From positions 128,001 through 192,000 of IMG/VR virus record IMGVR_UViG_3300032236_001024: DNA of 64,000 nt, one strand, 5' to 3'. Of this stretch, positions 1 through 64,000 are shown in pieces. Each line of letters starts with the position of its first letter. Position 1 is the first letter of the stretch. The notes beneath the pieces were generated by a model. The model saw nothing but the letters and a program-made list of their open reading frames with translations, ran no database searches and was not told the origin of the DNA. This DNA is from a virus. Lineage: Duplodnaviria > Caudoviricetes. The translations under genes and the position numbers were made by a program.

Positions 1-333
1 CTTTTCAAATGTATCGTTTGATGCTTCTTGTTGAAGAACTGGTTTTACTTCTTCTTTCTTTTCTTCTTTTTCTATTGTTTCGGCTGTTTCATCTATAATT
101 TTAACTTCTTCAATAGGTTTTTCTTCTGTAACAACTTCTTCAATTGCAGTAATAGCTTCTTGAGCTACTGAACTTTCCGTTACTTCATCATCAATTGATT
201 CACCATATGCTAATTCGATTGCAATTACTTTCGATTGAAAAACAGCCGAATCAGCTTGCTTTGATAAAATAAATGGTATAATAACTCCTATATGTAAAGC
301 AATTGACGCCAATAATGTAATATATTTTTTCAC
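1..333 (-). CDS. TonB/TolA-like single-anchor membrane protein, N-terminal part (runs off the left edge; not in ORF track)
   Basis: GTG at 333 overlaps the upstream TGA; hand translation MKKYITLLASIALHIGVIIPFILSKQADSAVF...EEVVTEEKPIEEVKIIDETAETIEKEEKKEEVKP; TM helix with SxxLH motif followed by an acidic E/K/P-rich spacer. Confidence 0.6.
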   Translation of the reverse strand, partial: MKKYITLLASIALHIGVIIPFILSKQADSAVFQSKVIAIELAYGESIDDEVTESSVAQEAITAIEEVVTEEKPIEEVKIIDETAETIEKEEKKEEVKPVLQQEASNDTFEK

Positions 334-539
334 TTATGTAAATCTTTCAATAAGTTTAGATCAATTTTTTTCTTATCGTAGCATTTGCCTTCTGTATTAA
401 ACCAACTAAATTTAGACCAGAAGATCATAGTCTTTAATGCTTCTTGACATTGCTGCTCTGTCTTGAACTCTAGTGCTATTTTCCCCGGTATATCGGTAGG
501 AACGCTATTATGTACTACTATTAAAAATAAAATCCACAT
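330..539 (-). CDS. small hypothetical protein with hydrophobic N-terminus
   Basis: 69 aa ORF tightly packed between neighbours on the same strand. Confidence 0.6.
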   Translation of the reverse strand: MWILFLIVVHNSVPTDIPGKIALEFKTEQQCQEALKTMIFWSKFSWFNTEGKCYDKKKIDLNLLKDLHK

Positions 540-542
540 ATT

Positions 543-1271
543 TCACGCCCATTTTATTATTTCAAATGATCCGTCATGGTTTTCTACCAAGGCGGTACAT
601 GATTCTACCCAATCACCACAATTCATATATCTAACGCCGCAAATATCACGAATATTAGCGTGGTGAATATGACCGCAAATAATACCATCTAGCTTTTTAC
701 CTTTAACATAATTACATAATGTTTCTTCATAATTACCAATAAAGTTTACTGATTCTTTAACTTTATACTTCAAATAAGCTGATAGCGACCAGTAAGGTAA
801 CCCAAAAACCGTTCTCACTTTGTTAATGAAACGACTAATATTAATACTAACATCATAAGCCCATCCACCAAAGTGAGCAAGCCATGCAGCATTTCGCATT
901 ACTATATCAAACTGATCGCCATGAGTAACAAGATATAACTTGCCATCAACGCCAACGTGTATGGACTCTTTGACCATGATAATATGACCAAATTCATTGT
1001 CACAATAGTTACGCATAACATCATCATGGTTTCCTGGGATATAAACAATTTCTGTACCTTTTCTAGCTCTACGAAGCAGCTTTTGAATCACATCATTATG
1101 AAACTGAAGCCATATCATTTTCTTAGACATAGCCCAACAATCAACAATATCACCTACTAGATAAACTTTCTCACACTCAAATGTTTTCATGAAATCAAGC
1201 AGTTTGTCCGCTTGACTCATCTTTGTGCCAAGATGAATATCTGAAATGAATACCGTTTTATAAGACTTCAT
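543..1271 (-). CDS. calcineurin-like metallophosphoesterase, UDP-2,3-diacylglucosamine hydrolase (LpxH/COG2908)-like
   Basis: motifs SDIHLG, GDIVD, GNHD, HGDQFD, CGHIH. Confidence 0.8.
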   Translation of the reverse strand: MKSYKTVFISDIHLGTKMSQADKLLDFMKTFECEKVYLVGDIVDCWAMSKKMIWLQFHNDVIQKLLRRARKGTEIVYIPGNHDDVMRNYCDNEFGHIIMVKESIHVGVDGKLYLVTHGDQFDIVMRNAAWLAHFGGWAYDVSINISRFINKVRTVFGLPYWSLSAYLKYKVKESVNFIGNYEETLCNYVKGKKLDGIICGHIHHANIRDICGVRYMNCGDWVESCTALVENHDGSFEIIKWA

Positions 1272-1969
1272 CTAAAATCCTTGTATTCGTTTGTGGTAGA
1301 TTTGTTTTTGAACGTCACTGAGAAATAATTTGTAAGGTATAACCATGTAGTTTTTATGACACCTTGCTCTTCAAGTCTTCTTGGAGATGTTGTAGTAACC
1401 ATATACATATTAAATACTACTTTACCAAGATGCTGAATACGTTTTGCAGTCATAGTATCTTCACCATAGAAAGCAATAGATGTATCATAACCACCAACTT
1501 GATCTAGAGCTTTCTTTTTAATCATACAATTGCCGCCCTGAAGAAATACACCAACATTATCATTACTAAATTTTGCAAGAAAATAATAAAACTTTGTCAT
1601 AATCTTTAAACCAAAACTAGCACCTTCGTATTCGAGAGGACCAGTTACAGCAACAACTTCTTCATTTGATAATACGCTCAATGCTTCCCATATCCATCCA
1701 TCAGTCAACTTTGAATCAGCATCAATGTTAGCAATCAACCAACCTCTAGCAGCTTCATAACCAGCTTGTCTTGCGTACACAACCCCCTTACGAGGTTCTT
1801 TAATAACAAAAGCAAGTTCTTCTTCTGCGATTTCAGCTGTTCTATCAGTACAGTTATTATCAACTACAATAATTTCATACGGAACATACCACATATTTTT
1901 TCTGATTGAACGAATGCAATCTTTGATATGTTTTTCTTCGTTATAACATGGAATTATAAATGTAATCAT
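1268..1969 (-). CDS. GT2 family glycosyltransferase
   Basis: IIPCYNEE, VVDNNCTD, NIDAD, GED motifs. Confidence 0.9.
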   Translation of the reverse strand: MITFIIPCYNEEKHIKDCIRSIRKNMWYVPYEIIVVDNNCTDRTAEIAEEELAFVIKEPRKGVVYARQAGYEAARGWLIANIDADSKLTDGWIWEALSVLSNEEVVAVTGPLEYEGASFGLKIMTKFYYFLAKFSNDNVGVFLQGGNCMIKKKALDQVGGYDTSIAFYGEDTMTAKRIQHLGKVVFNMYMVTTTSPRRLEEQGVIKTTWLYLTNYFSVTFKNKSTTNEYKDFR

Positions 1970-2502
1970 TTTATTGTCATTTCTTTCTTTATTTTATAAT
2001 ATGAAGTGTTATTTTTTCTAGCAGCTTCGTTAATACCATTATACTCTATACCACGATAAATTATTGTTTTTAATAAAGGATGTTTAAGTCTTTTTTCTTC
2101 AGAACAAGGTTGTTTTTTACTTTTATTTGGGGAAGGTTTACCATACATTGGATTTTTATCGCCAATCATTTTTCTTTTTTCAATCCATTCTGGTGATTGT
2201 TTTAATCCTTTTGCTTTCCCTTTACGGTTTTCACTAATTTTCTTTTTTGTTTCTTCTGTGTGTTTTTTGCCATAAAAAAAATTACCATCACTACGTCTTG
2301 CGTCATACATTATTTTCATTCTTTCTTCTTCTGTTATAAGACCCAAAAGACCTTTCCAAGCAAGATAGTCTTGCCACCTTCCATATTCTTCATAAAGAAT
2401 ATGATGAGCTTCTGCGTGTTCTTCAACAGTCAGTTCAATTAAATTGGAAGGTTCGTCAGTTCCTCCCATATGTTTTGGTATTATATGATGTTTATGTTTC
2501 AT
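1966..2502 (-). mobile_element. free-standing HNH homing endonuclease with NUMOD3-type DNA-binding repeats
   Basis: HKHHIIPKHMGGTDEPSNLIELTVEEHAEAH; FYGKKHTEETKKKIS; GDKNPMYGK; own TATAAATA upstream. Confidence 0.85.
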
Positions 2503-2507
2503 ATATC

Positions 2508-2515
2508 TATTTATA
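2508..2515 (-). promoter_or_regulatory. T4-type late promoter TATAAATA
   Basis: exact octamer just upstream of the HNH ATG. Confidence 0.7.
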
Positions 2516-2538
2516 AATTTTATATTTGTACGATAAAC

Positions 2539-4587
2539 CTATTTTACTGAAGTTCTAAAAATTCCATCCCAGTCTTTTGGTAACGGGTTCTTCTTATAAT
2601 CTTCAATTCTTTCCATCATCATATCATAGTATTCTTTCATCTCACCATTAAATGCTGGTATAAGAATTGTAAAATAATTATCTAATTGATGCCACTTCTG
2701 AGCACGATAGTAATTAATAAATTCTTTGTGGTACTTCGCATACTTCTCGTTGATATATGTTTTATCTACTATGGTATAAATGTTCACACCTTCTGACTTA
2801 CCCTTAACAGCAAGACAATCTAGTTCTAAACATAAATAATCATCCTTTACATACTCATATGTTTTGGGACCAATAACCATTTTTACATGGTATGGTTTAC
2901 TCTGTCCTTCAAGACGAGACGCCAAGTTAACAGTGTCACCCAAGCAAGTGTAATCAAAACGCTGGGCTGATCCCATATTTCCGACGACAACAGAACCAGT
3001 ATTGATACCAAGACCCATACCAAAAGGAGGAACACCATCCGCAGAAATTTCTTTGTTGAATCTGTCCAAGTCACCCAACATCTCCAATGCTGTCTTAACT
3101 GCATGTTTCGCATGTTCTGCATCATCTAACGGCGCATTCCAGAATGCCATCTGAGCATCACCAATGTATTTATCCAATGTACCTTCATTTTCAATAATCT
3201 TAGCAGTCATCGCTGTCATATAGCGATTCATTATTTGTGTAAGACCTTGTACATCACTACCATAGTGTTCAGATATAGTAGTAAACCCACGAACATCAGT
3301 AAACATAATCGAAAGTTCACGAGTCTCACCTCCTAATTTCAATAATTCTGGATTCTTTTGCAACTTCTCAACTAGTGCTGGAGATAGATAGGTTCCAAAC
3401 TGTTTTTTGATCTGTTGCTTGAGTCTAAATTCTCTAGCAAAATTGTTAAAAATTAATTGTCCAAATAGAAAAATACCTGAAACTAGCATGAAGCTTGCAT
3501 CGAATAATTGCATATACCATGCGAACATGTAATAGGATGAAGCAACTGCAAGGAGGACAAACGATGCGAACAACGGAATTGTCAACTTTACTGAAGTACG
3601 TGGAACCAGAAATAGCAATAACCCTAATAGTAATGTCAACAGGATTAGTTCTATCTCTTTGGCATCTGGCAAGCGTGTTATCGAGGTTCCATCAATGAGG
3701 TTCTGTAATGTTTGAGCTTGTATCTCATGTGCCCATTTTTCTCCATTTGGGGTGGAGATTATACCGCCAACGCCTTCAATAGTCAAACCAAGTATAACAA
3801 CTTTACCTTCAACTCTTTTATCAATTTCAGTTGCTTCTAATGAACTGAACTTATTATTCCAAGCTAACCAAATACGACCACGTTCATCAGTCTTGATTGG
3901 TGGATATTGAGGAACTCTTACTGCTTCAACTCCAAACTCATTTGTTTTAACTTGGAAACTTGGGTCTCCAGCTGCAACACGAATGGTTTCCAAAGGAATA
4001 GATGGATATAAATTCCCTGCAATATTAACAAGTAGAGGCATACGGCGAACAACGCCATCGATTTCAGGGATAGTAGCTGAAACCCCGACGCCTGAAGCAG
4101 ATTCTGAAAAGATATCCAGAGGGCGTAATCCACCAGGCCAACGATAAACAACATTATTAGGGTCAACAGAACCAATTGCAGCGAACCCACGACGAACAGC
4201 ATCTGGTTTACTATTTTGAGTAGTTGGGGTTTGAGCAAGGATAACACCATCAAGAGTTTTTGCAAGTTCACTATCTCCCCCTGCTCTATCTTTTTCTGAA
4301 AATATCATAGGTGCCACTATAACTGTGGCACCATTTTCCTTCAGTTTATTAATTGTTTTAGCAATATCTCTACGATCAAAAGGCCACTGACCAAACTTCT
4401 CTACAGACTTTTCACCAAAATTGACTAAAACTAATTCATCTGACTGTTTTTCAGGCAATGTTTTTATTAAATAATCAAATGTCTTTAATTGAAGAGTCTG
4501 AACAGGACTTGGGTTATAAATGTATAATACTATTAAAAGACATGCAGTAATTACTGCTGCCCAAGTACTGGTAAGATACTTCATCAT
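2539..4587 (-). CDS. class III adenylate cyclase with extracytoplasmic CHASE2 domain and TM helices
   Basis: N-terminal TM, CHASE2 (GQWPFDR, DGVVRRMPL), three further TMs, catalytic FTDVRGFT, DKYIGDA, GDTVNLASRLE. Confidence 0.92.
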   Translation of the reverse strand: MMKYLTSTWAAVITACLLIVLYIYNPSPVQTLQLKTFDYLIKTLPEKQSDELVLVNFGEKSVEKFGQWPFDRRDIAKTINKLKENGATVIVAPMIFSEKDRAGGDSELAKTLDGVILAQTPTTQNSKPDAVRRGFAAIGSVDPNNVVYRWPGGLRPLDIFSESASGVGVSATIPEIDGVVRRMPLLVNIAGNLYPSIPLETIRVAAGDPSFQVKTNEFGVEAVRVPQYPPIKTDERGRIWLAWNNKFSSLEATEIDKRVEGKVVILGLTIEGVGGIISTPNGEKWAHEIQAQTLQNLIDGTSITRLPDAKEIELILLTLLLGLLLFLVPRTSVKLTIPLFASFVLLAVASSYYMFAWYMQLFDASFMLVSGIFLFGQLIFNNFAREFRLKQQIKKQFGTYLSPALVEKLQKNPELLKLGGETRELSIMFTDVRGFTTISEHYGSDVQGLTQIMNRYMTAMTAKIIENEGTLDKYIGDAQMAFWNAPLDDAEHAKHAVKTALEMLGDLDRFNKEISADGVPPFGMGLGINTGSVVVGNMGSAQRFDYTCLGDTVNLASRLEGQSKPYHVKMVIGPKTYEYVKDDYLCLELDCLAVKGKSEGVNIYTIVDKTYINEKYAKYHKEFINYYRAQKWHQLDNYFTILIPAFNGEMKEYYDMMMERIEDYKKNPLPKDWDGIFRTSVK

Positions 4588-5570
4588 TTTGTTTGCCTTA
4601 TAGTTATTCTATTTGATCCACCATCACCTATTTTCGCTGTATTTATGTCGCTATTTCTTTGTAAGTCAATAGAAGCATTTCCGTTTGTACCAAAGTCAAG
4701 AAACAGATGGTTGTTAGCATCATTGTTTGTTCTGGCTGTAGTATTACCATTTTTCTTCTCTATTATAATAACAGGTGATGCTTCTTCTTTTTGATGGAAC
4801 TTGGATTGAATAGATATCTGTTCTTTTTCTATTTGTTCAGCTTCGTTTCTTTGTCTTTGCGACTCATTTCTTTCTTGTAAAGCTGCCATAATTTCTTTTG
4901 GTACAGCAATAATTAATAGATTGTTTATTTGCTTATCTGTGATACCTGTTATCCTGACTGGCTGAATAGGAGCAGCTGATGGTTGAGAAACATATGTAGC
5001 AGTATATGGTTGATCAAGAACTACTACACCAGAAAGAGACATTACTTCTATCTTTCCAGTAACACAACGTCCAACCTGATCACATGATGGAACAAGAACA
5101 ACAAGACTTCTACCAATCTCATCAACAGTCATATTAAAGTCAGTACCACGAACAGCAATAGTAGCAGTGGGCGTTTGTATATCAACTGATTGAGGATTGG
5201 CGTGTGCTATCTGACCAGAAGCATATCTTACTGTACCAAACCCAACTTTCAATCCAAGTTTGCCACCTGATTGATTAGGATTGAATACAAAATCATCTAT
5301 TAATAGTCTTGAGTTTTCTTTGATGACAACTTTTGTATCATCCTTAAACGAAATGTCCACCGTAGAATTTTTAGTCTCTACGGTGTCCATTGATTCTATA
5401 TTCGAGTCTTTAGTGCCTTCTAATAAATCTTTGTTTCTTTTGATCGAAACAACTGGTCCTTCAAGAGTTCTAATTTTACCTATTTCAGCAAAACTAGTTT
5501 GATGTGTGAACAGTAACGTTATTAGAAGTACCAGTAACCTGAAGCTTAACGGTACTATCAATAGTTCCAC
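4584..5570 (-). CDS. FecR-domain protein with signal peptide (start GTG 5570 or TTG 5561)
   Basis: signal peptide ending TSFA-EIG; FecR-like VDIQTPTATIAVRGTDF, G.VRYASG. Confidence 0.8.
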   Translation of the reverse strand: MELLIVPLSFRLLVLLITLLFTHQTSFAEIGKIRTLEGPVVSIKRNKDLLEGTKDSNIESMDTVETKNSTVDISFKDDTKVVIKENSRLLIDDFVFNPNQSGGKLGLKVGFGTVRYASGQIAHANPQSVDIQTPTATIAVRGTDFNMTVDEIGRSLVVLVPSCDQVGRCVTGKIEVMSLSGVVVLDQPYTATYVSQPSAAPIQPVRITGITDKQINNLLIIAVPKEIMAALQERNESQRQRNEAEQIEKEQISIQSKFHQKEEASPVIIIEKKNGNTTARTNNDANNHLFLDFGTNGNASIDLQRNSDINTAKIGDGGSNRITIRQTK

Positions 5571-6156
5571 CTTGGGTTGTTAATACGGTATTCGAGCTAC
5601 CAAGTATATTAATACCCAAAGTGCTACCAGCACCACCCACAGCGTTCATAGTTGAATTCACATTATTCGCATCTCCAGTGACGGAGATATTGCTCGTTGA
5701 ATTGGATTGTGTAATGTTTGTCGTTACTTGATTTGAAGAACCAGTAATAGCAAGGGTAGAACTAATGTTCTGTCCTTTTATTGTTTGACTGACTGTATTT
5801 AAATTGCCAGTTATAGTCTCAGTTATTTGAGAAGATGAACATGTAGTTAAAATATCACCACATGTTAAAGTGAATTGGTTTGAATCACCATTGATAATGG
5901 AACTATAAGTGTTTGTAGAACCAATAATACTAAAGTTATGAATATTATTACTGCCTGTTTGTTTGACAGTAACATTATTAGTATCACCATTACTTAAAGA
6001 ATAAGTTGTAGTGGAACCAATAGAATTGTTTGTTCCTACCTGTTCTAAATCAATAGTAGAAGCAGAACCAAGCTGCTTCATATATATTGAGTTTTGAGCA
6101 TAAGATGTACTCACAGTTGCCAGCATCATAAAGATTGCTAGTAATATTTTATTCAT
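5494..6156 (-). CDS. curlin-like (CsgA/CsgB-type) beta-repeat secreted protein
   Basis: signal peptide plus about 11 (Q/I/V)xGxxN repeats (QVGTNN, QTGSNN, ITGSSN, VTGDAN, VTGTSN); adjacent to csgG. Confidence 0.75.
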   Translation of the reverse strand: MNKILLAIFMMLATVSTSYAQNSIYMKQLGSASTIDLEQVGTNNSIGSTTTYSLSNGDTNNVTVKQTGSNNIHNFSIIGSTNTYSSIINGDSNQFTLTCGDILTTCSSSQITETITGNLNTVSQTIKGQNISSTLAITGSSNQVTTNITQSNSTSNISVTGDANNVNSTMNAVGGAGSTLGINILGSSNTVLTTQGGTIDSTVKLQVTGTSNNVTVHTSN

Positions 6157-6171
6157 TATTTACTCCCGTTG

Positions 6172-6966
6172 TTATTTGAATTGCCAGTATTTCTTCTTCT
6201 CACCTTCCCTGATCATTTCAACAACAGCAGCTTCAATTGCTCTCTGTGTAGCTAGATTCACACTTTCATTAATAGCATGACCAGCTTCACCTTCTATACT
6301 CAATGTACCAGCGTCAACAAATTTCATTATATTTATATTATCAGAGAAACTTAATATAGTTTTTGATGTAGTAACACTTATTAAAACTTCGCCAGTATTT
6401 ACTGATATTACTCTAAGATTTACTGTCACTAAATCCGATCTGTATTGAGTACTTGGACCAATTCCAAATACTCTTACACCAAGACCATCACTTTGAACAG
6501 TTGTATCATAACCGATTACACCACCTTCAATAATCAAACCAGAAAATAAAAGAGGCTCAAGTGGTTTTGCTTTTTCTCCTTCATAAAGATCACGCATCGA
6601 TTTAATAAGTTGACGTTCTTTGATCAAATTATCAACATCAATACGTTCAATTACACGAAACCATTTTCCATCACCAACATCTTGTAATGCTTTGACAAGA
6701 TAAGCATCAGGTGCTTGTGTAACAGCAGATGAAAACACTGCTAATTTATCGTTAGGTTTACGTTGTCCAGTTTGATCTTTAAAATTATATACACTGACAG
6801 TAACTTTACCACCCTTTGGTGGTTTTAATTGATTTTCTTCACGCTTGAAAAAATCTGGATTGACAATTTTTGGTTGTTCAACTATTTGTTCTGGTTCTGA
6901 ATATAGTATTGTTGACGCACACCCACTCAAAAACAAAAAACTGATTGCAGCAATAACTTTTTTCAT
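6172..6966 (-). CDS. csgG: curli secretion channel CsgG
   Basis: lipobox FLSGC; VYNFKDQTGQRKP, SSAVTQ, WFRVIER, LIKERQLI, EGGVIGYD. Confidence 0.92.
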   Translation of the reverse strand: MKKVIAAISFLFLSGCASTILYSEPEQIVEQPKIVNPDFFKREENQLKPPKGGKVTVSVYNFKDQTGQRKPNDKLAVFSSAVTQAPDAYLVKALQDVGDGKWFRVIERIDVDNLIKERQLIKSMRDLYEGEKAKPLEPLLFSGLIIEGGVIGYDTTVQSDGLGVRVFGIGPSTQYRSDLVTVNLRVISVNTGEVLISVTTSKTILSFSDNINIMKFVDAGTLSIEGEAGHAINESVNLATQRAIEAAVVEMIREGEKKKYWQFK

Positions 6967-6973
6967 TTTTCAC

Positions 6974-7417
6974 CTATTGAACAAAAGTAGTGCTTGGAAC
7001 AATCAATTCAGTTGTTCCTTTGGGGGTTACAGTAGTAACTGTAACTGTTCCATTAAGATTTTTCTGCCAAGAAATAGTTGTAGTACCAAAAGTAATAATA
7101 CCATGATCAACACCATTACCAAAAATAGAATTAGTAACTTGCTGAGATAATTGTTGATAAACCATTGAATTCAATGTCATAACAAACTGATTAATTGGAT
7201 CAGAAGCAGCTTTAGCCGCTTCTTCTGCTTTTGCAAGAGAAATATTATCTTTGATTTTTTGTTTGTTTGCTTGCTCCAACTGATAGATGCTGGTTACATG
7301 TGCTGTATAACCATTACCATTAAATGCTGGAGAATTAAATTGGAATTGTAAATCATCAGCTAATGAGTTTGTTGCAAACAAAGAAAGCAAAAATACAAAT
7401 AATAATCTCATAATCAA
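6974..7417 (-). CDS. csgF: curli assembly protein CsgF
   Basis: signal peptide then FQFNSPAFNGNG, typical of the CsgF N-terminus; next to csgG. Confidence 0.8.
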   Translation of the reverse strand: MIMRLLFVFLLSLFATNSLADDLQFQFNSPAFNGNGYTAHVTSIYQLEQANKQKIKDNISLAKAEEAAKAASDPINQFVMTLNSMVYQQLSQQVTNSIFGNGVDHGIITFGTTTISWQKNLNGTVTVTTVTPKGTTELIVPSTTFVQ

Positions 7418-7662
7418 ACTCCTGTTTTTTTCTTATTTATTGTTTTTCGATTTTCTCTCTTGTTTTTTTCATACCAGAACTTACTACTAGTACGGAGCTT
7501 TTCAGCACTAACTCTTACATGCTCAAGAAGAGCAGTGGCAAGTACCGATTGATGATACCGCCACTCTCTGTCTTCTTGTTCAACCATATCGGTTATTAGT
7601 TCCAGAGCCATATCTACATATGGACAAACGTGCTCAGGAACTACTGGTTTCTTTGTGTTCAT
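7414..7662 (-). CDS. hypothetical protein
   Basis: 82 aa ORF overlapping neighbours by 4 nt. Confidence 0.65.
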   Translation of the reverse strand: MNTKKPVVPEHVCPYVDMALELITDMVEQEDREWRYHQSVLATALLEHVRVSAEKLRTSSKFWYEKNKRENRKTINKKKTGV

Positions 7663-8345
7663 ATGTCAAGCGCATCCTTGAGTGATGGGAACTTCTCAAC
7701 GATCTGATTCCCAGCATCGATAGCAATCTCACGATGTTCCTTCTGAGTCTCTGGACCAGAGCGAAGTTGGCAGTAATGAATCCAAGAACGAAGCGTTCCA
7801 TTCATATACATACGAGAAACAGTCAGACCTTCTGGAAGAACAGCACGAGCCTGTTCCTTAGCAATACCTCTACGAATAGCCCAATTATATGCTTCCTGAG
7901 AGTTTGCAATTACTTCTTCTTGCTTCTTACGCCATCCATTCTGTAGTTCAGGATCATCATATTCAATAGAATTCTGACGATTCTTCTCATCCTGAATACG
8001 TGCTTCACGAGCAAAGAAACCCAAGTCCTGAGTAGGATCAGCATAACGCTGAGAGAATTCCTGAAACGAGAACGAACGGTGACGAAGAATCTGACGAGCA
8101 ATATCACGAGTCGTATTGATTTCCATCACAACACTGACCATTTCAAATGGAGACCAATGCTTATGCTTGGCAAGATAACGAAGAAGCTTGGTTGCAGTCA
8201 GTGTGTTGTTCTGATTGGATGGATTGGAAACACGAGCTACATAAGCAACAAATTCATCAACAGACATTAAAGGAGCAGCAGTTCCAATATTACCATTAAC
8301 GCTAATCGTAGGTTGAGTGATAGCAATAATTCGAGCATTATTCAT
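7659..8345 (-). CDS. thyX: flavin-dependent thymidylate synthase
   Basis: RHRSFSFQEFSQRY signature, HWSPFE, QKEHR. Confidence 0.97.
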   Translation of the reverse strand: MNNARIIAITQPTISVNGNIGTAAPLMSVDEFVAYVARVSNPSNQNNTLTATKLLRYLAKHKHWSPFEMVSVVMEINTTRDIARQILRHRSFSFQEFSQRYADPTQDLGFFAREARIQDEKNRQNSIEYDDPELQNGWRKKQEEVIANSQEAYNWAIRRGIAKEQARAVLPEGLTVSRMYMNGTLRSWIHYCQLRSGPETQKEHREIAIDAGNQIVEKFPSLKDALDI

Positions 8346-8356
8346 AATATAATTCC

Positions 8357-8590
8357 TTATTCGTTAATTTTACCATCCCAAATTTCAATGGTACTTTTAT
8401 TGACCATCTTCATTATTTGATTGGCAGTTTCTTCAACTTCCCATGATTGTGCAGGATTTCCGCCATAAACAAAAGTTTTTTCTCCTTCTATACCATCCAT
8501 ATCATATACACATGTAATGTGATCTGGATTAAAATATAAAGTAGTACCTTTAATGTCTTGACGAGCATTTGTAAGTCTGATGAATTTCAT
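8357..8590 (-). CDS. hypothetical protein
   Basis: 77 aa ORF with AGGA upstream. Confidence 0.65.
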   Translation of the reverse strand: MKFIRLTNARQDIKGTTLYFNPDHITCVYDMDGIEGEKTFVYGGNPAQSWEVEETANQIMKMVNKSTIEIWDGKINE

Positions 8591-8610
8591 AATATATCCT
8601 TATAGAAAAA

Positions 8611-8687
8611 TGGTGCGTGGAGCGGGATTCGAACCCGCCCTGTACTGATTTTAAGTCAGTTGTCTCCTGCCTCTGGACTACCCACGC
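8611..8687 (-). tRNA. tRNA-Leu(TAA), short variable loop
   Basis: cloverleaf, ACTGA-CTTAAAA-TCAGT anticodon arm, TTCGAAT T-loop, CCA. Confidence 0.88.
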
Positions 8688-8692
8688 ATTAT

Positions 8693-8769
8693 TGGCGGTT
8701 CCTGAAGGATTCGAACCCTCGACCTACGGAGTAGAAATCCGTCACTCTGTCCAGCTGAGTTAAGGAACC
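8693..8769 (-). tRNA. tRNA-Arg(TCT)
   Basis: ACGGA-TTTCTAC-TCCGT, CCA. Confidence 0.93.
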
Positions 8770-8788
8770 TTGTAAAAACTATGGATGC

Positions 8789-8817
8789 ATATTAACACCC
8801 ATAGTTTATTTTGTCAA
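8789..8817 (-). promoter_or_regulatory. sigma70-type promoter for tRNA-Arg/Leu
   Basis: TTGACA-N17-TAATAT. Confidence 0.65.
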
Positions 8818-8823
8818 GTGGTA

Positions 8824-9351
8824 TTAGAACTTGTAATTTACGCCAGCTGTGAAAGCGTTATTCTTGGTGCCAGTTTCATTCTTGAAATTAGCAAGATAAC
8901 GATAACGTGCGTCAATTTCGAAGTTCTTAGTTAGACCATAACGAACACCACCACCTATATTATAGATAGTCTGGTTCTTAACATCATTCCATGCATAACC
9001 TACACCAGCAAGAGCATAAGGTGTAATGTTAAAGAAGTTAAGAGGAAGCTGACCAATAACATTACCAGTTACAACTTCTGCCTTACCAACCTTATTCTTG
9101 TCGCTGAAATGATCATAATCAAGTTCCACACGAGCAAACTTATTTACTTCGTATCCAGCATTGCCACCAACTGTCCAGTTGTGAGCTTCATTCTTGTAAA
9201 GATCACCACCACGAATACCAACAAAGAAAGGAAGACTTGCTGAACTTGCTACAGGAGCAGGAGCAGGAGGTGCAATCTTTGATGGAAGATCAGCAGAAAG
9301 TGCTGCAGTTGAAGCAACAATAGCAGCGAGTGTAATAATAGACTTGAACAT
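8824..9351 (-). CDS. Omp25/RopB-like 8-stranded outer-membrane beta-barrel
   Basis: signal peptide, ADLPSK..PPAPAP N-terminus typical of rhizobial Omp25 family, alternating beta pattern, C-terminal NYKF. Confidence 0.8.
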   Translation of the reverse strand: MFKSIITLAAIVASTAALSADLPSKIAPPAPAPVASSASLPFFVGIRGGDLYKNEAHNWTVGGNAGYEVNKFARVELDYDHFSDKNKVGKAEVVTGNVIGQLPLNFFNITPYALAGVGYAWNDVKNQTIYNIGGGVRYGLTKNFEIDARYRYLANFKNETGTKNNAFTAGVNYKF

Positions 9352-9374
9352 TTTTTTCTCCTTGTGTTAATTTT

Positions 9375-9466
9375 TGGTAGGGGCTACAGGATTCGAACCT
9401 ATTCGAGAACGCTAATCGGGCGCTAGAAGGTTTATAAGACCTCCCTGTGTACCAACACCAACCCCC
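9375..9466 (-). tRNA. tRNA-Ile(TAT) with long variable arm and 4-nt D-loop
   Basis: GAGGT-CTTATAA-ACCTT, about 24-nt variable region, ATAGG-TTCGAAT-CCTGT, CCA. Confidence 0.75.
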
Positions 9467-9506
9467 ATCCGTTTATATTACATCATCTTGTTTGATAATG
9501 CAATCT

Positions 9507-9677
9507 CTAATTTGGAATAAGCATTTTCTTTTCTGCCTCGTTTATCTCAGCGATGCGTTTTTCCAAATACTTAATGATGATATCATTATCATCACCCTTA
9601 TATATCTTTAACCTATTGTTCAGTTCATCCACAAAAGCTGATTTCTTTAAAATTTCTACGGAATAGTTAAAATTCAT
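9507..9677 (-). CDS. small hypothetical protein (56 aa; not in ORF track)
   Basis: hand translation MNFNYSVEILKKSAFVDELNNRLKIYKG...KMLIPN; AAGGA upstream. Confidence 0.5.
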   Translation of the reverse strand: MNFNYSVEILKKSAFVDELNNRLKIYKGDDNDIIIKYLEKRIAEINEAEKKMLIPN

Positions 9678-9698
9678 GTGAATGATTCCTTTACAGTT

Positions 9699-10373
9699 TT
9701 AGTCCCAGAGACCATGGTAGTATTTAGCAAATAGACGAAGCCCATTTTTTCGACGTTCCCAAGCCTTGTCCATAGCTTCTCTGTCTACTTTGAATGTATG
9801 ATTAGGACCAGTTCCCATTTTTGTATAGCCAGTTTTTTCATCTTTTTCCCAAGTGAAATCAGATGTTCCTGTTTCAAACTGAAGTTCCCATTCATCATCA
9901 ACTTCACATTCAAATGCATGAATCATTTCATCAATAACCCATTCCCAACGATCATGAACTGTGTTATCAATATCCCATTCCTCAATCTTACCATCTGCTG
10001 CAAGTTTAACACGCTCCGGATCAGGATGCAAATGTTCAGGAACATCTTCTAGATCAACATGTGGACTACCATGTTTTTGATCTTTAAGCTTCAAAAGCAT
10101 AGGATGAACAATTAATGCAAGAGTGTGATCCATAGACCACAAATCATAATCATGTATTTTAATATTGATCTTACGTTTTGAATTGATTTTATTAATAGTA
10201 CGGTTTAGAACAACTTGCCAGTTTTCACAACACCATGTGACAATTTTATCAAGGGTTGTGTAATCTTTTTCATTAATATCCCAATAATTATCACCATACT
10301 TTTTTTCAAAGTACCAACGCTCAAATACATAAGCTGACCAATCAGTTTTATACGGTCCCATATAAACTTTCAT
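9699..10373 (-). CDS. conserved phage hypothetical protein (likely start MKVYMGPY)
   Basis: long ORF with HDYDLWSMDHTLALI..PML and W..LF.KYY..LWD pattern. Confidence 0.75.
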   Translation of the reverse strand: MKVYMGPYKTDWSAYVFERWYFEKKYGDNYWDINEKDYTTLDKIVTWCCENWQVVLNRTINKINSKRKINIKIHDYDLWSMDHTLALIVHPMLLKLKDQKHGSPHVDLEDVPEHLHPDPERVKLAADGKIEEWDIDNTVHDRWEWVIDEMIHAFECEVDDEWELQFETGTSDFTWEKDEKTGYTKMGTGPNHTFKVDREAMDKAWERRKNGLRLFAKYYHGLWD

Positions 10374-10540
10374 TAGTCTTCCCTTTCCACTTTCAAACCT
10401 TGTTTGGCAAACCAAGTGATAGCTATCAATTTTTCTTCATCTGTGTAATAAGAAGATTCCAGAACCATATTAATTCTTTTTAGGATATCTGTCAACCAAT
10501 TTATTTGTGCTTGCTTAAGGTCAAGTTCAACATTCGCCAT
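10373..10540 (-). CDS. small hypothetical protein (55 aa; not in ORF track)
   Basis: MANVELDLKQAQ...KVERED, coupled to both neighbours (TGATG and TAATG overlaps). Confidence 0.6.
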   Translation of the reverse strand: MANVELDLKQAQINWLTDILKRINMVLESSYYTDEEKLIAITWFAKQGLKVERED

Positions 10541-11298
10541 CAGAACACCATCCAGTTATTTTTATAATCCATACGATACTTTTCATGATTTACAATTCCC
10601 ATCAAAGTCTTATCAGGCGGGATCATGTTGTATCTTGCTGTCTTTTCATTTGGCTGTGTATAAGATTTCTTTTCTTCAATTGCAGCAATACAAGGACTAG
10701 GATCAACTACACGAAGAGGAATACTAAAAGCATTAGTAACACCCATCATATGATCAATAGAAACACCAAGAGGAAGCATAGGCAATCTATCAAGTGCTTC
10801 TAGACATGCATTCGCAGTCCATGGGGTCAATGCATAAGCATGTGTTCCTTCAAACTTTGTGATATCAACTTTCGTATAAGGAGCATCAATACACTCATAA
10901 TCATCACGATTATCAAACCGATAACCTAAAAAAACAAATTCATGATCTACAACGTCCACATCAAGAAAATTCTTTTTAACCAATGCATCATGTTCAAACA
11001 CTGCAACAGCACCTTTATGATCTGCAGCAATCTTCTTCCATATAGCAAGATGACCAGTTATACAACACTGTTCCTTAAACCATACATCAAAAACAGGATC
11101 ATCCTTATTTTCTTCTACAACACGATTTACACGAAATCCCCATTTCTCATGTATATGATCAACAGTTGTAGGAAGCTTCAAACCAAGAAAAGGAGTTACT
11201 GGAATGCCATGCTCTTCGCAGGACTTCTTACACTCTTCCATATACTTAATTGAATTTGGCTCATCAATGTAAAGAATATATGCATGTTCAATTTTCAT
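10540..11298 (-). CDS. GT25-like glycosyltransferase
   Basis: C..GHLAIWKKI, VFEHDA, GTHAY.L, ID..M. Confidence 0.7.
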   Translation of the reverse strand: MKIEHAYILYIDEPNSIKYMEECKKSCEEHGIPVTPFLGLKLPTTVDHIHEKWGFRVNRVVEENKDDPVFDVWFKEQCCITGHLAIWKKIAADHKGAVAVFEHDALVKKNFLDVDVVDHEFVFLGYRFDNRDDYECIDAPYTKVDITKFEGTHAYALTPWTANACLEALDRLPMLPLGVSIDHMMGVTNAFSIPLRVVDPSPCIAAIEEKKSYTQPNEKTARYNMIPPDKTLMGIVNHEKYRMDYKNNWMVF

Positions 11299-11378
11299 AT
11301 TTCACCTTATGATTTTTTAAATTTTCTTCCTTTATAATACCCTAAAGATATCCATTTTTCAAGATCATCTTTTTTTAT

Positions 11379-11771
11379 TTAGGCGTCTCTCGTAACAAAG
11401 TGAGGACGAATCTTGGTAGGTTCAAAATACTTCTGAACAACTTCAAATACTACATCATCTTCGAAGTCTTTGCAAGAGAAAACATCCATATAGAAATCAC
11501 CATTGTTTTCACAGAAGTGACCAGCAATATGTGATGTTTCAATCATCTGAACAAAACTAATACCAGCCTTATCAGGATCATGTGTTGCAAAACGACTAAT
11601 TATTGGTTCTCCATATGCAACCATGTCAATAGCAAAAACTAACTCTTTTACAAAATTATATACATTTTCTTCAGAAGTAATCAACTCATGATTACCACCA
11701 GAACAATCCAAAAGCAAGTGCCAGCCCCAAGGTTCTACAATCATTTCATTTCTCCATAAAAAAGAATACAC
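11379..11771 (-). CDS. speD: S-adenosylmethionine decarboxylase proenzyme
   Basis: GWHLLLDC, QMIETSHIAGH, DVFSCK. Confidence 0.85.
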   Translation of the reverse strand: MYSFLWRNEMIVEPWGWHLLLDCSGGNHELITSEENVYNFVKELVFAIDMVAYGEPIISRFATHDPDKAGISFVQMIETSHIAGHFCENNGDFYMDVFSCKDFEDDVVFEVVQKYFEPTKIRPHFVTRDA

Positions 11772-11789
11772 CCTATGTATTCGGTTGTG

Positions 11790-12554
11790 TTAAACAGGTC
11801 TTCTATAATCTAAAACATAATTAACGGGGAAATAAGCAACATTTACGGATTTGCTTTGGTTTCCACCAAGAACCTTCACGTATAGTTGATTACCTTCCCA
11901 TTCATAACCATTAAAGAAACCGACATGTCCTGTTTCTGAGCTTTTTCCACGCTTCAAAACAACAATGTCCCCTTCTCTAGGGGTTTTAGTTTTAATACCA
12001 TAAGAAAGAAAACTTCTAGCCATAAGACTATCTGTTCCTTCATATCCAGTACGACGAAGTACTGCATTAGCAAAAGCAGCACACCATGGCGTCCTTACAG
12101 GATCAACAGGTGTGTCATGTGTAGTCGAAGCTTTGAGATAAGTTTTAATTTCTTCTCTATTCTTTCGAGTATTTAGCCCCTCAAGTCTAGAAGCTTCATT
12201 TATAATTTTAGTTTTGGAATTGTTAAATCCTTGATTTGAAATATCAGCAACTTTATTGGTCTGACGAGGTTCAAATTTAGTAGGAACAAATCCAATATTT
12301 TCACAAGCAAAAAATGCAGAAGCTGAAATATCAGAACCAAGATTATAATTATTATAACACTGTGTTTTCAAATCTGCAATAGTTGGTGTTTTATCTTTTA
12401 CCTTATTTTTTACTTGTTGTTTTTTTGTCACTTTTTTCTTTTCCTTCACAGGAATTACAGAAGAAAGTGGTTCAGCATATACATTATTTGGAATCATTTC
12501 TCCAATAGCAAATACACCTAATAATGCAAATACTGAAGTATTTATTTTTTTCAT
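11790..12554 (-). CDS. TIGR02594-like CHAP/NlpC peptidoglycan hydrolase with N-terminal signal/anchor
   Basis: TPWCAAFAN, GHVGFF, VLGGNQS. Confidence 0.8.
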   Translation of the reverse strand: MKKINTSVFALLGVFAIGEMIPNNVYAEPLSSVIPVKEKKKVTKKQQVKNKVKDKTPTIADLKTQCYNNYNLGSDISASAFFACENIGFVPTKFEPRQTNKVADISNQGFNNSKTKIINEASRLEGLNTRKNREEIKTYLKASTTHDTPVDPVRTPWCAAFANAVLRRTGYEGTDSLMARSFLSYGIKTKTPREGDIVVLKRGKSSETGHVGFFNGYEWEGNQLYVKVLGGNQSKSVNVAYFPVNYVLDYRRPV

Positions 12555-12727
12555 TTTAATCTCCTCTCATATGCAGCTATAAATGACAACTTGCTGCAGT
12601 ATGAACACATAGGGTGTATGTGTATTTATTGTTTTTTAATACTTGTTATTCTTCCTTTATAAAATCCATCCCTCATTTATATAATAGTCTTATTGATATT
12701 GCTATTTATATAAATGAGGTGTTTATG

Positions 12728-12798
12728 CTGAGAGACAGGGACTCGAACCCCGATAAGCAGATTCAAAGTCTGCGGTCCTACCATTAGACGATCTCTCA
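12728..12798 (-). tRNA. tRNA-Gln(TTG), CCA not encoded
   Basis: GCAGA-CTTTGAA-TCTGC; acceptor TGAGAGA/TCTCTCA. Confidence 0.88.
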
Positions 12799-12801
12799 AT
12801 T

Positions 12802-12839
12802 ATTGACATAGTTTAATATGATTTGTTAACTATGTCAAT
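12802..12839 (-). promoter_or_regulatory. 12-bp perfect inverted repeat containing TTGACA-N17-TAAACT (tRNA-Gln promoter and/or hairpin after nuclease gene)
   Basis: ATTGACATAGTT-N14-AACTATGTCAAT. Confidence 0.45.
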
Positions 12840-12844
12840 TAATA

Positions 12845-13642
12845 TTATGACTTACAGATTCTTTTCTTATCGTCTGCGATAGTCTTTAAATCAGTTACAG
12901 GAACTGGATTCTTAATATTCTTGGCATCTGGAACAGGGAATGACAAACTTGACATTTTTTCGATATCGTTAACTGTTACTTGATACGTAGCAAAATCAGA
13001 TACCAATCCATCCTTATGAGGGAAATAGAAAGCATAAGATTTCTTAGTTACATTATTAATAATAATTTTAAATAGAGCATCTGGAACAACTACTTTGTTT
13101 GCTCCAATAGTTTTTATTCCACCAATATTACCAGCAATAATAGTATGAGCCTGCTTTGAAGAATACACCCATGCTCTACCAGCTGATTCTAAGTTCTTCC
13201 ATACACCACGATTAACAGAAGGAAGTTGTGGTGACATATTAGACATATAAAATGATTCACGTTCTACAGCCAAATCCCAAGACTGATCAGCATCATTAGC
13301 AAGATGCCCCTGATCATAACCAGAACCAGCATAATCAGTAGGCTTAGGCGAAGCAGCACCAAGTGACTGATCTGCAGTGAATGCATTGGTACGTGGAATA
13401 CATCCAATAGCATGATCAGGTGTTAGTGTCCAAGAAACCCAATCAGGTGTCTTAGTCTGTGGATTAAATGCAAGCAAATAACCTGTACGACAAACAAGTG
13501 TATAACCAGTCTTAATTGCAGGCTGACCATAAGGAATATGAACAGCGCACTGAGCAATAGGAAGAGGTGGTGCTTGGTCTGCAGCGTATACACCAAATGA
13601 TGAAGCCAAGAACAAGAAAGAAGTAATTAATAATTTATTCAT
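12845..13642 (-). CDS. secreted DNA/RNA non-specific endonuclease (NucA/Serratia type)
   Basis: signal peptide; YDQGHLA, SFYMSNMSPQ...NRGVWKNLE. Confidence 0.9.
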   Translation of the reverse strand: MNKLLITSFLFLASSFGVYAADQAPPLPIAQCAVHIPYGQPAIKTGYTLVCRTGYLLAFNPQTKTPDWVSWTLTPDHAIGCIPRTNAFTADQSLGAASPKPTDYAGSGYDQGHLANDADQSWDLAVERESFYMSNMSPQLPSVNRGVWKNLESAGRAWVYSSKQAHTIIAGNIGGIKTIGANKVVVPDALFKIIINNVTKKSYAFYFPHKDGLVSDFATYQVTVNDIEKMSSLSFPVPDAKNIKNPVPVTDLKTIADDKKRICKS

Positions 13643-13674
13643 AATATTTCTCCAAGAAATTATATACCCCTTAT

Positions 13675-14466
13675 TTAGGCATAAAATTTCTTGGTGGCTC
13701 TAGCTTCAAATAACCTAGTACTAGTTACTGATGAAATATCTTTGATATTAAATGCATTTGTTTCTTTTTCAGAGCACACCCACATTTCATCTTTATATCT
13801 AATAGATGCATGTCTGAACCATTCATGCCAATGATCTTTTTGTAAATCAAACCACCATTGATCTGTAATAGGATCAGGCAATTTTTTCACATGAGATGAT
13901 TTAGTCCACCAAAAATTTCCACTATAATGAGGCTCAGGCTCAGTCATATAATTTGTTCCTGCAACGTCAAAATTACTGTCTAGTGAATTTATACATTGCT
14001 TCCATTCATCAATGACTCCCCATACAAGATATTCTTTCCAATAATAATAATTTATAAAACAATCAAAATTATAAGTTTTCAAATATCTTTCAAATGATGT
14101 AATTCCTTTTGAATGATTGTAAAGAAAATATGCATCTTCTTTACATGCATGATCATATAAAAGTTTTATTGTAGTATTTTCATTAACTTGTGGAGGAAAT
14201 GAATGAGCATCATTCAGTGACAATAAATTATTATCATTCCCCATAGGATTATCATATGCTGTGAACTCATACTTATTCGAAAGAGTTTTAGCTAATCCAT
14301 ATGCTAATCTGATATTATCTATGTTGCCGATTACTATTAGATGAATTTTTTCTAACTCATCTAATAGTCCAGAGTCTTCCATTTTTTTATAATTATCTAA
14401 AAGAAATGAAGACCATGCAGCAACATCATCTGTCAGATATAGATGATAGTACGCATATTTTTTCAC
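13675..14466 (-). CDS. hypothetical protein, glycosyltransferase-cluster associated
   Basis: YNHSKG and HYSGNFWW motifs; in sugar operon. Confidence 0.6.
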   Translation of the reverse strand: MKKYAYYHLYLTDDVAAWSSFLLDNYKKMEDSGLLDELEKIHLIVIGNIDNIRLAYGLAKTLSNKYEFTAYDNPMGNDNNLLSLNDAHSFPPQVNENTTIKLLYDHACKEDAYFLYNHSKGITSFERYLKTYNFDCFINYYYWKEYLVWGVIDEWKQCINSLDSNFDVAGTNYMTEPEPHYSGNFWWTKSSHVKKLPDPITDQWWFDLQKDHWHEWFRHASIRYKDEMWVCSEKETNAFNIKDISSVTSTRLFEARATKKFYA

Positions 14467-15725
14467 TTCTTCATCTCAACCTTTGGGAAATAAGTAATGA
14501 AACGATCATACTGATGTTCTTCCTTATTCCTACGTTCCTTAATCTTATTACGAATCTCATCAAAGAAATTCCATGCAAGAGGAACGAAAAGAGTTGTACC
14601 AATATTATCAATAGCATCAGCTGATACAATCGGTATGGAAGAACCGGGAGTAAATCTTCCCTGCTTCAATGGATTATCATCAACAATAAAATCAAGCTTG
14701 ATCTTAGAATAGTTGAGTAGAGTCATACCCTTTGCAGCTGCGCCATAACCAACAACATTCCAACCAATATCATTCTGACGAACAAAATCAGTTTCGTACT
14801 TAAGTTTAGTCACAATATTCTCAGCATTCTGTGCATACTTAATATAAGTATCTTCATCATAACGCTTATTATTTCTTTCAATCTGAATCAATTGATCAAT
14901 CTTACCTTCGAAGAAAGGAAAACGAATTTCAGGATTCTTTGAAATAACAAACACGTAACTAGTGCCATGAATTGGCATATACTGAACATCAAGAAGATGA
15001 AGACCAGCTCTCTTACACAATTCATTCATAGACTGAATATTAAAGAATGAAATGTGCTCATGATAGATGGTATCAAATTCATTGTTTTCAATCATGAATG
15101 CCTGTGATGTTTGAATAAACAACAAAGTATTATCATGCATAGCGTGTTTTGCAGTTTCCAAGAACCCAAGAGGATTTGGTCCATGTGCAAATACATTCTG
15201 TGCAGTGATAACATCAAATGTCATTGGGTCGCCATCAGGCGAAAGAATAGTATCATCAAGGAAATCTTCACCAAAGTAATCGCACCATACTGTGTGATTC
15301 TTAGAAGAACGCTCATACAAATTTTGAGCAGGGTCAACACCATAAGTAATGAATCCCAATTCCTTAAAATAATCTAATTGAGTACCATCATTGCATCCAA
15401 TATCAAGTACAGACAATTGCTTATCAGTTTCACCAAGCGTAGTTTTTACATACTTGGCAAAATGACCACAATGACTATGCATTGTAGTGGCTGTTCCACT
15501 AACATAAAGATAATCATCAAACATAAGATGAGGATCGACAGAATGAGTTAACTGAATGTGATAACAATCAGTACAACGATTAATAGCAAGAGGATACTCT
15601 TCCTGCACATCGTCTTTATTCAATTTATAAGAGTTTGCAAGAGGCTGAGTATTAAGATCAAGAGTAAGCTTAAGATTGTGTGATCCACATGCCACACATG
15701 ATGTAAGTTCTGTACAATTTTCCAT
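14463..15725 (-). CDS. NDP-hexose 3-C-methyltransferase-like SAM methyltransferase
   Basis: N-terminal zinc site CVACG...C..C.HIQL, DIGCNDG, YHEH, GYGAAAKG. Confidence 0.9.
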   Translation of the reverse strand: MENCTELTSCVACGSHNLKLTLDLNTQPLANSYKLNKDDVQEEYPLAINRCTDCYHIQLTHSVDPHLMFDDYLYVSGTATTMHSHCGHFAKYVKTTLGETDKQLSVLDIGCNDGTQLDYFKELGFITYGVDPAQNLYERSSKNHTVWCDYFGEDFLDDTILSPDGDPMTFDVITAQNVFAHGPNPLGFLETAKHAMHDNTLLFIQTSQAFMIENNEFDTIYHEHISFFNIQSMNELCKRAGLHLLDVQYMPIHGTSYVFVISKNPEIRFPFFEGKIDQLIQIERNNKRYDEDTYIKYAQNAENIVTKLKYETDFVRQNDIGWNVVGYGAAAKGMTLLNYSKIKLDFIVDDNPLKQGRFTPGSSIPIVSADAIDNIGTTLFVPLAWNFFDEIRNKIKERRNKEEHQYDRFITYFPKVEMKK

Positions 15726-16414
15726 TATTTAAATGCTCCAATATTTGCTTCTTCAATTCCTCTACTAAACTTTCGAGTCATTTCAACAAGAGGTTCTTTT
15801 TCGAACACAACCATACTATCATAAAATGATATTCCAGACAAGCCAGTTGACATATTCTTTTTTTGTTCAATTTGACCATGACCATCACGCATATGGTTGT
15901 AATTAAGTACATCGACAAAATTTTTACTATACTCATTGAATGACATTAGATTTTTATATCCACCGCCAAATTCACCCCAATAACTTGTATGTGTATCTTC
16001 ACATACATACACACCACCTTCATTTATTATGGGGAAAACTTTTTCAAATGTTGTGATCTGTTGATTCATCGTATGACCACCATCTTCAACAATAGCATCA
16101 ATATTACCAATCTCAGAAAGTGTTCTATCCCAAAAATCTTTAGATGATTGATCGCCAATAATAATTTTTATATTTGGATTGTCATATACCAATTCAGCAC
16201 ATTTTGGTTCAATATCAATACCATACAATTTACTTTCTGGACCAAAATACTTGGACCACATTTCAAGTGATCCACCATTTTGAACTCCAACCTCTACAAA
16301 TGTTATATTTTTTCCTTTAAATTTATGAAAATGTTTTTCATAAACATCGAAATACCTATCCCATTTATCAGAGAATTTATTCAATCCATAGAATATTTCT
16401 CTTAATGTACTCAT
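15725..16414 (-). CDS. class I SAM-dependent methyltransferase
   Basis: KWDRYFDVYE, EVGVQNGGS, EDGGH, CEDTHTSYW. Confidence 0.85.
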   Translation of the reverse strand: MSTLREIFYGLNKFSDKWDRYFDVYEKHFHKFKGKNITFVEVGVQNGGSLEMWSKYFGPESKLYGIDIEPKCAELVYDNPNIKIIIGDQSSKDFWDRTLSEIGNIDAIVEDGGHTMNQQITTFEKVFPIINEGGVYVCEDTHTSYWGEFGGGYKNLMSFNEYSKNFVDVLNYNHMRDGHGQIEQKKNMSTGLSGISFYDSMVVFEKEPLVEMTRKFSRGIEEANIGAFK

Positions 16415-17451
16415 AGTTCAATCCATTCTTTATTTGCAAGAGACCAATCAACAACTTCTTGGATACGTTCCTTCAAAGTCAAACGAGGTTCCCAACCAAG
16501 CTGACGCATAAAATCACCATCCAAAGCATAACGAAGATCATGACCGGGGCGTGAAGTATGAAAGTCAACCATTTCATAATTAAGCTTCTTGCCTTGTGCA
16601 TCAGCAATATATGTAGCAAGCTGTAGATTATTAATTTCTTCCTTGCCAACAACATTAAACTTAGGGCACTTTGCATGACCATAATCAGGTGTATAAACAA
16701 TCTTCTTCTGTTCTTCATTTAAGTGAAGAAGAAAATACATTGCCTCTGCAACATCCTTAGCATGAATATAATAACGAGAACCGGGAATTGTCTTAGAAGA
16801 ATCTGAATGAATAGTAATAGTTTCTTCATCACGAACTTTACGGATACACATAGGAATAAACTTTTCTGGATGCTGACGCTCACCAAAAACGTTCATAGTA
16901 TGCGTAATAAAGATAGGAAGCTTATAAGTATTCTCATAAGCAACACAAAACTCTTCTGCAGCTGCTTTAGAAGCAGAATAAGGATTAGTAGAATTATACC
17001 TATCACGTTCCTTATATGAAACACCTGGAGGTGCAACACCAAAAATTTCATCTGTACTGAAATAAATGAACCGCTCTAGATTCTTTAATGTACGTGCAAA
17101 GTTAAGAATGTTTACAGTACCTACAGTATTGTCCATAACAAATTCCATGGGATGCGTAATAGAACGATCAACATGGCTACTAGCAGCAAGATGCAAGATT
17201 ACATTAACATCGCCAATGAAATTATTATTGATCTCTGTGATTTCTGCCTTAAGATCATGCCATACAATCTTGACTCTCTTACGAGTTTCAGCATCATACT
17301 GAGATACTACACTATGCAATCGGTTTAGATTACCAGAATAATCCAAACGATCTAATGTAACGATTTCCCAATCTGTCTTCTTAAGGAAAAGATCAATAAT
17401 GTGATGCCCAATAAACCCAGCACCACCAGTGATAAGAACACGCTTTGTCAT
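16411..17451 (-). CDS. rmlB: NAD-dependent dTDP-glucose 4,6-dehydratase-like epimerase/dehydratase
   Basis: GGAGFIG, HLAASSHVDRS, STDE, YSASK, RPGHDLRY. Confidence 0.85.
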   Translation of the reverse strand: MTKRVLITGGAGFIGHHIIDLFLKKTDWEIVTLDRLDYSGNLNRLHSVVSQYDAETRKRVKIVWHDLKAEITEINNNFIGDVNVILHLAASSHVDRSITHPMEFVMDNTVGTVNILNFARTLKNLERFIYFSTDEIFGVAPPGVSYKERDRYNSTNPYSASKAAAEEFCVAYENTYKLPIFITHTMNVFGERQHPEKFIPMCIRKVRDEETITIHSDSSKTIPGSRYYIHAKDVAEAMYFLLHLNEEQKKIVYTPDYGHAKCPKFNVVGKEEINNLQLATYIADAQGKKLNYEMVDFHTSRPGHDLRYALDGDFMRQLGWEPRLTLKERIQEVVDWSLANKEWIEL

Positions 17452-17476
17452 TTATTTCTCCATATTAAAATTTTTA

Positions 17477-18247
17477 TTATTCAGAATTGTCCTGAATTTT
17501 CCACGCTCGCAAAACTTCAACAGATTTCTTGTATTCGTAATTATAACCAAGCTTCTCTGTCATGTATTTAGGGAAGAATTCTTTGGTCAAATATTCCATT
17601 TCTTGATATGCTTCAGAATGATCATATGTACTTTCATCTGGTCGCATATGCTTCACAGTATTCTTATGTATAACATATGCAGTGGTTTGTAAATACTGAC
17701 ACCAAATTAAATCCAACCCCCAAACACCTTTTTTGAATTTATAATCAGCCAACAACCTTAAAAGTTTTCTAAAGTTATCATTCCTAAAGAATGGCATCCC
17801 ACATTCAATAAAATCTGTTTGTGTATAAAATAATTCTGGATTGTGTTGCATTAAAGGCCAATTTGACCATGATGTGACAGCTTGATGAAACATTCCAAAA
17901 TCATAGTGTCTAGCAATTGCTAATGCCTCATTCACTGATTGAATATCAGTAGCAAAATCATCATCAAAGCATCCAATATAATCGTAGTCTTCCCATTTAA
18001 TTATTTTAGATGCTTCTTCAATAATATTCCACTTCAAACCTTTACGGCGAATGATATAATCATATGTTCCCGGTTCTGGTTCAAAATCATTATATACTAT
18101 TGCACATGTATCGTATGTGCGTTCAGGTTTAGTAAATCTCCAATGATTATCCTTATCATAATCATCATCAAAAAATAACCCAGTTCCCAATGCAACAAAT
18201 ATTAATGCTCTATTCATATTAAAACCCCGTTCTGTACGAGTTGTCAA
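17477..18247 (-). CDS. DUF707-like glycosyltransferase (likely start MNRALIF)
   Basis: YDYIGCFDDD, DFIECGMPFF, WGLD.IW. Confidence 0.6.
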   Translation of the reverse strand: MTTRTERGFNMNRALIFVALGTGLFFDDDYDKDNHWRFTKPERTYDTCAIVYNDFEPEPGTYDYIIRRKGLKWNIIEEASKIIKWEDYDYIGCFDDDFATDIQSVNEALAIARHYDFGMFHQAVTSWSNWPLMQHNPELFYTQTDFIECGMPFFRNDNFRKLLRLLADYKFKKGVWGLDLIWCQYLQTTAYVIHKNTVKHMRPDESTYDHSEAYQEMEYLTKEFFPKYMTEKLGYNYEYKKSVEVLRAWKIQDNSE

Positions 18248-18926
18248 TTCTGATCTTATTTATCAAGGCTGGCATATCCCTGTTATATACAATTCCTTCT
18301 GCGTTCATCATAGGAACTGCTTCTGGAATAGTCGAAGTTGTTGTAGCATATGGCGTATGATGAAGAAGATTGGTAATTAAATAATTCTGATTCATCATAA
18401 AATACTGTGTATCATATACAAAATTATCGCCCCAACAAATATCTAAACCATCAATAATAGGAATCCAATTATTTCTATGAAGAAACATAAGCATTCCAAA
18501 TCCAAGATGTTCACGGAAATGATATGGGTTTGGGCTATGAACAATATCAATCGTTCCAGTCGTCACAGGAATTTGTGGTGTATCTTTAACACCGGGAGAA
18601 ATACCATACACTCCCCTATGAGGAGAAATATGAGGATAAATTCTATGAAACAACTTAAGATCAAATATCAAATCATCGCCATAAAGACAAATCTTATCAT
18701 ACTTTACTTCTGGTACAGCATAATTCCATGCTGGGTTTACATAAATGTTTTTCCCAAAAGTATGCATAGTGATATTAGGATGATTAAGAATTTCAATATT
18801 TGGTCTTTCTTCTGGGTTGTTATCAATAATAAAAATCTCACCCACATATGAGCTAGATAACATATCCCCAAGAAATTGATAAAATGGTTTATATTTCCAC
18901 ATTGTGGGTACAATAACACTAATCAT
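18219..18926 (-). CDS. GT-A fold glycosyltransferase
   Basis: MISVIVPTMWK, IIDN, NIYVNPAWN, GDD. Confidence 0.7.
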   Translation of the reverse strand: MISVIVPTMWKYKPFYQFLGDMLSSSYVGEIFIIDNNPEERPNIEILNHPNITMHTFGKNIYVNPAWNYAVPEVKYDKICLYGDDLIFDLKLFHRIYPHISPHRGVYGISPGVKDTPQIPVTTGTIDIVHSPNPYHFREHLGFGMLMFLHRNNWIPIIDGLDICWGDNFVYDTQYFMMNQNYLITNLLHHTPYATTTSTIPEAVPMMNAEGIVYNRDMPALINKIRIDNSYRTGF

Positions 18927-18935
18927 AATAACCTC

Positions 18936-19652
18936 TTAAAGACTGATTAAACCATGACCAAAAAATTTAGTTTCTTTAGTTCCAAATCTGCTTTCATTCA
19001 TTTGCTTATAATAATATCCATGCCAACTCAACTTACAAAAATACATCTTATTATTTCCAACAGCAAATGGAATTAATGTAGGATATGAAAGCATATACTT
19101 ACATACGCCTTCAACAACACTCATCCACCAATGATTAGTAATATCATCAATGATGACAACACCTTCATTGTGAATTAAATCACTAGCAATCTTTAAATCG
19201 TTGATTGTATGCTCTACTGTATGACCACCATCAACGGACATGAAACGAAGAGAACCAGCTGGAATAGTTTTTCTCATAATATCTTTGGAATCTGTAGAAT
19301 CTTCTTCAAGCAAGATAATATTATTTCCCTTATGCCTATCATACTTGATGATATTATCAGCGAACATATCCTTTCTTCCTTGACCAGAATTATCAATGTT
19401 CAAGTGTTGAAGATCAAATACATCTACAGCATATGACTTATATTTTTCTTCGATTGCTTGATTTAAGAGAAGGAAAAGTTTTCCATGATGAATACCAATT
19501 TCACATGCGCCGCCTTCTTTGTTTAGCGGCAAACTATCAAAATGGTCTACAATTTCTGCCACTCTTTCGTGACACCATCCCTCAACATTATTAAATCCAT
19601 TATTCACATAATTTTCAATATACTTATTATTAAAATTCATAATATACCTCAC
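18936..19652 (-). CDS. class I SAM-dependent methyltransferase (Methyltransf_24-like)
   Basis: EIGIHHGK, SVDGGHT, IIDD. Confidence 0.85.
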   Translation of the reverse strand: MRYIMNFNNKYIENYVNNGFNNVEGWCHERVAEIVDHFDSLPLNKEGGACEIGIHHGKLFLLLNQAIEEKYKSYAVDVFDLQHLNIDNSGQGRKDMFADNIIKYDRHKGNNIILLEEDSTDSKDIMRKTIPAGSLRFMSVDGGHTVEHTINDLKIASDLIHNEGVVIIDDITNHWWMSVVEGVCKYMLSYPTLIPFAVGNNKMYFCKLSWHGYYYKQMNESRFGTKETKFFGHGLISL

Positions 19653-19663
19653 TCATTTTCTTC

Positions 19664-19692
19664 ATAATATACTATTATTTATGTAATGTCAA
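19664..19692 (-). promoter_or_regulatory. sigma70-type promoter of the sugar/methyltransferase operon
   Basis: TTGACA-N17-TATTAT. Confidence 0.7.
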
Positions 19693-19722
19693 TAGGGGGT
19701 AGAATTGATTTCCTACCCCCTA
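19693..19722 (-). terminator. GC-rich hairpin after the autotransporter-like gene
   Basis: TAGGGGGTAG...CTACCCCCTA; weak U-tract. Confidence 0.5.
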
Positions 19723-19730
19723 AAGTATTA

Positions 19731-21761
19731 TTAAAATTTAATCTTCAATCCAACCATACCAACAGCGGCAGTATATTCCTTGCCTTTATCAAATCCACCA
19801 GTTAAATCAAAATATACATCCTTAAAGATTTCATTTTTAACAGAAGCACGAATTTGTCCTACTGTTTTGAAATCCTTAGATTGTGTTACTCTGGTTTCTA
19901 CACCAAACCAATCAATATCATATCTGACACCAACGTATGGAGTATAAGTGAATGAACTATCTTTTTCTGGAAGTGTTGAAAGAAGTGGTGAACCAGTTTC
20001 AACAGCTGATGAAATCATTGATTTATTCAATGTAACACCAACAAGTGGTCTGAATCCACTATAATCTTCTCCAGAATAAAAAGTAAAATCAGCATAATAG
20101 TTCTTTACTTTTACCTTGCTTGAGTTGGCAAGAGCAAAGATTGGAAGTGAAATTGATGTATTATAGTCAGTCACACCAAATCCAATAGATGCTTTTGTCC
20201 ATACTTCGCTTTGCTTGTTGAGAATATAAGCAGTAGCGCCATATGAATCAGAACCAGAAGTTGTGTTTAGATATTCATGACTATTTGACTTGTTAAATGT
20301 GCCAGCAATACCTAAAGTATTATTCTCAATTGTATTTTGAGCACCAAATCCAAGTGAACTATTACGAATTGTTCCACCAATCTTGGCATATCCCAATGAA
20401 GGAGTTGTCCATGCACCATCTTTTGTTGAAATTACATCAACTAAAAATGGATTAAAATTACGGACAGCAATCGCATCTTTTAATCCAGCTGCGGAAACAG
20501 AAGCAGTTTGATTGGAAGAAGTAGAACGAACAATATTATCTCTTACAGTAGTAACAATAACTTCATTAGTTGTCACTGGTGTTTGTACAACTACATTAGT
20601 AGTAGATGTAGTTACAACAGGAGTACCATCAGTAGAAGTTGTTGAATTATCAGAATATGTGGTTACTGTAACAGGTATTGTAGTTGTAGTTGTAGTTCTT
20701 GGAGTAGTAGCTGTAGTCACAACAGTAACTGGTGTAGTTGCTGTATTTACAACAGTTCTTGGTGTTGTTCCAACAACAGTAGTAGTTCTAGTTATATCAA
20801 TTGTCTTTGGTGTTTTAGCAGCAACATCACGATTACTTGATGTATATGTTGTTGGTGCAAGTGTTGTAGTTGATACTGTAGTAGTTATTCCTCTTGTAGT
20901 AGTAGAGGATGTAGTTGTAGTACCATTAGAAGAACTTGAAGATACTTTTGGTGTTCCAGCTGCAGTACTTACTACAGTTGGAGGTGGTGGTGTTCCAGTA
21001 TTACCGTTTTGAGCAGCTGCGCCATTACCATTAGCACTAATTGTTCCGCCAACAGTACCAGCAACAATACCCTTAATGATATCGTCGAGTGCAGTTACGT
21101 TTTGCTTTTGTGCAGTAGTAGCTGTTGCTGCGGTGCTGAAACGAGTAGAATCGAGCCAATTTGTATCAGCAACTGTAACAATAGTACCTGTTACACCTTG
21201 ACCAAGATTACCAGCACGACCAATCCATGACATACCAGAAACAGCACCAGCACCGTCAGAAATAAGTGGAATGCCTTGACTATTTACGATAGCAGAAACA
21301 GCTGCATAGTTAACAGTGATGCCAGCAGTCATATACTTTGTATTAACATTGCTGGATACATTGTTTGTCATAGCAGAATTTGCACCGATAGTGGTAGTTC
21401 CACCACCTAGATTAGTAATAAGTGCAGCAACTGAATTATTTCTTGCCTGACAACAACCAGGATTTTCAGTTACGAAATAAGCAAAACCGCCATTTGTAAC
21501 ATATGTCTGATACTTTGTTTGTTCACTAGCAGTCAAAGCAGCAGAATATCTTAAGTCCCAAACTTGTTGATATGTGCTTGTGGCAGTTGGAATTTGTGCA
21601 AGGTCTGTAGTTACAGTTACTGTATGACCAGCAGCTTCTAGTCTGCCCTTGACGTTATTAGTAACTTGATCGTATTGTGCATCGATAACAAGAACATTAT
21701 CGGCATATGCAGTTGTTATGAGTGCGAATAGCATAGCTATCGCAGTTAATATCTTTTTCAT
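19731..21761 (-). CDS. secreted surface protein: N-terminal globular domain, Thr/Val-rich stalk, C-terminal autotransporter-like beta-barrel
   Basis: signal peptide MKKILTAIAMLFALITTAYA; PPPP then long T/S/V run; C-terminal amphipathic strands ending GLKIKF. Confidence 0.7.
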   Translation of the reverse strand: MKKILTAIAMLFALITTAYADNVLVIDAQYDQVTNNVKGRLEAAGHTVTVTTDLAQIPTATSTYQQVWDLRYSAALTASEQTKYQTYVTNGGFAYFVTENPGCCQARNNSVAALITNLGGGTTTIGANSAMTNNVSSNVNTKYMTAGITVNYAAVSAIVNSQGIPLISDGAGAVSGMSWIGRAGNLGQGVTGTIVTVADTNWLDSTRFSTAATATTAQKQNVTALDDIIKGIVAGTVGGTISANGNGAAAQNGNTGTPPPPTVVSTAAGTPKVSSSSSNGTTTTSSTTTRGITTTVSTTTLAPTTYTSSNRDVAAKTPKTIDITRTTTVVGTTPRTVVNTATTPVTVVTTATTPRTTTTTTIPVTVTTYSDNSTTSTDGTPVVTTSTTNVVVQTPVTTNEVIVTTVRDNIVRSTSSNQTASVSAAGLKDAIAVRNFNPFLVDVISTKDGAWTTPSLGYAKIGGTIRNSSLGFGAQNTIENNTLGIAGTFNKSNSHEYLNTTSGSDSYGATAYILNKQSEVWTKASIGFGVTDYNTSISLPIFALANSSKVKVKNYYADFTFYSGEDYSGFRPLVGVTLNKSMISSAVETGSPLLSTLPEKDSSFTYTPYVGVRYDIDWFGVETRVTQSKDFKTVGQIRASVKNEIFKDVYFDLTGGFDKGKEYTAAVGMVGLKIKF

Positions 21762-21820
21762 ATATTGCTCCTTATGATTGATACATATCAAATAATATCA
21801 TCACATCATAACGAACATAG

Positions 21821-21828
21821 TATTTATA
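21821..21828 (-). promoter_or_regulatory. T4-type late promoter TATAAATA
   Basis: exact octamer upstream of the autotransporter-like gene. Confidence 0.65.
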
Positions 21829-21833
21829 TAAGA

Positions 21834-21909
21834 TGGTAGTCCGTGACGGGATCGAACCGCCGACACTCTGCATGTAAAGCAGACGCTTCTACCTCTGAGC
21901 TAACGGACC
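21834..21909 (-). tRNA. tRNA-Val(TAC)
   Basis: TCTGC-TTTACAT-GCAGA, CCA. Confidence 0.93.
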
Positions 21910-21914
21910 AAATT

Positions 21915-22553
21915 TTACATTAACTTATCTACAAATTCTAAAAGCAATTGGTGATGTTCACCTTTATGCCAGAATTTATTTATATACTTATATTGATCTT
22001 CATACCAAAATTCTTCACTCTCTGGATGACAACCAATCAATCCTATATTACCCTGAATGATTGCCATTGGCTCATCATTAGAATATTTGGCTATAGTATC
22101 ATAATATCCAGACCCTGTAAAGGTGCAACCATCATAAAAGAACATTTTTTGTTTCTGACCTAGCCATTCTATATCAGCAACAGTTCCGTAACTTCGTTTT
22201 ATGTCAGATGTTGGACGCTTAATATATTGTACTGCGTCTACATCTTTAAGGAGATCAAAATATCTAGACCCAGCCCAATAAGCACCCATACAAATACCCA
22301 CATACCTGCCGCCTCCATCAACAAACGATGCAATTTTGTTAGCTTTAGTACGTGTAAAAAAATCGAAATAGGAATCAGAATCACCAATCCCACCAGGAAA
22401 AAGAATCCCATCAGACTCATTTAAAACCTCGTCCAGATCATCATTAATAGTAAATATTTTAATTTCATATTTTGGTGATAAAGATTTTATCATTCCATCA
22501 CAACATTGTCTGGAACATTCAGGATGATGCTGAAACAAAGCTATTCTTTTCAT
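21915..22553 (-). CDS. class I glutamine amidotransferase-like protein (BPL_N-like)
   Basis: FPGGIG, YVGICMGAY nucleophile elbow, GCHPE. Confidence 0.75.
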   Translation of the reverse strand: MKRIALFQHHPECSRQCCDGMIKSLSPKYEIKIFTINDDLDEVLNESDGILFPGGIGDSDSYFDFFTRTKANKIASFVDGGGRYVGICMGAYWAGSRYFDLLKDVDAVQYIKRPTSDIKRSYGTVADIEWLGQKQKMFFYDGCTFTGSGYYDTIAKYSNDEPMAIIQGNIGLIGCHPESEEFWYEDQYKYINKFWHKGEHHQLLLEFVDKLM

Positions 22554-22591
22554 GATATCTCCATCTTATGATGGTATTTATGATATTTATT

Positions 22592-22677
22592 TGGTGGGAA
22601 GAGATGGATTCGAACCAACTCACCTATAAGGAACGGTTTTACAGACCGTCGCATCTCTCCAACTATGCCGCCTTCCC
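22592..22677 (-). tRNA. tRNA-Tyr(GTA)
   Basis: ACGGT-CTGTAAA-ACCGT, long variable arm, CCA. Confidence 0.93.
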
Positions 22678-22683
22678 ATAATA

Positions 22684-22759
22684 TGGTGCTGCCAGAGAGA
22701 TTCGAACTCCCGACAACCTGATTACTAATCAGGTGCTCTACCAACTGAGCTATGGCAGC
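22684..22759 (-). tRNA. tRNA-Thr(AGT)
   Basis: CCTGA-TTAGTAA-TCAGG; canonical D and T arms; GCTGCCA/TGGCAGC-A-CCA. Confidence 0.88.
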
Positions 22760-22762
22760 ATT

Positions 22763-22891
22763 TTAGTGCAAAAAGAATGAAAGAAATGTAAGTACGAAAA
22801 TAGGCATCCAAAACAGGAAAGCTACAATTCTACTCACTTCAAAAGCAGCTTCTGCTTTTTTTATAAGATTATCTTTATCGTATACAAACAA
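22763..22891 (-). CDS. small membrane protein (42 aa, TTG start)
   Basis: GGAG upstream of TTG; hydrophobic C-terminus; track ORF extends spuriously into tRNA-Leu. Confidence 0.5.
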   Translation of the reverse strand: MFVYDKDNLIKKAEAAFEVSRIVAFLFWMPIFVLTFLSFFLH

Positions 22892-22910
22892 TTTCTTTAC
22901 TCCTAAATTT

Positions 22911-22987
22911 TGGTGCCCCAAGTTGGATTCGAACCAACAACCCTCAGTTTCTAAGACTGATACCTCTACCAATTGGGCTATAAGGGC
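22911..22987 (-). tRNA. tRNA-Leu(TAG), short variable loop
   Basis: TCAGT-CTTAGAA-ACTGA, CCA. Confidence 0.88.
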
Positions 22988-22991
22988 ATTA

Positions 22992-23819
22992 TTAGATATT
23001 TATACCATACTTTTCAAAGATTGTCAATACCTCTGGATCAATAGAATTTCTGTCTGCAGGTAAAAGAACATTGCCTCTGGTATCAGAAAAAACATCCTTA
23101 CCATTTTTAATATTATCAACAATATTGTTAATATCTCTTACTCGTTCACTATTAAATTCTTGATGTGAGTAAGTTATTATTTTATGTTGAATAGTTTCAG
23201 GTGATCCCCAGAAACTAAGATGCCAACCTCCACCATATATGAATGGTATCTGGTGTCCCCAACGACTTTCTCTTATCCATTGAGGACCATTTTGTTTTGC
23301 TATTCTATTTGTACAAAGAACAGTTCCAAAACAGTCGTTCTCTTGCAAATAGTTAAAATTGTAATAAAACATATCTTGTTTGAAGCCAATCATAGGATTG
23401 TATTCATAATCGATATGTTGTAATGCCATATCTATTCCATACTTGGAAGGAATTTCATCAGCATCACCTATTAATACAAGAGCATCATCTTCAAAAAATT
23501 CTAATGCCTTTGCAATATGATTCCTTTGATATTGCTCTACTGCCCAATATCCTGTATCTCGACTTCCTGGGTCTAGGGCATATTGTCGCAAAGAAAAATC
23601 ATAATTGTTTTTGTTTATAAAAACTGGATAATAAAATATCTTGTCAATATAATTTTTATATCTATTGATGTTGTCTAAAAAATTTAACGATTTATCAGCA
23701 CCATTAAAACTTATATTAGCCTCAACTATAATAAATTTATCAACTTTATCATATAGATATTCTAATCTACCTTCAAGTATATCATACTCAGTTGAAAACA
23801 TAAAACAATCAAGTAACAT
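22992..23819 (-). CDS. GT17-like glycosyltransferase
   Basis: DCFMF..EYDILEGRL, IVEAN, QRNHI, DADEIP, GGWHLSF. Confidence 0.8.
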   Translation of the reverse strand: MLLDCFMFSTEYDILEGRLEYLYDKVDKFIIVEANISFNGADKSLNFLDNINRYKNYIDKIFYYPVFINKNNYDFSLRQYALDPGSRDTGYWAVEQYQRNHIAKALEFFEDDALVLIGDADEIPSKYGIDMALQHIDYEYNPMIGFKQDMFYYNFNYLQENDCFGTVLCTNRIAKQNGPQWIRESRWGHQIPFIYGGGWHLSFWGSPETIQHKIITYSHQEFNSERVRDINNIVDNIKNGKDVFSDTRGNVLLPADRNSIDPEVLTIFEKYGINI

Positions 23820-23828
23820 ATTAAACCC

Positions 23829-24866
23829 TTATATCAATTCTTTAAGTTTATTTTCTAATGCATTTATTCTATTATCATGAATTTCATTTTTGTTTTGATC
23901 AGAAAGATTGCACAACTCAATTGTAATAAAATCAGATAAAACCTTTGAATCATAACCATTCGTATTATTTATAAGAGTGTTCATTCTATTTTTCATGTTA
24001 CAAAATTCATATACTAAATGTTCTGCATAAGGTCCAATCAATTCTCTTATCACATCTCTAGTAATATCTGGATTACTATAATTAAATGATTCAGTTCCAT
24101 ATATCGAATGATACAATCCAGCCAAAAGAACTTCATCAGAAACTTTATTCTTTCTGTTCTCCAAACTCAACATAGTGCCAAAAAGATGTTCGAAAAACGA
24201 TCTACCACTATGCTTCACATCAGAAGAAATTTTTGTGATGAACTTCATCTGTGGACATACAATAGCAGGATCAATAGTTTTAATAACAAGAACAGACCTT
24301 AACACTGTACATGCTCTTGATAATGGTCTAGAAGCATGAAGTGTCTTTGATTCAAATATAAAAACTTTACCCAATCTTGGTAGAACTGATGCTACAATCT
24401 CATTCGATTCATCAGTCTTCAAATTCTCATATATAACAGTTTCTCCACCCCAATCTATATTCCATGTTGGGTTGAGATAAATTACAGCTGTTTCAGAAAG
24501 AGCAGATTCGCCGTACTTTTTAATTATCCATGAATCATCTTGGTGAGCATATCCTTCAGTACCAAAAGTATATCCATTGATATACGTTCTATAAAATCCT
24601 CTAGAACCAATCACAGACTGAATGATCTGCCATATTTTATTAATCTCAGGATAATTATTCAGATAAGGAGTATCATTATGATCACATGGGATACGAGTGC
24701 TATTTGTTATAAGTAATTTATTCCAATGCCCCTGATCATATGACTTATTATTATTGGATCGCCATCCATATGTGAGACCAGTATTAACATACTTCCTGCG
24801 GACTGTATTAGTTAATTCTAGATCATCACCTTCCAATTGGAAGACAGCACTTTTTACACTGTTCAT
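23829..24866 (-). CDS. 2OG-Fe(II) oxygenase fused to an HD-like (DUF6817-like) domain
   Basis: HQD, WGGET, H.SRP in the N-half; HSGRSFFEHL and AGLYHSIYGT in the C-half. Confidence 0.75.
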   Translation of the reverse strand: MNSVKSAVFQLEGDDLELTNTVRRKYVNTGLTYGWRSNNNKSYDQGHWNKLLITNSTRIPCDHNDTPYLNNYPEINKIWQIIQSVIGSRGFYRTYINGYTFGTEGYAHQDDSWIIKKYGESALSETAVIYLNPTWNIDWGGETVIYENLKTDESNEIVASVLPRLGKVFIFESKTLHASRPLSRACTVLRSVLVIKTIDPAIVCPQMKFITKISSDVKHSGRSFFEHLFGTMLSLENRKNKVSDEVLLAGLYHSIYGTESFNYSNPDITRDVIRELIGPYAEHLVYEFCNMKNRMNTLINNTNGYDSKVLSDFITIELCNLSDQNKNEIHDNRINALENKLKELI

Positions 24867-24900
24867 ATATAATTCCTCATTTTCACCGTATTCGTATTTA

Positions 24901-24908
24901 TATAAATA
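24901..24908 (+). promoter_or_regulatory. T4-type late promoter TATAAATA
   Basis: exact octamer 29 nt before the ATG at 24937. Confidence 0.75.
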
Positions 24909-24936
24909 TTTGAATAATCATATAGGGCAATCATAA

Positions 24937-25845
24937 ATGTGTACAATTGTTGCAAAATATTTTAAGAAAACTGGTTGGGTTTTAGCCAAGAATCGTGACC
25001 AAGATTATGTTTCTCAAATATCTTTTGAAGACGAAAAGGACAAAAAAGTTGGCGAAATACTTCTTATGTATGACTATGAAACAAAATACAAAGAAGGTAT
25101 GAATTATAAAGGACTAGTCATAATAACAACCAGTCTTACACCTACTCTTCTTGGTGAAACAAACGGAAAAGATGGAAAAAATATAGAAATTGCACTCCAT
25201 ATGACTGATCCAATGGAGGCTGCAAAGTTTTTAGTCAAAAATAAAATGACTGGTTATATTTTCTGTGCGACACCAGAAAAATTAGTTTTAGTCGAAGCAG
25301 CAAAAACTGATCAGGGAAAAGGCGAATATCATAGTACAATTCGTGAAGTTTCAAAGACTGAAGTTGTAGCTCGCACAAATCATGGAATTGATTTTGAATG
25401 GGCAGGATTCCAATATGGCGTCATGAAACAACAAGACATTTGGAGAAAATCTAGCGAAATGCGTATGGAACAAGCATTAAAGGCAACCAAAAATTGTAAG
25501 GATGCCAAAGAAATGATTGAAGCCATGTCTAGTAAAATGACTAAAGACTTGCAATTCAATGTCTTTAGAGTAGAAAATAAACCAAGACAAATGCGTACAA
25601 TATTTCAATCAGCTTATGTTCCATCTGAAACAGTATTAATAATCAGACCAATTCAATGCAAGATGGATGTTAACGTAAGCCGTGAAAAAATCCATATTGA
25701 AATTCTTGACAACACAGAACTACATAAAATTTATGATGGAAGAATAAAACACTTCTCAAAAATCGTACAAAAGAGTGATGAAGAATTCAAAACTGTTGTT
25801 CAAGAAGAACAATTTTTAGGATTTAGAGAATACGTAAATTATTAA
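24937..25845 (+). CDS. Ntn-hydrolase-like protein (N-terminal Cys nucleophile)
   Basis: MCTIV...AKNRD, G.N..GL, RTNHG. Confidence 0.65.
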   Translation: MCTIVAKYFKKTGWVLAKNRDQDYVSQISFEDEKDKKVGEILLMYDYETKYKEGMNYKGLVIITTSLTPTLLGETNGKDGKNIEIALHMTDPMEAAKFLVKNKMTGYIFCATPEKLVLVEAAKTDQGKGEYHSTIREVSKTEVVARTNHGIDFEWAGFQYGVMKQQDIWRKSSEMRMEQALKATKNCKDAKEMIEAMSSKMTKDLQFNVFRVENKPRQMRTIFQSAYVPSETVLIIRPIQCKMDVNVSREKIHIEILDNTELHKIYDGRIKHFSKIVQKSDEEFKTVVQEEQFLGFREYVNY

Positions 25846-25848
25846 TAA

Positions 25849-25926
25849 TGGTGCATCAGGAAGGATTCGAACCTTCAACCTTCGGTTTCGAAGACCGCTG
25901 CTCTCATCCAGTTGAGCTACTGATGC
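25849..25926 (-). tRNA. tRNA-Arg(TCG)
   Basis: GCGGT-CTTCGAA-ACCGA, CCA. Confidence 0.88.
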
Positions 25927-26122
25927 TGAATAAATTATCAACCAATCCTTTAGCTTCTTCTTCAGTAAATTCCTGCAAGAAAATACGAAAAGATGCCTGA
26001 CACATATTAGATGCAAGAAGAAGTAATTCATTTCTATCATTAGTCATATATATTTGCATTTCAATTGGTGCAAATAATTCTTGTTTCCTCTTCAATAGAC
26101 TTTGTATCTGTTTTTCATCCAT
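25904..26122 (-). CDS. hypothetical protein (3' end runs into tRNA-Arg)
   Basis: 72 aa ORF with AGG upstream. Confidence 0.55.
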   Translation of the reverse strand: MDEKQIQSLLKRKQELFAPIEMQIYMTNDRNELLLLASNMCQASFRIFLQEFTEEEAKGLVDNLFSISSSTG

Positions 26123-26138
26123 TATAACAACCTATTTT

Positions 26139-26216
26139 TGGAGGGGAAGATGGGAGTCGAACCCACCTAAAAAGGTTTTGCAGACCTTGCCATAACCGCT
26201 CTGGACTCACTTCCCC
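26139..26216 (-). tRNA. tRNA-Cys(GCA)
   Basis: AAGGT-CTGCAAA-ACCTT, U73 discriminator, CCA. Confidence 0.88.
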
Positions 26217-26226
26217 GTATAAATGA

Positions 26227-26299
26227 TGGTGGAGTAAGTGGGACTCGAACCCACCTCAGATTCCTTGCAAAGGATTCCTGCTTGCCCTGAGCCTACCCC
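26227..26299 (-). tRNA. tRNA-Ala(TGC)
   Basis: TTTGCAA loop; G3:U70 pair in acceptor GGGGTAG/TTACTCC; CCA. Confidence 0.85.
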
Positions 26300-26308
26300 A
26301 ATTCTTAT

Positions 26309-27739
26309 TTAGTAATCGTAACGCTCATTCATGATAGTCTTGAGCATGATTGCTTCTGGAGTGAAATCATCCATATCAGCTGCAAGAACTGACTTGACGA
26401 TTGCAGGAGAGAAACCAGAAACAAGAGCAGCACCACGAGTATCATACTTCACAGGTACGTTGTCGTTAGCATTAAGGTTCCAGAAGATGATATTAGGCAC
26501 CTTATAACCAGCTTCAGTATACTTGCGAGCAATCATTTCCATTGCAGAATCATCATGGTGAGTGCACTGATCAAACTGCATATCAGAAAGGATCAACAAA
26601 GCTTCAGGCATTTCCTCTTGAGGAACATTACCATTCTTTGCAACAACAAGGATATTATCCAAAGCCATATGAAGATTGGTGTTCATTTCCCACTTCGAAG
26701 TCACCATCTGCTTGATCTTGTCGAGGATGTTGCCACGAAGATTAAGCAACTGAGGCTGTGAAGAAAACGTTAGGAACGTATCTTTGAACTTACCTTTGTT
26801 CTTGTCAGCAAGATACAGACCCAGTGAGACTGCAACTTCAAGACAAGTTACAGTAGACTTCGACTGCCAACCACCAGCTTTTGTAGTCATTGATCCAGAA
26901 ACGTCAACTAGAGGAAGGATGTTAGCATCGCCAATATAGTTAGGCAAAGCTTCCCACTGAGCAAGGATATGATTCAAATTATGCTGATCATAATGATCAT
27001 AATGATTAATCATACCCTTCAGCACATCATAAGGATACACTGCACCAGCGTTAACCTTGACTTCCTTCTTGACTTCAGGATCAGTCGAAACGAGAGCAGC
27101 AGTCCATTCCTTATACTTTTCAGTATGACGAGAGAACGCCTTCTTATAACGACCAGAAGCAACAGAAGGAACATGGTTGAAGTTGATGTTATCCCAATCA
27201 TTGGCGCACATCTGAGTTTCAACAACCTTAGTCAGTTCAACCAGACGTTTACGATAGAACTTAGGAGTCCAACCAAGGTGGTTACGAAGCTTCACAGCTA
27301 CTTCACCTTGACGAGGCATCCACTTAGCACAGAGACCATTTGAATCCTCAAGGGCATAACGAATTTGTTCAAACGCATAGTATTCAGCACGAGTGCCAAC
27401 AAGAACCAACAGATCATCCCAGCGTCCAAGTTCAGGAACCTTACGCATCATAATCATACAATAGTCCAAATCTTCCTTAGCGAGATCAACAAGGATATCA
27501 CGAAAAATCTTGCGTTCTCCTGCACCTCCACGAACGTCACGAGCCCAAAGTGCAACACGAGTTGCAAGATCAAGGTTCTCAACACGAGCAGCAGTCCATG
27601 AAGGAATTACATCCTTGCCACGCATAGCACCAATCTTAAAGAAAAGATCAGTAACTGCGTTGGCAGTGGACTTACGAGCCTTCATACCATTCTGGGTACG
27701 AACCTCTTGATTGATTACAGCATTCACGAAGGTATTCAT
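26309..27739 (-). CDS. TROVE-like/vWA protein (DUF2828 family, Ro60-like)
   Basis: ARDVRGGAGER, GRWDDL, AKWMPR, MIDAS DVSGSM, SDMQFD, LVSGFSP. Confidence 0.85.
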   Translation of the reverse strand: MNTFVNAVINQEVRTQNGMKARKSTANAVTDLFFKIGAMRGKDVIPSWTAARVENLDLATRVALWARDVRGGAGERKIFRDILVDLAKEDLDYCMIMMRKVPELGRWDDLLVLVGTRAEYYAFEQIRYALEDSNGLCAKWMPRQGEVAVKLRNHLGWTPKFYRKRLVELTKVVETQMCANDWDNINFNHVPSVASGRYKKAFSRHTEKYKEWTAALVSTDPEVKKEVKVNAGAVYPYDVLKGMINHYDHYDQHNLNHILAQWEALPNYIGDANILPLVDVSGSMTTKAGGWQSKSTVTCLEVAVSLGLYLADKNKGKFKDTFLTFSSQPQLLNLRGNILDKIKQMVTSKWEMNTNLHMALDNILVVAKNGNVPQEEMPEALLILSDMQFDQCTHHDDSAMEMIARKYTEAGYKVPNIIFWNLNANDNVPVKYDTRGAALVSGFSPAIVKSVLAADMDDFTPEAIMLKTIMNERYDY

Positions 27740-27758
27740 TTCACTTTCTCCTTTTCTA

Positions 27759-27817
27759 CAGATTCAACTTTTGTTTGTTTTCAAGACAAATTTTGGTTTG
27801 TTGCGGAACTGAATCTA
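27759..27817 (-). ncRNA. Y-RNA-like unit 3 (short) upstream of TROVE gene
   Basis: AGATTCA...TGAATCT closing stem, TTCCGCAA motif, inner hairpin TTTGT-CTTGAAA-ACAAA. Confidence 0.55.
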
Positions 27818-27824
27818 AACTCAA

Positions 27825-27917
27825 CAGGATACACTTACTGTGGATTCGAACCACTAAGTCTGATTAAAAGTCAGATTGATAACCAATATCAAGTAATTGT
27901 TTGCTGAAGGTATCCTA
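27825..27917 (-). ncRNA. Y-RNA-like unit 2 containing a tRNA-Lys(TTT)-like cloverleaf
   Basis: AGGATAC...GTATCCT closing stem, TTCAGCAA motif, D, anticodon and T arms, no CCA. Confidence 0.65.
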
Positions 27918-27925
27918 AAACTCAA

Positions 27926-28043
27926 CAGACTGACCCCTACTTTCATTTTTTTATAGTGGATTTCATCGAAACATAACCACTTTGATTGCCTGTGGGGCAA
28001 TTACCTAGCTTTTTTGATAGGTTTATGCTGAATAGTCAATCTA
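27926..28043 (-). ncRNA. Y-RNA-like unit 1 upstream of TROVE gene
   Basis: GATTGACT...GGTCAGTC closing stem, TTCAGCA motif, inner hairpins ATTGCC/GGCAAT and GTGG/CCAC. Confidence 0.55.
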
Positions 28044-28060
28044 AATTCTATTAACGTATA

Positions 28061-28294
28061 TTAAAGCATTCTCGACACAGTGTCAACATCAAAAATGCCT
28101 TCAACGAAATTTTCTGCACAATCTTCTGCATAACTTATGCTATGCCTACTAACATCACGAACTTCTACCAAAACATCGTTAACATACAATCTAACATGAT
28201 AACCATTATCTGCTTTGATTATATCAGCACGACGCTTTTCATTATTCAAACTACCTGAACTATAAAAGCTAGACAAAACCATGAGTGACTCCAT
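28061..28294 (-). CDS. small hypothetical phage protein
   Basis: 77 aa ORF, S..YAED.AENFV pattern. Confidence 0.65.
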   Translation of the reverse strand: MESLMVLSSFYSSGSLNNEKRRADIIKADNGYHVRLYVNDVLVEVRDVSRHSISYAEDCAENFVEGIFDVDTVSRML

Positions 28295-28302
28295 GTCGTA
28301 AT

Positions 28303-28386
28303 TGGCGGAGGGTAAAGGAATCGAACCATCAACCTTGCGGTGGCAGAGTTTTCAAGACTCTTTGAGCACCTTGCTCGCTACCCTCC
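28303..28386 (-). tRNA. tRNA-Ser(TGA), copy 1
   Basis: AGAGT-CTTGAAA-ACTCT, long variable arm, G73, CCA. Confidence 0.88.
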
Positions 28387-29553
28387 AATTATTAATTCAG
28401 TGATCATTTCAGCTGTTGCAGGACTTAGCGTCCAACCCAAATGACCATGACCTGTATTATACCATACATTATCTATTGTCCTACACTTTCTAACCACAGG
28501 AAGCATGTTTGGAGTCATAGGACGCAAACCAGCCCAAGGATTAGTGTGTTCTGTAGATATATATGGAAAATTCTTACGCACCCATTTTACTAGTGGATCG
28601 ATTCTGTCCATTCGAATATCATAGTTAATACCAGCAAGTTCTGCCGTACCAGCTACTCGAAGTCTAGAACCCAACCTAGATGTTACAATCTTTGCTTCAT
28701 CATCAAGAAGACTTACCACAGGGGCGTCTTCAATGCCATGACCAACATCAAGAGTAATACTATACCCCTTCACAGGGTAAATGTCAATAGGGTCATGCAA
28801 CTTTTTTGAGAATTCTGCACTATTTACACCAGCACAAAGAACAACATGATCATACAAAGAACGTGATTCTTCAGGATCAGCCTTCATACCATACTCAAAC
28901 TTTACATTGTATTTTGATTTGAGAACTTTTTCCATTTCAACACAGAACTTGTGAATATCGCCATTCATATCAGATGGTGTGAAGGTTCCGCCGATAATGT
29001 CCTTAGAATACTGGAGCGAAGGCTCATAGTGCATCACCTGATTTTTGGTCAGTATGAAACGTTTGATACCAATTTTTTCATAGACCTCATCACAGCTACG
29101 TTTTGCAGCTTCAAAGTACTCTTCGTTTTTATAAAAATGAAGGATACCTTGCTTAGTTAGATTGAAGTTGATCTTTTCCTTTTCTGCAATCTCAAGATAA
29201 TGTTTTCTTGATTCAAGTCCCATTTGTGCGGTAGCAATCGTTCTCTCATTCGCATCACCAGTGAGGCTATGATAAAGAAATTTGCTGATCCACTTGTATT
29301 TTGAAATCGATGGAGTTGGATTAATCAACAAAGGCGCATCCTTCTTGATCATCCATTTCATTCCCTTGATGACATTGGGAACTGTAGTCCATACATCACT
29401 GTTGCTAACTGAAAGCTGACCACCATTTGCATATGAGGTTTTCATAGCTGGGTAGTTCTCTTCGTCAATTACAGTAACATCAACTCCACGCCTAGCTAAA
29501 CTATATGCAGTTGTTATTCCTGTAATACCAGCACCAATAACAAGAATTTTCAT
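28378..29553 (-). CDS. dadA: FAD-dependent D-amino acid dehydrogenase (DadA-like)
   Basis: GAGITG, TSYANGGQLS, YPVKGYS, WAGLRPMTP, NTGHGHLGWT. Confidence 0.88.
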   Translation of the reverse strand: MKILVIGAGITGITTAYSLARRGVDVTVIDEENYPAMKTSYANGGQLSVSNSDVWTTVPNVIKGMKWMIKKDAPLLINPTPSISKYKWISKFLYHSLTGDANERTIATAQMGLESRKHYLEIAEKEKINFNLTKQGILHFYKNEEYFEAAKRSCDEVYEKIGIKRFILTKNQVMHYEPSLQYSKDIIGGTFTPSDMNGDIHKFCVEMEKVLKSKYNVKFEYGMKADPEESRSLYDHVVLCAGVNSAEFSKKLHDPIDIYPVKGYSITLDVGHGIEDAPVVSLLDDEAKIVTSRLGSRLRVAGTAELAGINYDIRMDRIDPLVKWVRKNFPYISTEHTNPWAGLRPMTPNMLPVVRKCRTIDNVWYNTGHGHLGWTLSPATAEMITELIIGG

Positions 29554-29571
29554 TTTACCCTCATATTAAAA

Positions 29572-29645
29572 TGGCACCAGTGGAAGGAGTCGAACCCTCG
29601 CCTGCGGTTTTGGAGACCGCCGTGCTACCGTAACACTTCACTGAT
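29572..29645 (-). tRNA. tRNA-Trp(CCA)
   Basis: GCGGT-CTCCAAA-ACCGC, G73, CCA. Confidence 0.92.
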
Positions 29646-29646
29646 A

Positions 29647-30096
29647 TCAAAATCTCTTAAGAACTACACCAACTTCTATAGCTCCAACAGCTTTAGAATT
29701 ATAGAATGGATCAGGCATCAATCGAACTCTAGCAAAAACATTATCACACTTGATTGATGACTGCAATCCTATCATTGGAGTAACATCATATTTATATCCA
29801 GTGACAACTCCATAATAAGCGCCAGCATGTAAATTCAAACAACCAGATATATTTGCTTTGAAAGGACTCCAATCAACACCAAAATAAGTACTGTTTCTAC
29901 GAATACTATTATGATAGTTTCCAACTTGTGCTCCAAATTCATCCATATCAAGTCTAAGACCAATACCATAATTTTTTTCATTAAAATTATGATTATCTAG
30001 ATGTTTGGAAAATCCATGTCCAACAACAGAAATCTCTTGTGCTTGAACAGAACTAATAGCAATAGAACTCAATAGAGCAATAATTAACTTTTTCAT
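29647..30096 (-). CDS. small outer-membrane beta-barrel, PagP/PagL-like
   Basis: signal peptide, SKH....FNEKNYGIG, Y.NS....STY.G, GVVTGY, C-terminal F. Confidence 0.55.
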   Translation of the reverse strand: MKKLIIALLSSIAISSVQAQEISVVGHGFSKHLDNHNFNEKNYGIGLRLDMDEFGAQVGNYHNSIRRNSTYFGVDWSPFKANISGCLNLHAGAYYGVVTGYKYDVTPMIGLQSSIKCDNVFARVRLMPDPFYNSKAVGAIEVGVVLKRF

Positions 30097-30115
30097 GATG
30101 ATTCCTTTGAATGGT

Positions 30116-30205
30116 TGGCGGGGAGTATAGGATTTGAACCTATGGTAGACTTTCGCCTACGCTTCGTTAGCAATGAAGTGCTTTAGACCACTCAGCCAAC
30201 TCCCC
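30116..30205 (-). tRNA. tRNA-Ser(GCT)
   Basis: CTTCA-TTGCTAA-CGAAG, long variable arm, CCA. Confidence 0.92.
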
Positions 30206-31090
30206 CTTTCTTTTATACATTTCTGAAATGAAAACACTAAGACACATATCGTCTAGACCATATTGACAATCAACATAATCAGATATTTTTGAATCTGGTG
30301 GAATCAATGAAGTAACAGGATCGCCTTCACGCCTACCAGTTTCAATAACTTTGAAATTGATACCAGTCACATTTTTCATCGTATTAATAACATCACGACA
30401 ACTATATTCATTGCCTGATGCAACACATTCATACTCTGTATTCTTTGGATTGTCAACTGCTTTAACAACTGAATCAACCAAATCTGATACATGAATATAA
30501 TCTCTGATACATGTACCATCGACGGTATCATAATCAGTACCAAACAAATGCATGTATGGTCTAATCCCAACCGCAGTCTCTGCAGCAATTCTAATTATGT
30601 GGGTCGCTTTGCCAATTTGACTAAATGATCCATTATTGCCAGCAACATTGAAAAATCTAAAGATGGTGTAATTTGTGTTTTTTTCTTTTGCATGTTCTTT
30701 AATGATACTTTCTGCTAAGAGTTTGGATTGTGCATATGGTGATGATGCAGGATCAAATGCAGCCGCAGTGGATGCAAAAATAAAATTATCTGTTGGAGCA
30801 TGTTTAAGAATGTTCTTTGTTCCAATAATATTGGTATTTACATAATACCAAGGAACACTAACAGACTCACCTACAGCAAGTAGAGCAGCATAATGGATAA
30901 CAACATCATAGTTACCCCAATACATATCATGTCTGATATCACTAATCATATTCTTTCTTACAAATGGTGATATATCATTTGATGAAGGTTTAATGTCAAG
31001 TGAATCAACTACATATCCACATTCAGCTAATCTCTTAATCGTATGTGAACCAATATAGCCATATCCACCTGTCACTAAAACTTTTTTCAT
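30167..31090 (-). CDS. galE: UDP-glucose 4-epimerase
   Basis: GGYGYIGSH, AVGESV, YAQSK, RFFNVAG, DGTCIRDYIHVSDL. Confidence 0.9.
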   Translation of the reverse strand: MKKVLVTGGYGYIGSHTIKRLAECGYVVDSLDIKPSSNDISPFVRKNMISDIRHDMYWGNYDVVIHYAALLAVGESVSVPWYYVNTNIIGTKNILKHAPTDNFIFASTAAAFDPASSPYAQSKLLAESIIKEHAKEKNTNYTIFRFFNVAGNNGSFSQIGKATHIIRIAAETAVGIRPYMHLFGTDYDTVDGTCIRDYIHVSDLVDSVVKAVDNPKNTEYECVASGNEYSCRDVINTMKNVTGINFKVIETGRREGDPVTSLIPPDSKISDYVDCQYGLDDMCLSVFISEMYKRKGELAEWSKALHC

Positions 31091-31109
31091 TACATCCTCA
31101 ATCAAATAG

Positions 31110-31184
31110 TGGAGCGGAGAATGGGGATCGAACCCACGACCAACAGTTTGGAAGACTGTGACTCTACCACTGAGTTACCTCCGC
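31110..31184 (-). tRNA. tRNA-Gly(TCC)
   Basis: ACAGT-CTTCCAA-ACTGT, U73, CCA. Confidence 0.93.
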
Positions 31185-31194
31185 AAATTATAAA

Positions 31195-31758
31195 TTACTT
31201 ACCTCGTTCTTCTTCAACAGCACGAGCATTCAGATGTGCCATAATATTTTCTGGTGAAGATACGCCATAAGGATCATCTTCTGCGTTATCAACGTAACCT
31301 GGCTCTTCAAACCAAGCTTCAATCAAACCATTGTTAACAACCGCAGCATATCGCCAAGAACGACGTCCAAACCCAAGGTTGTACTTGTTCACAAGCATAT
31401 CCATCGCCATAGTAAACTGACCATTACCGTCGGGGATAACCTTTACGTTCTTAATTTCCTGCTGCTTCGCCCATGCATTCATAACAAACGCATCGTTGAC
31501 TGACAAACAATAAATCTCATCGATGCCATGAACTTCCTGAAACTCGTTATACATCTGTTCGAAGCCAGGAAGCTGGAATGTAGAACAAGTAGGAGTGAAA
31601 GCACCAGGAAGCGAGAAAAGAATAACACGCTTCCCAGCAAAATAATCAGCAGTCGTCATATCCTGCCAACGATAAGGGTTTGGTCCCCCAATCGAATCAT
31701 CACGAACACGAGTCTTGAAAATAGTATCAGGAACTCGCTTAACAATCATATCTTTCAT
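31195..31758 (-). CDS. peroxiredoxin (Prx5 type)
   Basis: LPGAFTPTCS, SVNDAFVM.AW, RSWRYA. Confidence 0.93.
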   Translation of the reverse strand: MKDMIVKRVPDTIFKTRVRDDSIGGPNPYRWQDMTTADYFAGKRVILFSLPGAFTPTCSTFQLPGFEQMYNEFQEVHGIDEIYCLSVNDAFVMNAWAKQQEIKNVKVIPDGNGQFTMAMDMLVNKYNLGFGRRSWRYAAVVNNGLIEAWFEEPGYVDNAEDDPYGVSSPENIMAHLNARAVEEERGK

Positions 31759-31779
31759 AACAAAACTCCATATTATATA

Positions 31780-33081
31780 TTACTTATTGATACGGATAAC
31801 GCCATCCTTATCAACCTTGTTTGCAAACTTCTTAGCAGCTTCGTCGCTAACACCTTTAAGCTTCAAAGCAGAAACAACACCATGACCTGTTTTACCTTGT
31901 GTAAGTCCAGCCTGTGCATGACGATCAAACGTATTATCATCTTCGTCACCACCCATAACAGGATAACGTTTACCAGACTTTACATCTTCAACATGAGTTG
32001 GCTTTGGTGTTCCCTTTGCTCTTTTATAAACCATTGCAACTACACCACCTTTATGAAGTGCTGCTGCTGCTTGCTTATCATTTGATTCTGGATGATCAGA
32101 ACCAGTATGTGAAAGAGCAAGATGATAATTCTTTGGAAGATTTGGATGATCTACTCTATTATGCATCTTTGTATAATCATAGAATTGTGCTTCTGAATGG
32201 CGCTTAAATAATTCTGGTGCATGATGTTCCCATGCAAAATCAGAAGTAACATTTAAACGAACTCCAGGCTTATAACCTTCTTTTGTTGCAGACTTAACAT
32301 GCTTACCAACTTCATCATCAAGGATTCTTGCTGCATGTTCTGGGTGCTTGGCAAGAAAATGTGTCTTAAATACTTTACTTGCAAGAGCAGAATCTGGATA
32401 TTGTCTATTACCACCAGCTTCAGTTCCAAGACAATTTGCACGACAATCATGAGAAGCTCTTGGACAAACATCAAATCCATGAAGACCACTTGTAGCATGT
32501 GGTGCAAGTGCAAATCCCATAGTATGAACACCTTCACCTGTAGATTTTCTTGTTTTACCATTTTCGTTAAGAAGCTTAGGTGCTTTCTTGTATCCACGAG
32601 ATTTGGCAAAATCTTCAAAAACTTTTCTTGATTCTTTTAATTTTGCTCTACTTTCAGCAGGAGTTTCACTTGCCATACCACCAAAAGTTTTACGAAATCC
32701 TTCATGTATTTTCTTATGAAGATTTTCACCAACACCAATACCTTCTTCTCTTGCCTTATCGATAAGAGCTTTTGTCTTTGGCATATTCATAGCTTTATGT
32801 GCTACTGCAGGTGGTGCAGATGATGCAGATGATGCAGTTGTAGAAGCTGGTGCTGGAGTAGATGCGCCACTTTTACCAACTAACTTACCGGGTTTATCGC
32901 CACGATTAATATCAAAAAGAGTTGCTTCATCAAGATCAACTTCTTCTGAAAGATTTTTCTTTTTCCCATAAGGATCAGAAGGACCACTTACATGAAAAAG
33001 AAAATCATGTAAAACCTTTGGTACTCCCGGTAGATCACTCTCTGACATAGATTCTGTAAGAAATGCACTGAATGAAAGCAT
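31780..33081 (-). CDS. Gp88-like phage protein with capsid-targeting-like N-terminus
   Basis: MLSFSAFLTE start; CP.AS..C..NCL cysteine motif, VRLNVTSD, QFYDYTK. Confidence 0.65.
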   Translation of the reverse strand: MLSFSAFLTESMSESDLPGVPKVLHDFLFHVSGPSDPYGKKKNLSEEVDLDEATLFDINRGDKPGKLVGKSGASTPAPASTTASSASSAPPAVAHKAMNMPKTKALIDKAREEGIGVGENLHKKIHEGFRKTFGGMASETPAESRAKLKESRKVFEDFAKSRGYKKAPKLLNENGKTRKSTGEGVHTMGFALAPHATSGLHGFDVCPRASHDCRANCLGTEAGGNRQYPDSALASKVFKTHFLAKHPEHAARILDDEVGKHVKSATKEGYKPGVRLNVTSDFAWEHHAPELFKRHSEAQFYDYTKMHNRVDHPNLPKNYHLALSHTGSDHPESNDKQAAAALHKGGVVAMVYKRAKGTPKPTHVEDVKSGKRYPVMGGDEDDNTFDRHAQAGLTQGKTGHGVVSALKLKGVSDEAAKKFANKVDKDGVIRINK

Positions 33082-33113
33082 GTTTGAATTCCTCTAAAAA
33101 TTGATTTATTCTA

Positions 33114-33121
33114 TATTTATA
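33114..33121 (-). promoter_or_regulatory. T4-type late promoter TATAAATA
   Basis: exact octamer upstream of ATG 33081. Confidence 0.75.
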
Positions 33122-33269
33122 TAACTTTCTTATTCAAGATTTTAGAAGGCTTGAACTTTTTACCTATAGAAGGAGCTTTTGGCTCCTTCTTTTCTTTCGG
33201 TTCTTGATTGAACTTTTTATTAAGCTGTTCAACAAACTGATGAAAGGTTACGATCTTTGGCTGGTTCAT
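33117..33269 (-). CDS. small basic protein (50 aa; not in ORF track)
   Basis: AGGAG RBS; MNQPKIVTFHQFVEQLNKKFNQEPKEKKEPKAPSIGKKFKPSKILNKKVI. Confidence 0.65.
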   Translation of the reverse strand: MNQPKIVTFHQFVEQLNKKFNQEPKEKKEPKAPSIGKKFKPSKILNKKVI

Positions 33270-33281
33270 TTCTTACTCCTA

Positions 33282-33755
33282 TTAAGCTGCAAGCAATTCT
33301 TTCATACGATCTGCCGCAATAGAAGCAGCAAACGCATTAGGTTTAACCATTGGAGTGACATTACACATACCACGAATATATCCAATAGCTTCGTTAAGAA
33401 CACATGATGAACCATGCATTTCATCAGGATTGATATCCAGATGAACTTCTACATAACGATCTTCAAGAACTTCTGCCAACTGTAAATACAGTTCTGCAAC
33501 TTTATAAACCTCAGTCATCAGACGCATACGAGGACGATCTTTCCTCGTCATATCGTAATCTCGCTCACGATGAACTGAACCAAAAACCTTACATCCATTT
33601 TTACCGTTGATGTGAACAACAACTGCTAGAGTGTAATCTGCATACCATATGCCCTTGACATTAAGTTTCTCAGAATCAGCACCAATATAAATCTTAGTGT
33701 CTTCTCCTTGTGTAGAAATAAATTCAATAACTTCGTCGATGTTCATATTCTGCAT
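33282..33755 (-). CDS. RNase H-like YkuK/DUF458 family protein
   Basis: IYIGADS, RLMTEV, EVHLDIN, KPNAFAAS.AAD. Confidence 0.8.
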   Translation of the reverse strand: MQNMNIDEVIEFISTQGEDTKIYIGADSEKLNVKGIWYADYTLAVVVHINGKNGCKVFGSVHRERDYDMTRKDRPRMRLMTEVYKVAELYLQLAEVLEDRYVEVHLDINPDEMHGSSCVLNEAIGYIRGMCNVTPMVKPNAFAASIAADRMKELLAA

Positions 33756-33775
33756 ATTACACTCTCCTATGTTAA

Positions 33776-33910
33776 AGCTGGGACTCACGTAAATATAGAG
33801 GCAAGTAAGGAACTCGTACTATATATTTGTCCCGAATGTGTCTGGCATTGCGACTAGTAGTTATGGTAATTACGCACGACTTTATCTCATAACTCTAGTA
33901 TCCAGATCAA
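33776..33910 (-). ncRNA. putative structured 5' leader (two long hairpin domains)
   Basis: CTAG-AGTTATG/CATAACT-ACTAG and GGGAC-AAATATA/TATATTT-GTCCC stems in an intergenic gap. Confidence 0.45.
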
Positions 33911-33916
33911 ACTCTA

Positions 33917-34135
33917 TTACTTAATAATGAAAGAATCTTTCACTATATCAAGATGGTCGAAGTAATATCCAGCCGCCTTCAAGAAGGTTTCGACTTGACC
34001 AACGACAACATCAAGAGGCGCATCAGTACCATCAAACGTAAGAGTATTGAAAGTATTTAATGGATAACCTTCGATGTGCATATTCTCATGCTCTACGCTC
34101 AGAGTGTAAGTTACCTTGTAGTTTTTATCAGTCAT
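33917..34135 (-). CDS. hypothetical protein
   Basis: 72 aa ORF, FL.AAGY.F pattern, AGAGG upstream. Confidence 0.7.
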   Translation of the reverse strand: MTDKNYKVTYTLSVEHENMHIEGYPLNTFNTLTFDGTDAPLDVVVGQVETFLKAAGYYFDHLDIVKDSFIIK

Positions 34136-34280
34136 GATGAACCTCTTTCATTTCTTTGATCACTTCTTTCTTCTTCAACTTATCTCTAAAGTCTTGGACC
34201 GTACAACAGCGACAATATAAAAGCTTATATTTCTTACCACGTAGATTAAAGTTACCAGCGTGAAGATTGCTTTTTGCCAT
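34128..34280 (-). CDS. small Cys-containing hypothetical protein (50 aa; not in ORF track)
   Basis: AAGGA RBS; MAKSNLHAGNFNLRGKKYKLLYCRCCTVQDFRDKLKKKEVIKEMKEVHHD. Confidence 0.65.
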   Translation of the reverse strand: MAKSNLHAGNFNLRGKKYKLLYCRCCTVQDFRDKLKKKEVIKEMKEVHHD

Positions 34281-34295
34281 GTACTATCCTTAAAA

Positions 34296-34369
34296 TGGTG
34301 CCCCCACACAGAATCGAACTGCGAATTGCTCATTACAAGTGAGCTGTTATACCATTTAACTATAGGGGC
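34296..34369 (-). tRNA. tRNA-Thr(TGT)
   Basis: GCTCA-CTTGTAA-TGAGC, CCA. Confidence 0.92.
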
Positions 34370-34428
34370 AAAAACTGTTGTGGGCTAACCGTGGACCCAC
34401 ACGAGTCTATTTAGCGACCAACCTATAT

Positions 34429-34504
34429 TGGCTCCCCCGCTTGGACTCGAACCAAGGACCATTCGATTAACAGTCGAATGCTCTACCAACTGAGCTACAG
34501 GGAA
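34429..34504 (-). tRNA. tRNA-Asn(GTT)
   Basis: TTCGA-CTGTTAA-TCGAA, G73, CCA. Confidence 0.93.
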
Positions 34505-34510
34505 AAATAC

Positions 34511-34759
34511 TTAGTTACAAACTCGACGCTCGATGTAATCACCACGATGTGTACGATCCCATGTAATATAACAATGAGGACGACGAGGCGGAACAACTAC
34601 ATAAGTAGGCTGTTCGACATAAACTGGACGAGGAGGAGGAGCAGTAAGTGCTGAACCTACAATCGCACCAGCAACACCAGCTGTAGCCAATTGCTGTTCT
34701 CTTGCCGTACAGCCAGCTAATGATACAGCAACTGCACCAATAATCAAGAACTTTTTCAT
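34511..34759 (-). CDS. small lipoprotein with glycine zipper and Pro-rich tail
   Basis: lipobox LAGC; GVAGAIVG; PPPRPVYV. Confidence 0.75.
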   Translation of the reverse strand: MKKFLIIGAVAVSLAGCTAREQQLATAGVAGAIVGSALTAPPPRPVYVEQPTYVVVPPRRPHCYITWDRTHRGDYIERRVCN

Positions 34760-34947
34760 TACTTCTTATCCACTACTTCAAGATCAAGACCAGCTGCACG
34801 AAGCCAAGTGTTGAGATTATCCCTCACTTCTTCTACAGGGCGATTTTCCCAATTCATGCTAACAGAAACAATATCGTCATGTGTGTTAGCATCACGAAGA
34901 GTGTAGCTCACGTTGTAGTTGTCTTTTGTCTTACTTGCTTTTGCCAT
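34759..34947 (-). CDS. hypothetical protein
   Basis: 62 aa ORF, GGAG RBS. Confidence 0.65.
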   Translation of the reverse strand: MAKASKTKDNYNVSYTLRDANTHDDIVSVSMNWENRPVEEVRDNLNTWLRAAGLDLEVVDKK

Positions 34948-34983
34948 TTTAAAACTCCATGTTATAAGGGCGAACCGTGTATT

Positions 34984-34991
34984 TATAAATA
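34984..34991 (+). promoter_or_regulatory. T4-type late promoter TATAAATA for the ADP-ribosyltransferase pair
   Basis: exact octamer 37 nt before ATG 35028. Confidence 0.75.
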
Positions 34992-35017
34992 CTACATCAA
35001 ATCAATCTCAATGTCAA
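34989..35017 (-). promoter_or_regulatory. sigma70-type promoter (divergent)
   Basis: TTGACA-N17-TAGTAT. Confidence 0.65.
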
Positions 35018-35027
35018 TAGGGTTATA

Positions 35028-35849
35028 ATGAAAACTTTCAAATTATTTGTCGAAGAAAAAAATAAAGAAATACCTTGTGTGATAATTCATCAGGGCGAAC
35101 ATTCTATTTCTAAAAGCGACATTAAAGAAGCATGGGGTGAGGGTAATGAGTGGGTTCATTCAGAGGCAGATCATAAAAAACATGATAAAGCCTTAGCAAA
35201 AATAAGTAATGATGCCAACTCACATATTGGCAAAACTTCAGGGATAGTTCAAAAAGAAATGGAACAAAGACATTCGTTTTCAAGAGTGTCATTAGATGAA
35301 ATGAATGCTGTTAAAAAATACACAAATCATAGTAGAACTTTAAATGATACTCTTTATAATAGCCATGTAGATAAAAAACCTTTGGATGGCTATTATACTA
35401 ATAAAATAAAAGATTTAGATTCTGCCGTAACACGTTATAAACTACACACACCTTTAACTGTATTTTCTGGTGTAAAATTTCATCCAGAAAAAGAAGCTTC
35501 TAAAACTCCATCAAGACAAGTTCATCTTCCAGCATACACTTCTACATCATTAGATTTACCAGTTGCAAGACAATTTGCTTCAGCCCATACACCTAACCCA
35601 GATGATCATGAAAGCGACAGAACTGAACATCATGTATTAGCAATTCATCTTCCAAAAGGACATCATGGATTGTATATTGGAAAGATGTCAAAGCATCGTG
35701 GAGAAAAAGAATTCCTTTTACCAAGACATACAAGATTAAGAATTAGTAGTAAACCACCAATTATAGCGACTCATCCAACATTAAAAGGTCACACAGTACA
35801 TGTATGGGATGCTCATGTCGTAAGGAGAAATAAAGATGAAAACTTTTAA
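35028..35849 (+). CDS. ADP-ribosyltransferase (VIP2/Alt-like fold), paralogue 1
   Basis: KKYT..S..LN..L, LTVFSG, YTSTS, GEKEFLLPR. Confidence 0.8.
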   Translation: MKTFKLFVEEKNKEIPCVIIHQGEHSISKSDIKEAWGEGNEWVHSEADHKKHDKALAKISNDANSHIGKTSGIVQKEMEQRHSFSRVSLDEMNAVKKYTNHSRTLNDTLYNSHVDKKPLDGYYTNKIKDLDSAVTRYKLHTPLTVFSGVKFHPEKEASKTPSRQVHLPAYTSTSLDLPVARQFASAHTPNPDDHESDRTEHHVLAIHLPKGHHGLYIGKMSKHRGEKEFLLPRHTRLRISSKPPIIATHPTLKGHTVHVWDAHVVRRNKDENF

Positions 35850-36819
35850 GAAATTTGTAGATGATAAAAATAATGTTCCTGCGGTATTAATTTCTCAGGG
35901 TAAGCATTCTATTCCTCGTGATTCAAAAGAAAAAGAAGTACCATCATTGATGAACATGCATGGTGGACATGCTAGAGACCCAAAAGACAATGTTCCATCA
36001 TTAATGAATATGCATGGTGGTCATGCAAGAAAACCTGATAAGAAACTTAAAAAAGAAGAATGGGATACCAAAAAAGGTGAGTGGACAGGTGATGCAGCTA
36101 AACATGGTGCAAATAATTCAACACTTAAACATGCGGACTATGCATCTGAACATCAAGATAAGATGGATAATAATGCAAATCCTCATATAGGTAGCAATAC
36201 ACATGAAGTTCAAAGCGAGTTAGAAACTCGTCATGATATGAGTAAACTAGAACCTAATGAAAGAGCAGCTTTAGGACATTATAGCAGTTCTAGTTTTTAT
36301 TTAAACCGTGATTTACATGATGCTCGTGCTGAAGGTAGAGGACCAAGCCCAGAACATAAAGAACAAACAGAACATCTTGACTCAGCTTTAAAAAAACAAA
36401 AACTTTCTTACCCACTCACTGTTCATCATGGTGCATATGCTGATATTGGTAAGGAAGCTGCTAAAACTTCATCAAGAGAAGTTCATGTTCCTTCATATAC
36501 ATCAACATCAATTAAACCTTCTGTAGCAATGAGATTTTCTAATATTCATCATGATCCACAAACAGGTAAAAGTGTGACTCATGTTCTTAGAATTCATCTT
36601 CCAAAAGGTCATCATGGAATTTATCTTGGTACACGTTCACAATTTTCAAATGAACATGAATTTCTTATGCCAAGAAATACTAGACTTAGAGTAGCTCAAC
36701 ACCCAGAAATTCATCCACATCGTCATGATAAAGATACTGAAGTTCATGTATGGGATGCTCATCCTGTTGAACATCATGAAGACGATCATGGTCAAAAGAG
36801 TTTTGATTTCAATAAGTAA
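35836..36819 (+). CDS. ADP-ribosyltransferase (VIP2/Alt-like fold), paralogue 2
   Basis: HYS..S..LN..L, LTVHHG, YTSTS, NEHEFLMPR. Confidence 0.8.
   Translation: MKTFKKFVDDKNNVPAVLISQGKHSIPRDSKEKEVPSLMNMHGGHARDPKDNVPSLMNMHGGHARKPDKKLKKEEWDTKKGEWTGDAAKHGANNSTLKHADYASEHQDKMDNNANPHIGSNTHEVQSELETRHDMSKLEPNERAALGHYSSSSFYLNRDLHDARAEGRGPSPEHKEQTEHLDSALKKQKLSYPLTVHHGAYADIGKEAAKTSSREVHVPSYTSTSIKPSVAMRFSNIHHDPQTGKSVTHVLRIHLPKGHHGIYLGTRSQFSNEHEFLMPRNTRLRVAQHPEIHPHRHDKDTEVHVWDAHPVEHHEDDHGQKSFDFNK
35938..36033 (+). repeat. 54-nt tandem duplication encoding VPSLMNMHGGHAR twice
   Basis: gtaccatcattgatgaacatgcatggtggacatgctaga versus gttccatcattaatgaatatgcatggtggtcatgcaaga. Confidence 0.9.
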
Positions 36820-36822
36820 TTA

Positions 36823-36843
36823 GTGGGGGTCTAGTGCCCCCAC
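36823..36843. terminator. hairpin between convergent genes
   Basis: GTGGGGG-TCTAGTG-CCCCCAC. Confidence 0.55.
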
Positions 36844-37157
36844 CTATCTTCATTACGTTGATAATCATAATGAAGACCCCAGAAATTAGCATAAAGATCA
36901 TGTAGATCATAATCATTGACACTATTCTTAAAATTATCATACTTTATATTCATGATTGAATCAGCAACAAGCTTTGCAAATTCTTCCTTTGAACAGAAAA
37001 CACGATAATTATAATCGGTAGAACCACCAACGATAATTTCCTTATCAGGAAAAATGTTTTCAATATCTTTCCTACGCCTTGCACGAACAACTAGACCATT
37101 AGGATCAGCACGATCCTGAACCGCAGAACAAAACCCATCATTAAAGCAGAACCACAT
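36831..37157 (-). CDS. conserved phage hypothetical protein
   Basis: MWFCFNDGFCSAV, VRAR, TDYNYR, Y.NFK pattern. Confidence 0.7.
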   Translation of the reverse strand: MWFCFNDGFCSAVQDRADPNGLVVRARRRKDIENIFPDKEIIVGGSTDYNYRVFCSKEEFAKLVADSIMNIKYDNFKNSVNDYDLHDLYANFWGLHYDYQRNEDRWGH

Positions 37158-37160
37158 TTT

Positions 37161-38540
37161 TCACTCCTTATATGTGTCTAGCAACTTCTTTTTTCTCTCC
37201 ATGAAATTCTTGTGCAAGTCTTGCCAATTAGAAAGTCCAGAGTTTTTAAAAAGGCTATGAACGTGAGTATCGTCCATCTTCCTTACACTGTCAAGTCCTT
37301 TTTTCTCAGCTTCCGGATGTTGTGCAAAAACACTTTTAAACACATGACCAGATGCTTGATTGTTGTCTCTCAATGATTGATGTTCGCCAATATCAGGACC
37401 ATAATCTTTATGACCACCTCTGGCTCTGAATTCGAATGATCCGCCATGATCAATAGCATGAAGATCACCATTCTTGTGCTTCATAATATTATCGTGTTCC
37501 AAACCAACAATATCCCAATTCTTAGTCAATGTAGCAGCATGATACATCTTACCAATATGATGTGCTTGCTCTGGAGTTGTATCATTAAACTCTCTTGGTT
37601 TCATTGATTTTAAATCAGGATTGTATTTCGTAACAATAGCATGTCTACCATTGATCATTTCATGCTTTGGTTGAAGAGTATGAATACCCATATGATGATA
37701 TATTTGACCAGTCAAAGCTTCTGACTTTGCCTGATCTCCATTATTGTAGTATTTTATATAATACTTTTTACCATTTTTGTCAGTATGAATTCCACCTTCA
37801 TTGGAACCCATCTGTGTTCCTCCTTCTGGTGTATATGTAGTATCTTCTTTGAAATAGATATCATATGTACTTTCAACAAAGAAACTCTCATGCATTGAGA
37901 CTTGTGAAGGCGCATCACCTTTTCTCTTTGGTGCAGTTTCAGGTGTGTGATATTCAATCTTTCCACGAAGATAAGCACGATGCCCATGCAATGTAACTTC
38001 TTCTGCAGAACGAATAGCTCGACCTTTTTCATCAACAAAAAGATGATGACGCTTTGGATTGAAGCCAGCAACAACACCATTGAAGTTGTGTGATGCATCA
38101 TGATACTCACCATCTACTGATGCCATAGGAAACTTGTTTTGTGTTCCAGTAGCAATAGCTTCACGCCCTTTTTGATGAACATTGAAGTGAGCATTACGAA
38201 GAGTCACAACATGACCATATTGTTGTGCTTCACCACCATAGAAACCTCTACCCTGACGATACCCACTCTTGTTAGTGGGTTTATGCATCGTTAAAACAGG
38301 AACACCAGTGTTGTTCAAAACATTGATGTTAAGACGAACTCCAGTGAGATCACCGTTTTTCTTCTTGATACCCTTAGCCATAATACGCTTAGAGGTTGTG
38401 TCAGTGTTCAAAGCTTTCTGAACTTCATCATCAGAATGAAGTTTTCCTTCTGGTGCAGAACGATTTTTATACAAAGGACTTTCTTCTGCTTGAACAATTT
38501 TTCCTTGTCTTTCTTCTAAGAAGAGTTTAAACGATTTCAT
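37161..38540 (-). CDS. two-domain protein with C-terminal HipA/PI3K-like kinase domain and capsid-targeting-like N-terminus
   Basis: MKSFKLFLEE; GSNEGG loop, YIKYY, SEAL, NWDIVG..HDNI, IDHGGSF. Confidence 0.7.
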   Translation of the reverse strand: MKSFKLFLEERQGKIVQAEESPLYKNRSAPEGKLHSDDEVQKALNTDTTSKRIMAKGIKKKNGDLTGVRLNINVLNNTGVPVLTMHKPTNKSGYRQGRGFYGGEAQQYGHVVTLRNAHFNVHQKGREAIATGTQNKFPMASVDGEYHDASHNFNGVVAGFNPKRHHLFVDEKGRAIRSAEEVTLHGHRAYLRGKIEYHTPETAPKRKGDAPSQVSMHESFFVESTYDIYFKEDTTYTPEGGTQMGSNEGGIHTDKNGKKYYIKYYNNGDQAKSEALTGQIYHHMGIHTLQPKHEMINGRHAIVTKYNPDLKSMKPREFNDTTPEQAHHIGKMYHAATLTKNWDIVGLEHDNIMKHKNGDLHAIDHGGSFEFRARGGHKDYGPDIGEHQSLRDNNQASGHVFKSVFAQHPEAEKKGLDSVRKMDDTHVHSLFKNSGLSNWQDLHKNFMERKKKLLDTYKE

Positions 38541-38571
38541 GGTAGTCAGGCTCCTTAATATTATTGAATAT

Positions 38572-39093
38572 TTAGGTCTTTGTTAATTTGACCTGAAGAC
38601 ATTCAGTTATAGGAACCTGACGTACATACTCACCTTCCGCCTTACGGTTTGACCAAGGCTTCAAAGGATATTCAAGAATTTTACGACTATCAATCACAAC
38701 AGCCCTTGTGCATTCTTTGTTTAGTTGAACGTATGACACGCCATACTTTTCATGAAGCTTGAAAGGAATTTTCTTGGTGAAGCTTTTCTCACGCCTCCAC
38801 TGATGATCTTTGCGTTCGATGCAGTTGATCTCACGGAAAGGAAACTTGATATCACCTTGCCAGTTACCATGACGAACCTCAATCTCCCAGCAATGAACAA
38901 CTTCATCCTTATCATTCAACGTCAGAAGATCGATACCATGAGCATTGGGATTATCGATGGTACGAAACTTGTCAAACTTTTTATTGAGGAATTCCTTCAT
39001 GGCGTCACGCCCAAGCTGGTCATACTGAATGTGGTCAGCACGATCAAACTTCTTGATTACCCCAACCATCCCACGCCGTTCTGCTTCGCTCAT
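38572..39093 (-). CDS. hypothetical protein, PD-(D/E)xK nuclease-like
   Basis: GIDLL...WEIEVRH; higher GC than flanks. Confidence 0.5.
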   Translation of the reverse strand: MSEAERRGMVGVIKKFDRADHIQYDQLGRDAMKEFLNKKFDKFRTIDNPNAHGIDLLTLNDKDEVVHCWEIEVRHGNWQGDIKFPFREINCIERKDHQWRREKSFTKKIPFKLHEKYGVSYVQLNKECTRAVVIDSRKILEYPLKPWSNRKAEGEYVRQVPITECLQVKLTKT

Positions 39094-39125
39094 GATCGCC
39101 TCCTGTACCTATTTTATACCACACA

Positions 39126-39938
39126 TCAAAGACTATTGCAATAGTCAAATGCAGCCTTAAATGTAACATTTTCTGTAAGATTGTATGCTTGTTTTGCTAA
39201 ATGACAATGTTCACTTTCATACCATTCAGGGTCCATCAAAAAATGAGTTCCCCTATTTTCTTGAGCATCTCTTTTATTAATTCTTTTACCAAATTGCTCA
39301 ATTCTTTTTGTCATGTTTTCATTCCAAGGACAAAATTTGTATTTCAATGTGAAAATACTATCTGATGTTATCATACCAGTATTATTATGCAATGCATGTC
39401 TTCCTATTGAATAACACCCACTACTCATATTATGATAATATCTACTATACAATATATAATACAAATCATTTGTCAAACCAGAATTGACATCATTTGCTGT
39501 ATAATTGTTTATCATACCATGATGTTTTTGCTCTATTAATGATTTAGAATGTGTTGGCAAATCTTTTAAATTTTCATCTACCATGCATACTGCATGTGTC
39601 TTCAAATAATTTGCATTATTTTTTTGCATATAATCATTAACATCATTCAATGACATGGATGTTAAAAGAAATTCGCCTACAGTGAGAGCTATCTTAAATC
39701 CTTCAACTGTAGTTTCATGTTCTTTAACTTCATTATCAATTGCTTGAGCATCAAAATCATTAGTAGTTGTATCGACAATCTTCCAATTAGAAGGACATAG
39801 TTCTTTGCATATCTCTAATGATCTATCTGTTGAATTATGATTGATCATGATACCATAATCAAACAACTTTTTGTGATGATTAATCCACCATGGTAAAAGA
39901 TATTCTTCATTATAGAAGTGTGTGATGACTGTATTCAT
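39126..39938 (-). CDS. GT2-like glycosyltransferase, paralogue 1
   Basis: MNTVITHFYNEEYLLPWWINHH, STDRS, GRH motif. Confidence 0.7.
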   Translation of the reverse strand: MNTVITHFYNEEYLLPWWINHHKKLFDYGIMINHNSTDRSLEICKELCPSNWKIVDTTTNDFDAQAIDNEVKEHETTVEGFKIALTVGEFLLTSMSLNDVNDYMQKNNANYLKTHAVCMVDENLKDLPTHSKSLIEQKHHGMINNYTANDVNSGLTNDLYYILYSRYYHNMSSGCYSIGRHALHNNTGMITSDSIFTLKYKFCPWNENMTKRIEQFGKRINKRDAQENRGTHFLMDPEWYESEHCHLAKQAYNLTENVTFKAAFDYCNSL

Positions 39939-40735
39939 ATGTAACTCATACAATAATTGTGAGCGTTTAAAAACGATATATCAGTTCTAAGATCATAAGC
40001 ATATTGTGAATAATGTATATGATTTTTATCAATATCTTCTAATGATACTAAATGAGTGTTGCCTCTACCTTGATTTAAATCAGATTGTGGTACTCTTTCA
40101 CCAATTTGAAGCATTCTTTTTTTAAGATTTTCATTCCAAGGTGAATATTTATATTTTAAAGTAAAAACATTTGTTACTCCAGAATGAATCATATCATGAA
40201 CCATGTGTCTTCCTGGGGTATATTTTCCAAATGGCTGATTGTGATAAAATCTTCCGTATACCAATTTAAAATTTTCATTCCATCCATAAATTGTTGGGCA
40301 ATCTTCAATCACGCCATGATATTTTTGAAAAAAAAGAGGATAATCATATGATGGTAATTCATCTGAATACATATCAACCATACGCACACCAATTGTTTTT
40401 ATACATTGCACGTTAAAATGTTTCATATAATCATTTAAATTATTTAATGATATTGGAGTTAGAAAAAATTCTGTGGTGGTTAAAGCTATTTTAAATCCTT
40501 CTACAGAATTTTCATGAAACTTTACTTCCATATCACATTTTTCAGCATCAAAATTTTCATTGATACTATTAACAATCTTCCAATGTGGAGGACACAATTC
40601 TTTACAAATTTCTAATGATCTGTCTGTAGAATGATAATTGATCATGATACCATAATCAAATAATCTTCTATGATGTTTGATCCACCAAGGTAAAAGATAT
40701 TCTTCATTATAGAAGTGTGTGATGACTGTATTCAT
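39935..40735 (-). CDS. GT2-like glycosyltransferase, paralogue 2
   Basis: MNTVITHFYNEEYLLPWWIKHH, STDRS, GRH. Confidence 0.7.
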   Translation of the reverse strand: MNTVITHFYNEEYLLPWWIKHHRRLFDYGIMINYHSTDRSLEICKELCPPHWKIVNSINENFDAEKCDMEVKFHENSVEGFKIALTTTEFFLTPISLNNLNDYMKHFNVQCIKTIGVRMVDMYSDELPSYDYPLFFQKYHGVIEDCPTIYGWNENFKLVYGRFYHNQPFGKYTPGRHMVHDMIHSGVTNVFTLKYKYSPWNENLKKRMLQIGERVPQSDLNQGRGNTHLVSLEDIDKNHIHYSQYAYDLRTDISFLNAHNYCMSYI

Positions 40736-40736
40736 T

Positions 40737-41528
40737 TTACAATCTCCTACAATATTCAAACGCTGCATTAAATGAATGATCGTCTCTTAAATCATGAGAT
40801 AAATTTAAGAAATGTTTATACCATCCATTATGATCTTGCGCCGAATGTAGTGGATAATCTGAAGAAGCGTCTCTTACCTTAGATTCATATTTTAAAATTC
40901 TATCAATCGAAATATCATTCCATGGTGAATACTTATATTTCAATACAAAAACATTATTGACATGCATAACATTATCACAATCTACCAGATTATGTCTTCC
41001 CGGCGAATACTTTCCAAATCTGTTATTATGATAGTATCTACCAAAATTGTGATTCCATGCATCAGGCAACCATGGTTGATTTGGATCAACATAATTTCTA
41101 ATTACGCCATGATGCTTTTGTACAAACAATGGTAAACCATGCGATGGTAAATTGTTTGTATCATTATCTACCATACATACACCAGTTGTCTTTAAGTAGT
41201 TTATATTATTATCAATGATAAATTTATTGATATCATTTAACGGACATGGTGGTAATAAAAATTCAGTGACAGTAAGAGCTATCTTAAATCCTTCAACTGT
41301 GCTTTCATGATATTTAACTTCTAAATCATTTGTTGAAGATAAAAAAACTTCGTTTATCGTATCAACAATTTTCCAATGTGGAGGACATAATTCTCTGCAT
41401 ATCTCTACAGAACGATCAGTAGAATCGTAATTAATCATAATACCATGATCAAATATTTTCTTATGATGATCAATCCACCATGCAAGCATATACTCTTCAT
41501 TATAGAAGTGTGTGATAACTGTATTCAT
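40737..41528 (-). CDS. GT2-like glycosyltransferase, paralogue 3
   Basis: MNTVITHFYNEEYMLAWWIDHH, STDRS, GRH. Confidence 0.7.
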   Translation of the reverse strand: MNTVITHFYNEEYMLAWWIDHHKKIFDHGIMINYDSTDRSVEICRELCPPHWKIVDTINEVFLSSTNDLEVKYHESTVEGFKIALTVTEFLLPPCPLNDINKFIIDNNINYLKTTGVCMVDNDTNNLPSHGLPLFVQKHHGVIRNYVDPNQPWLPDAWNHNFGRYYHNNRFGKYSPGRHNLVDCDNVMHVNNVFVLKYKYSPWNDISIDRILKYESKVRDASSDYPLHSAQDHNGWYKHFLNLSHDLRDDHSFNAAFEYCRRL

Positions 41529-41561
41529 AACCAACTCCAATATTATATTGGTTATTTATAA

Positions 41562-41639
41562 TGGTCCTCTGTATCGGATTTGAACCGATGATCTTCACGC
41601 TTGAAAGGCGGATATGTTTGACCGCTACACTAACAGAGG
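41562..41639 (-). tRNA. tRNA-Glu(TTC)
   Basis: CTTTCAA loop, TTCAAAT T-loop, CCA; one mismatch in anticodon stem. Confidence 0.82.
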
Positions 41640-41644
41640 ATATA

Positions 41645-41734
41645 TGGCGGAAGAGGTAGGATTCGAACCCACGATACCCGTTAAGGTATGCTAGTTTTCA
41701 AGACTAGAGCCATCAACCACTCGGCCACTCTTCC
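41645..41734 (-). tRNA. tRNA-Ser(TGA), copy 2
   Basis: CTAGT-CTTGAAA-ACTAG, long variable arm, CCA. Confidence 0.93.
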
Positions 41735-41738
41735 ATAT

Positions 41739-41815
41739 TGGTCTTGGCGGAGAGATTCGAACTCCCGACCCTCTGGACCCAAACCAGATGCGCTACCAGA
41801 CTGCGCTACGCCAAG
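41739..41815 (-). tRNA. tRNA-Pro(TGG)
   Basis: TCTGG-TTTGGGT-CCAGA, CCA. Confidence 0.93.
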
Positions 41816-41824
41816 TTATTCTTT

Positions 41825-41901
41825 TGGTTGGGACAGATGGACTCAAACCATCGACCTCACGATTATCAGTCGTACGCTCTAATCAACTGAGCTATGCCCC
41901 A
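41825..41901 (-). tRNA. tRNA-Ile(GAT)
   Basis: TACGA-CTGATAA-TCGTG, CCA. Confidence 0.92.
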
Positions 41902-42290
41902 ATTAAACCTGAATATTTGTGTCTTTCTCTATTACCTTTACCCTTGTTTAAGGCTTTCCATGTCTCAGTAAGAGAATGACAATTCGGACACAAAACTTTT
42001 AAATTTTCTTTTTTACAGTTCGAACAATCACCATCGATATGATCGATTTCTAATGGAGAATTTCCTGTTTTTGGATTAATTTTATTCCAGCCACATTCTA
42101 CACACTGAAAATTTGATTGTTCTAACATATATTTTCTTACAGCTGTTTTAATTCTATATCCAACTTTGTATCCATGATCTGATCCTTTTAACCAATTTTC
42201 TACAACATCACGAGATTTTTTATCTCCTTGACATTTATTACTACAATATTTTCCAGTTTTTATTTCTGTTTTACAATTTAAGCAGTGCAT
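41892..42290 (-). mobile_element. free-standing HNH endonuclease inside the tRNA cluster
   Basis: YCSNKC, CVECG, LEIDHIDG...N...ENL..LCPNCH; TATAAATA at 42322-42329. Confidence 0.9.
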
Positions 42291-42332
42291 CTAAACCTCC
42301 GAGTTTACAGCCTTCTGCTTTTATTTATAAAA

Positions 42333-42408
42333 TGGTAGACCCTCCGGGGCTCGAACCCGGGACAATTCGATTAAAAGTCGAGTACTCTACCTACTGAGCT
42401 AAGGGTCC
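42333..42408 (-). tRNA. tRNA-Lys(TTT)
   Basis: CTCGA-CTTTTAA-TCGAA, CCA. Confidence 0.92.
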
Positions 42409-42417
42409 AAACTTATT

Positions 42418-42603
42418 AGGAGTGATGTTATGTTATGGATATGGATAGACCGCCATATCGTTCGCTTTACTCTGCAATCTTATTTCAGGTCATGACTCCT
42501 ATTTCGATTGCAACTCAGTTTATGCCGTGCCTGCAGGACAGAGAGCTTTAGGGACTGTGCGCTGCCCAGGAACACTGGGATTTTCCATAACACCACACCT
42601 AAC
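42418..42603 (-). ncRNA. unidentified ~185-nt multibranched structured RNA
   Basis: outer stem TTAGGTGTGGTGTTATGGA/TCCATAAC..CATCACTCCTAA; inner CCCAG/CTGGG, TGCAATC/GATTGCA, ATATGG/CCATAT. Confidence 0.55.
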
Positions 42604-42605
42604 AA

Positions 42606-42722
42606 GTTGTTTCTACAAAGAAGTACCGTTCTGTATAGGATTTGCACCTATCTTTCACCCGACTCCGCAGATGTGTCCTAACTTATAGACGAACAAAACG
42701 ATACTCCTTTGAAGAAACAACC
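42606..42722 (-). ncRNA. tRNA-like domain on a long closing stem
   Basis: GTTGTTTCT..AAAGGAGTATCGTTTTGT/ACAGAACGGTACTTCTTTGTAGAAACAAC stem; D-like GTC/GAC; T-like ATAGG-TGCAAAT-CCTAT. Confidence 0.55.
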
Positions 42723-42812
42723 GTTACACCCACGATGGGGTAAGAATCCCTACTCAGAGAGTACGAATCCCCGATGTTTCTCGTTCCAACAATGTCAAAC
42801 AGCGTATGATGT

Positions 42813-42841
42813 ACAATACCCCACTCCCATATCCGTGTCAA
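42813..42841 (-). promoter_or_regulatory. sigma70-type promoter for the ncRNA/tRNA transcript
   Basis: TTGACA-N17-TATTGT; shares GTTGACACGGA.ATGG with the promoter at 53109-53137. Confidence 0.75.
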
Positions 42842-43455
42842 CTACTATTTTTAGGATATGGCATTATTTTATATTTCAAACTTTGTAACAACTCTTTCTT
42901 TCTTTTCCCCTTAGCATTCAAAAACACATACCTGTGTTTTCTTGGTCTAGGTTTGAGAGAGAACTTGTCGCCATAAAGTTCTTTCAATTCCTGTGATGAG
43001 TATTTATCTGCAATTGTCTGACAATGCCTATCAATACCATCAACAACCCAATTCGTTCTCTTAGCAGATAGTCCTGTATAATACCAGTTTGTTGCCTGAT
43101 ACACAATACCTAAATGCCCTTGTTCTATCTCAGCATATGATACAACAATCTCCTTACCACATTGTTTGATTGTATTCCCTATCAAGAAACTTTCACCATT
43201 CCTTGGTACTGAATCACAAACCCACAACCTAGTAAGTTCTACTACATTGTTTACATTATCATCACCAGCAATTCCTCTCCTTAGAGGCGCAGATGATGGT
43301 GTACCATATACTACAACACCTTTGCATTCATCATCCAGAAACAATCCAAATGCAACACTACAAGGTGCTTTTCTATGAAGATAATGCTTCTCAACAATTA
43401 TCTTCATAGCAGTGTGATAATCAATCCTCTTGATACAGTAGTTCTCAAGAGCCAT
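42838..43455 (-). CDS. mom: Mom-like adenine-modifying acyltransferase
   Basis: HYLHR, ELTRLW, ESFLIG, VSYAE..QGHLGIVYQATNWYYTG, KHRY. Confidence 0.8.
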   Translation of the reverse strand: MALENYCIKRIDYHTAMKIIVEKHYLHRKAPCSVAFGLFLDDECKGVVVYGTPSSAPLRRGIAGDDNVNNVVELTRLWVCDSVPRNGESFLIGNTIKQCGKEIVVSYAEIEQGHLGIVYQATNWYYTGLSAKRTNWVVDGIDRHCQTIADKYSSQELKELYGDKFSLKPRPRKHRYVFLNAKGKRKKELLQSLKYKIMPYPKNSS

Positions 43456-43457
43456 GA

Positions 43458-43556
43458 TTATTCAAAACAAATGATCTTGAATCGTGTATTATCGACCCAA
43501 TATCCTACAACCCACTTACCCAACTCGACACTATAAGTCTTGATGATCTTTTCCAT
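43458..43556 (-). CDS. tiny hypothetical protein (32 aa; not in ORF track)
   Basis: GGAGAG RBS; MEKIIKTYSVELGKWVVGYWVDNTRFKIICFE. Confidence 0.55.
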   Translation of the reverse strand: MEKIIKTYSVELGKWVVGYWVDNTRFKIICFE

Positions 43557-43567
43557 TTCACTCTCCA

Positions 43568-43756
43568 TCAATACAACAAAGTTTCTTTCCTGAGATAATC
43601 AGGAGTTGTTTCTCTAACATACTCTTGGATATCTTTCAATACGTCTTCCTCATCCTCTGGGATCAATACAACATCCATATAGTTAGCGTTGTATTTTACA
43701 GCCTCATACGTAGATGGCTGGTAGGAAGGTTTTCTTTTACTATCTTTTGGAGTCAT
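43568..43756 (-). CDS. hypothetical protein
   Basis: 62 aa ORF, AAGGA RBS. Confidence 0.6.
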   Translation of the reverse strand: MTPKDSKRKPSYQPSTYEAVKYNANYMDVVLIPEDEEDVLKDIQEYVRETTPDYLRKETLLY

Positions 43757-43854
43757 CTATTTATATCCTTTCAATCAGACATGGCTAGTATACAGGATAA
43801 AAAAAGCTTGTCAAGAAAAAAATCTCACTTTTTAGGGTGAGATTTGTATTTTTT

Positions 43855-45234
43855 TTATTTAAAAAGACTCTTGATCTTTTGCTTTTTATCTTCATCCAAT
43901 CCACCAAACTTGGATTTGGAGAAGACTGGTTTCTCATCAGCAATATCTTCTTGTGCTGACTGTTCAACGTCATACAATCTCATCTTGGCTCTGTCAATAC
44001 CCACTACAAACTTTTTATGGATTGTAGGATCATTGTAGCGATTCTTGAGTTGCTTGATCATGATCTGATTCAACTCTTCAAGTTTTTCAGAACTGATCAA
44101 TGCAAACATAAAATCTGCTGTTGCAGGCAAACCAAATGATTCGGATGTATCAGTTAACTCAACATCTGAGTTTCCGTATCCGCTTCTAGTTGTCTGAGTT
44201 GCAGAGACAATTGGAACATTAAACTCAACAGCAAGTCCTCGTAGCTCTTCTGCAATAGATTTAATGTAGGTGTAGCTATTAACATTAGAACCAGTTTTAA
44301 TACGAGAAGAACAACAGATATTGAGATAATCAATATAGATGATATCAGGAATGAAGTTTCGCTTGATACGCAACTCATTGATCAAATGCCTAAAGTGTGC
44401 TGCACCAGCTGATGCTGTTGGATATTCTTTTATGATAAGTTTTCCAGTCGTTTTTTCCTTAACACGATTGATCTTTTTATCATACACATCTTTTGGAAGA
44501 AGAAGCAATTCATCAACAGTGACGTTAAGCAAATTAGCATCAATGCGTTCTGCAATCTTTTCTTCTGCCATTTCCATCGTGATATAAAGAACATTCTTTC
44601 CTTGTGCCAGATTGTTTGTAGCACAATGACACATGAACAATGATTTACCAACACCAGTACCAGCAAGAGCAATATTCAAACTCTTATTGATAAGACCGCC
44701 TTTGGTAATCTTATTCATATAATCCAAATCAAATGGAATACGTTCTTTCTTCTCATGATAGAAATCAAATCGATCATCAGAGTTATTAAAATAATCATGA
44801 CCAATAGACACATCAAAAGATACTCCCAAAGCTTCTGTCAGAAGATTGGGAATTGAACCTTTTGATTGTGAACTTGTTTTATCATCAAGGATTTTGATTG
44901 ATGCCATGATAGCATTATAAATGGCTTTGTCCTGACAAAACTTTTCAGTTGAGTCAAGCAGCCATTCAATCTTAGTATCTTCTTTATTAAGGTCATCAAT
45001 CAAGGTCTTTGAGTCCTTGAAGATGTTTTCAGAAATACCGTCCTTGTTATCTAATTCAAGATACAAAACTTCTTTTGTAGGAAGCGCATTGTACTTCTCT
45101 ACATAATCCTTGATTAGATTATAAACAGTCTTATCCGAAAGATTATGAAAATACTCATCCTTAATAAAAGGAAGAACCTTACGTGAGTAAGGTTCGTTGT
45201 AGATCAGATGAGATAGAATTGTTTTTTCGATCAT
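43855..45234 (-). CDS. 41: DnaB-like replicative helicase gp41
   Basis: AGTGVGKS, TMEMAEEKIAERIDAN, IKEYPT, DYLNIC, TSESFGLPATAD. Confidence 0.97.
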   Translation of the reverse strand: MIEKTILSHLIYNEPYSRKVLPFIKDEYFHNLSDKTVYNLIKDYVEKYNALPTKEVLYLELDNKDGISENIFKDSKTLIDDLNKEDTKIEWLLDSTEKFCQDKAIYNAIMASIKILDDKTSSQSKGSIPNLLTEALGVSFDVSIGHDYFNNSDDRFDFYHEKKERIPFDLDYMNKITKGGLINKSLNIALAGTGVGKSLFMCHCATNNLAQGKNVLYITMEMAEEKIAERIDANLLNVTVDELLLLPKDVYDKKINRVKEKTTGKLIIKEYPTASAGAAHFRHLINELRIKRNFIPDIIYIDYLNICCSSRIKTGSNVNSYTYIKSIAEELRGLAVEFNVPIVSATQTTRSGYGNSDVELTDTSESFGLPATADFMFALISSEKLEELNQIMIKQLKNRYNDPTIHKKFVVGIDRAKMRLYDVEQSAQEDIADEKPVFSKSKFGGLDEDKKQKIKSLFK

Positions 45235-45510
45235 TTACTTCTTTCGATTGTGTTTGATCAGACCCCCAATAAAGGTTTCTAAAAATCCGTACATGAATAC
45301 GCATATAGCAATAATAATAATGAGACCAGCAATAACTGTGAATGGCAACCATATAGGTGAGAGAACCCATAGCCAATCCCAATCAATATGTCCAGTAAGC
45401 TTAAGCCCAATGAACAGGATTGTCAATAGTCCACTAAATCCAATACCGTTATGAGTTACCTCAACGGTTTCTCTATCCTTAAGACTCATCTTCACCGTCC
45501 TCTTCATCAC
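45235..45510 (-). CDS. small membrane protein
   Basis: GIGF.GLLTILFIGLKL.G.IDWDWLWVLSPIW. Confidence 0.75.
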   Translation of the reverse strand: MMKRTVKMSLKDRETVEVTHNGIGFSGLLTILFIGLKLTGHIDWDWLWVLSPIWLPFTVIAGLIIIIAICVFMYGFLETFIGGLIKHNRKK

Positions 45511-46540
45511 GAATCAAAGAACCAGACACAGTTGTATACTTATTCTTCAACCAATCTGCAAAGTCAGTTTCATCAAACAACTTCTTCCAGAAAGCACCAT
45601 TGCTTTCAATATCAGCCATTCGCATCTTGTCGCCAATGAATTCACCAGTCGCACTATCAAAACGCTGGAACCATCCAACAGAAGGCTTGACAACATACTT
45701 ACCTTCTTCTGCAAGTTCAACAAGGCCAGACCACTTATTAATACCACCTTCATAGGTGACGTTAATAGGAATCTTGCTCTTTTCCTTTACATAACGAGAC
45801 TTCTCGATATTGATGATGAAGCTATAGCCATCAATTTCCTTTGTCTTTGCATCCTTGTCTTGCTGACGACCAAGAATCCAGATTGTATCAGCGGAATAAT
45901 AGATACCAGTACCACCACTGACAACATCCTTGCTATACATTTCAAGAGTCTTGTAGGTATGGTTGACAACAATCAAAGGAATATTCTTGAGCGTCAAGTG
46001 AGGTGTGACAATACGGAACAATGACTTCAATGCCTTTGAACGAGACATATCAGTGACAGACTTGCTATCCATTGCATCTTCGACTTCTTTCTTGGAAGCA
46101 AGATTGCCAACAGAGTCAACAACAATAATAACATGATCATTACGGTCAATATTTTGCAATTGATTTGCAATATCGAATTTCAATTCTTCAATGTCGGTGA
46201 TTGGAACGTGAACAACACGATTCATATCAATATCAAAAGATTTAAAATAACCTTCTGGCGTACCAAACTCAGAGTCATAAAAAAGCATAACAGCATCTGG
46301 ATACTTCTTTAGATATGCAGCTGCCATAAGCAAAGAGAATGCAGACTTGAAGTGCTTTGAAGGACCAGCAAGAACAGTAAGACCGGGAGTCAAACCACCA
46401 TCAATGTTACCAGACAATGCGACATTAATCATGGGAATGCTTGTTGGGATCATATCCTTCTTACCATAAATCTTGCTCTCAGAGAGAACAGAGATTTGCT
46501 TGATCTTTGAATTCTTAATAAGACGATCTACTAGTGACAT
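45479..46540 (-). CDS. uvsX: RecA-like recombinase UvsX
   Basis: AGPSKHFKS, FYDSEFG, DSVGNLASKKE, VVSGGTG. Confidence 0.97.
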   Translation of the reverse strand: MSLVDRLIKNSKIKQISVLSESKIYGKKDMIPTSIPMINVALSGNIDGGLTPGLTVLAGPSKHFKSAFSLLMAAAYLKKYPDAVMLFYDSEFGTPEGYFKSFDIDMNRVVHVPITDIEELKFDIANQLQNIDRNDHVIIVVDSVGNLASKKEVEDAMDSKSVTDMSRSKALKSLFRIVTPHLTLKNIPLIVVNHTYKTLEMYSKDVVSGGTGIYYSADTIWILGRQQDKDAKTKEIDGYSFIINIEKSRYVKEKSKIPINVTYEGGINKWSGLVELAEEGKYVVKPSVGWFQRFDSATGEFIGDKMRMADIESNGAFWKKLFDETDFADWLKNKYTTVSGSLIRDEEDGEDES

Positions 46541-46550
46541 AATATTTTCC

Positions 46551-46802
46551 TTAACTTTCGAGGATTGAATTGAGTTTTGCAATAAATTCGTTGATTCTTT
46601 CTTCACGATTAGGCCAATTGATTGTTGGCTTATCTGGATTCTTCTTTAGGTTATTTAACAGTGGCATAATCATGCTGTGCATTTCACTACACTTGCTCTT
46701 CCACTTCATAACATCTGCTGACTTTGCAGTCAAGTCACCTTGCATCTTTTTTGATGACTCTTCATGATTATCTGAAAATGTAAATCCAAAATCATCTGTC
46801 AT
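46551..46802 (-). CDS. hypothetical protein
   Basis: DDFGFTF, PLLNNLKKNPDK.TINWPNR. Confidence 0.75.
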   Translation of the reverse strand: MTDDFGFTFSDNHEESSKKMQGDLTAKSADVMKWKSKCSEMHSMIMPLLNNLKKNPDKPTINWPNREERINEFIAKLNSILES

Positions 46803-46807
46803 TTATT

Positions 46808-48148
46808 TTACTCCCAAAATTCGTCTAGTGTGTTTCTCTTTTCGACTTGCCAACCAATCACATCAAGAATGGTTTTGATCGGTTCGACAAATGCCTTACT
46901 GTATTGTAGTTCATAATCAATGTACTTGTCAAGATTCAATTGACGAGGAATATTATGATGACATGCTATCACGTTTTCTTTGATAGGATTTGGCATCTTC
47001 ATATAACAGAACTTGATCTTATCTCCATCTTGGATAAGAGGATAACGCTTATCCAATCCTTCTTTCTTCAAAAGATTATTATACACAAGTGATGCACGGA
47101 CATGCATTGGCGTACCTGACTTGTATATATCATACTTATCAGACCACTTAGAAAGATTCTTGCAACCACGGGGGAATGCAACTTCTTCAAACGAAAGCTT
47201 CTTGAACTCTTGACGGAAATCAGCGATGAACTTTATCATATCATCTTCCTTTTTTGTCATGAGAACTTCCATAGCTTTCTTGATATTATCTCGACAAGCT
47301 TGTGGAGTAGATGAACGAACAGCTTCGATGCCCATCATCTTCAACTTAGGTTCATGATATTGAACACCTTCGTTGTTCCATACATGTAAGATGTAACGCT
47401 TTTTCGCAGTCCAAATACCTTTGCTTGCAATAGACTCACGCTTCATCTGCATCTTCTGTGCATATGCATTCATGTATTCTGCTAGTTCATTGTAGCACTT
47501 ATCAATGAATGCTTGAACCTTAGTCTCACAGAATGCATCGATAGCACCAACAATGAATGGAGCATCATCAGTGTTGAGAAGTTTTACCATTTCTGCCATC
47601 TTCACATAAATTGAATCAGTATCAGATGCAATCACATAATCAACATCCTTTGTCTTGCATACCTTGTTCATAAATTCATTCATCTTCTTTTCAATCCACT
47701 TGATTGAAAGCTGACCAGATAGAGTAATAGAAGTAGCAAGATTATCATCATACCAACGGAAGTACTCATTAGACAACGCACCATATGCAGAGTTAAGCTG
47801 AATCTTCTTAGCCAACTGCATATTATGATTGCGAGCAATCATCTTCACGTTCTCTTCTGATGGTGAAGCTTCTTGTGCTTTCTTAGCTTCGATCATGCGC
47901 TGCTTGAACACCACACGATCATTGTACATGTTCTCCATCAGAGTAGGAAGGAAGCCCTGCTTTCTTATATCATACAATTCTTTATTTGGCGTAATCGTTA
48001 GATTATAATTCTGCAATATGCTGGTATCAATTTTTTTACATAATGCATTTTCAACACTCATATATTTTTTAATATAAAGTATCGAATTCAAATCCTCTAT
48101 TTCGCAAATTATTTCTTCATCAGACATAGTGTCTATTGATCTGAACAT
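46808..48148 (-). CDS. 43: family B DNA polymerase, C-terminal subunit
   Basis: QGFLP, KIQLNSAYG, ASDTDS, KKRY.L, GIEAVRSSTP. Confidence 0.95.
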   Translation of the reverse strand: MFRSIDTMSDEEIICEIEDLNSILYIKKYMSVENALCKKIDTSILQNYNLTITPNKELYDIRKQGFLPTLMENMYNDRVVFKQRMIEAKKAQEASPSEENVKMIARNHNMQLAKKIQLNSAYGALSNEYFRWYDDNLATSITLSGQLSIKWIEKKMNEFMNKVCKTKDVDYVIASDTDSIYVKMAEMVKLLNTDDAPFIVGAIDAFCETKVQAFIDKCYNELAEYMNAYAQKMQMKRESIASKGIWTAKKRYILHVWNNEGVQYHEPKLKMMGIEAVRSSTPQACRDNIKKAMEVLMTKKEDDMIKFIADFRQEFKKLSFEEVAFPRGCKNLSKWSDKYDIYKSGTPMHVRASLVYNNLLKKEGLDKRYPLIQDGDKIKFCYMKMPNPIKENVIACHHNIPRQLNLDKYIDYELQYSKAFVEPIKTILDVIGWQVEKRNTLDEFWE

Positions 48149-48681
48149 TTGTTACTCTTCTTTCTATTTTCTGAAATAGTTAAATATTGAAGATTGTCTG
48201 GATGATGTTTTCCACCTTTTGAAATGGGTATTATATGATCAACTTCATAACCTTTTGGACATTCAATGTACATCTTCATTGTACGTTCTTTTTCTTCTTT
48301 AGTCAAATCAACTAAAGCGTCCCGCATGTATGCTCTTCTATTAGCAGCAACATTATTTAACATTTTTCTCTTATGATTTGCACCAAGATATCTATAATCA
48401 GAAGAACATTTATGGGAACAAAATTTTATCTCCCATCTTCCCTCATAACGAGAAGGAACAACTTTAAAAATATTTTTGCAATGTTGGCATATCTTTTCTA
48501 ACTTACGTTCTTTATTTTCATTTTCAAGATTTTTAGGTTTTTTTATATCAAATTCTTGACATTTTTTCTTTATTAGAACTGAAGAACATCCATAAAATGA
48601 TGCTATCCAGTCTCTTGTTTTATTTTGAATTATAAAAAGTTTATATAAATCTTCTTTTTTTATTAAAAATTTATGCTTCAT
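48133..48681 (-). mobile_element. HNH endonuclease inserted between the two polymerase halves
   Basis: CQHC..FCSHKC; YEVDHIIPISKGGKHHPDNLQYLTISENRKK; AT-rich; CTAAATA at 48713-48719. Confidence 0.9.
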
Positions 48682-48701
48682 TTTATCCTCACTATGTTAA
48701 A

Positions 48702-50000
48702 CTACTTATGTCTATTTAGTGAATTTTGAAGTTGATAAATTCTTTTATGTATATGAGTTTCTGATACCATATTTTCTGGTGAAATTGCATACTGCATGAT
48801 CAGATGTGGATATAGTGAATTCAAATCGAATGACACCACCCAATCATGCATACCAAGCAAGGGGTCTTTCACATATGCACCAACGATCTGTTCGTCCTTG
48901 TGGGTACGTTTGTTCTGAGGAATGACGATGCGTTGATTGATAAGGTAGTTGTGAATGATAACATCCCACAAGCGCACAGAAGTAAACGCATCTGCAAAGT
49001 TCACCTTCGCATCATACGCAATAGCATAAACCTGTTCAATAAATTTCAGCTTGTCATCAAGACGATCAACAAGATCAACGTCCTTGATATTGTACTCAAT
49101 GAAAAGCTGATAGTTCTTCTTATACAAATCAAACAGCGATTCATACTCAGAGTAATCAAGCTTGCGTTCACCAAGTTCAATGTGGGCGATGTGATCTAGA
49201 CGATATGATTCTTGATTGGTGAATGAGAACTTCCTATAAAGTTGCAGATAATCAAGAATTGTAATTCCAATAGGAAGATACGACTTCTGAACAGAACCAA
49301 ACTTTTCTACTGTACGTTCTTCAATGATGCCCCAAGGAGAAATCTTCTTAGCCATTTCATTGCCAAGCAAACTACGCACACGATTGATGATGTAAGGAAT
49401 ATCGAAGTACTCGACGTTCCAACCAGTCACAACATCAGGCTGAAACCATTTGGAACGCCAGATATCAAGAAACTTGATGAGCAAAGATTCTTCATCCTTA
49501 CACCTAAAGTACTTCACATTCTCATTATCAGTTTTGAATTCACCACAACCAAGAACGATATAGAACCCATCCTTCTTCATTGTGATAGCAGTGATCTCTT
49601 TATCAGCTGTCTCGATATTAGGAAACCCTTGATCAGCTGCAACCTCGATATCGATGTTTACGATAGAGATTTGCTTTGGGTCATAATCGATTTCGCCGGG
49701 ATAATAATCGTTGATGAATGGGTAGACGAATTGTGTCATGCCATAAATCTCAAAGTTGGAAACATCCTCATACTTCTTTGCGAAGTCACGAGCATCTTTT
49801 GGCGAGTCAAAGTCCATACGCTTTACAGCATCACCTTTGAGTGTCCTGAATTCAATCTCATCCACATTGTTTGGATTGTTATTGTGGACAAACAGATACG
49901 GCTTGCAAGGTATCTTTTCAAACACACGATTCCCACCATCGTAACCACGAAGCAGGATGTTGTCGAAGTGAAGATGTGCATGGGTGTAAAATTTGCTCAT
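48702..50000 (-). CDS. 43: family B DNA polymerase, N-terminal subunit (exonuclease plus motif A)
   Basis: DIEV, TGWNVEYFDIPY, SYRLDHIA, YNIKDV, SFDLNSLYP. Confidence 0.95.
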   Translation of the reverse strand: MSKFYTHAHLHFDNILLRGYDGGNRVFEKIPCKPYLFVHNNNPNNVDEIEFRTLKGDAVKRMDFDSPKDARDFAKKYEDVSNFEIYGMTQFVYPFINDYYPGEIDYDPKQISIVNIDIEVAADQGFPNIETADKEITAITMKKDGFYIVLGCGEFKTDNENVKYFRCKDEESLLIKFLDIWRSKWFQPDVVTGWNVEYFDIPYIINRVRSLLGNEMAKKISPWGIIEERTVEKFGSVQKSYLPIGITILDYLQLYRKFSFTNQESYRLDHIAHIELGERKLDYSEYESLFDLYKKNYQLFIEYNIKDVDLVDRLDDKLKFIEQVYAIAYDAKVNFADAFTSVRLWDVIIHNYLINQRIVIPQNKRTHKDEQIVGAYVKDPLLGMHDWVVSFDLNSLYPHLIMQYAISPENMVSETHIHKRIYQLQNSLNRHK

Positions 50001-50039
50001 ACGAATACCTTATACCAAAGTGAGCCAAGATGCAAGCTA

Positions 50040-50068
50040 AAAATTAGGGGGCAATGAAGCCCCCTAAC
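50040..50068 (-). terminator. intrinsic terminator
   Basis: TAGGGGGC-TTCATT-GCCCCCTA followed by ATTTTT. Confidence 0.75.
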
Positions 50069-50072
50069 AAGA

Positions 50073-50237
50073 TTATTTTCTACAATTTTCCATTGCTAAG
50101 TTCAAGATATCTCCACGAGTAATGCCAATATCAGCAAGTTCTCTATCAGTCAAATTAGATAGCTCATTGATGATACTGTAATATCTTGTACTGACCGAAA
50201 TTTCTTTCAGCCAATAATCTATCCATGTTTTTATCAT
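50073..50237 (-). CDS. DUF1127 family small protein (54 aa; not in ORF track)
   Basis: hand translation ...INELSNLTDRELADIGITRGDILNLA, matching the L..L.DR.L.DIG..R.DI pattern. Confidence 0.85.
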   Translation of the reverse strand: MIKTWIDYWLKEISVSTRYYSIINELSNLTDRELADIGITRGDILNLAMENCRK

Positions 50238-50244
50238 TTATTTT

Positions 50245-50766
50245 TTATTCTGTGATAAGTTGTTTCTTTGACTTCTTTGCAGTAACTTCTGTTTCTGCAT
50301 CGTCGGTGATATCAATCTTCTTAGGCTTCTTGCTTTCTGGAATAATATGCTCAAGCCAAATCTTGAGGATACCATTCACCATCGAAGCATTGTTCACAAC
50401 AACATTATCAGCAAGCGAGAAGGTACGAGTGAACGCACGATCCGCAATTCCCTTATGAAGATATTGTACATCAATACCATCAGATGTGAGAGTATCGATT
50501 GTGGTATTTCCCTTGACGACAAGCTTGTTCTCTTCAAGAGTCAATTCGATATCCTGCTTACCAAATCCAGCAACAGCAAGTTCGACAACGTAAACATTTT
50601 CGTCTGTCTTCTTGAGATTGAATGGAGGATATCCATTCCCAGCTGTCTTCTGAATGTGTTCGTAAGTTTCGGTCATCTTTTGAGCCAGCTTATCTGCTCC
50701 AACAAAAAACTTATCGAACTTGGCAAGGTCAGCGAATGTGTGATCGAATTTATATGGTGTATTCAT
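50245..50766 (-). CDS. small heat-shock protein Hsp20 (IbpA-like)
   Basis: YPPFNL, ELAVAGF, YLHKGIADRAFTRTF, NGIL. Confidence 0.95.
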   Translation of the reverse strand: MNTPYKFDHTFADLAKFDKFFVGADKLAQKMTETYEHIQKTAGNGYPPFNLKKTDENVYVVELAVAGFGKQDIELTLEENKLVVKGNTTIDTLTSDGIDVQYLHKGIADRAFTRTFSLADNVVVNNASMVNGILKIWLEHIIPESKKPKKIDITDDAETEVTAKKSKKQLITE

Positions 50767-50772
50767 CTCATT

Positions 50773-50790
50773 TCTCCTATGTTAGCGAGA
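50773..50790 (-). promoter_or_regulatory. ROSE-like RNA thermometer hairpin over the hsp20 SD
   Basis: UCUCGCU-aacau-AGGAGA pairs with a bulged G opposite the SD. Confidence 0.6.
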
Positions 50791-50877
50791 TTCATAAATA
50801 TGCCGTCCAATTATGCTACGGCATAAATATATTTAGGTTGGATTGAAGCAAAAATCAAGAGTAGAGGATAAAAAAAT

Positions 50878-51330
50878 ATGGCTGATGAACCAAATAAACC
50901 ACATACTGAAGATTTTGCTACTGCGAAGTGGAGACCCTTTATGGGTTGGACATATATGGCTATATGTTTCTTTGATTTTGTTATTGGTCCTGTTATGAAT
51001 GTGGCATTTTCTATTATAACAAAAACACCACTGATACCTTGGAAGTCACTCACACTAGACAATGGTGGATTGTTCCATCTTGCTATGGGTGCAGTTCTAG
51101 GTGTTGCTGCTTATGGAAGAACACAAGAGAAGGTCGCTAAGATTGATAATGGTATTCCGTTGCCGGGATCGCCTACACCATCTGCACCGTCTCCTGCACC
51201 AGCACCAATGCCTGATCCTACACCAGTCCCTGCGCCTGTAGTATCAGCACCAGCACCAACTGCAATAGTAAATGCTGATCCTGCACCAGCACCAACACCA
51301 GTTGTGTCAACACGCAAAAGATTTAGTTAA
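50878..51330 (+). CDS. holin-like membrane protein (3TM family) with Pro/Ala-rich tail
   Basis: KWRPFMGWTY..ICFFDF, GAVLGVAAYGRTQEK. Confidence 0.65.
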   Translation: MADEPNKPHTEDFATAKWRPFMGWTYMAICFFDFVIGPVMNVAFSIITKTPLIPWKSLTLDNGGLFHLAMGAVLGVAAYGRTQEKVAKIDNGIPLPGSPTPSAPSPAPAPMPDPTPVPAPVVSAPAPTAIVNADPAPAPTPVVSTRKRFS

Positions 51331-51338
51331 AAAATATT

Positions 51339-51362
51339 GGGGCGGTTATGCCGCCCCTTTTA
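51339..51362 (+). terminator. intrinsic terminator
   Basis: GGGGCGG-TTATG-CCGCCCC-TTTT. Confidence 0.75.
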
Positions 51363-51546
51363 TCTTGAAGTGCGTAAACACGTTGTCCTTATCAAAGGAT
51401 TGAACATCACGTATCCAAGCTAGAGCATCTTTTTCTGTTGCAAAATGCAATCTATCTTTAATGGTTAGACCGTTTAGAGCGCCTCTATTGAGGAGTTTTT
51501 CGAATTCAACAACATATCTACAAGTCTTTTCTTTTAGGTCAGTCAT
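51346..51546 (-). CDS. hypothetical protein (start MTDLKEK)
   Basis: GGAG RBS; track ORF extends into tRNA. Confidence 0.65.
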   Translation of the reverse strand: MTDLKEKTCRYVVEFEKLLNRGALNGLTIKDRLHFATEKDALAWIRDVQSFDKDNVFTHFKIKGAA

Positions 51547-51588
51547 TTTCAGTCTCCATTTTTGCACCAGTCTATTTATCAAAAAAGA

Positions 51589-51664
51589 TGGTAGGCGTGG
51601 AGGGAATCGAACCCCCAACCAGACTATTATGAGTAGTCGGCTCTGACCGTTGAGCTACACGCCT
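51589..51664 (-). tRNA. tRNA with CAT anticodon (elongator Met or lysidine Ile2)
   Basis: GACTA-CTCATAA-TAGTC; fully paired position 1:72 so not initiator; CCA. Confidence 0.88.
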
Positions 51665-51672
51665 ATTGGTAT

Positions 51673-51834
51673 TTAGAAGGGAACAATAAAGTCCTCTCCA
51701 ACTGAAATTAATCTTTCCAGATTCTTGATCTCAGTTTTCAATTTCTCTACGTTTTCGCCGTTCCATTCTGCTTCACTCAATTGCTTTCGTTTAGCTTTGA
51801 GTACATCATATGTACGGGGGAAAGGATCGTTCAT
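51673..51834 (-). CDS. small hypothetical protein (53 aa; not in ORF track)
   Basis: MNDPFPRTYDVLKAKRKQL...GEDFIVPF, TAATG-coupled to gapR. Confidence 0.6.
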   Translation of the reverse strand: MNDPFPRTYDVLKAKRKQLSEAEWNGENVEKLKTEIKNLERLISVGEDFIVPF

Positions 51835-52079
51835 TACATCATACCAATCTTTTGCATGTAAAGTTCAAGAAGTGTCTCTTCCTCTTGACGCTCTTCCCTT
51901 GACTTACGACGAAGAGAAACGATCTTGCGGACAATCTTGGTATCATATCCTGCAGACTTCACTTCAACATAAATCTCCTTGATATCCTCAGAGATTGCTC
52001 GCTTGTCTTCATCCAGTCGCTCAATACGATCAATGTATCCCAGCAACTGATCCTTATTCACATTATCACTCATTGTCAA
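51834..52079 (-). CDS. gapR: GapR/DUF2312 nucleoid-associated protein
   Basis: QL..YIDRIERL.E.K..I..DIKEIY.E.KS.GYD.K..R.IV.LR. Confidence 0.9.
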   Translation of the reverse strand: MTMSDNVNKDQLLGYIDRIERLDEDKRAISEDIKEIYVEVKSAGYDTKIVRKIVSLRRKSREERQEEETLLELYMQKIGMM

Positions 52080-52100
52080 TATCCTTTTAGAGAAAGTGGA

Positions 52101-52120
52101 GGGGGAGATTTCTCTCCCCC
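52101..52120 (-). terminator. GC hairpin after DUF932 gene
   Basis: GGGGGAGA/TCTCCCCC. Confidence 0.55.
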
Positions 52121-52127
52121 GTTTTTA

Positions 52128-53069
52128 TTAGGCAGCGTCAGCGAATTCCACTGCCTTTTCCAGAGCCAGAACCTTGCGGTTGCGGTTGGGACCATACCAT
52201 GCAGACTGCAAACGAGTCTCAGGGTTATGACCAAGAACGTGATCGGTGGTGAAGGTCACAGCATTGAAAGCCTGCCACCACGAACCCTTACCAAACTCTG
52301 CTCCCGGCTGAGTGTCGAGAACTTCCATAACCTGAGTCGCAGGACGAGAAAGAACCTTCTTGTTCTCCTTTGACATAGCAGGAAAGATAGCCTGCAGATA
52401 TTCAGTGAGGTTTTCCTCATTGTACTGGCGAGACGAAAGAAACTCAGCAGTTTCCTTGTAGGTGTCCATCTTGGTGTGAGCGATACCCAAAGTGCGACGA
52501 ACCATATCAGCATCAAAAGCACGGCGATGGTTCAACTTCACCATAAGGTCACTAGAAGTACCAAGAGCCAAGGTGAGCGTGTTGTTGCAGACCACACGAA
52601 TGGGAGTAAACCGAATGTCAATCGACTTACCATATTCATGAGGATTGCTGAACAGAAGATACGAATCCACACGATCACCACCAAGGATTTCGAAGCTATC
52701 CTTGACCTTGGCGAGAGCCCAAACATTCTTACCCTCACGAAGCGAACCAGCAGTGTGCATTTCCATGTCACCAGCCATCACGAAGTCATGAAAGAATTCG
52801 AAAGCTTCGTGATTCTGGACAGGCTTCCAGTCAGCGGAAACCATCGTCAGAATCTTGTCGTCAGACGAACGAACCAGGGCCTGAGTGTCAGTGACAATCT
52901 TTTTACCCTTGCGAGTGATGAAGGTCGGAACCTTCTCAACCGTCCAATCCAAACCAGCCTCTACGAGCATCTGGTCAGGAGTGAGATCATGATGAACGCT
53001 CTTGCCAAGACCATGCCAAGGGGTTTCACCAGCGTAAGCCATCGTTTCCATATTGTGCGCCATAACCAA
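52128..53069 (-). CDS. DUF932 domain protein
   Basis: MAYAGETPWHGLG, PVQNHEAF, TAGSL, TPIRVVCNNTL. Confidence 0.9.
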   Translation of the reverse strand: MVMAHNMETMAYAGETPWHGLGKSVHHDLTPDQMLVEAGLDWTVEKVPTFITRKGKKIVTDTQALVRSSDDKILTMVSADWKPVQNHEAFEFFHDFVMAGDMEMHTAGSLREGKNVWALAKVKDSFEILGGDRVDSYLLFSNPHEYGKSIDIRFTPIRVVCNNTLTLALGTSSDLMVKLNHRRAFDADMVRRTLGIAHTKMDTYKETAEFLSSRQYNEENLTEYLQAIFPAMSKENKKVLSRPATQVMEVLDTQPGAEFGKGSWWQAFNAVTFTTDHVLGHNPETRLQSAWYGPNRNRKVLALEKAVEFADAA

Positions 53070-53108
53070 GTTCCTTTCAGTTCATGAGTCCCTTGACTCA
53101 ATATAAAG

Positions 53109-53137
53109 ATACTACCCTATCACCATTTCCGTGTCAA
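53109..53137 (-). promoter_or_regulatory. early sigma70-type promoter
   Basis: TTGACA-N17-TAGTAT. Confidence 0.75.
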
Positions 53138-53156
53138 CTGCTTTTTTGAAAAAAAT

Positions 53157-53753
53157 TCAACTTCCATCATCTTCGTCGAGATTTTCTTCGTCCTCGTCTT
53201 CCTTATTCCATTCCTTCCAATTTTCGTAGTCATCCTCAAGGTTGAAATCTTCAATCAGGCTCTCAGGAATGTCATCACGCCAATCTTCATCCTCAAAGTC
53301 AACATTGTAACATTCATCGCCATCTTCGCTGGTGTAGATACCAACAAAAGACATACCTTCCTCACGATACTTAAGCTCAACAATAAAACCAAGGTCTGTG
53401 AGTGCTTCCATAGCTGTCACAGGTGGAGACCATGCAGATTGGAACCATCCTGTGGCGGATTTGGTCTCAGGATCATAATCAAACTCTCCTTCCGCAATTT
53501 CCCACTTTGTTCCCCAATTTTCGACACGCCATGAGTACCAGCTTGCATGACCAAACTTTTCGAGATTTTCAGCCTCCAAAGCCTTAGCACGATCATTGTA
53601 ACCTTCGCCAATCCCAACTTCAACAAGAAGTTCAGGAGGACAAGGAACAAATTCGTTCAGGAAATTTCCTTCCTTAAACGCTTTATCAAGACGCTCCATC
53701 ATAGCGGGGTCTTCATGTGAGATATGAATTGAATTGTCGCACCAGTTAGGCAT
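53157..53753 (-). CDS. YubB/DUF1281 ferredoxin-like domain protein
   Basis: MPNWCDN, WYSWRVENWGTKWE, F.SAWSPP, Y.EEG..F.G. Confidence 0.85.
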   Translation of the reverse strand: MPNWCDNSIHISHEDPAMMERLDKAFKEGNFLNEFVPCPPELLVEVGIGEGYNDRAKALEAENLEKFGHASWYSWRVENWGTKWEIAEGEFDYDPETKSATGWFQSAWSPPVTAMEALTDLGFIVELKYREEGMSFVGIYTSEDGDECYNVDFEDEDWRDDIPESLIEDFNLEDDYENWKEWNKEDEDEENLDEDDGS

Positions 53754-53764
53754 AGGTTCTCTCC

Positions 53765-53998
53765 TTAGTTTGTATAACGGAAATAGCAGTCAACGATATC
53801 TTTCAGTTGTTGATCTGCTTCATAGTAATAGTCCTCATCCATGATGGCAAGAAGAATCTCTTCATAATCATCTGTTGAAAGATGATTCTTCAAAACCTTT
53901 AGATATTTCTGACCTGTATCAGTATTCCTCACCTCTTCCTCAAGAGGATCATACATAGGCTGTTCAGCCATCTTTGGGAATTGCACAACATTGCTCAT
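53765..53998 (-). CDS. hypothetical protein
   Basis: 77 aa coupled ORF. Confidence 0.7.
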   Translation of the reverse strand: MSNVVQFPKMAEQPMYDPLEEEVRNTDTGQKYLKVLKNHLSTDDYEEILLAIMDEDYYYEADQQLKDIVDCYFRYTN

Positions 53999-54231
53999 TC
54001 TTCAAACTCCAGATTAAAGTGTTTAGCAATCATTTCTGATGGGAGGAATGTATCATATTCCTCAGTAAGTGCCAAGTCAGAAACTTCCACACATTCCTGA
54101 ATGATCAATTCAGCAAAATCTCGAAGGATATCGTTGATTGAACCAAACATATCGCCAACATAGGCTTTGTCTCCTTCAATCATGAATCCAGCTTCGTTTG
54201 CAATTTCCAACAGTCGATCCATTTTCATCAC
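53995..54231 (-). CDS. hypothetical protein
   Basis: 78 aa, FAELIIQEC pattern. Confidence 0.7.
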   Translation of the reverse strand: MMKMDRLLEIANEAGFMIEGDKAYVGDMFGSINDILRDFAELIIQECVEVSDLALTEEYDTFLPSEMIAKHFNLEFEE

Positions 54232-54566
54232 GCAGCCACCTTATCACGAAAGTTAACACGGAACTTCATCATCTTCAAGTTATCCTCAGTGCCGCAAATC
54301 TCAACACGCTTGTAGGCATACATGTCCATATACTGAATCATGATCCAAGGAACGATGGTTCCAGCAGCGTTGAGACCCAGACGCATATCGACAACCTCAC
54401 CACGCATCAGACCAGCTGAACTGGTATAGCGAACACGATCACCAAGCTTCACGCCACCAACCTTGTCCACATTGTAGGAATTCGTATCCATGACCATCTC
54501 CATCAGTTGATGATTGATATTAGCATACCCACAAACGGTGTCAACTGTTTTTTTATTCAGGCGCAT
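54228..54566 (-). CDS. hypothetical protein
   Basis: 112 aa coupled ORF. Confidence 0.7.
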   Translation of the reverse strand: MRLNKKTVDTVCGYANINHQLMEMVMDTNSYNVDKVGGVKLGDRVRYTSSAGLMRGEVVDMRLGLNAAGTIVPWIMIQYMDMYAYKRVEICGTEDNLKMMKFRVNFRDKVAA

Positions 54567-54777
54567 CCGTAGGAGGTGATGTGCGTATGTCTGTTAGACC
54601 ATTTTCAGCACATTCGTCTGGATATTTTGCCCACATTTCGCCAAAAAGCACCATGCGGACTGCATCTGCACCATGAATGTCAATCACATCAGAATACAAC
54701 ACAACCGCATTGTAATACTGATCGAATGACCAAAAATCTCTTACGTTAACATTTTGTTCTACAATTTCTTCGTCCAT
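54553..54777 (-). CDS. hypothetical protein
   Basis: 74 aa; EMWAKYPDEC shared with the upstream ORF. Confidence 0.7.
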   Translation of the reverse strand: MDEEIVEQNVNVRDFWSFDQYYNAVVLYSDVIDIHGADAVRMVLFGEMWAKYPDECAENGLTDIRTSPPTDAPE

Positions 54778-54787
54778 TAGTCAACCC

Positions 54788-54955
54788 CTATCTTGGAAGA
54801 GAAACGAAATTATCTTCGCATTCTCTAGGGTATTTAGCCCACATTTCCGTCAGCATGGTCTGGACAGCATAATCCACTCCCGGCACATCTGAGATTTCAG
54901 CAAGGAAGATGATCTCTTCCATATATTCAGAGAACTTCCAATCACTGCGCTTCAT
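54788..54955 (-). CDS. hypothetical protein (55 aa; not in ORF track)
   Basis: MKRSDWKFSEYMEE...EMWAKYPRECEDNFVSLPR. Confidence 0.65.
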   Translation of the reverse strand: MKRSDWKFSEYMEEIIFLAEISDVPGVDYAVQTMLTEMWAKYPRECEDNFVSLPR

Positions 54956-55125
54956 GACAATTTATCCTGTTCAATAGTAATAATTTGAAACCAAATGAAC
55001 TGAGCCTCACGCTCAAATTGCTGAGTTGTAGCTTCAGAAAAGTCCAAAACCATGTTCTGGAATACCTTACGAGCAGCAGCTTCATCGCAGTTGAAAAGGT
55101 TCATGATTTGCTTGATGTAGATCAT
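54952..55125 (-). CDS. hypothetical protein (57 aa; not in ORF track)
   Basis: AGGAGAG RBS; MIYIKQIMNLFNCDEAAARKVF...LDFSEATTQQF. Confidence 0.65.
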   Translation of the reverse strand: MIYIKQIMNLFNCDEAAARKVFQNMVLDFSEATTQQFEREAQFIWFQIITIEQDKLS

Positions 55126-55139
55126 TGTTCTCTCCTATA

Positions 55140-55334
55140 TTAGCGAGGGGCGAAAGGATTGTGGTCCTTGAAGTCGATGGTATACAAGTCCATGCTCTCA
55201 CGATAGTACTGATCTTCCAGCTTGTCAAGAATTTTCATAGCTTCATGGTAGTCATTCAACTGAATTTTCTGATCAACACTGTAACGCTTGGTCTTACGAT
55301 TCATGACCTTGCAGATGATGGTGTAGCGAGACAT
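55140..55334 (-). CDS. hypothetical early protein (start MSRYTII)
   Basis: GGAG RBS; promoter directly upstream. Confidence 0.65.
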   Translation of the reverse strand: MSRYTIICKVMNRKTKRYSVDQKIQLNDYHEAMKILDKLEDQYYRESMDLYTIDFKDHNPFAPR

Positions 55335-55359
55335 TTGCTTTCTCCGTTGTTGATGATCA

Positions 55360-55388
55360 TTTATATGATAAAAACAGGGTGGTGTCAA
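55360..55388 (-). promoter_or_regulatory. early sigma70-type promoter
   Basis: TTGACA-N17-TATAAA. Confidence 0.75.
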
Positions 55389-55711
55389 GCGGCTTTTTTA
55401 GCCGCTTCTTCAGAAAGTTGCTTCCAGTACTTGACGATACGAGGAGTACCACGAACGTCAGTCCTAAGCCACTGATTTACCTGCCATTCCAGCAGCGTAC
55501 CATGTTTGATGAAATACTTGGCAGTGATCGAACCTTGACGAGCATCAGCCTGCGTAAAACCACGATTATTCTGATGCGTAGCAGCATTCACAACCTTTTC
55601 GTCCTCAGTCTGGCGACGAAACAGAGCAACACAGGCTCGACCAACAATGCGAGTCAGCTTTTCCTGATCAGCGGTTTCGATCATGTTGAGAAGAGAGTTC
55701 TTGGTAAGCAT
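55385..55711 (-). CDS. hypothetical early protein (start MLTKNSL)
   Basis: GGAG RBS; RQTEDE...N.RGF..ADA pattern. Confidence 0.7.
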   Translation of the reverse strand: MLTKNSLLNMIETADQEKLTRIVGRACVALFRRQTEDEKVVNAATHQNNRGFTQADARQGSITAKYFIKHGTLLEWQVNQWLRTDVRGTPRIVKYWKQLSEEAAKKAA

Positions 55712-55736
55712 TGGTATCTCCATCAGTTGATGATCT

Positions 55737-55765
55737 TTTATAGACCATGATGGAATTTGTGTCAA
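55737..55765 (-). promoter_or_regulatory. early sigma70-type promoter
   Basis: TTGACA-N17-TATAAA. Confidence 0.75.
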
Positions 55766-55767
55766 AC

Positions 55768-55794
55768 AAAAAAATAGCCCCGAAGGGCTATTTT
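55768..55794 (-). terminator. intrinsic terminator after regA
   Basis: AAAATAGCCC-TTCG-GGGCTATTTT plus U-tract. Confidence 0.85.
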
Positions 55795-55809
55795 GCAATT
55801 ATTTTTTTA

Positions 55810-56214
55810 TTAATATTTGTTACCAATTGTGTATTTTGTAACAAGATTCCACTTGTCTTTTTCCTTGAAAGGAATGATCTTGATCTGGTTCAATGGTGAT
55901 TGCAATTCATCCACCTTGTCTGGATCAACAATATCGAGCAATTCCCATTCTTCTAAAAGAGTGACAATCCTGTTGCGTCTGGCAACATCACTCTCTGCTA
56001 GTGTGGAATCTTTTCCATCAAGCAAAAATAATTCCTTGAAGTGAACTATGTAGTATTTCCCCTGCTTATGAAGAATGTGGCAGGATTGATATAGAGTATT
56101 TTCTTTTTTTGAGGCTAGACCAATACGAGAAAGGGTTTCTTTAATTTTCAAGAAATCTTCTGGATTCTTTAATCTAACTTCCACCAATTGATTGAGATTG
56201 AACATTATTACCAC
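55810..56214 (-). CDS. regA: translational repressor RegA
   Basis: FLKIKETLSRIG.AS, LYQSCHILHKQGKYYIVHFKELF.LDG. Confidence 0.97.
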   Translation of the reverse strand: MVIMFNLNQLVEVRLKNPEDFLKIKETLSRIGLASKKENTLYQSCHILHKQGKYYIVHFKELFLLDGKDSTLAESDVARRNRIVTLLEEWELLDIVDPDKVDELQSPLNQIKIIPFKEKDKWNLVTKYTIGNKY

Positions 56215-56593
56215 CTTTTATTAATTTTCTTATTATCAGGTCCAATTGCTCATTAGTCAGTACATTACCAATTTCACGAGCCTTTGCATAGTTTACGTTA
56301 TAATATTCCATGATGGCTTCAATCTTAGGTTCATCCTCTTTTTTATGCCACTTAGAATACCTTTTGCCTTTTCGTATACTATTTAGGTAATAATCATTTT
56401 GAAGTTTGTTATCAACATTGGGATACATGTTAATCTCATTGGCATACATAACAGTATCTTTATAATAAGAAAAAGCCTTATTAATAACATAAGGCTTGTA
56501 GAAAGTTTCAGCAAGATCAGGATTTTCAGAATCCCTAATCAGGTCTTGTTTGCTATCATTAATTGCTTTGACAAAATCAAACGGATTCATCAT
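56174..56593 (-). CDS. 62: clamp loader small subunit gp62
   Basis: NPFDFV..IN, Y.PY.IN, KR.SKW.K; synteny. Confidence 0.92.
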   Translation of the reverse strand: MMNPFDFVKAINDSKQDLIRDSENPDLAETFYKPYVINKAFSYYKDTVMYANEINMYPNVDNKLQNDYYLNSIRKGKRYSKWHKKEDEPKIEAIMEYYNVNYAKAREIGNVLTNEQLDLIIRKLIKGGNNVQSQSIGGS

Positions 56594-57528
56594 TCAAACT
56601 CAATGTCGATCATGATGCGTGTGAATGCAGCAACAAGATTGATTTCAGGATCAGCCACAAACGCAGCTTTATATTGATATTCAGCCAAGATCAAAACCAA
56701 CTCTGGGATAGAGTTAGATTTAACAACATCATTAGACATATCATAAAGCTTACGGAATGTGGTGGTAGTATCAGTATCAGAATTCTCTGCTACCCATTTA
56801 CGCATTTCACCAAAGTTTTTATTCTTTAAATGATTAACCAAAACTTTGATATTATCGTTTGAGGGGTTAACAAAAATACCAGTATCAATAGAACCATTAA
56901 CGGAGTATCTTTGGAGTTCGTTGATAACTCTTCGCCAATCAGGTACGTGCTTAGAAATAAGTTCAGCGACAACAGACTTATCAAAAGTAATTCGCTCAGT
57001 ATTGAGAACATGTATAATCCTTTTCATAAATTGAGAAGCAAGCTTTGGAAGATCATCCTTCGTAATCTTAAACTCTATGACTGAACAGCGAGAATGTAGC
57101 GGTTCAATGATTCTGTTCTTAAAATTGCAAGTGAGGATGAAACCACAATTCTTTGAGAATTCTTCCATAAAATTTCGCAAAGCTGGTTGTGTGCTGTTTG
57201 CGTTGAGGTAATCAGCTTCGTCCAAGATGACATACTTTCTGCTTCCAGTAAAAGACACTGTGGATGCAAAACTGAGGATTTCGTTGCGAAGGGTATCAAT
57301 ATTTCCATTCATACTTCCATTAATTACAATATAATCAGCATCAATCTGATCAAGCATAGCACGAGCAACTGTTGTCTTACCAACACCAGCTGAACCAGAC
57401 AAGATCAAATTAGGGATATCATTTTGAGAAACGAAAGCCCTGAAGGTCTCTTTAAGACCATCAGGTAAAATGCATTCGTCAATAGTCTTGGGTCGATACT
57501 TTTCTACCCAGAGAAATTCATCAAGCAT
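56590..57528 (-). CDS. 44: clamp loader large subunit gp44
   Basis: LWVEKYRP, GSAGVGKT, LDEADYL, LHSRC. Confidence 0.97.
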   Translation of the reverse strand: MLDEFLWVEKYRPKTIDECILPDGLKETFRAFVSQNDIPNLILSGSAGVGKTTVARAMLDQIDADYIVINGSMNGNIDTLRNEILSFASTVSFTGSRKYVILDEADYLNANSTQPALRNFMEEFSKNCGFILTCNFKNRIIEPLHSRCSVIEFKITKDDLPKLASQFMKRIIHVLNTERITFDKSVVAELISKHVPDWRRVINELQRYSVNGSIDTGIFVNPSNDNIKVLVNHLKNKNFGEMRKWVAENSDTDTTTTFRKLYDMSNDVVKSNSIPELVLILAEYQYKAAFVADPEINLVAAFTRIMIDIEFE

Positions 57529-57540
57529 TTGATTTTCCTA

Positions 57541-58206
57541 TCAAGAGTTGTACTTGGATTCTGCCTCAGTCATTACGAAATATTGAATATTATCGCCAGT
57601 GAATGATGAAATACCTTTTGAGTTAATCTTAATATCATAACTCAAAGGAAGCAACTTAACAAGATACTCAACACGGAAAACCATATTAAAAATCTTTTCA
57701 GTTGGTCCAACTTCAATGCTAAATGTATCAGATGTTGGATTCCTAGAATTGATAGCACAAACCTTAATAGTTTTACCATCACCAACAACTGCAATATTAG
57801 GAACTTGAAGAACTGCAGCTGCTTTCAATACCTTATGAAAATCATAATGATTGATAGAAAACTCAACATCAGCTGGGTCAACAACAATCTTCTTATCTTC
57901 TGGAGGCGCAATGATTGATGAAACATCAGCATATGTATAATTAACAACCTGATTGCCAGAAGCAATCGTTAGTTGATGATCACCAAAATCAATATCATGA
58001 TCTTGGAAAAGAGAAAGAACGCCAAGAAACTTTGGCAATTCATAGATTGCAAACTGTTGAGGAAAACTCTCCTCAACAACTGCAGTGGCGTAAATAGACC
58101 TTTGAGTACCAACAGTCTTAAGAACATTTCCCGGTCGCACCAAAATAGAACCATTGATGCTAGAAAAGTTTTTCAAGATATTGATAGTATTTTCACTGAT
58201 TTTCAT
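57541..58206 (-). CDS. 45: sliding clamp gp45
   Basis: MKISENTINILKNFSSIN, F.IYEL..FL; synteny. Confidence 0.95.
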   Translation of the reverse strand: MKISENTINILKNFSSINGSILVRPGNVLKTVGTQRSIYATAVVEESFPQQFAIYELPKFLGVLSLFQDHDIDFGDHQLTIASGNQVVNYTYADVSSIIAPPEDKKIVVDPADVEFSINHYDFHKVLKAAAVLQVPNIAVVGDGKTIKVCAINSRNPTSDTFSIEVGPTEKIFNMVFRVEYLVKLLPLSYDIKINSKGISSFTGDNIQYFVMTEAESKYNS

Positions 58207-58229
58207 AATATAGTATTCCTTTTCACGAG

Positions 58230-59195
58230 TTAGATAGGCTTGAACTTCTTCAACATTTCAGGACTTGCGATTGTATCTATTGGTATAGCCTTTGGAACTG
58301 TCGGAACTGGTGCTGCAACTTTTGGAACAGCAGCGCCGGGTTTAAACTTATTCAAAAGGTCTGCATCAGCAGTAGCAGAAGCGCCAATAGATGCAAGTGC
58401 GGGAAGCTTACCAGAAAATACATATGTACCAGCATGTTGCAAGTGCATCCATGGGCACAACCAAACCTTCATTCCCATCTGACGAACATTCTGACAGAAC
58501 ATATAATCTTCTGAAAGATAACGACGAGTCTTAGGGTCAATGATACAATCAAAGTAAGCATGGATTTCACGAGAACCATCAAACTCTGCAGTGCGAACAT
58601 GGTCTGGCTTATAAGAGTACTGAGGATAATGCTGCCTGTACTTGTCGAATGTAGGACGACGAATCATCATAAATCCAGTACCAGTCTCTAACACTTCTGC
58701 AGGTTCGTCAAGTCGAATTGTCTTGCTCGTCACACCATCTTCCATTGCTGGATTGAAAACAAAGTCACCAACAAAATCTTCAAGAGCATTAGGATTCTTA
58801 TCTGCAGCACCAGCATTAACTGCCTGCAAAATCTTTTCCCATGTAATACACTTCTTAGGATAAGGTCCAGCAATAACATCATAAGGCGAATCCTCATCCT
58901 GTAATGCCATCAATGCAATAACATCTTTTGGATCAAATCCAATATCAGAGTCGATGAACAAAAGATGATGAGCATCTGAACGCAAGAATTCATCAACACA
59001 ATAGTTTCTTGCACGAGTGATTAATGACTCATTAAAAAGAAAATAAGAACGGATTTCAATTCCATACCTTACACACATAGCAGTCAAATCACACATAGAC
59101 CTAGTGTAAATACCACCAGCAACACCACCATACATTGGTGTTGCTACAAATAGCTTTCTATTTCTTAGCTTTTCAATATCAATTTTAATTTCCAT
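58230..59195 (-). CDS. conserved GT-A-like hypothetical protein
   Basis: ATPMYGG, NESLITRARN, LFIDSDI, TGFMMI, YLSEDYMFC. Confidence 0.75.
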   Translation of the reverse strand: MEIKIDIEKLRNRKLFVATPMYGGVAGGIYTRSMCDLTAMCVRYGIEIRSYFLFNESLITRARNYCVDEFLRSDAHHLLFIDSDIGFDPKDVIALMALQDEDSPYDVIAGPYPKKCITWEKILQAVNAGAADKNPNALEDFVGDFVFNPAMEDGVTSKTIRLDEPAEVLETGTGFMMIRRPTFDKYRQHYPQYSYKPDHVRTAEFDGSREIHAYFDCIIDPKTRRYLSEDYMFCQNVRQMGMKVWLCPWMHLQHAGTYVFSGKLPALASIGASATADADLLNKFKPGAAVPKVAAPVPTVPKAIPIDTIASPEMLKKFKPI

Positions 59196-59197
59196 TA

Positions 59198-59587
59198 TTA
59201 TTTTCCTCTATAATGATCAACATAAAGACACATCATAACATAATGTAATGCCTTCATCAAGTCTGCTTTGTTGTTTCCGTTCTTTTTTCCATATCGCCAG
59301 AGATACTTGAGTGCTGTATTCCTGAAAGTGTCTGTGGAGTTACCAAGTGCAATCCACGCATCAAAGCATTCGATTGACTCTTCATCTGTCTTGTAATGCT
59401 GAGAATAGGTTGCGTCGATGTAATCTTTGAAATCCGCAATGATATCTCCTTCTGCATACTTATAATAAAAATTATTCCCATGTCTTTCTGGGATATACTT
59501 ATTTTCAAAAGTGAACGTCACTTCTGGTTCAGGCATATTCTCATACGCTTCTTCTACTTGCTTATATGCAATATCTTTCTTCACCAT
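59198..59587 (-). CDS. DUF3310-like protein
   Basis: YIDATYSQHY, LKYLWRYGKKNG, DLMKALHY. Confidence 0.75.
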   Translation of the reverse strand: MVKKDIAYKQVEEAYENMPEPEVTFTFENKYIPERHGNNFYYKYAEGDIIADFKDYIDATYSQHYKTDEESIECFDAWIALGNSTDTFRNTALKYLWRYGKKNGNNKADLMKALHYVMMCLYVDHYRGK

Positions 59588-59600
59588 AATATAAATCCTT

Positions 59601-59984
59601 TCACAAAGTAATACAGTCTCTTAGAATTCTTTCAACATCAGGTGGTTCCCAACCTTCTGGCTTTTGAACCTTACCATCTGCACGGCGAATAACCTTACCA
59701 TCAACAAGCTTCGCCATGTTAGAAGCATGTACTTCTTCAAAAACATCATCAAGAGGAATGCCATAAGAAACAGCAGTTCCACAAATAATATAAATCATAT
59801 CAGCAAGAGCATCAGCAACTTCTACAAGATCATTATTAAGTTCTGCTACAACATATTCTGTATACTCTTCTGCAAGAAGCTTCTTACGAAGTTCACGTTC
59901 TTCTTTAGAAGGAAATTCTGGCTTCTCACCAACACGTTGCTCAAAAGCTCGTTGAAAAGCTCGCACATCTGTAAACATACTCAT
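59601..59984 (-). CDS. MazG-like nucleotide pyrophosphohydrolase
   Basis: EEYTE, EVADALAD..Y, EVHASNMAK, GKVQKP. Confidence 0.88.
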   Translation of the reverse strand: MSMFTDVRAFQRAFEQRVGEKPEFPSKEERELRKKLLAEEYTEYVVAELNNDLVEVADALADMIYIICGTAVSYGIPLDDVFEEVHASNMAKLVDGKVIRRADGKVQKPEGWEPPDVERILRDCITL

Positions 59985-60259
59985 TACTTGACTCCTTTTG
60001 ACATATCTTCGAATTTAGCACCTTCTGTGAGAAGGCGATTAACTTCATCAGATATCATCTTTTCAACTTGTGGGGTGATTTCCGATTCTTTCAGCTTATA
60101 CGCTGTTGTCTTGTCATTGTCAATCTTATATATATCCGCTAAGATATAAAGTCTACCACTTTCCTCATCTTCTTTAATAAATTCATCATCTGGGAAAGTT
60201 ACGAAATAATCACCAAGTCTAAATCCCGGTCTCTTATCTTTGCTTATTTCTTTTACCAT
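59984..60259 (-). CDS. hypothetical protein
   Basis: 91 aa coupled ORF. Confidence 0.7.
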   Translation of the reverse strand: MVKEISKDKRPGFRLGDYFVTFPDDEFIKEDEESGRLYILADIYKIDNDKTTAYKLKESEITPQVEKMISDEVNRLLTEGAKFEDMSKGVK

Positions 60260-60740
60260 TTAATTTCTCCATTTTCTTGAACGCTTGTTCTCTATGAATA
60301 CGATTTGCTCTTTTATGAAATAAAATACCATTCAAATGATCCAACTCGTGTTGAAAAACTCTGGCAGTCAAACCATCAAATACTTTAGTTACAATAGTAC
60401 CAGATGGTGTCTGAAAACGAACACGAATTTGTTTTGGTCTCTTTATCTTAATAAGAAGGTTTGGATAAGAAAGACAACCTTCTTCTAAAACAATTTGTTC
60501 TTCTTCCATATGAACAATACGAGGATTGAAACAGACAAAATTTTCTGGATGACCACGCATCACAAATACACGATGTAACTTACCAATCTGATTGGCAGCA
60601 AGACCAATACCATTATTTTCATTCATAATCGTCATGAGTTCTAATGCAATATCATTAGGATTATCAGGCGAATTTGTGAAATCAAACTCAGGAATAATAG
60701 TAGTTAAAAATGGATCATTACCTTTAATAATTTCTGTCAT
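60234..60740 (-). CDS. def: peptide deformylase
   Basis: GIGLAANQIG, EGCLSYP, QHELDHLNG. Confidence 0.96.
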   Translation of the reverse strand: MTEIIKGNDPFLTTIIPEFDFTNSPDNPNDIALELMTIMNENNGIGLAANQIGKLHRVFVMRGHPENFVCFNPRIVHMEEEQIVLEEGCLSYPNLLIKIKRPKQIRVRFQTPSGTIVTKVFDGLTARVFQHELDHLNGILFHKRANRIHREQAFKKMEKLNGKRNKQR

Positions 60741-62449
60741 TATGCAATCCTCGAAAAATTCTGACTCTTTTCAAACTTAATCACCTGATTAAATTTATCA
60801 AACAACTGATCAGTCTTATGGCTTATGATAAACGTATTTGTATCATTTGTCAAGTTCGTCAATATCTTCATGAATTCATTTGTTCCATTAACATCAAGTG
60901 AACTATCCATCACTTCATCCATTATAAGAATATTAGTGCTGGCACTATTACGCATCTTGGCAACCGCTCTCCATGTAAAGAGAATAGCCAAGTTAATACG
61001 CATTTTTTCACCTTCAGAGAATGAAGCATAAGAAAATTCATCACGAAAGCGAGACTTAATTTTCTCATTGAATGTCTCGTCCAATTCAAACTGAACAAAG
61101 AAATCCATAGCAGAAAGATACTTATTGATTAGTTTATTGATGACAGGAACATACTGCTTGATGATACGTGCTTTAATACCACTATCTTTCAAGATAAGAG
61201 AAGCAACTTGTAAGGAATCCTTAAACCTTGCCAGTTCACTTTTTTCTTCAATATAACTTTGAAGATCAATCTCAAGCTGCTTCATCTTATCATCAGACAC
61301 ATGTTCATCTGTCTTCTTATTAAGTTCTTCTATCTGCTTATTGAGTTTGACAATATATGCTTTATGTCCATTAGCAGTATTGATATGTGCTGCTTGTTTA
61401 ATCTTTAAATCAGTGATCTTCTTTTTTGTTTCATCAATAGTGATGATGTGATCGTATACTTTTGTCAATTCAACTTTTAATTGCTCAAGACCATCTTTCG
61501 TTTCTTCAATTGAATTATTTTTTTGATGAATAGTATCCGTCTTAAAACTTTCTTCAATAGATTGTTTGCATGTAGGACAATTATCATGCTTATGATAGAA
61601 ATCAATCTCTTGTTTGTTCTTGTTTATCTTATCATTCAATTGACGTTCTAGAATGACTATCTTTTGTTGTTTATTACGAATCTTTGCTTCATCATCAATG
61701 TCACTTAAATGACTACCAATTTCATGATTTAATTCATCAATCATAAATGTTTCTGATGCAATCAAAGCATTAGTTTCTTCTATCTCTTTCTTAATCTTCT
61801 CTATCTGTTCTACGGTATTATCACGCATCTTAGATGCGAGTAGATTTTCCATTCTGATTTTTTCAGATGTGAGATTGTAATTATACTCTGCTTGTTGAAG
61901 AGCCTTAATATTTTCAGTAATATCATCCTTGAGCAGAGAATTCATTGTAGAGAAGATTTGAATATCCAAAAGGTCTTCAATAACTTCTCTACGTGCTTGT
62001 GCTGCCAACTGCATAAATGGAGTGAAAGATGCAGAGCCTAGCACAACTACCTGACAGAAAGACTTATGATTCAGTTTAAGAATCTGCGTCTCAAGAATCT
62101 CTTGATAGTCTTTCGATTCGGCATTTTGATTTAATAGATTGTCATTCTGATATACTTCAAACACAGTAGGCTTTATACCACGAATGACTTTATATGAAGC
62201 AGAACCAATATTAAACTCAACCTCTACCACAAGTTCTTTTTTGTTGATAGAGTTGAGCAATTGAGGCTTATTGATTTTACGAAATGGTTTGTTGTATAAG
62301 GCAAACGAAAGTGCATCAAGCATTGTTGATTTGCCTGATCCATTCTCACCTACAATCAATGTGGTGTTTGACTTATCAAGTTGAATTTCGGAAAAAGCAT
62401 TCCCAGTGGAGAGAAAGTTTCTCCATTTTAAATTACGAAATATTATCAA
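60740..62449 (-). CDS. 46: recombination endonuclease subunit gp46 (SbcC/Rad50-like)
   Basis: GENGSGKST, CPTC zinc hook, FSEGEK, MDEVMDSSLD. Confidence 0.97.
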   Translation of the reverse strand: MIIFRNLKWRNFLSTGNAFSEIQLDKSNTTLIVGENGSGKSTMLDALSFALYNKPFRKINKPQLLNSINKKELVVEVEFNIGSASYKVIRGIKPTVFEVYQNDNLLNQNAESKDYQEILETQILKLNHKSFCQVVVLGSASFTPFMQLAAQARREVIEDLLDIQIFSTMNSLLKDDITENIKALQQAEYNYNLTSEKIRMENLLASKMRDNTVEQIEKIKKEIEETNALIASETFMIDELNHEIGSHLSDIDDEAKIRNKQQKIVILERQLNDKINKNKQEIDFYHKHDNCPTCKQSIEESFKTDTIHQKNNSIEETKDGLEQLKVELTKVYDHIITIDETKKKITDLKIKQAAHINTANGHKAYIVKLNKQIEELNKKTDEHVSDDKMKQLEIDLQSYIEEKSELARFKDSLQVASLILKDSGIKARIIKQYVPVINKLINKYLSAMDFFVQFELDETFNEKIKSRFRDEFSYASFSEGEKMRINLAILFTWRAVAKMRNSASTNILIMDEVMDSSLDVNGTNEFMKILTNLTNDTNTFIISHKTDQLFDKFNQVIKFEKSQNFSRIA

Positions 62450-62456
62450 GGAAACC

Positions 62457-64000: not shown

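Follow-up and report, generated by a model that had tools for sequence, protein, structure and literature searches.

How does a phage keep a working DNA polymerase when an endonuclease gene has broken the polymerase gene in two, and what are the additional peptides found at the ends of the two halves? The question is raised by the gene 43 (gp43) locus of the window, the 64,000-nt stretch of DNA analysed here, which belongs to an uncultured freshwater T4-like myovirus with a 202-kb genome and terminal repeats. To our knowledge, few cases have been studied in which an essential phage gene is broken by a nuclease gene and rescued without splicing: the NrdA of Aeh1, the gp43 of 44RR and 25, and the topoisomerase of T4. 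A previous reading based on the sequence alone had proposed that the element brought with it a basic and an acidic amphipathic helix that reassemble the polymerase halves.

All features described here lie on the minus strand. The first fragment, polN (48702..50000), is an ORF of 432 aa ending with TAG and encodes the N-terminal domain, the 3'-5' exonuclease domain and the start of the palm of gp43. It matches DNA_pol_B_exo1 (PF03104, 7e-21) and the start of DNA_pol_B (PF00136, 3e-8), and its phmmer alignment with RB69 gp43 (1e-66) reaches RB69 residue 432. Motif A, DLNSLYP, occupies residues 392-398 (48807-48827), and the polN C terminus, ...AISPENMVSETHIHKRIYQLQNSLNRHK, is located 34 residues past it. 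The next ORF is a free-standing HNH homing-endonuclease gene of 182 aa (48133..48681), whose region has a GC content of 0.21-0.33 compared to 0.35-0.44 in the flanks (200-nt windows). Its stop overlaps by 16 nt the start of the second polymerase fragment, polC (46808..48148), which encodes 446 aa followed by a stop, begins with MFRSIDTMSDEE... and comprises the rest of the palm, the fingers and the thumb. This fragment carries the remaining part of DNA_pol_B (PF00136, 3e-16), with motif B at 47780-47806 and motif C, DTDS, at 47612-47623; it aligns with both T4 and RB69 gp43 to the C terminus (phmmer ~1e-58), and its AF2 model has a mean pLDDT of 86.5. Exo I-III and motifs A, B and C are all present in the split polymerase. 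The sequence-only reading had described gp43 as ending just after motif A, followed by an AT-rich HNH ORF and by a second ORF resuming the polymerase, and the ORFs, Pfam matches and base composition bear out this description. Megablast comparison of the locus with cultured phages returned only a 194-nt match, to S-SM2.

The HNH product matches Pfam HNH (PF01844) with 28.3 bits for a cut-off of 21.4 (2e-6), as well as PHROG families of HNH and endonuclease VII proteins. It is organized into an N-terminal helix-turn-helix-like module, a four-cysteine module and a C-terminal HNH, and residues C65, C68, C88, C92, D148, H149, N163 and N172 are invariant in its alignment with the relatives from L024 and L043. 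Profile searches among PDB sequences returned weak generic HNH and HTH matches only, and tblastn against cultured phages produced partial matches only (45% or less); in that collection, no isolate was seen to carry the cassette. The gene is present in one copy in the 202-kb genome. Full-length relatives sharing 42-73% identity were found at 45 loci, corresponding to 40 viral contigs (L125-L164) in addition to L024, L043 and L204-L206, and at each of them the gene is inserted between polN and polC at the same site. The occurrence of these relatives at one site in polymerases that are only 41-51% identical to that of the window indicates, from sequence comparison, that the cassette moves horizontally. 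The HNH proteins of L204 and L205, for instance, are 73% and 67% identical to that of the window for only 49-50% identity in polN; cassette and polymerase identities are incongruent and the co-conversion tract is sharp. A decayed HNH gene was considered for three further loci (L028, L049 and L058), and this reading was rejected, their translation corresponding to a different, GIY-YIG-like endonuclease with the same helix-turn-helix module.

The alignment with unsplit relatives that the sequence-only reading had put forward as a check reveals what was exchanged at the break. In L002, the polymerase is encoded by a single ORF of 833 aa that is 96-97% identical to that of the window, polN being 96% identical to its residues 1-426; the polymerases of L003 and L004 (85-89% identical) are also encoded by one ORF. 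Comparison with L002 by blastn, together with GC content and contigs X2 and X3, delimits an AT-rich foreign block of ~833 nt (47954..48789), which replaces 142 nt of L002 between the codons for ...MQY and GFLP... and contains the recoded ISPE codons, the N tail with its stop, the 20-nt spacer, the HNH gene, the C head and a donor segment. The flanks of the block share 98.7% and 97.9% DNA identity with L002, with sharp breakpoints at 48790 and 47956, and the polymerase backbone outside of it is 96-98% identical to the unsplit allele. Past 48790 the identity to L002 collapses, the ISPE codons differing even at synonymous positions, and it resumes at 47956, at the GFLP codon 65 of polC. Accordingly delimited, the imported 3' end of polN (48705..48788, residues 405-432) consists of the recoded AISPEN and the N tail, and the imported 5' end of polC (47957..48148, residues 1-64) of a leader of eight residues, a head helix (residues 10-29) and a donor SVxxxL / TITPN segment, the 35 polymerase residues that follow the 29-residue head being the donor's version. 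In contigs X2 and X3, obtained from sister samples, position 47953 is joined to 48790 via 145 other letters, which corresponds to the unsplit allele. The tail sequences are absent from the 96-97% identical L002 polymerase and were brought by the element, as had been supposed. Homing, a recombination initiated by the endonuclease, would have introduced the block and co-converted the flanking polymerase codons.

The recoded segment also distinguishes split from unsplit alleles. The residue preceding ISPE is Asn in all 53 unsplit loci and in 64 of 69 unsplit representatives, and in none of the 42 distinct split alleles, where it is S (34), A (6), C (1) or T (1). This Asn-to-Ser/Ala change in QYNISPE may protect the allele from its own nuclease; the association could also be due to hitch-hiking from a common cassette ancestor.

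The peptides at the break are partly those that the sequence-only reading had announced. The N tail (polN residues 411-432) has a net charge of +3 and the C head (polC residues 1-30) a net charge of -4; the basic/acidic pairing stands for two subfamilies and fails in the third, subfamily B, where the N tail is at ~-1 and the head at ~0. Helicity is supported for the C head, whose residues 10-29 form a helix with a pLDDT of 90-94 in the AF2 model. Its hydrophobic moment was reached by 1434 of 2000 shuffles, so that the term amphipathic is unsupported for this helix. The head is conserved in 29 split alleles; its family was found by profile search, the homologue search with polC residues 1-110 having returned mainly fragments of unsplit polymerases. 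The tails of the window resemble those of L204 and L205 (HNH 67-73% identical), and the imported polN end also resembles the first helix of a fused hairpin found in the unsplit polymerase P0035. This resemblance extends to both tails: unsplit P0035 and P0122, which may be ancestral forms or healed descendants, possess an uninterrupted helix-loop-helix, and the tails align collinearly with its two helices; the idea of wholly new peptides has to be abandoned. P0035 holds both helices in one chain (helix 408-421, loop 422-426, helix 427-445; AF2, mean pLDDT 91.8), with only ~45 residues at the break site. The split alleles have a few residues beyond this hairpin, ~3-5 at the end of the N tail and ~8 at the start of the C head. 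As each tail corresponds to one helix, the endonuclease gene is placed within the loop of the hairpin. A predicted complex of the full N fragment with C head residues 1-34, computed with alignments for both and no controls, gave an ipSAE of 0.07 and is uninformative either way.

The continuity of the hairpin in unsplit polymerases leads to the most serious rival explanation, which we regard as possible rather than probable: the split would be real and the tails passive, the composite palm interface alone holding the halves together and the helices being the severed arms of a decorative donor hairpin. The same helix-loop-helix exists in unsplit polymerases, so its evolution for reassembly is not required. 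The region is moreover hypervariable, with a length of ~17-45 residues among unsplit relatives, and is missing from RB69; charge complementarity is not universal, as illustrated by subfamily B; and the Aeh1 NrdA heterodimer forms without its tails, so that the large composite palm interface may suffice here as well. On the other hand, the tails are under purifying selection, with pN/pS values of 0.27-0.40 compared to 0.14-0.29 in the neighbouring polymerase core, they are retained where another endonuclease took the place of the HNH gene, and the pattern of the leader (M-F/W-R/K-x-V/I...) and head is conserved across subfamilies that are only ~40% identical. Returning to a role of the tails in reassembly, we are evenly balanced on the proposal that the two helices re-pair and thereby help assembly or activity.

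Could the polymerase instead be restored as one continuous chain by a group I intron, an intein or split intein, or ribosomal bypass? Precedents exist: T4-like replication genes are known to harbour introns, inteins and, in T4 gene 60, a bypass, and split-intein fractured genes surround an endonuclease gene in cyanophage gp41 and others (PMC2677866). At this locus we consider such a restoration very improbable. A group I intron with an endonuclease ORF was rejected because no Rfam family matches either strand over 46700-50100 at E<=1 and almost no non-coding sequence is present, the polN stop and the HNH ATG being separated by exactly 20 nt (48682-48701), close to the count given by the sequence-only reading, which had found no intron core or intein. 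The three ORFs are each in a different frame, which makes an in-frame intein impossible. An intein remnant at the break was discarded as well, since no intein block is present and the tails (~22 and 29 residues) are too small; the extra peptide amounts to ~45 residues in total, far under the size of a mini-intein. Inspection of 29-42 split alleles revealed neither an intein-start Cys/Ser nor a terminal His-Asn followed by Cys/Ser/Thr. Up to the stop of polN and from the ATG of polC onward, the tails evolve in the manner of protein-coding DNA, and the gap of ~550 nt is to be compared with 50 nt in gene 60.

The last alternative, an assembly or frameshift artefact (a possibility already raised from the sequence alone) or a dead polymerase gene, is hardly credible: the window originates from a metagenome assembly, and run X1, which holds the locus identically, may be the window's own source, but the independent contig X5 (5665 nt, lake water, other study) spans 46808-49877 including the cassette with ~91% identity and the order polN-HNH-polC is repeated in 45 independent contigs, so the split arrangement is not an assembly artefact, and a dead gene is at odds with intact catalytic motifs, purifying selection and the lack of any other PolB or PolA match in the complete 202-kb genome, where the split gene is the only DNA polymerase detected. 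On these last three grounds, the function of the polymerase appears to be retained.

The expression of the HNH gene may be controlled separately. No RNA data set figured among the sequencing runs listed for the locus. The motif CTAAATA, which the sequence-only reading had noticed in the last codons of the first half and taken for a late promoter, is found at 48713-48719, 13 nt before the polN stop and 32 nt before the HNH ATG. The latter spacing equals that of TATAAATA before other genes of the window. CTAAATA deviates from the TATAAATA consensus and its count in the window is that expected by chance (13 observed, 14.3 expected); all 13 copies are on the coding strand, 7 of them no more than 80 nt ahead of the following ORF start, and its genome-wide position is promoter-like. 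Comparison provides further support: TCACTAAATA is conserved in L204 and L205, and the same place is occupied in other subfamilies by ACTAAATA or by a perfect TATAAATA, the latter in subfamily B and L206. Spacing and conservation designate CTAAATA as a candidate late-promoter variant for the HNH gene. An RNA hairpin (48665..48744) whose 5' arm overlaps CTAAATA is predicted over the HNH start, where it pairs part of the Shine-Dalgarno GAGGA and the AUG; its minimum free energy is -16.3 kcal/mol (z = -3.7), none of 200 shuffles folding as well, and analogous hairpins precede the HNH start in L204, L205, L206 and subfamilies A and B. The HNH gene would probably be silenced on early read-through mRNA by this hairpin covering its ribosome-binding site, and expressed late from the CTAAATA/TATAAATA-type promoter inside the hairpin, in the manner of T4 I-TevI and Aeh1 mobE.

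Very probably, a free-standing HNH homing-endonuclease cassette has turned the polymerase gene into a gene in pieces, a known kind of arrangement to which this locus adds a further member at a new site. The enzyme would be made as two polypeptides (432 and 446 aa) assembling non-covalently around a composite active site, to which the first piece would contribute the motif A aspartate and the second piece motifs B and C. A surface helix-loop-helix would be inserted in the palm downstream of motif A, and the break would fall in its loop, each piece keeping one helix. We also advance, as a tentative extension, that the cassette constitutes a self-contained 'cut-and-clasp' module, in which the endonuclease gene would permanently occupy the loop of the helix-loop-helix and be accompanied by target codons recoded to resist the nuclease. 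On entering a naive polymerase gene without the hairpin, such as that of L002, the module would then install the break, the docking helices that neutralise it and immunity at once. The docking site would outlive the nuclease, HNH and GIY-YIG-like genes with a common DNA-binding module alternating there.

The interest of this locus resides in a natural series of alleles at one site of an enzyme whose structure is well understood: the allele of L002 is naive, that of the window has been freshly invaded, old invaded lineages fall into three tail subfamilies, other alleles have exchanged their nuclease, and others again are unsplit with fused helices. With synthetic genes, this series allows direct tests of where the tails come from and what they do, of the target of the nuclease and of the immunity change. 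In addition, a caution applies to gp43 as a phylogenetic marker, in common use for aquatic T4-like phages: it is often encoded in two or three pieces and is locally chimeric. The locus also indicates natural split points for the engineering of two-piece family B polymerases.

Several known systems can be compared to this arrangement. Gene 43 is split as 43A/43B in the Aeromonas salmonicida phages 44RR2.8t and 25 (Petrov et al. 2006, 2010; PMC2988022), and co-purification and activity of the halves have reportedly been observed. Phage 25 shares with the window a T4-family gp43 in two polypeptides and a free-standing endonuclease gene between the cistrons; it differs by its GIY-YIG (seg-like) endonuclease, its untranslated spacer and its group I intron, none of which is found at this locus. 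The analogy drawn by the sequence-only reading with split gp43 of Aeromonas T4-like phages holds for the gene and not for the place of the break. The 44RR gp43A (498 aa) runs through the break of the window and ends in the first fingers helix, at the fingers tip, and gp43B aligns to polC only from residue 106; the polymerase of the window is interrupted ~65-85 residues before that point, in the part of the palm that follows motif A. Among the relatives of the window, L005 has a break at the fingers tip.

In T4, gene 39 / mobA / gene 60 offers another replication enzyme split by an HNH-type mob gene, with oppositely charged tail-like extensions; the enzyme is in that case a topoisomerase, and gene 60 additionally undergoes translational bypass. 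We know of no single-site cassette family for this system. The succession of an N part, an endonuclease gene and a C part is also encountered in the split-intein fractured genes of environmental T4-like replication genes, for which an electrostatic association of the element-borne ends was proposed (Dassa et al. 2009, PMC2677866). Their intein halves ligate the exteins, whereas the ends found in the window are far too short and devoid of intein blocks, so the protein should stay as two chains.

The control of T4 I-TevI and Aeh1 mobE by a late promoter and a hairpin over the ribosome-binding site was reportedly established by Gibb and Edgell in 2007. In that control, cited in PMC2677866 and PMC3045599, a hairpin has a TAAATA-type motif in or beside its 5' arm and masks with its 3' arm the ribosome-binding site of the endonuclease gene, a layout similar to that predicted in the window. 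The motif of the window differs in being CTAAATA instead of TATAAATA, and its promoter role is predicted from the sequence.

The nrdA-a / mobE / nrdA-b arrangement of Aeh1 is said to have been described by Friedrich and colleagues in 2007. Both systems consist of a free-standing HNH gene inside an essential T4-like gene of replication or nucleotide metabolism, with two separately translated fragments, a composite active site and no RNA or protein splicing, as predicted for the window from its sequence, and with a basic C-terminal tail on the first fragment and an acidic N-terminal tail on the second, both inherited with the element. The cassette-derived tails are essential for the mobE-split NrdA, where they are needed for a later assembly step and not for the mutual binding of the pieces (Crona et al. 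2011, PMC3045599); the function proven for those tails is, for the polymerase of the window, a proposal. The host gene encodes a ribonucleotide reductase in Aeh1 and a DNA polymerase here, and the HNH protein of the window, with its HTH, four-Cys and C-terminal HNH modules, is unrelated in architecture. In contrast to the single insertion known in Aeh1, dozens of divergent polymerases contain the present cassette family at one and the same site, and the tails of the window can be followed back to a helix-loop-helix, uninterrupted in some unsplit homologues, of which they are the two arms. If true, the cut-and-clasp scheme would explain where tails of the Aeh1 NrdA type originate.

The gp43 DNA polymerase of this phage is specified by consecutive minus-strand ORFs arranged in the order polN, HNH ORF and polC. 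The N fragment, polN (48702-50000), encodes 432 aa comprising a family B exonuclease domain and positions 1-70 of the Pfam DNA_pol_B domain; the HNH ORF (48133-48681) encodes 182 aa with a Pfam HNH match of 28.3 bits (cut-off 21.4); the C fragment, polC (46808-48148), encodes 446 aa carrying the remainder of DNA_pol_B. This organization bears out the earlier proposal, drawn from the sequence alone, that an HNH gene splits gp43, and the 20 non-coding nt it had estimated are found exactly, between the polN TAG stop codon and the HNH gene start, which is preceded by a GAGGA Shine-Dalgarno sequence. The final 16 nt of the HNH gene overlap the polC ATG. In 200-nt windows, GC content is 0.21-0.33 across approximately 48000-48800 against 0.35-0.44 on either side. 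Alignment of polN to RB69 gp43 reaches residue 432, just beyond motif A and the ISPET block, and the polC TITPN segment has its counterpart at T4 residue 452, which therefore places the break in the palm domain. By these alignments it is located in a short variable stretch leading from the motif A helix to the small beta-hairpin ahead of the fingers; polN carries motif A, and polC carries motifs B (K115...G123) and C (D176-S179).

The neighbouring genes (hsp20 ... gp43, a UvsX-like gene and a gp41-like helicase gene) and the 49-53% identity of cyanophage gp43 to the window polymerase identify the phage, on sequence criteria, as a T4-like myovirus. At 202 kb and with terminal repeats, the record represents a complete virus genome, and its DNA is found in lake and freshwater metagenome runs. 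Among the genes upstream of hsp20, GC content rises from about 0.35-0.40 to 0.45-0.53 (51000-53100); a 313-aa ORF inside this block (52128-53069) has a homologue at the start of the related contig L005 as well, so the GC-raised block is common to relatives.

A close relative, L002, provides the empty site. Its polymerase is a single 833-aa frame devoid of the HNH gene, sharing 96% (N part) and 97% (C part) identity with that of the window. The two DNAs are 98.7% identical over 50000-48790 and 97.9% over 47956-46808, and between these flanks the window contains 833 nt versus 142 nt in L002. Both breakpoints are sharp: the left one lies within codon Y404, after which the ISPE codons differ even at synonymous positions, and the right one corresponds to the GFLP codons at polC residue 65. 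The foreign block thus exceeds the HNH gene alone, taking in 28 codons of the polN end and 64 codons of the polC start. On this comparison, the HNH cassette is inserted sequence that entered the lineage of the window recently. An assembly error, which had been named as a possible refutation, is dismissed by public contigs: in those from X2 and X3, sister samples of the probable source study, 145 different letters connect 47953 to 48790, corresponding to the unsplit allele, and a 5665-nt contig from lake water of a different study (X5) covers 46808-49877 including the cassette at approximately 91% identity. For a stretch within polC (47436-47647), all four runs contain many short contigs that match only two conserved patches, around motif C (approximately 47436-47488 and 47606-47647), and then diverge; these contigs probably derive from other T4-like polymerases in the same lakes.

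An alignment of the HNH protein with two homologues served as the query against viral contigs. The search retrieved 40 further loci with full-length HNH relatives (42-51% identity), and in all 40 the HNH gene lies between polN and polC broken at the same place, L024 and L043 being arranged as in the window. A metagenome scan uncovered closer HNH relatives, all at this site, in L204 (73%), L205 (67%) and L206 (62%). The polN of L204 and L205 is only 49-50% identical to that of the window, so the cassette is far more alike than its host gene. Similar cassettes in divergent polymerases, together with the uninvaded twin of the window's own polymerase backbone (L002), form the pattern produced by homing with co-conversion of the flanks. 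The cassette is therefore best described as a mobile family bound to one site, incongruence being judged from identities only. A profile of the polC N-terminal region (the head), searched against 1.8 billion representatives, returned at least 23 clusters (50% identity) in which the head coincides with the called N terminus or lies near it, at an offset of 0-35 residues. The split form thus has a wide distribution.

An Asn precedes ISPE in all 53 distinct loci that are unsplit at this site and in 64 of 69 unsplit representatives, the five exceptions including hairpin-bearing P0122, P0044, P0108 and P0138. None of 42 distinct split alleles has Asn there; they carry Ser (34), Ala (6), Cys (1) or Thr (1); the window has Ala, whose codon is the first inside the imported block. 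These counts are compatible with a nuclease that would recognize the strongly conserved DNA coding for QYNISPET, and with protection of invaded alleles. Hitch-hiking of the residue, or its structural co-adaptation, would give the same pattern.

The split alleles fall into three groups according to the polN C-terminal end (the N tail) and the head. The group of the window, with L204 and L205, has N tail ...I-x-K-R-I...SLN-x-HK and head MF(R/K)SID...SDEE; in subfamily A the N tail ends in ...RNTK and the head starts with MFRNVKELTTEEL; in subfamily B these are ...NNRIAELEKML and MWKDVRKMSxEEI. Net charges of N tail and head are +3/-4 in the window and +1 to +4/-2 to -4 in subfamily A. The window thus has the basic and acidic tails initially proposed, but subfamily B (about -1 and 0) shows that charge pairing is frequent and not defining. 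Uncorrected pN/pS in the tails is 0.35-0.40 (A) and 0.27-0.40 (B), against 0.14-0.29 in the adjacent polymerase core; synonymous sites are near saturation, so these pN/pS values are upper bounds. These values indicate that the tails are translated and constrained. In an AlphaFold2 model of the window polC (mean pLDDT 86.5, 25-row alignment), residues 10-29 are predicted as a single helix (pLDDT 90-94).

The head profile also matched unsplit polymerases with a head-like sequence internal to the variable stretch. In P0035, ISPETLV is followed in one chain by an N-tail-like segment, a five-residue turn (NSDEN) and a head-like segment; P0122 likewise carries both segments in one chain. The window tails are collinear with P0035 (shuffles reached the score in 52 of 2000 trials for the N tail and 27 of 2000 for the head). 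The P0035 AlphaFold2 model (mean pLDDT 91.8, 42-row alignment; Foldseek TM 0.85 to RB69 gp43) displays a helix at 408-421, a loop at 422-426 (pLDDT about 79) and a helix at 427-445, and the five-residue connection suggests antiparallel packing of the two helices in a hairpin. From this collinearity, the endonuclease gene of split alleles would occupy the loop, the only extra residues being the last few of the N tail and an eight-residue head leader. The variable stretch ranges from about 17 to 45 residues in unsplit relatives, with almost nothing in RB69, so the position is a tolerant surface one. The hairpin is missing from L002, and in the window's lineage the helices therefore arrived with the element, as had been supposed; they are not new peptides in the family as a whole, judging from the fused forms. 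Each tail is one arm of a transferable helix-loop-helix, and P0035 and P0122 represent either ancestral forms or polymerases healed via loss of the nuclease gene.

Intact, conserved versions of all the exonuclease and polymerase motifs are present, no PolB or PolA match besides the split gene was found elsewhere in the genome, and the split state has been kept in lineages diverged to 45-50% identity. The two polypeptides would assemble into one polymerase with a composite palm and active site. The severed helices would re-pair and contribute to assembly or activity, as in the mobE-split NrdA of phage Aeh1, where basic and acidic tails are essential for activity and dispensable for heterodimer formation (PMC3045599). 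We put such a clasp role at roughly even odds, the rival view being that the large palm interface suffices.

An RNA hairpin is predicted at 48744-48665 (-16.3 kcal/mol, z = -3.7), pairing the first GAGGA bases and part of the HNH gene AUG region, with CTAAATA in its 5' arm. At the CTAAATA position, L204 and L205 conserve TCACTAAATA; in subfamily A, ACTAAATA overlaps the stop, and in subfamily B and L206 a perfect TATAAATA lies within an inverted repeat. In the window, TATAAATA is enriched (17 versus 6.5 expected; 15 of 17 on the coding strand), several copies lying 29-33 nt ahead of starts. CTAAATA is without overall enrichment (13 versus 14.3 expected), all 13 copies being on the coding (minus) strand and seven lying no more than 80 nt ahead of the ORF start that follows; the motif resembles a late-promoter variant alongside TATAAATA. 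Example sites are 13672-13678, 38569-38575, 50830-50836 and 51670-51676. In four of the 13 copies the TAA is the stop of the preceding ORF, and two of these four precede the next start by 29-30 nt. On early read-through mRNA the hairpin would close the endonuclease ribosome-binding site, and a late transcript starting inside it would leave the site open; the arrangement is predicted to fit the early-closed, late-open control scheme of T4 I-TevI and Aeh1 mobE. The polC start is a TAATG stop-start overlap in subfamily A, is accompanied by GGAG in subfamily B, and in the window has only a purine-rich leader and the 16-nt overlap.

Relatives display additional breaks and occupants. L005 (polN 87% identical) has a second gp43 break at the fingers tip (2720-5798), at the position of the Aeromonas 44RR 43A/43B break; it holds a NUMOD3-HNH gene (Pfam NUMOD3 2e-11), with a separate basic tail ...SEMKKRKMLYK and an M-T-D-Q-E-L type of head. 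The observation extends to P0011, P0014, P0016, P0018, P0024, P0060, P0101 and P0122. Since many metagenomic C parts that open with the site-1 head measure only about 106 aa, gp43 seems to be produced in three pieces in some phages. A GIY-YIG-like endonuclease (YVYVY...FYIGVG motifs; PHROG 314 homing endonuclease, 1.5e-7; weak Pfam match) replaces the HNH gene, with the same site and tails, at L028:2174-2704, L049:2956-3495 and L058:1528-2061. The HNH protein has an N-terminal module that shares 49-54% identity with the C-terminal helix-turn-helix module of this GIY-YIG-like enzyme; thus two nuclease domains appear with one common DNA-binding module and one target. Extra genes occupy the intercistronic gap of some split alleles (L134:1401-1853 and L142, between HNH gene and polC; L128:3563-3724; L159:2645-2839; L058, about 2055-2265), namely a Dam-type N6-adenine methyltransferase (PF05869, 2e-30), a small 4-Cys ORF and a conserved 65-aa ORF with no assigned function. 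In one split allele, an insertion of approximately 1 kb (L150:1059-2036) interrupts the N fragment near residues 125-136, just past the Exo I region.

Free-standing endonuclease genes that fragment essential T4-like genes, with tails brought by the element, are of a known kind (PMC3045599, PMC2988022), and gp43 is likewise split in Aeromonas phages 44RR and 25 (PMC2988022). The precedent invoked by the sequence-only reading therefore holds for the splitting of gp43 but not for its site: 44RR gp43A (498 aa) extends into the first fingers helix and stops there, and the alignment of gp43B with the window polC does not begin until residue 106. The literature searched, which was incomplete, yielded no account of a T4-like gp43 broken after motif A. 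That reading is right in outline, with the tail origin, charge rule and Aeromonas site corrected. Genes fractured by split inteins (PMC2677866) share the gene order of the window but not the chemistry. The HNH-split gp43 is a well-documented further example of the known split-gene kind, valuable chiefly because a single well-understood enzyme combines a natural empty site, fresh and old invasions, nuclease swaps and fused forms.
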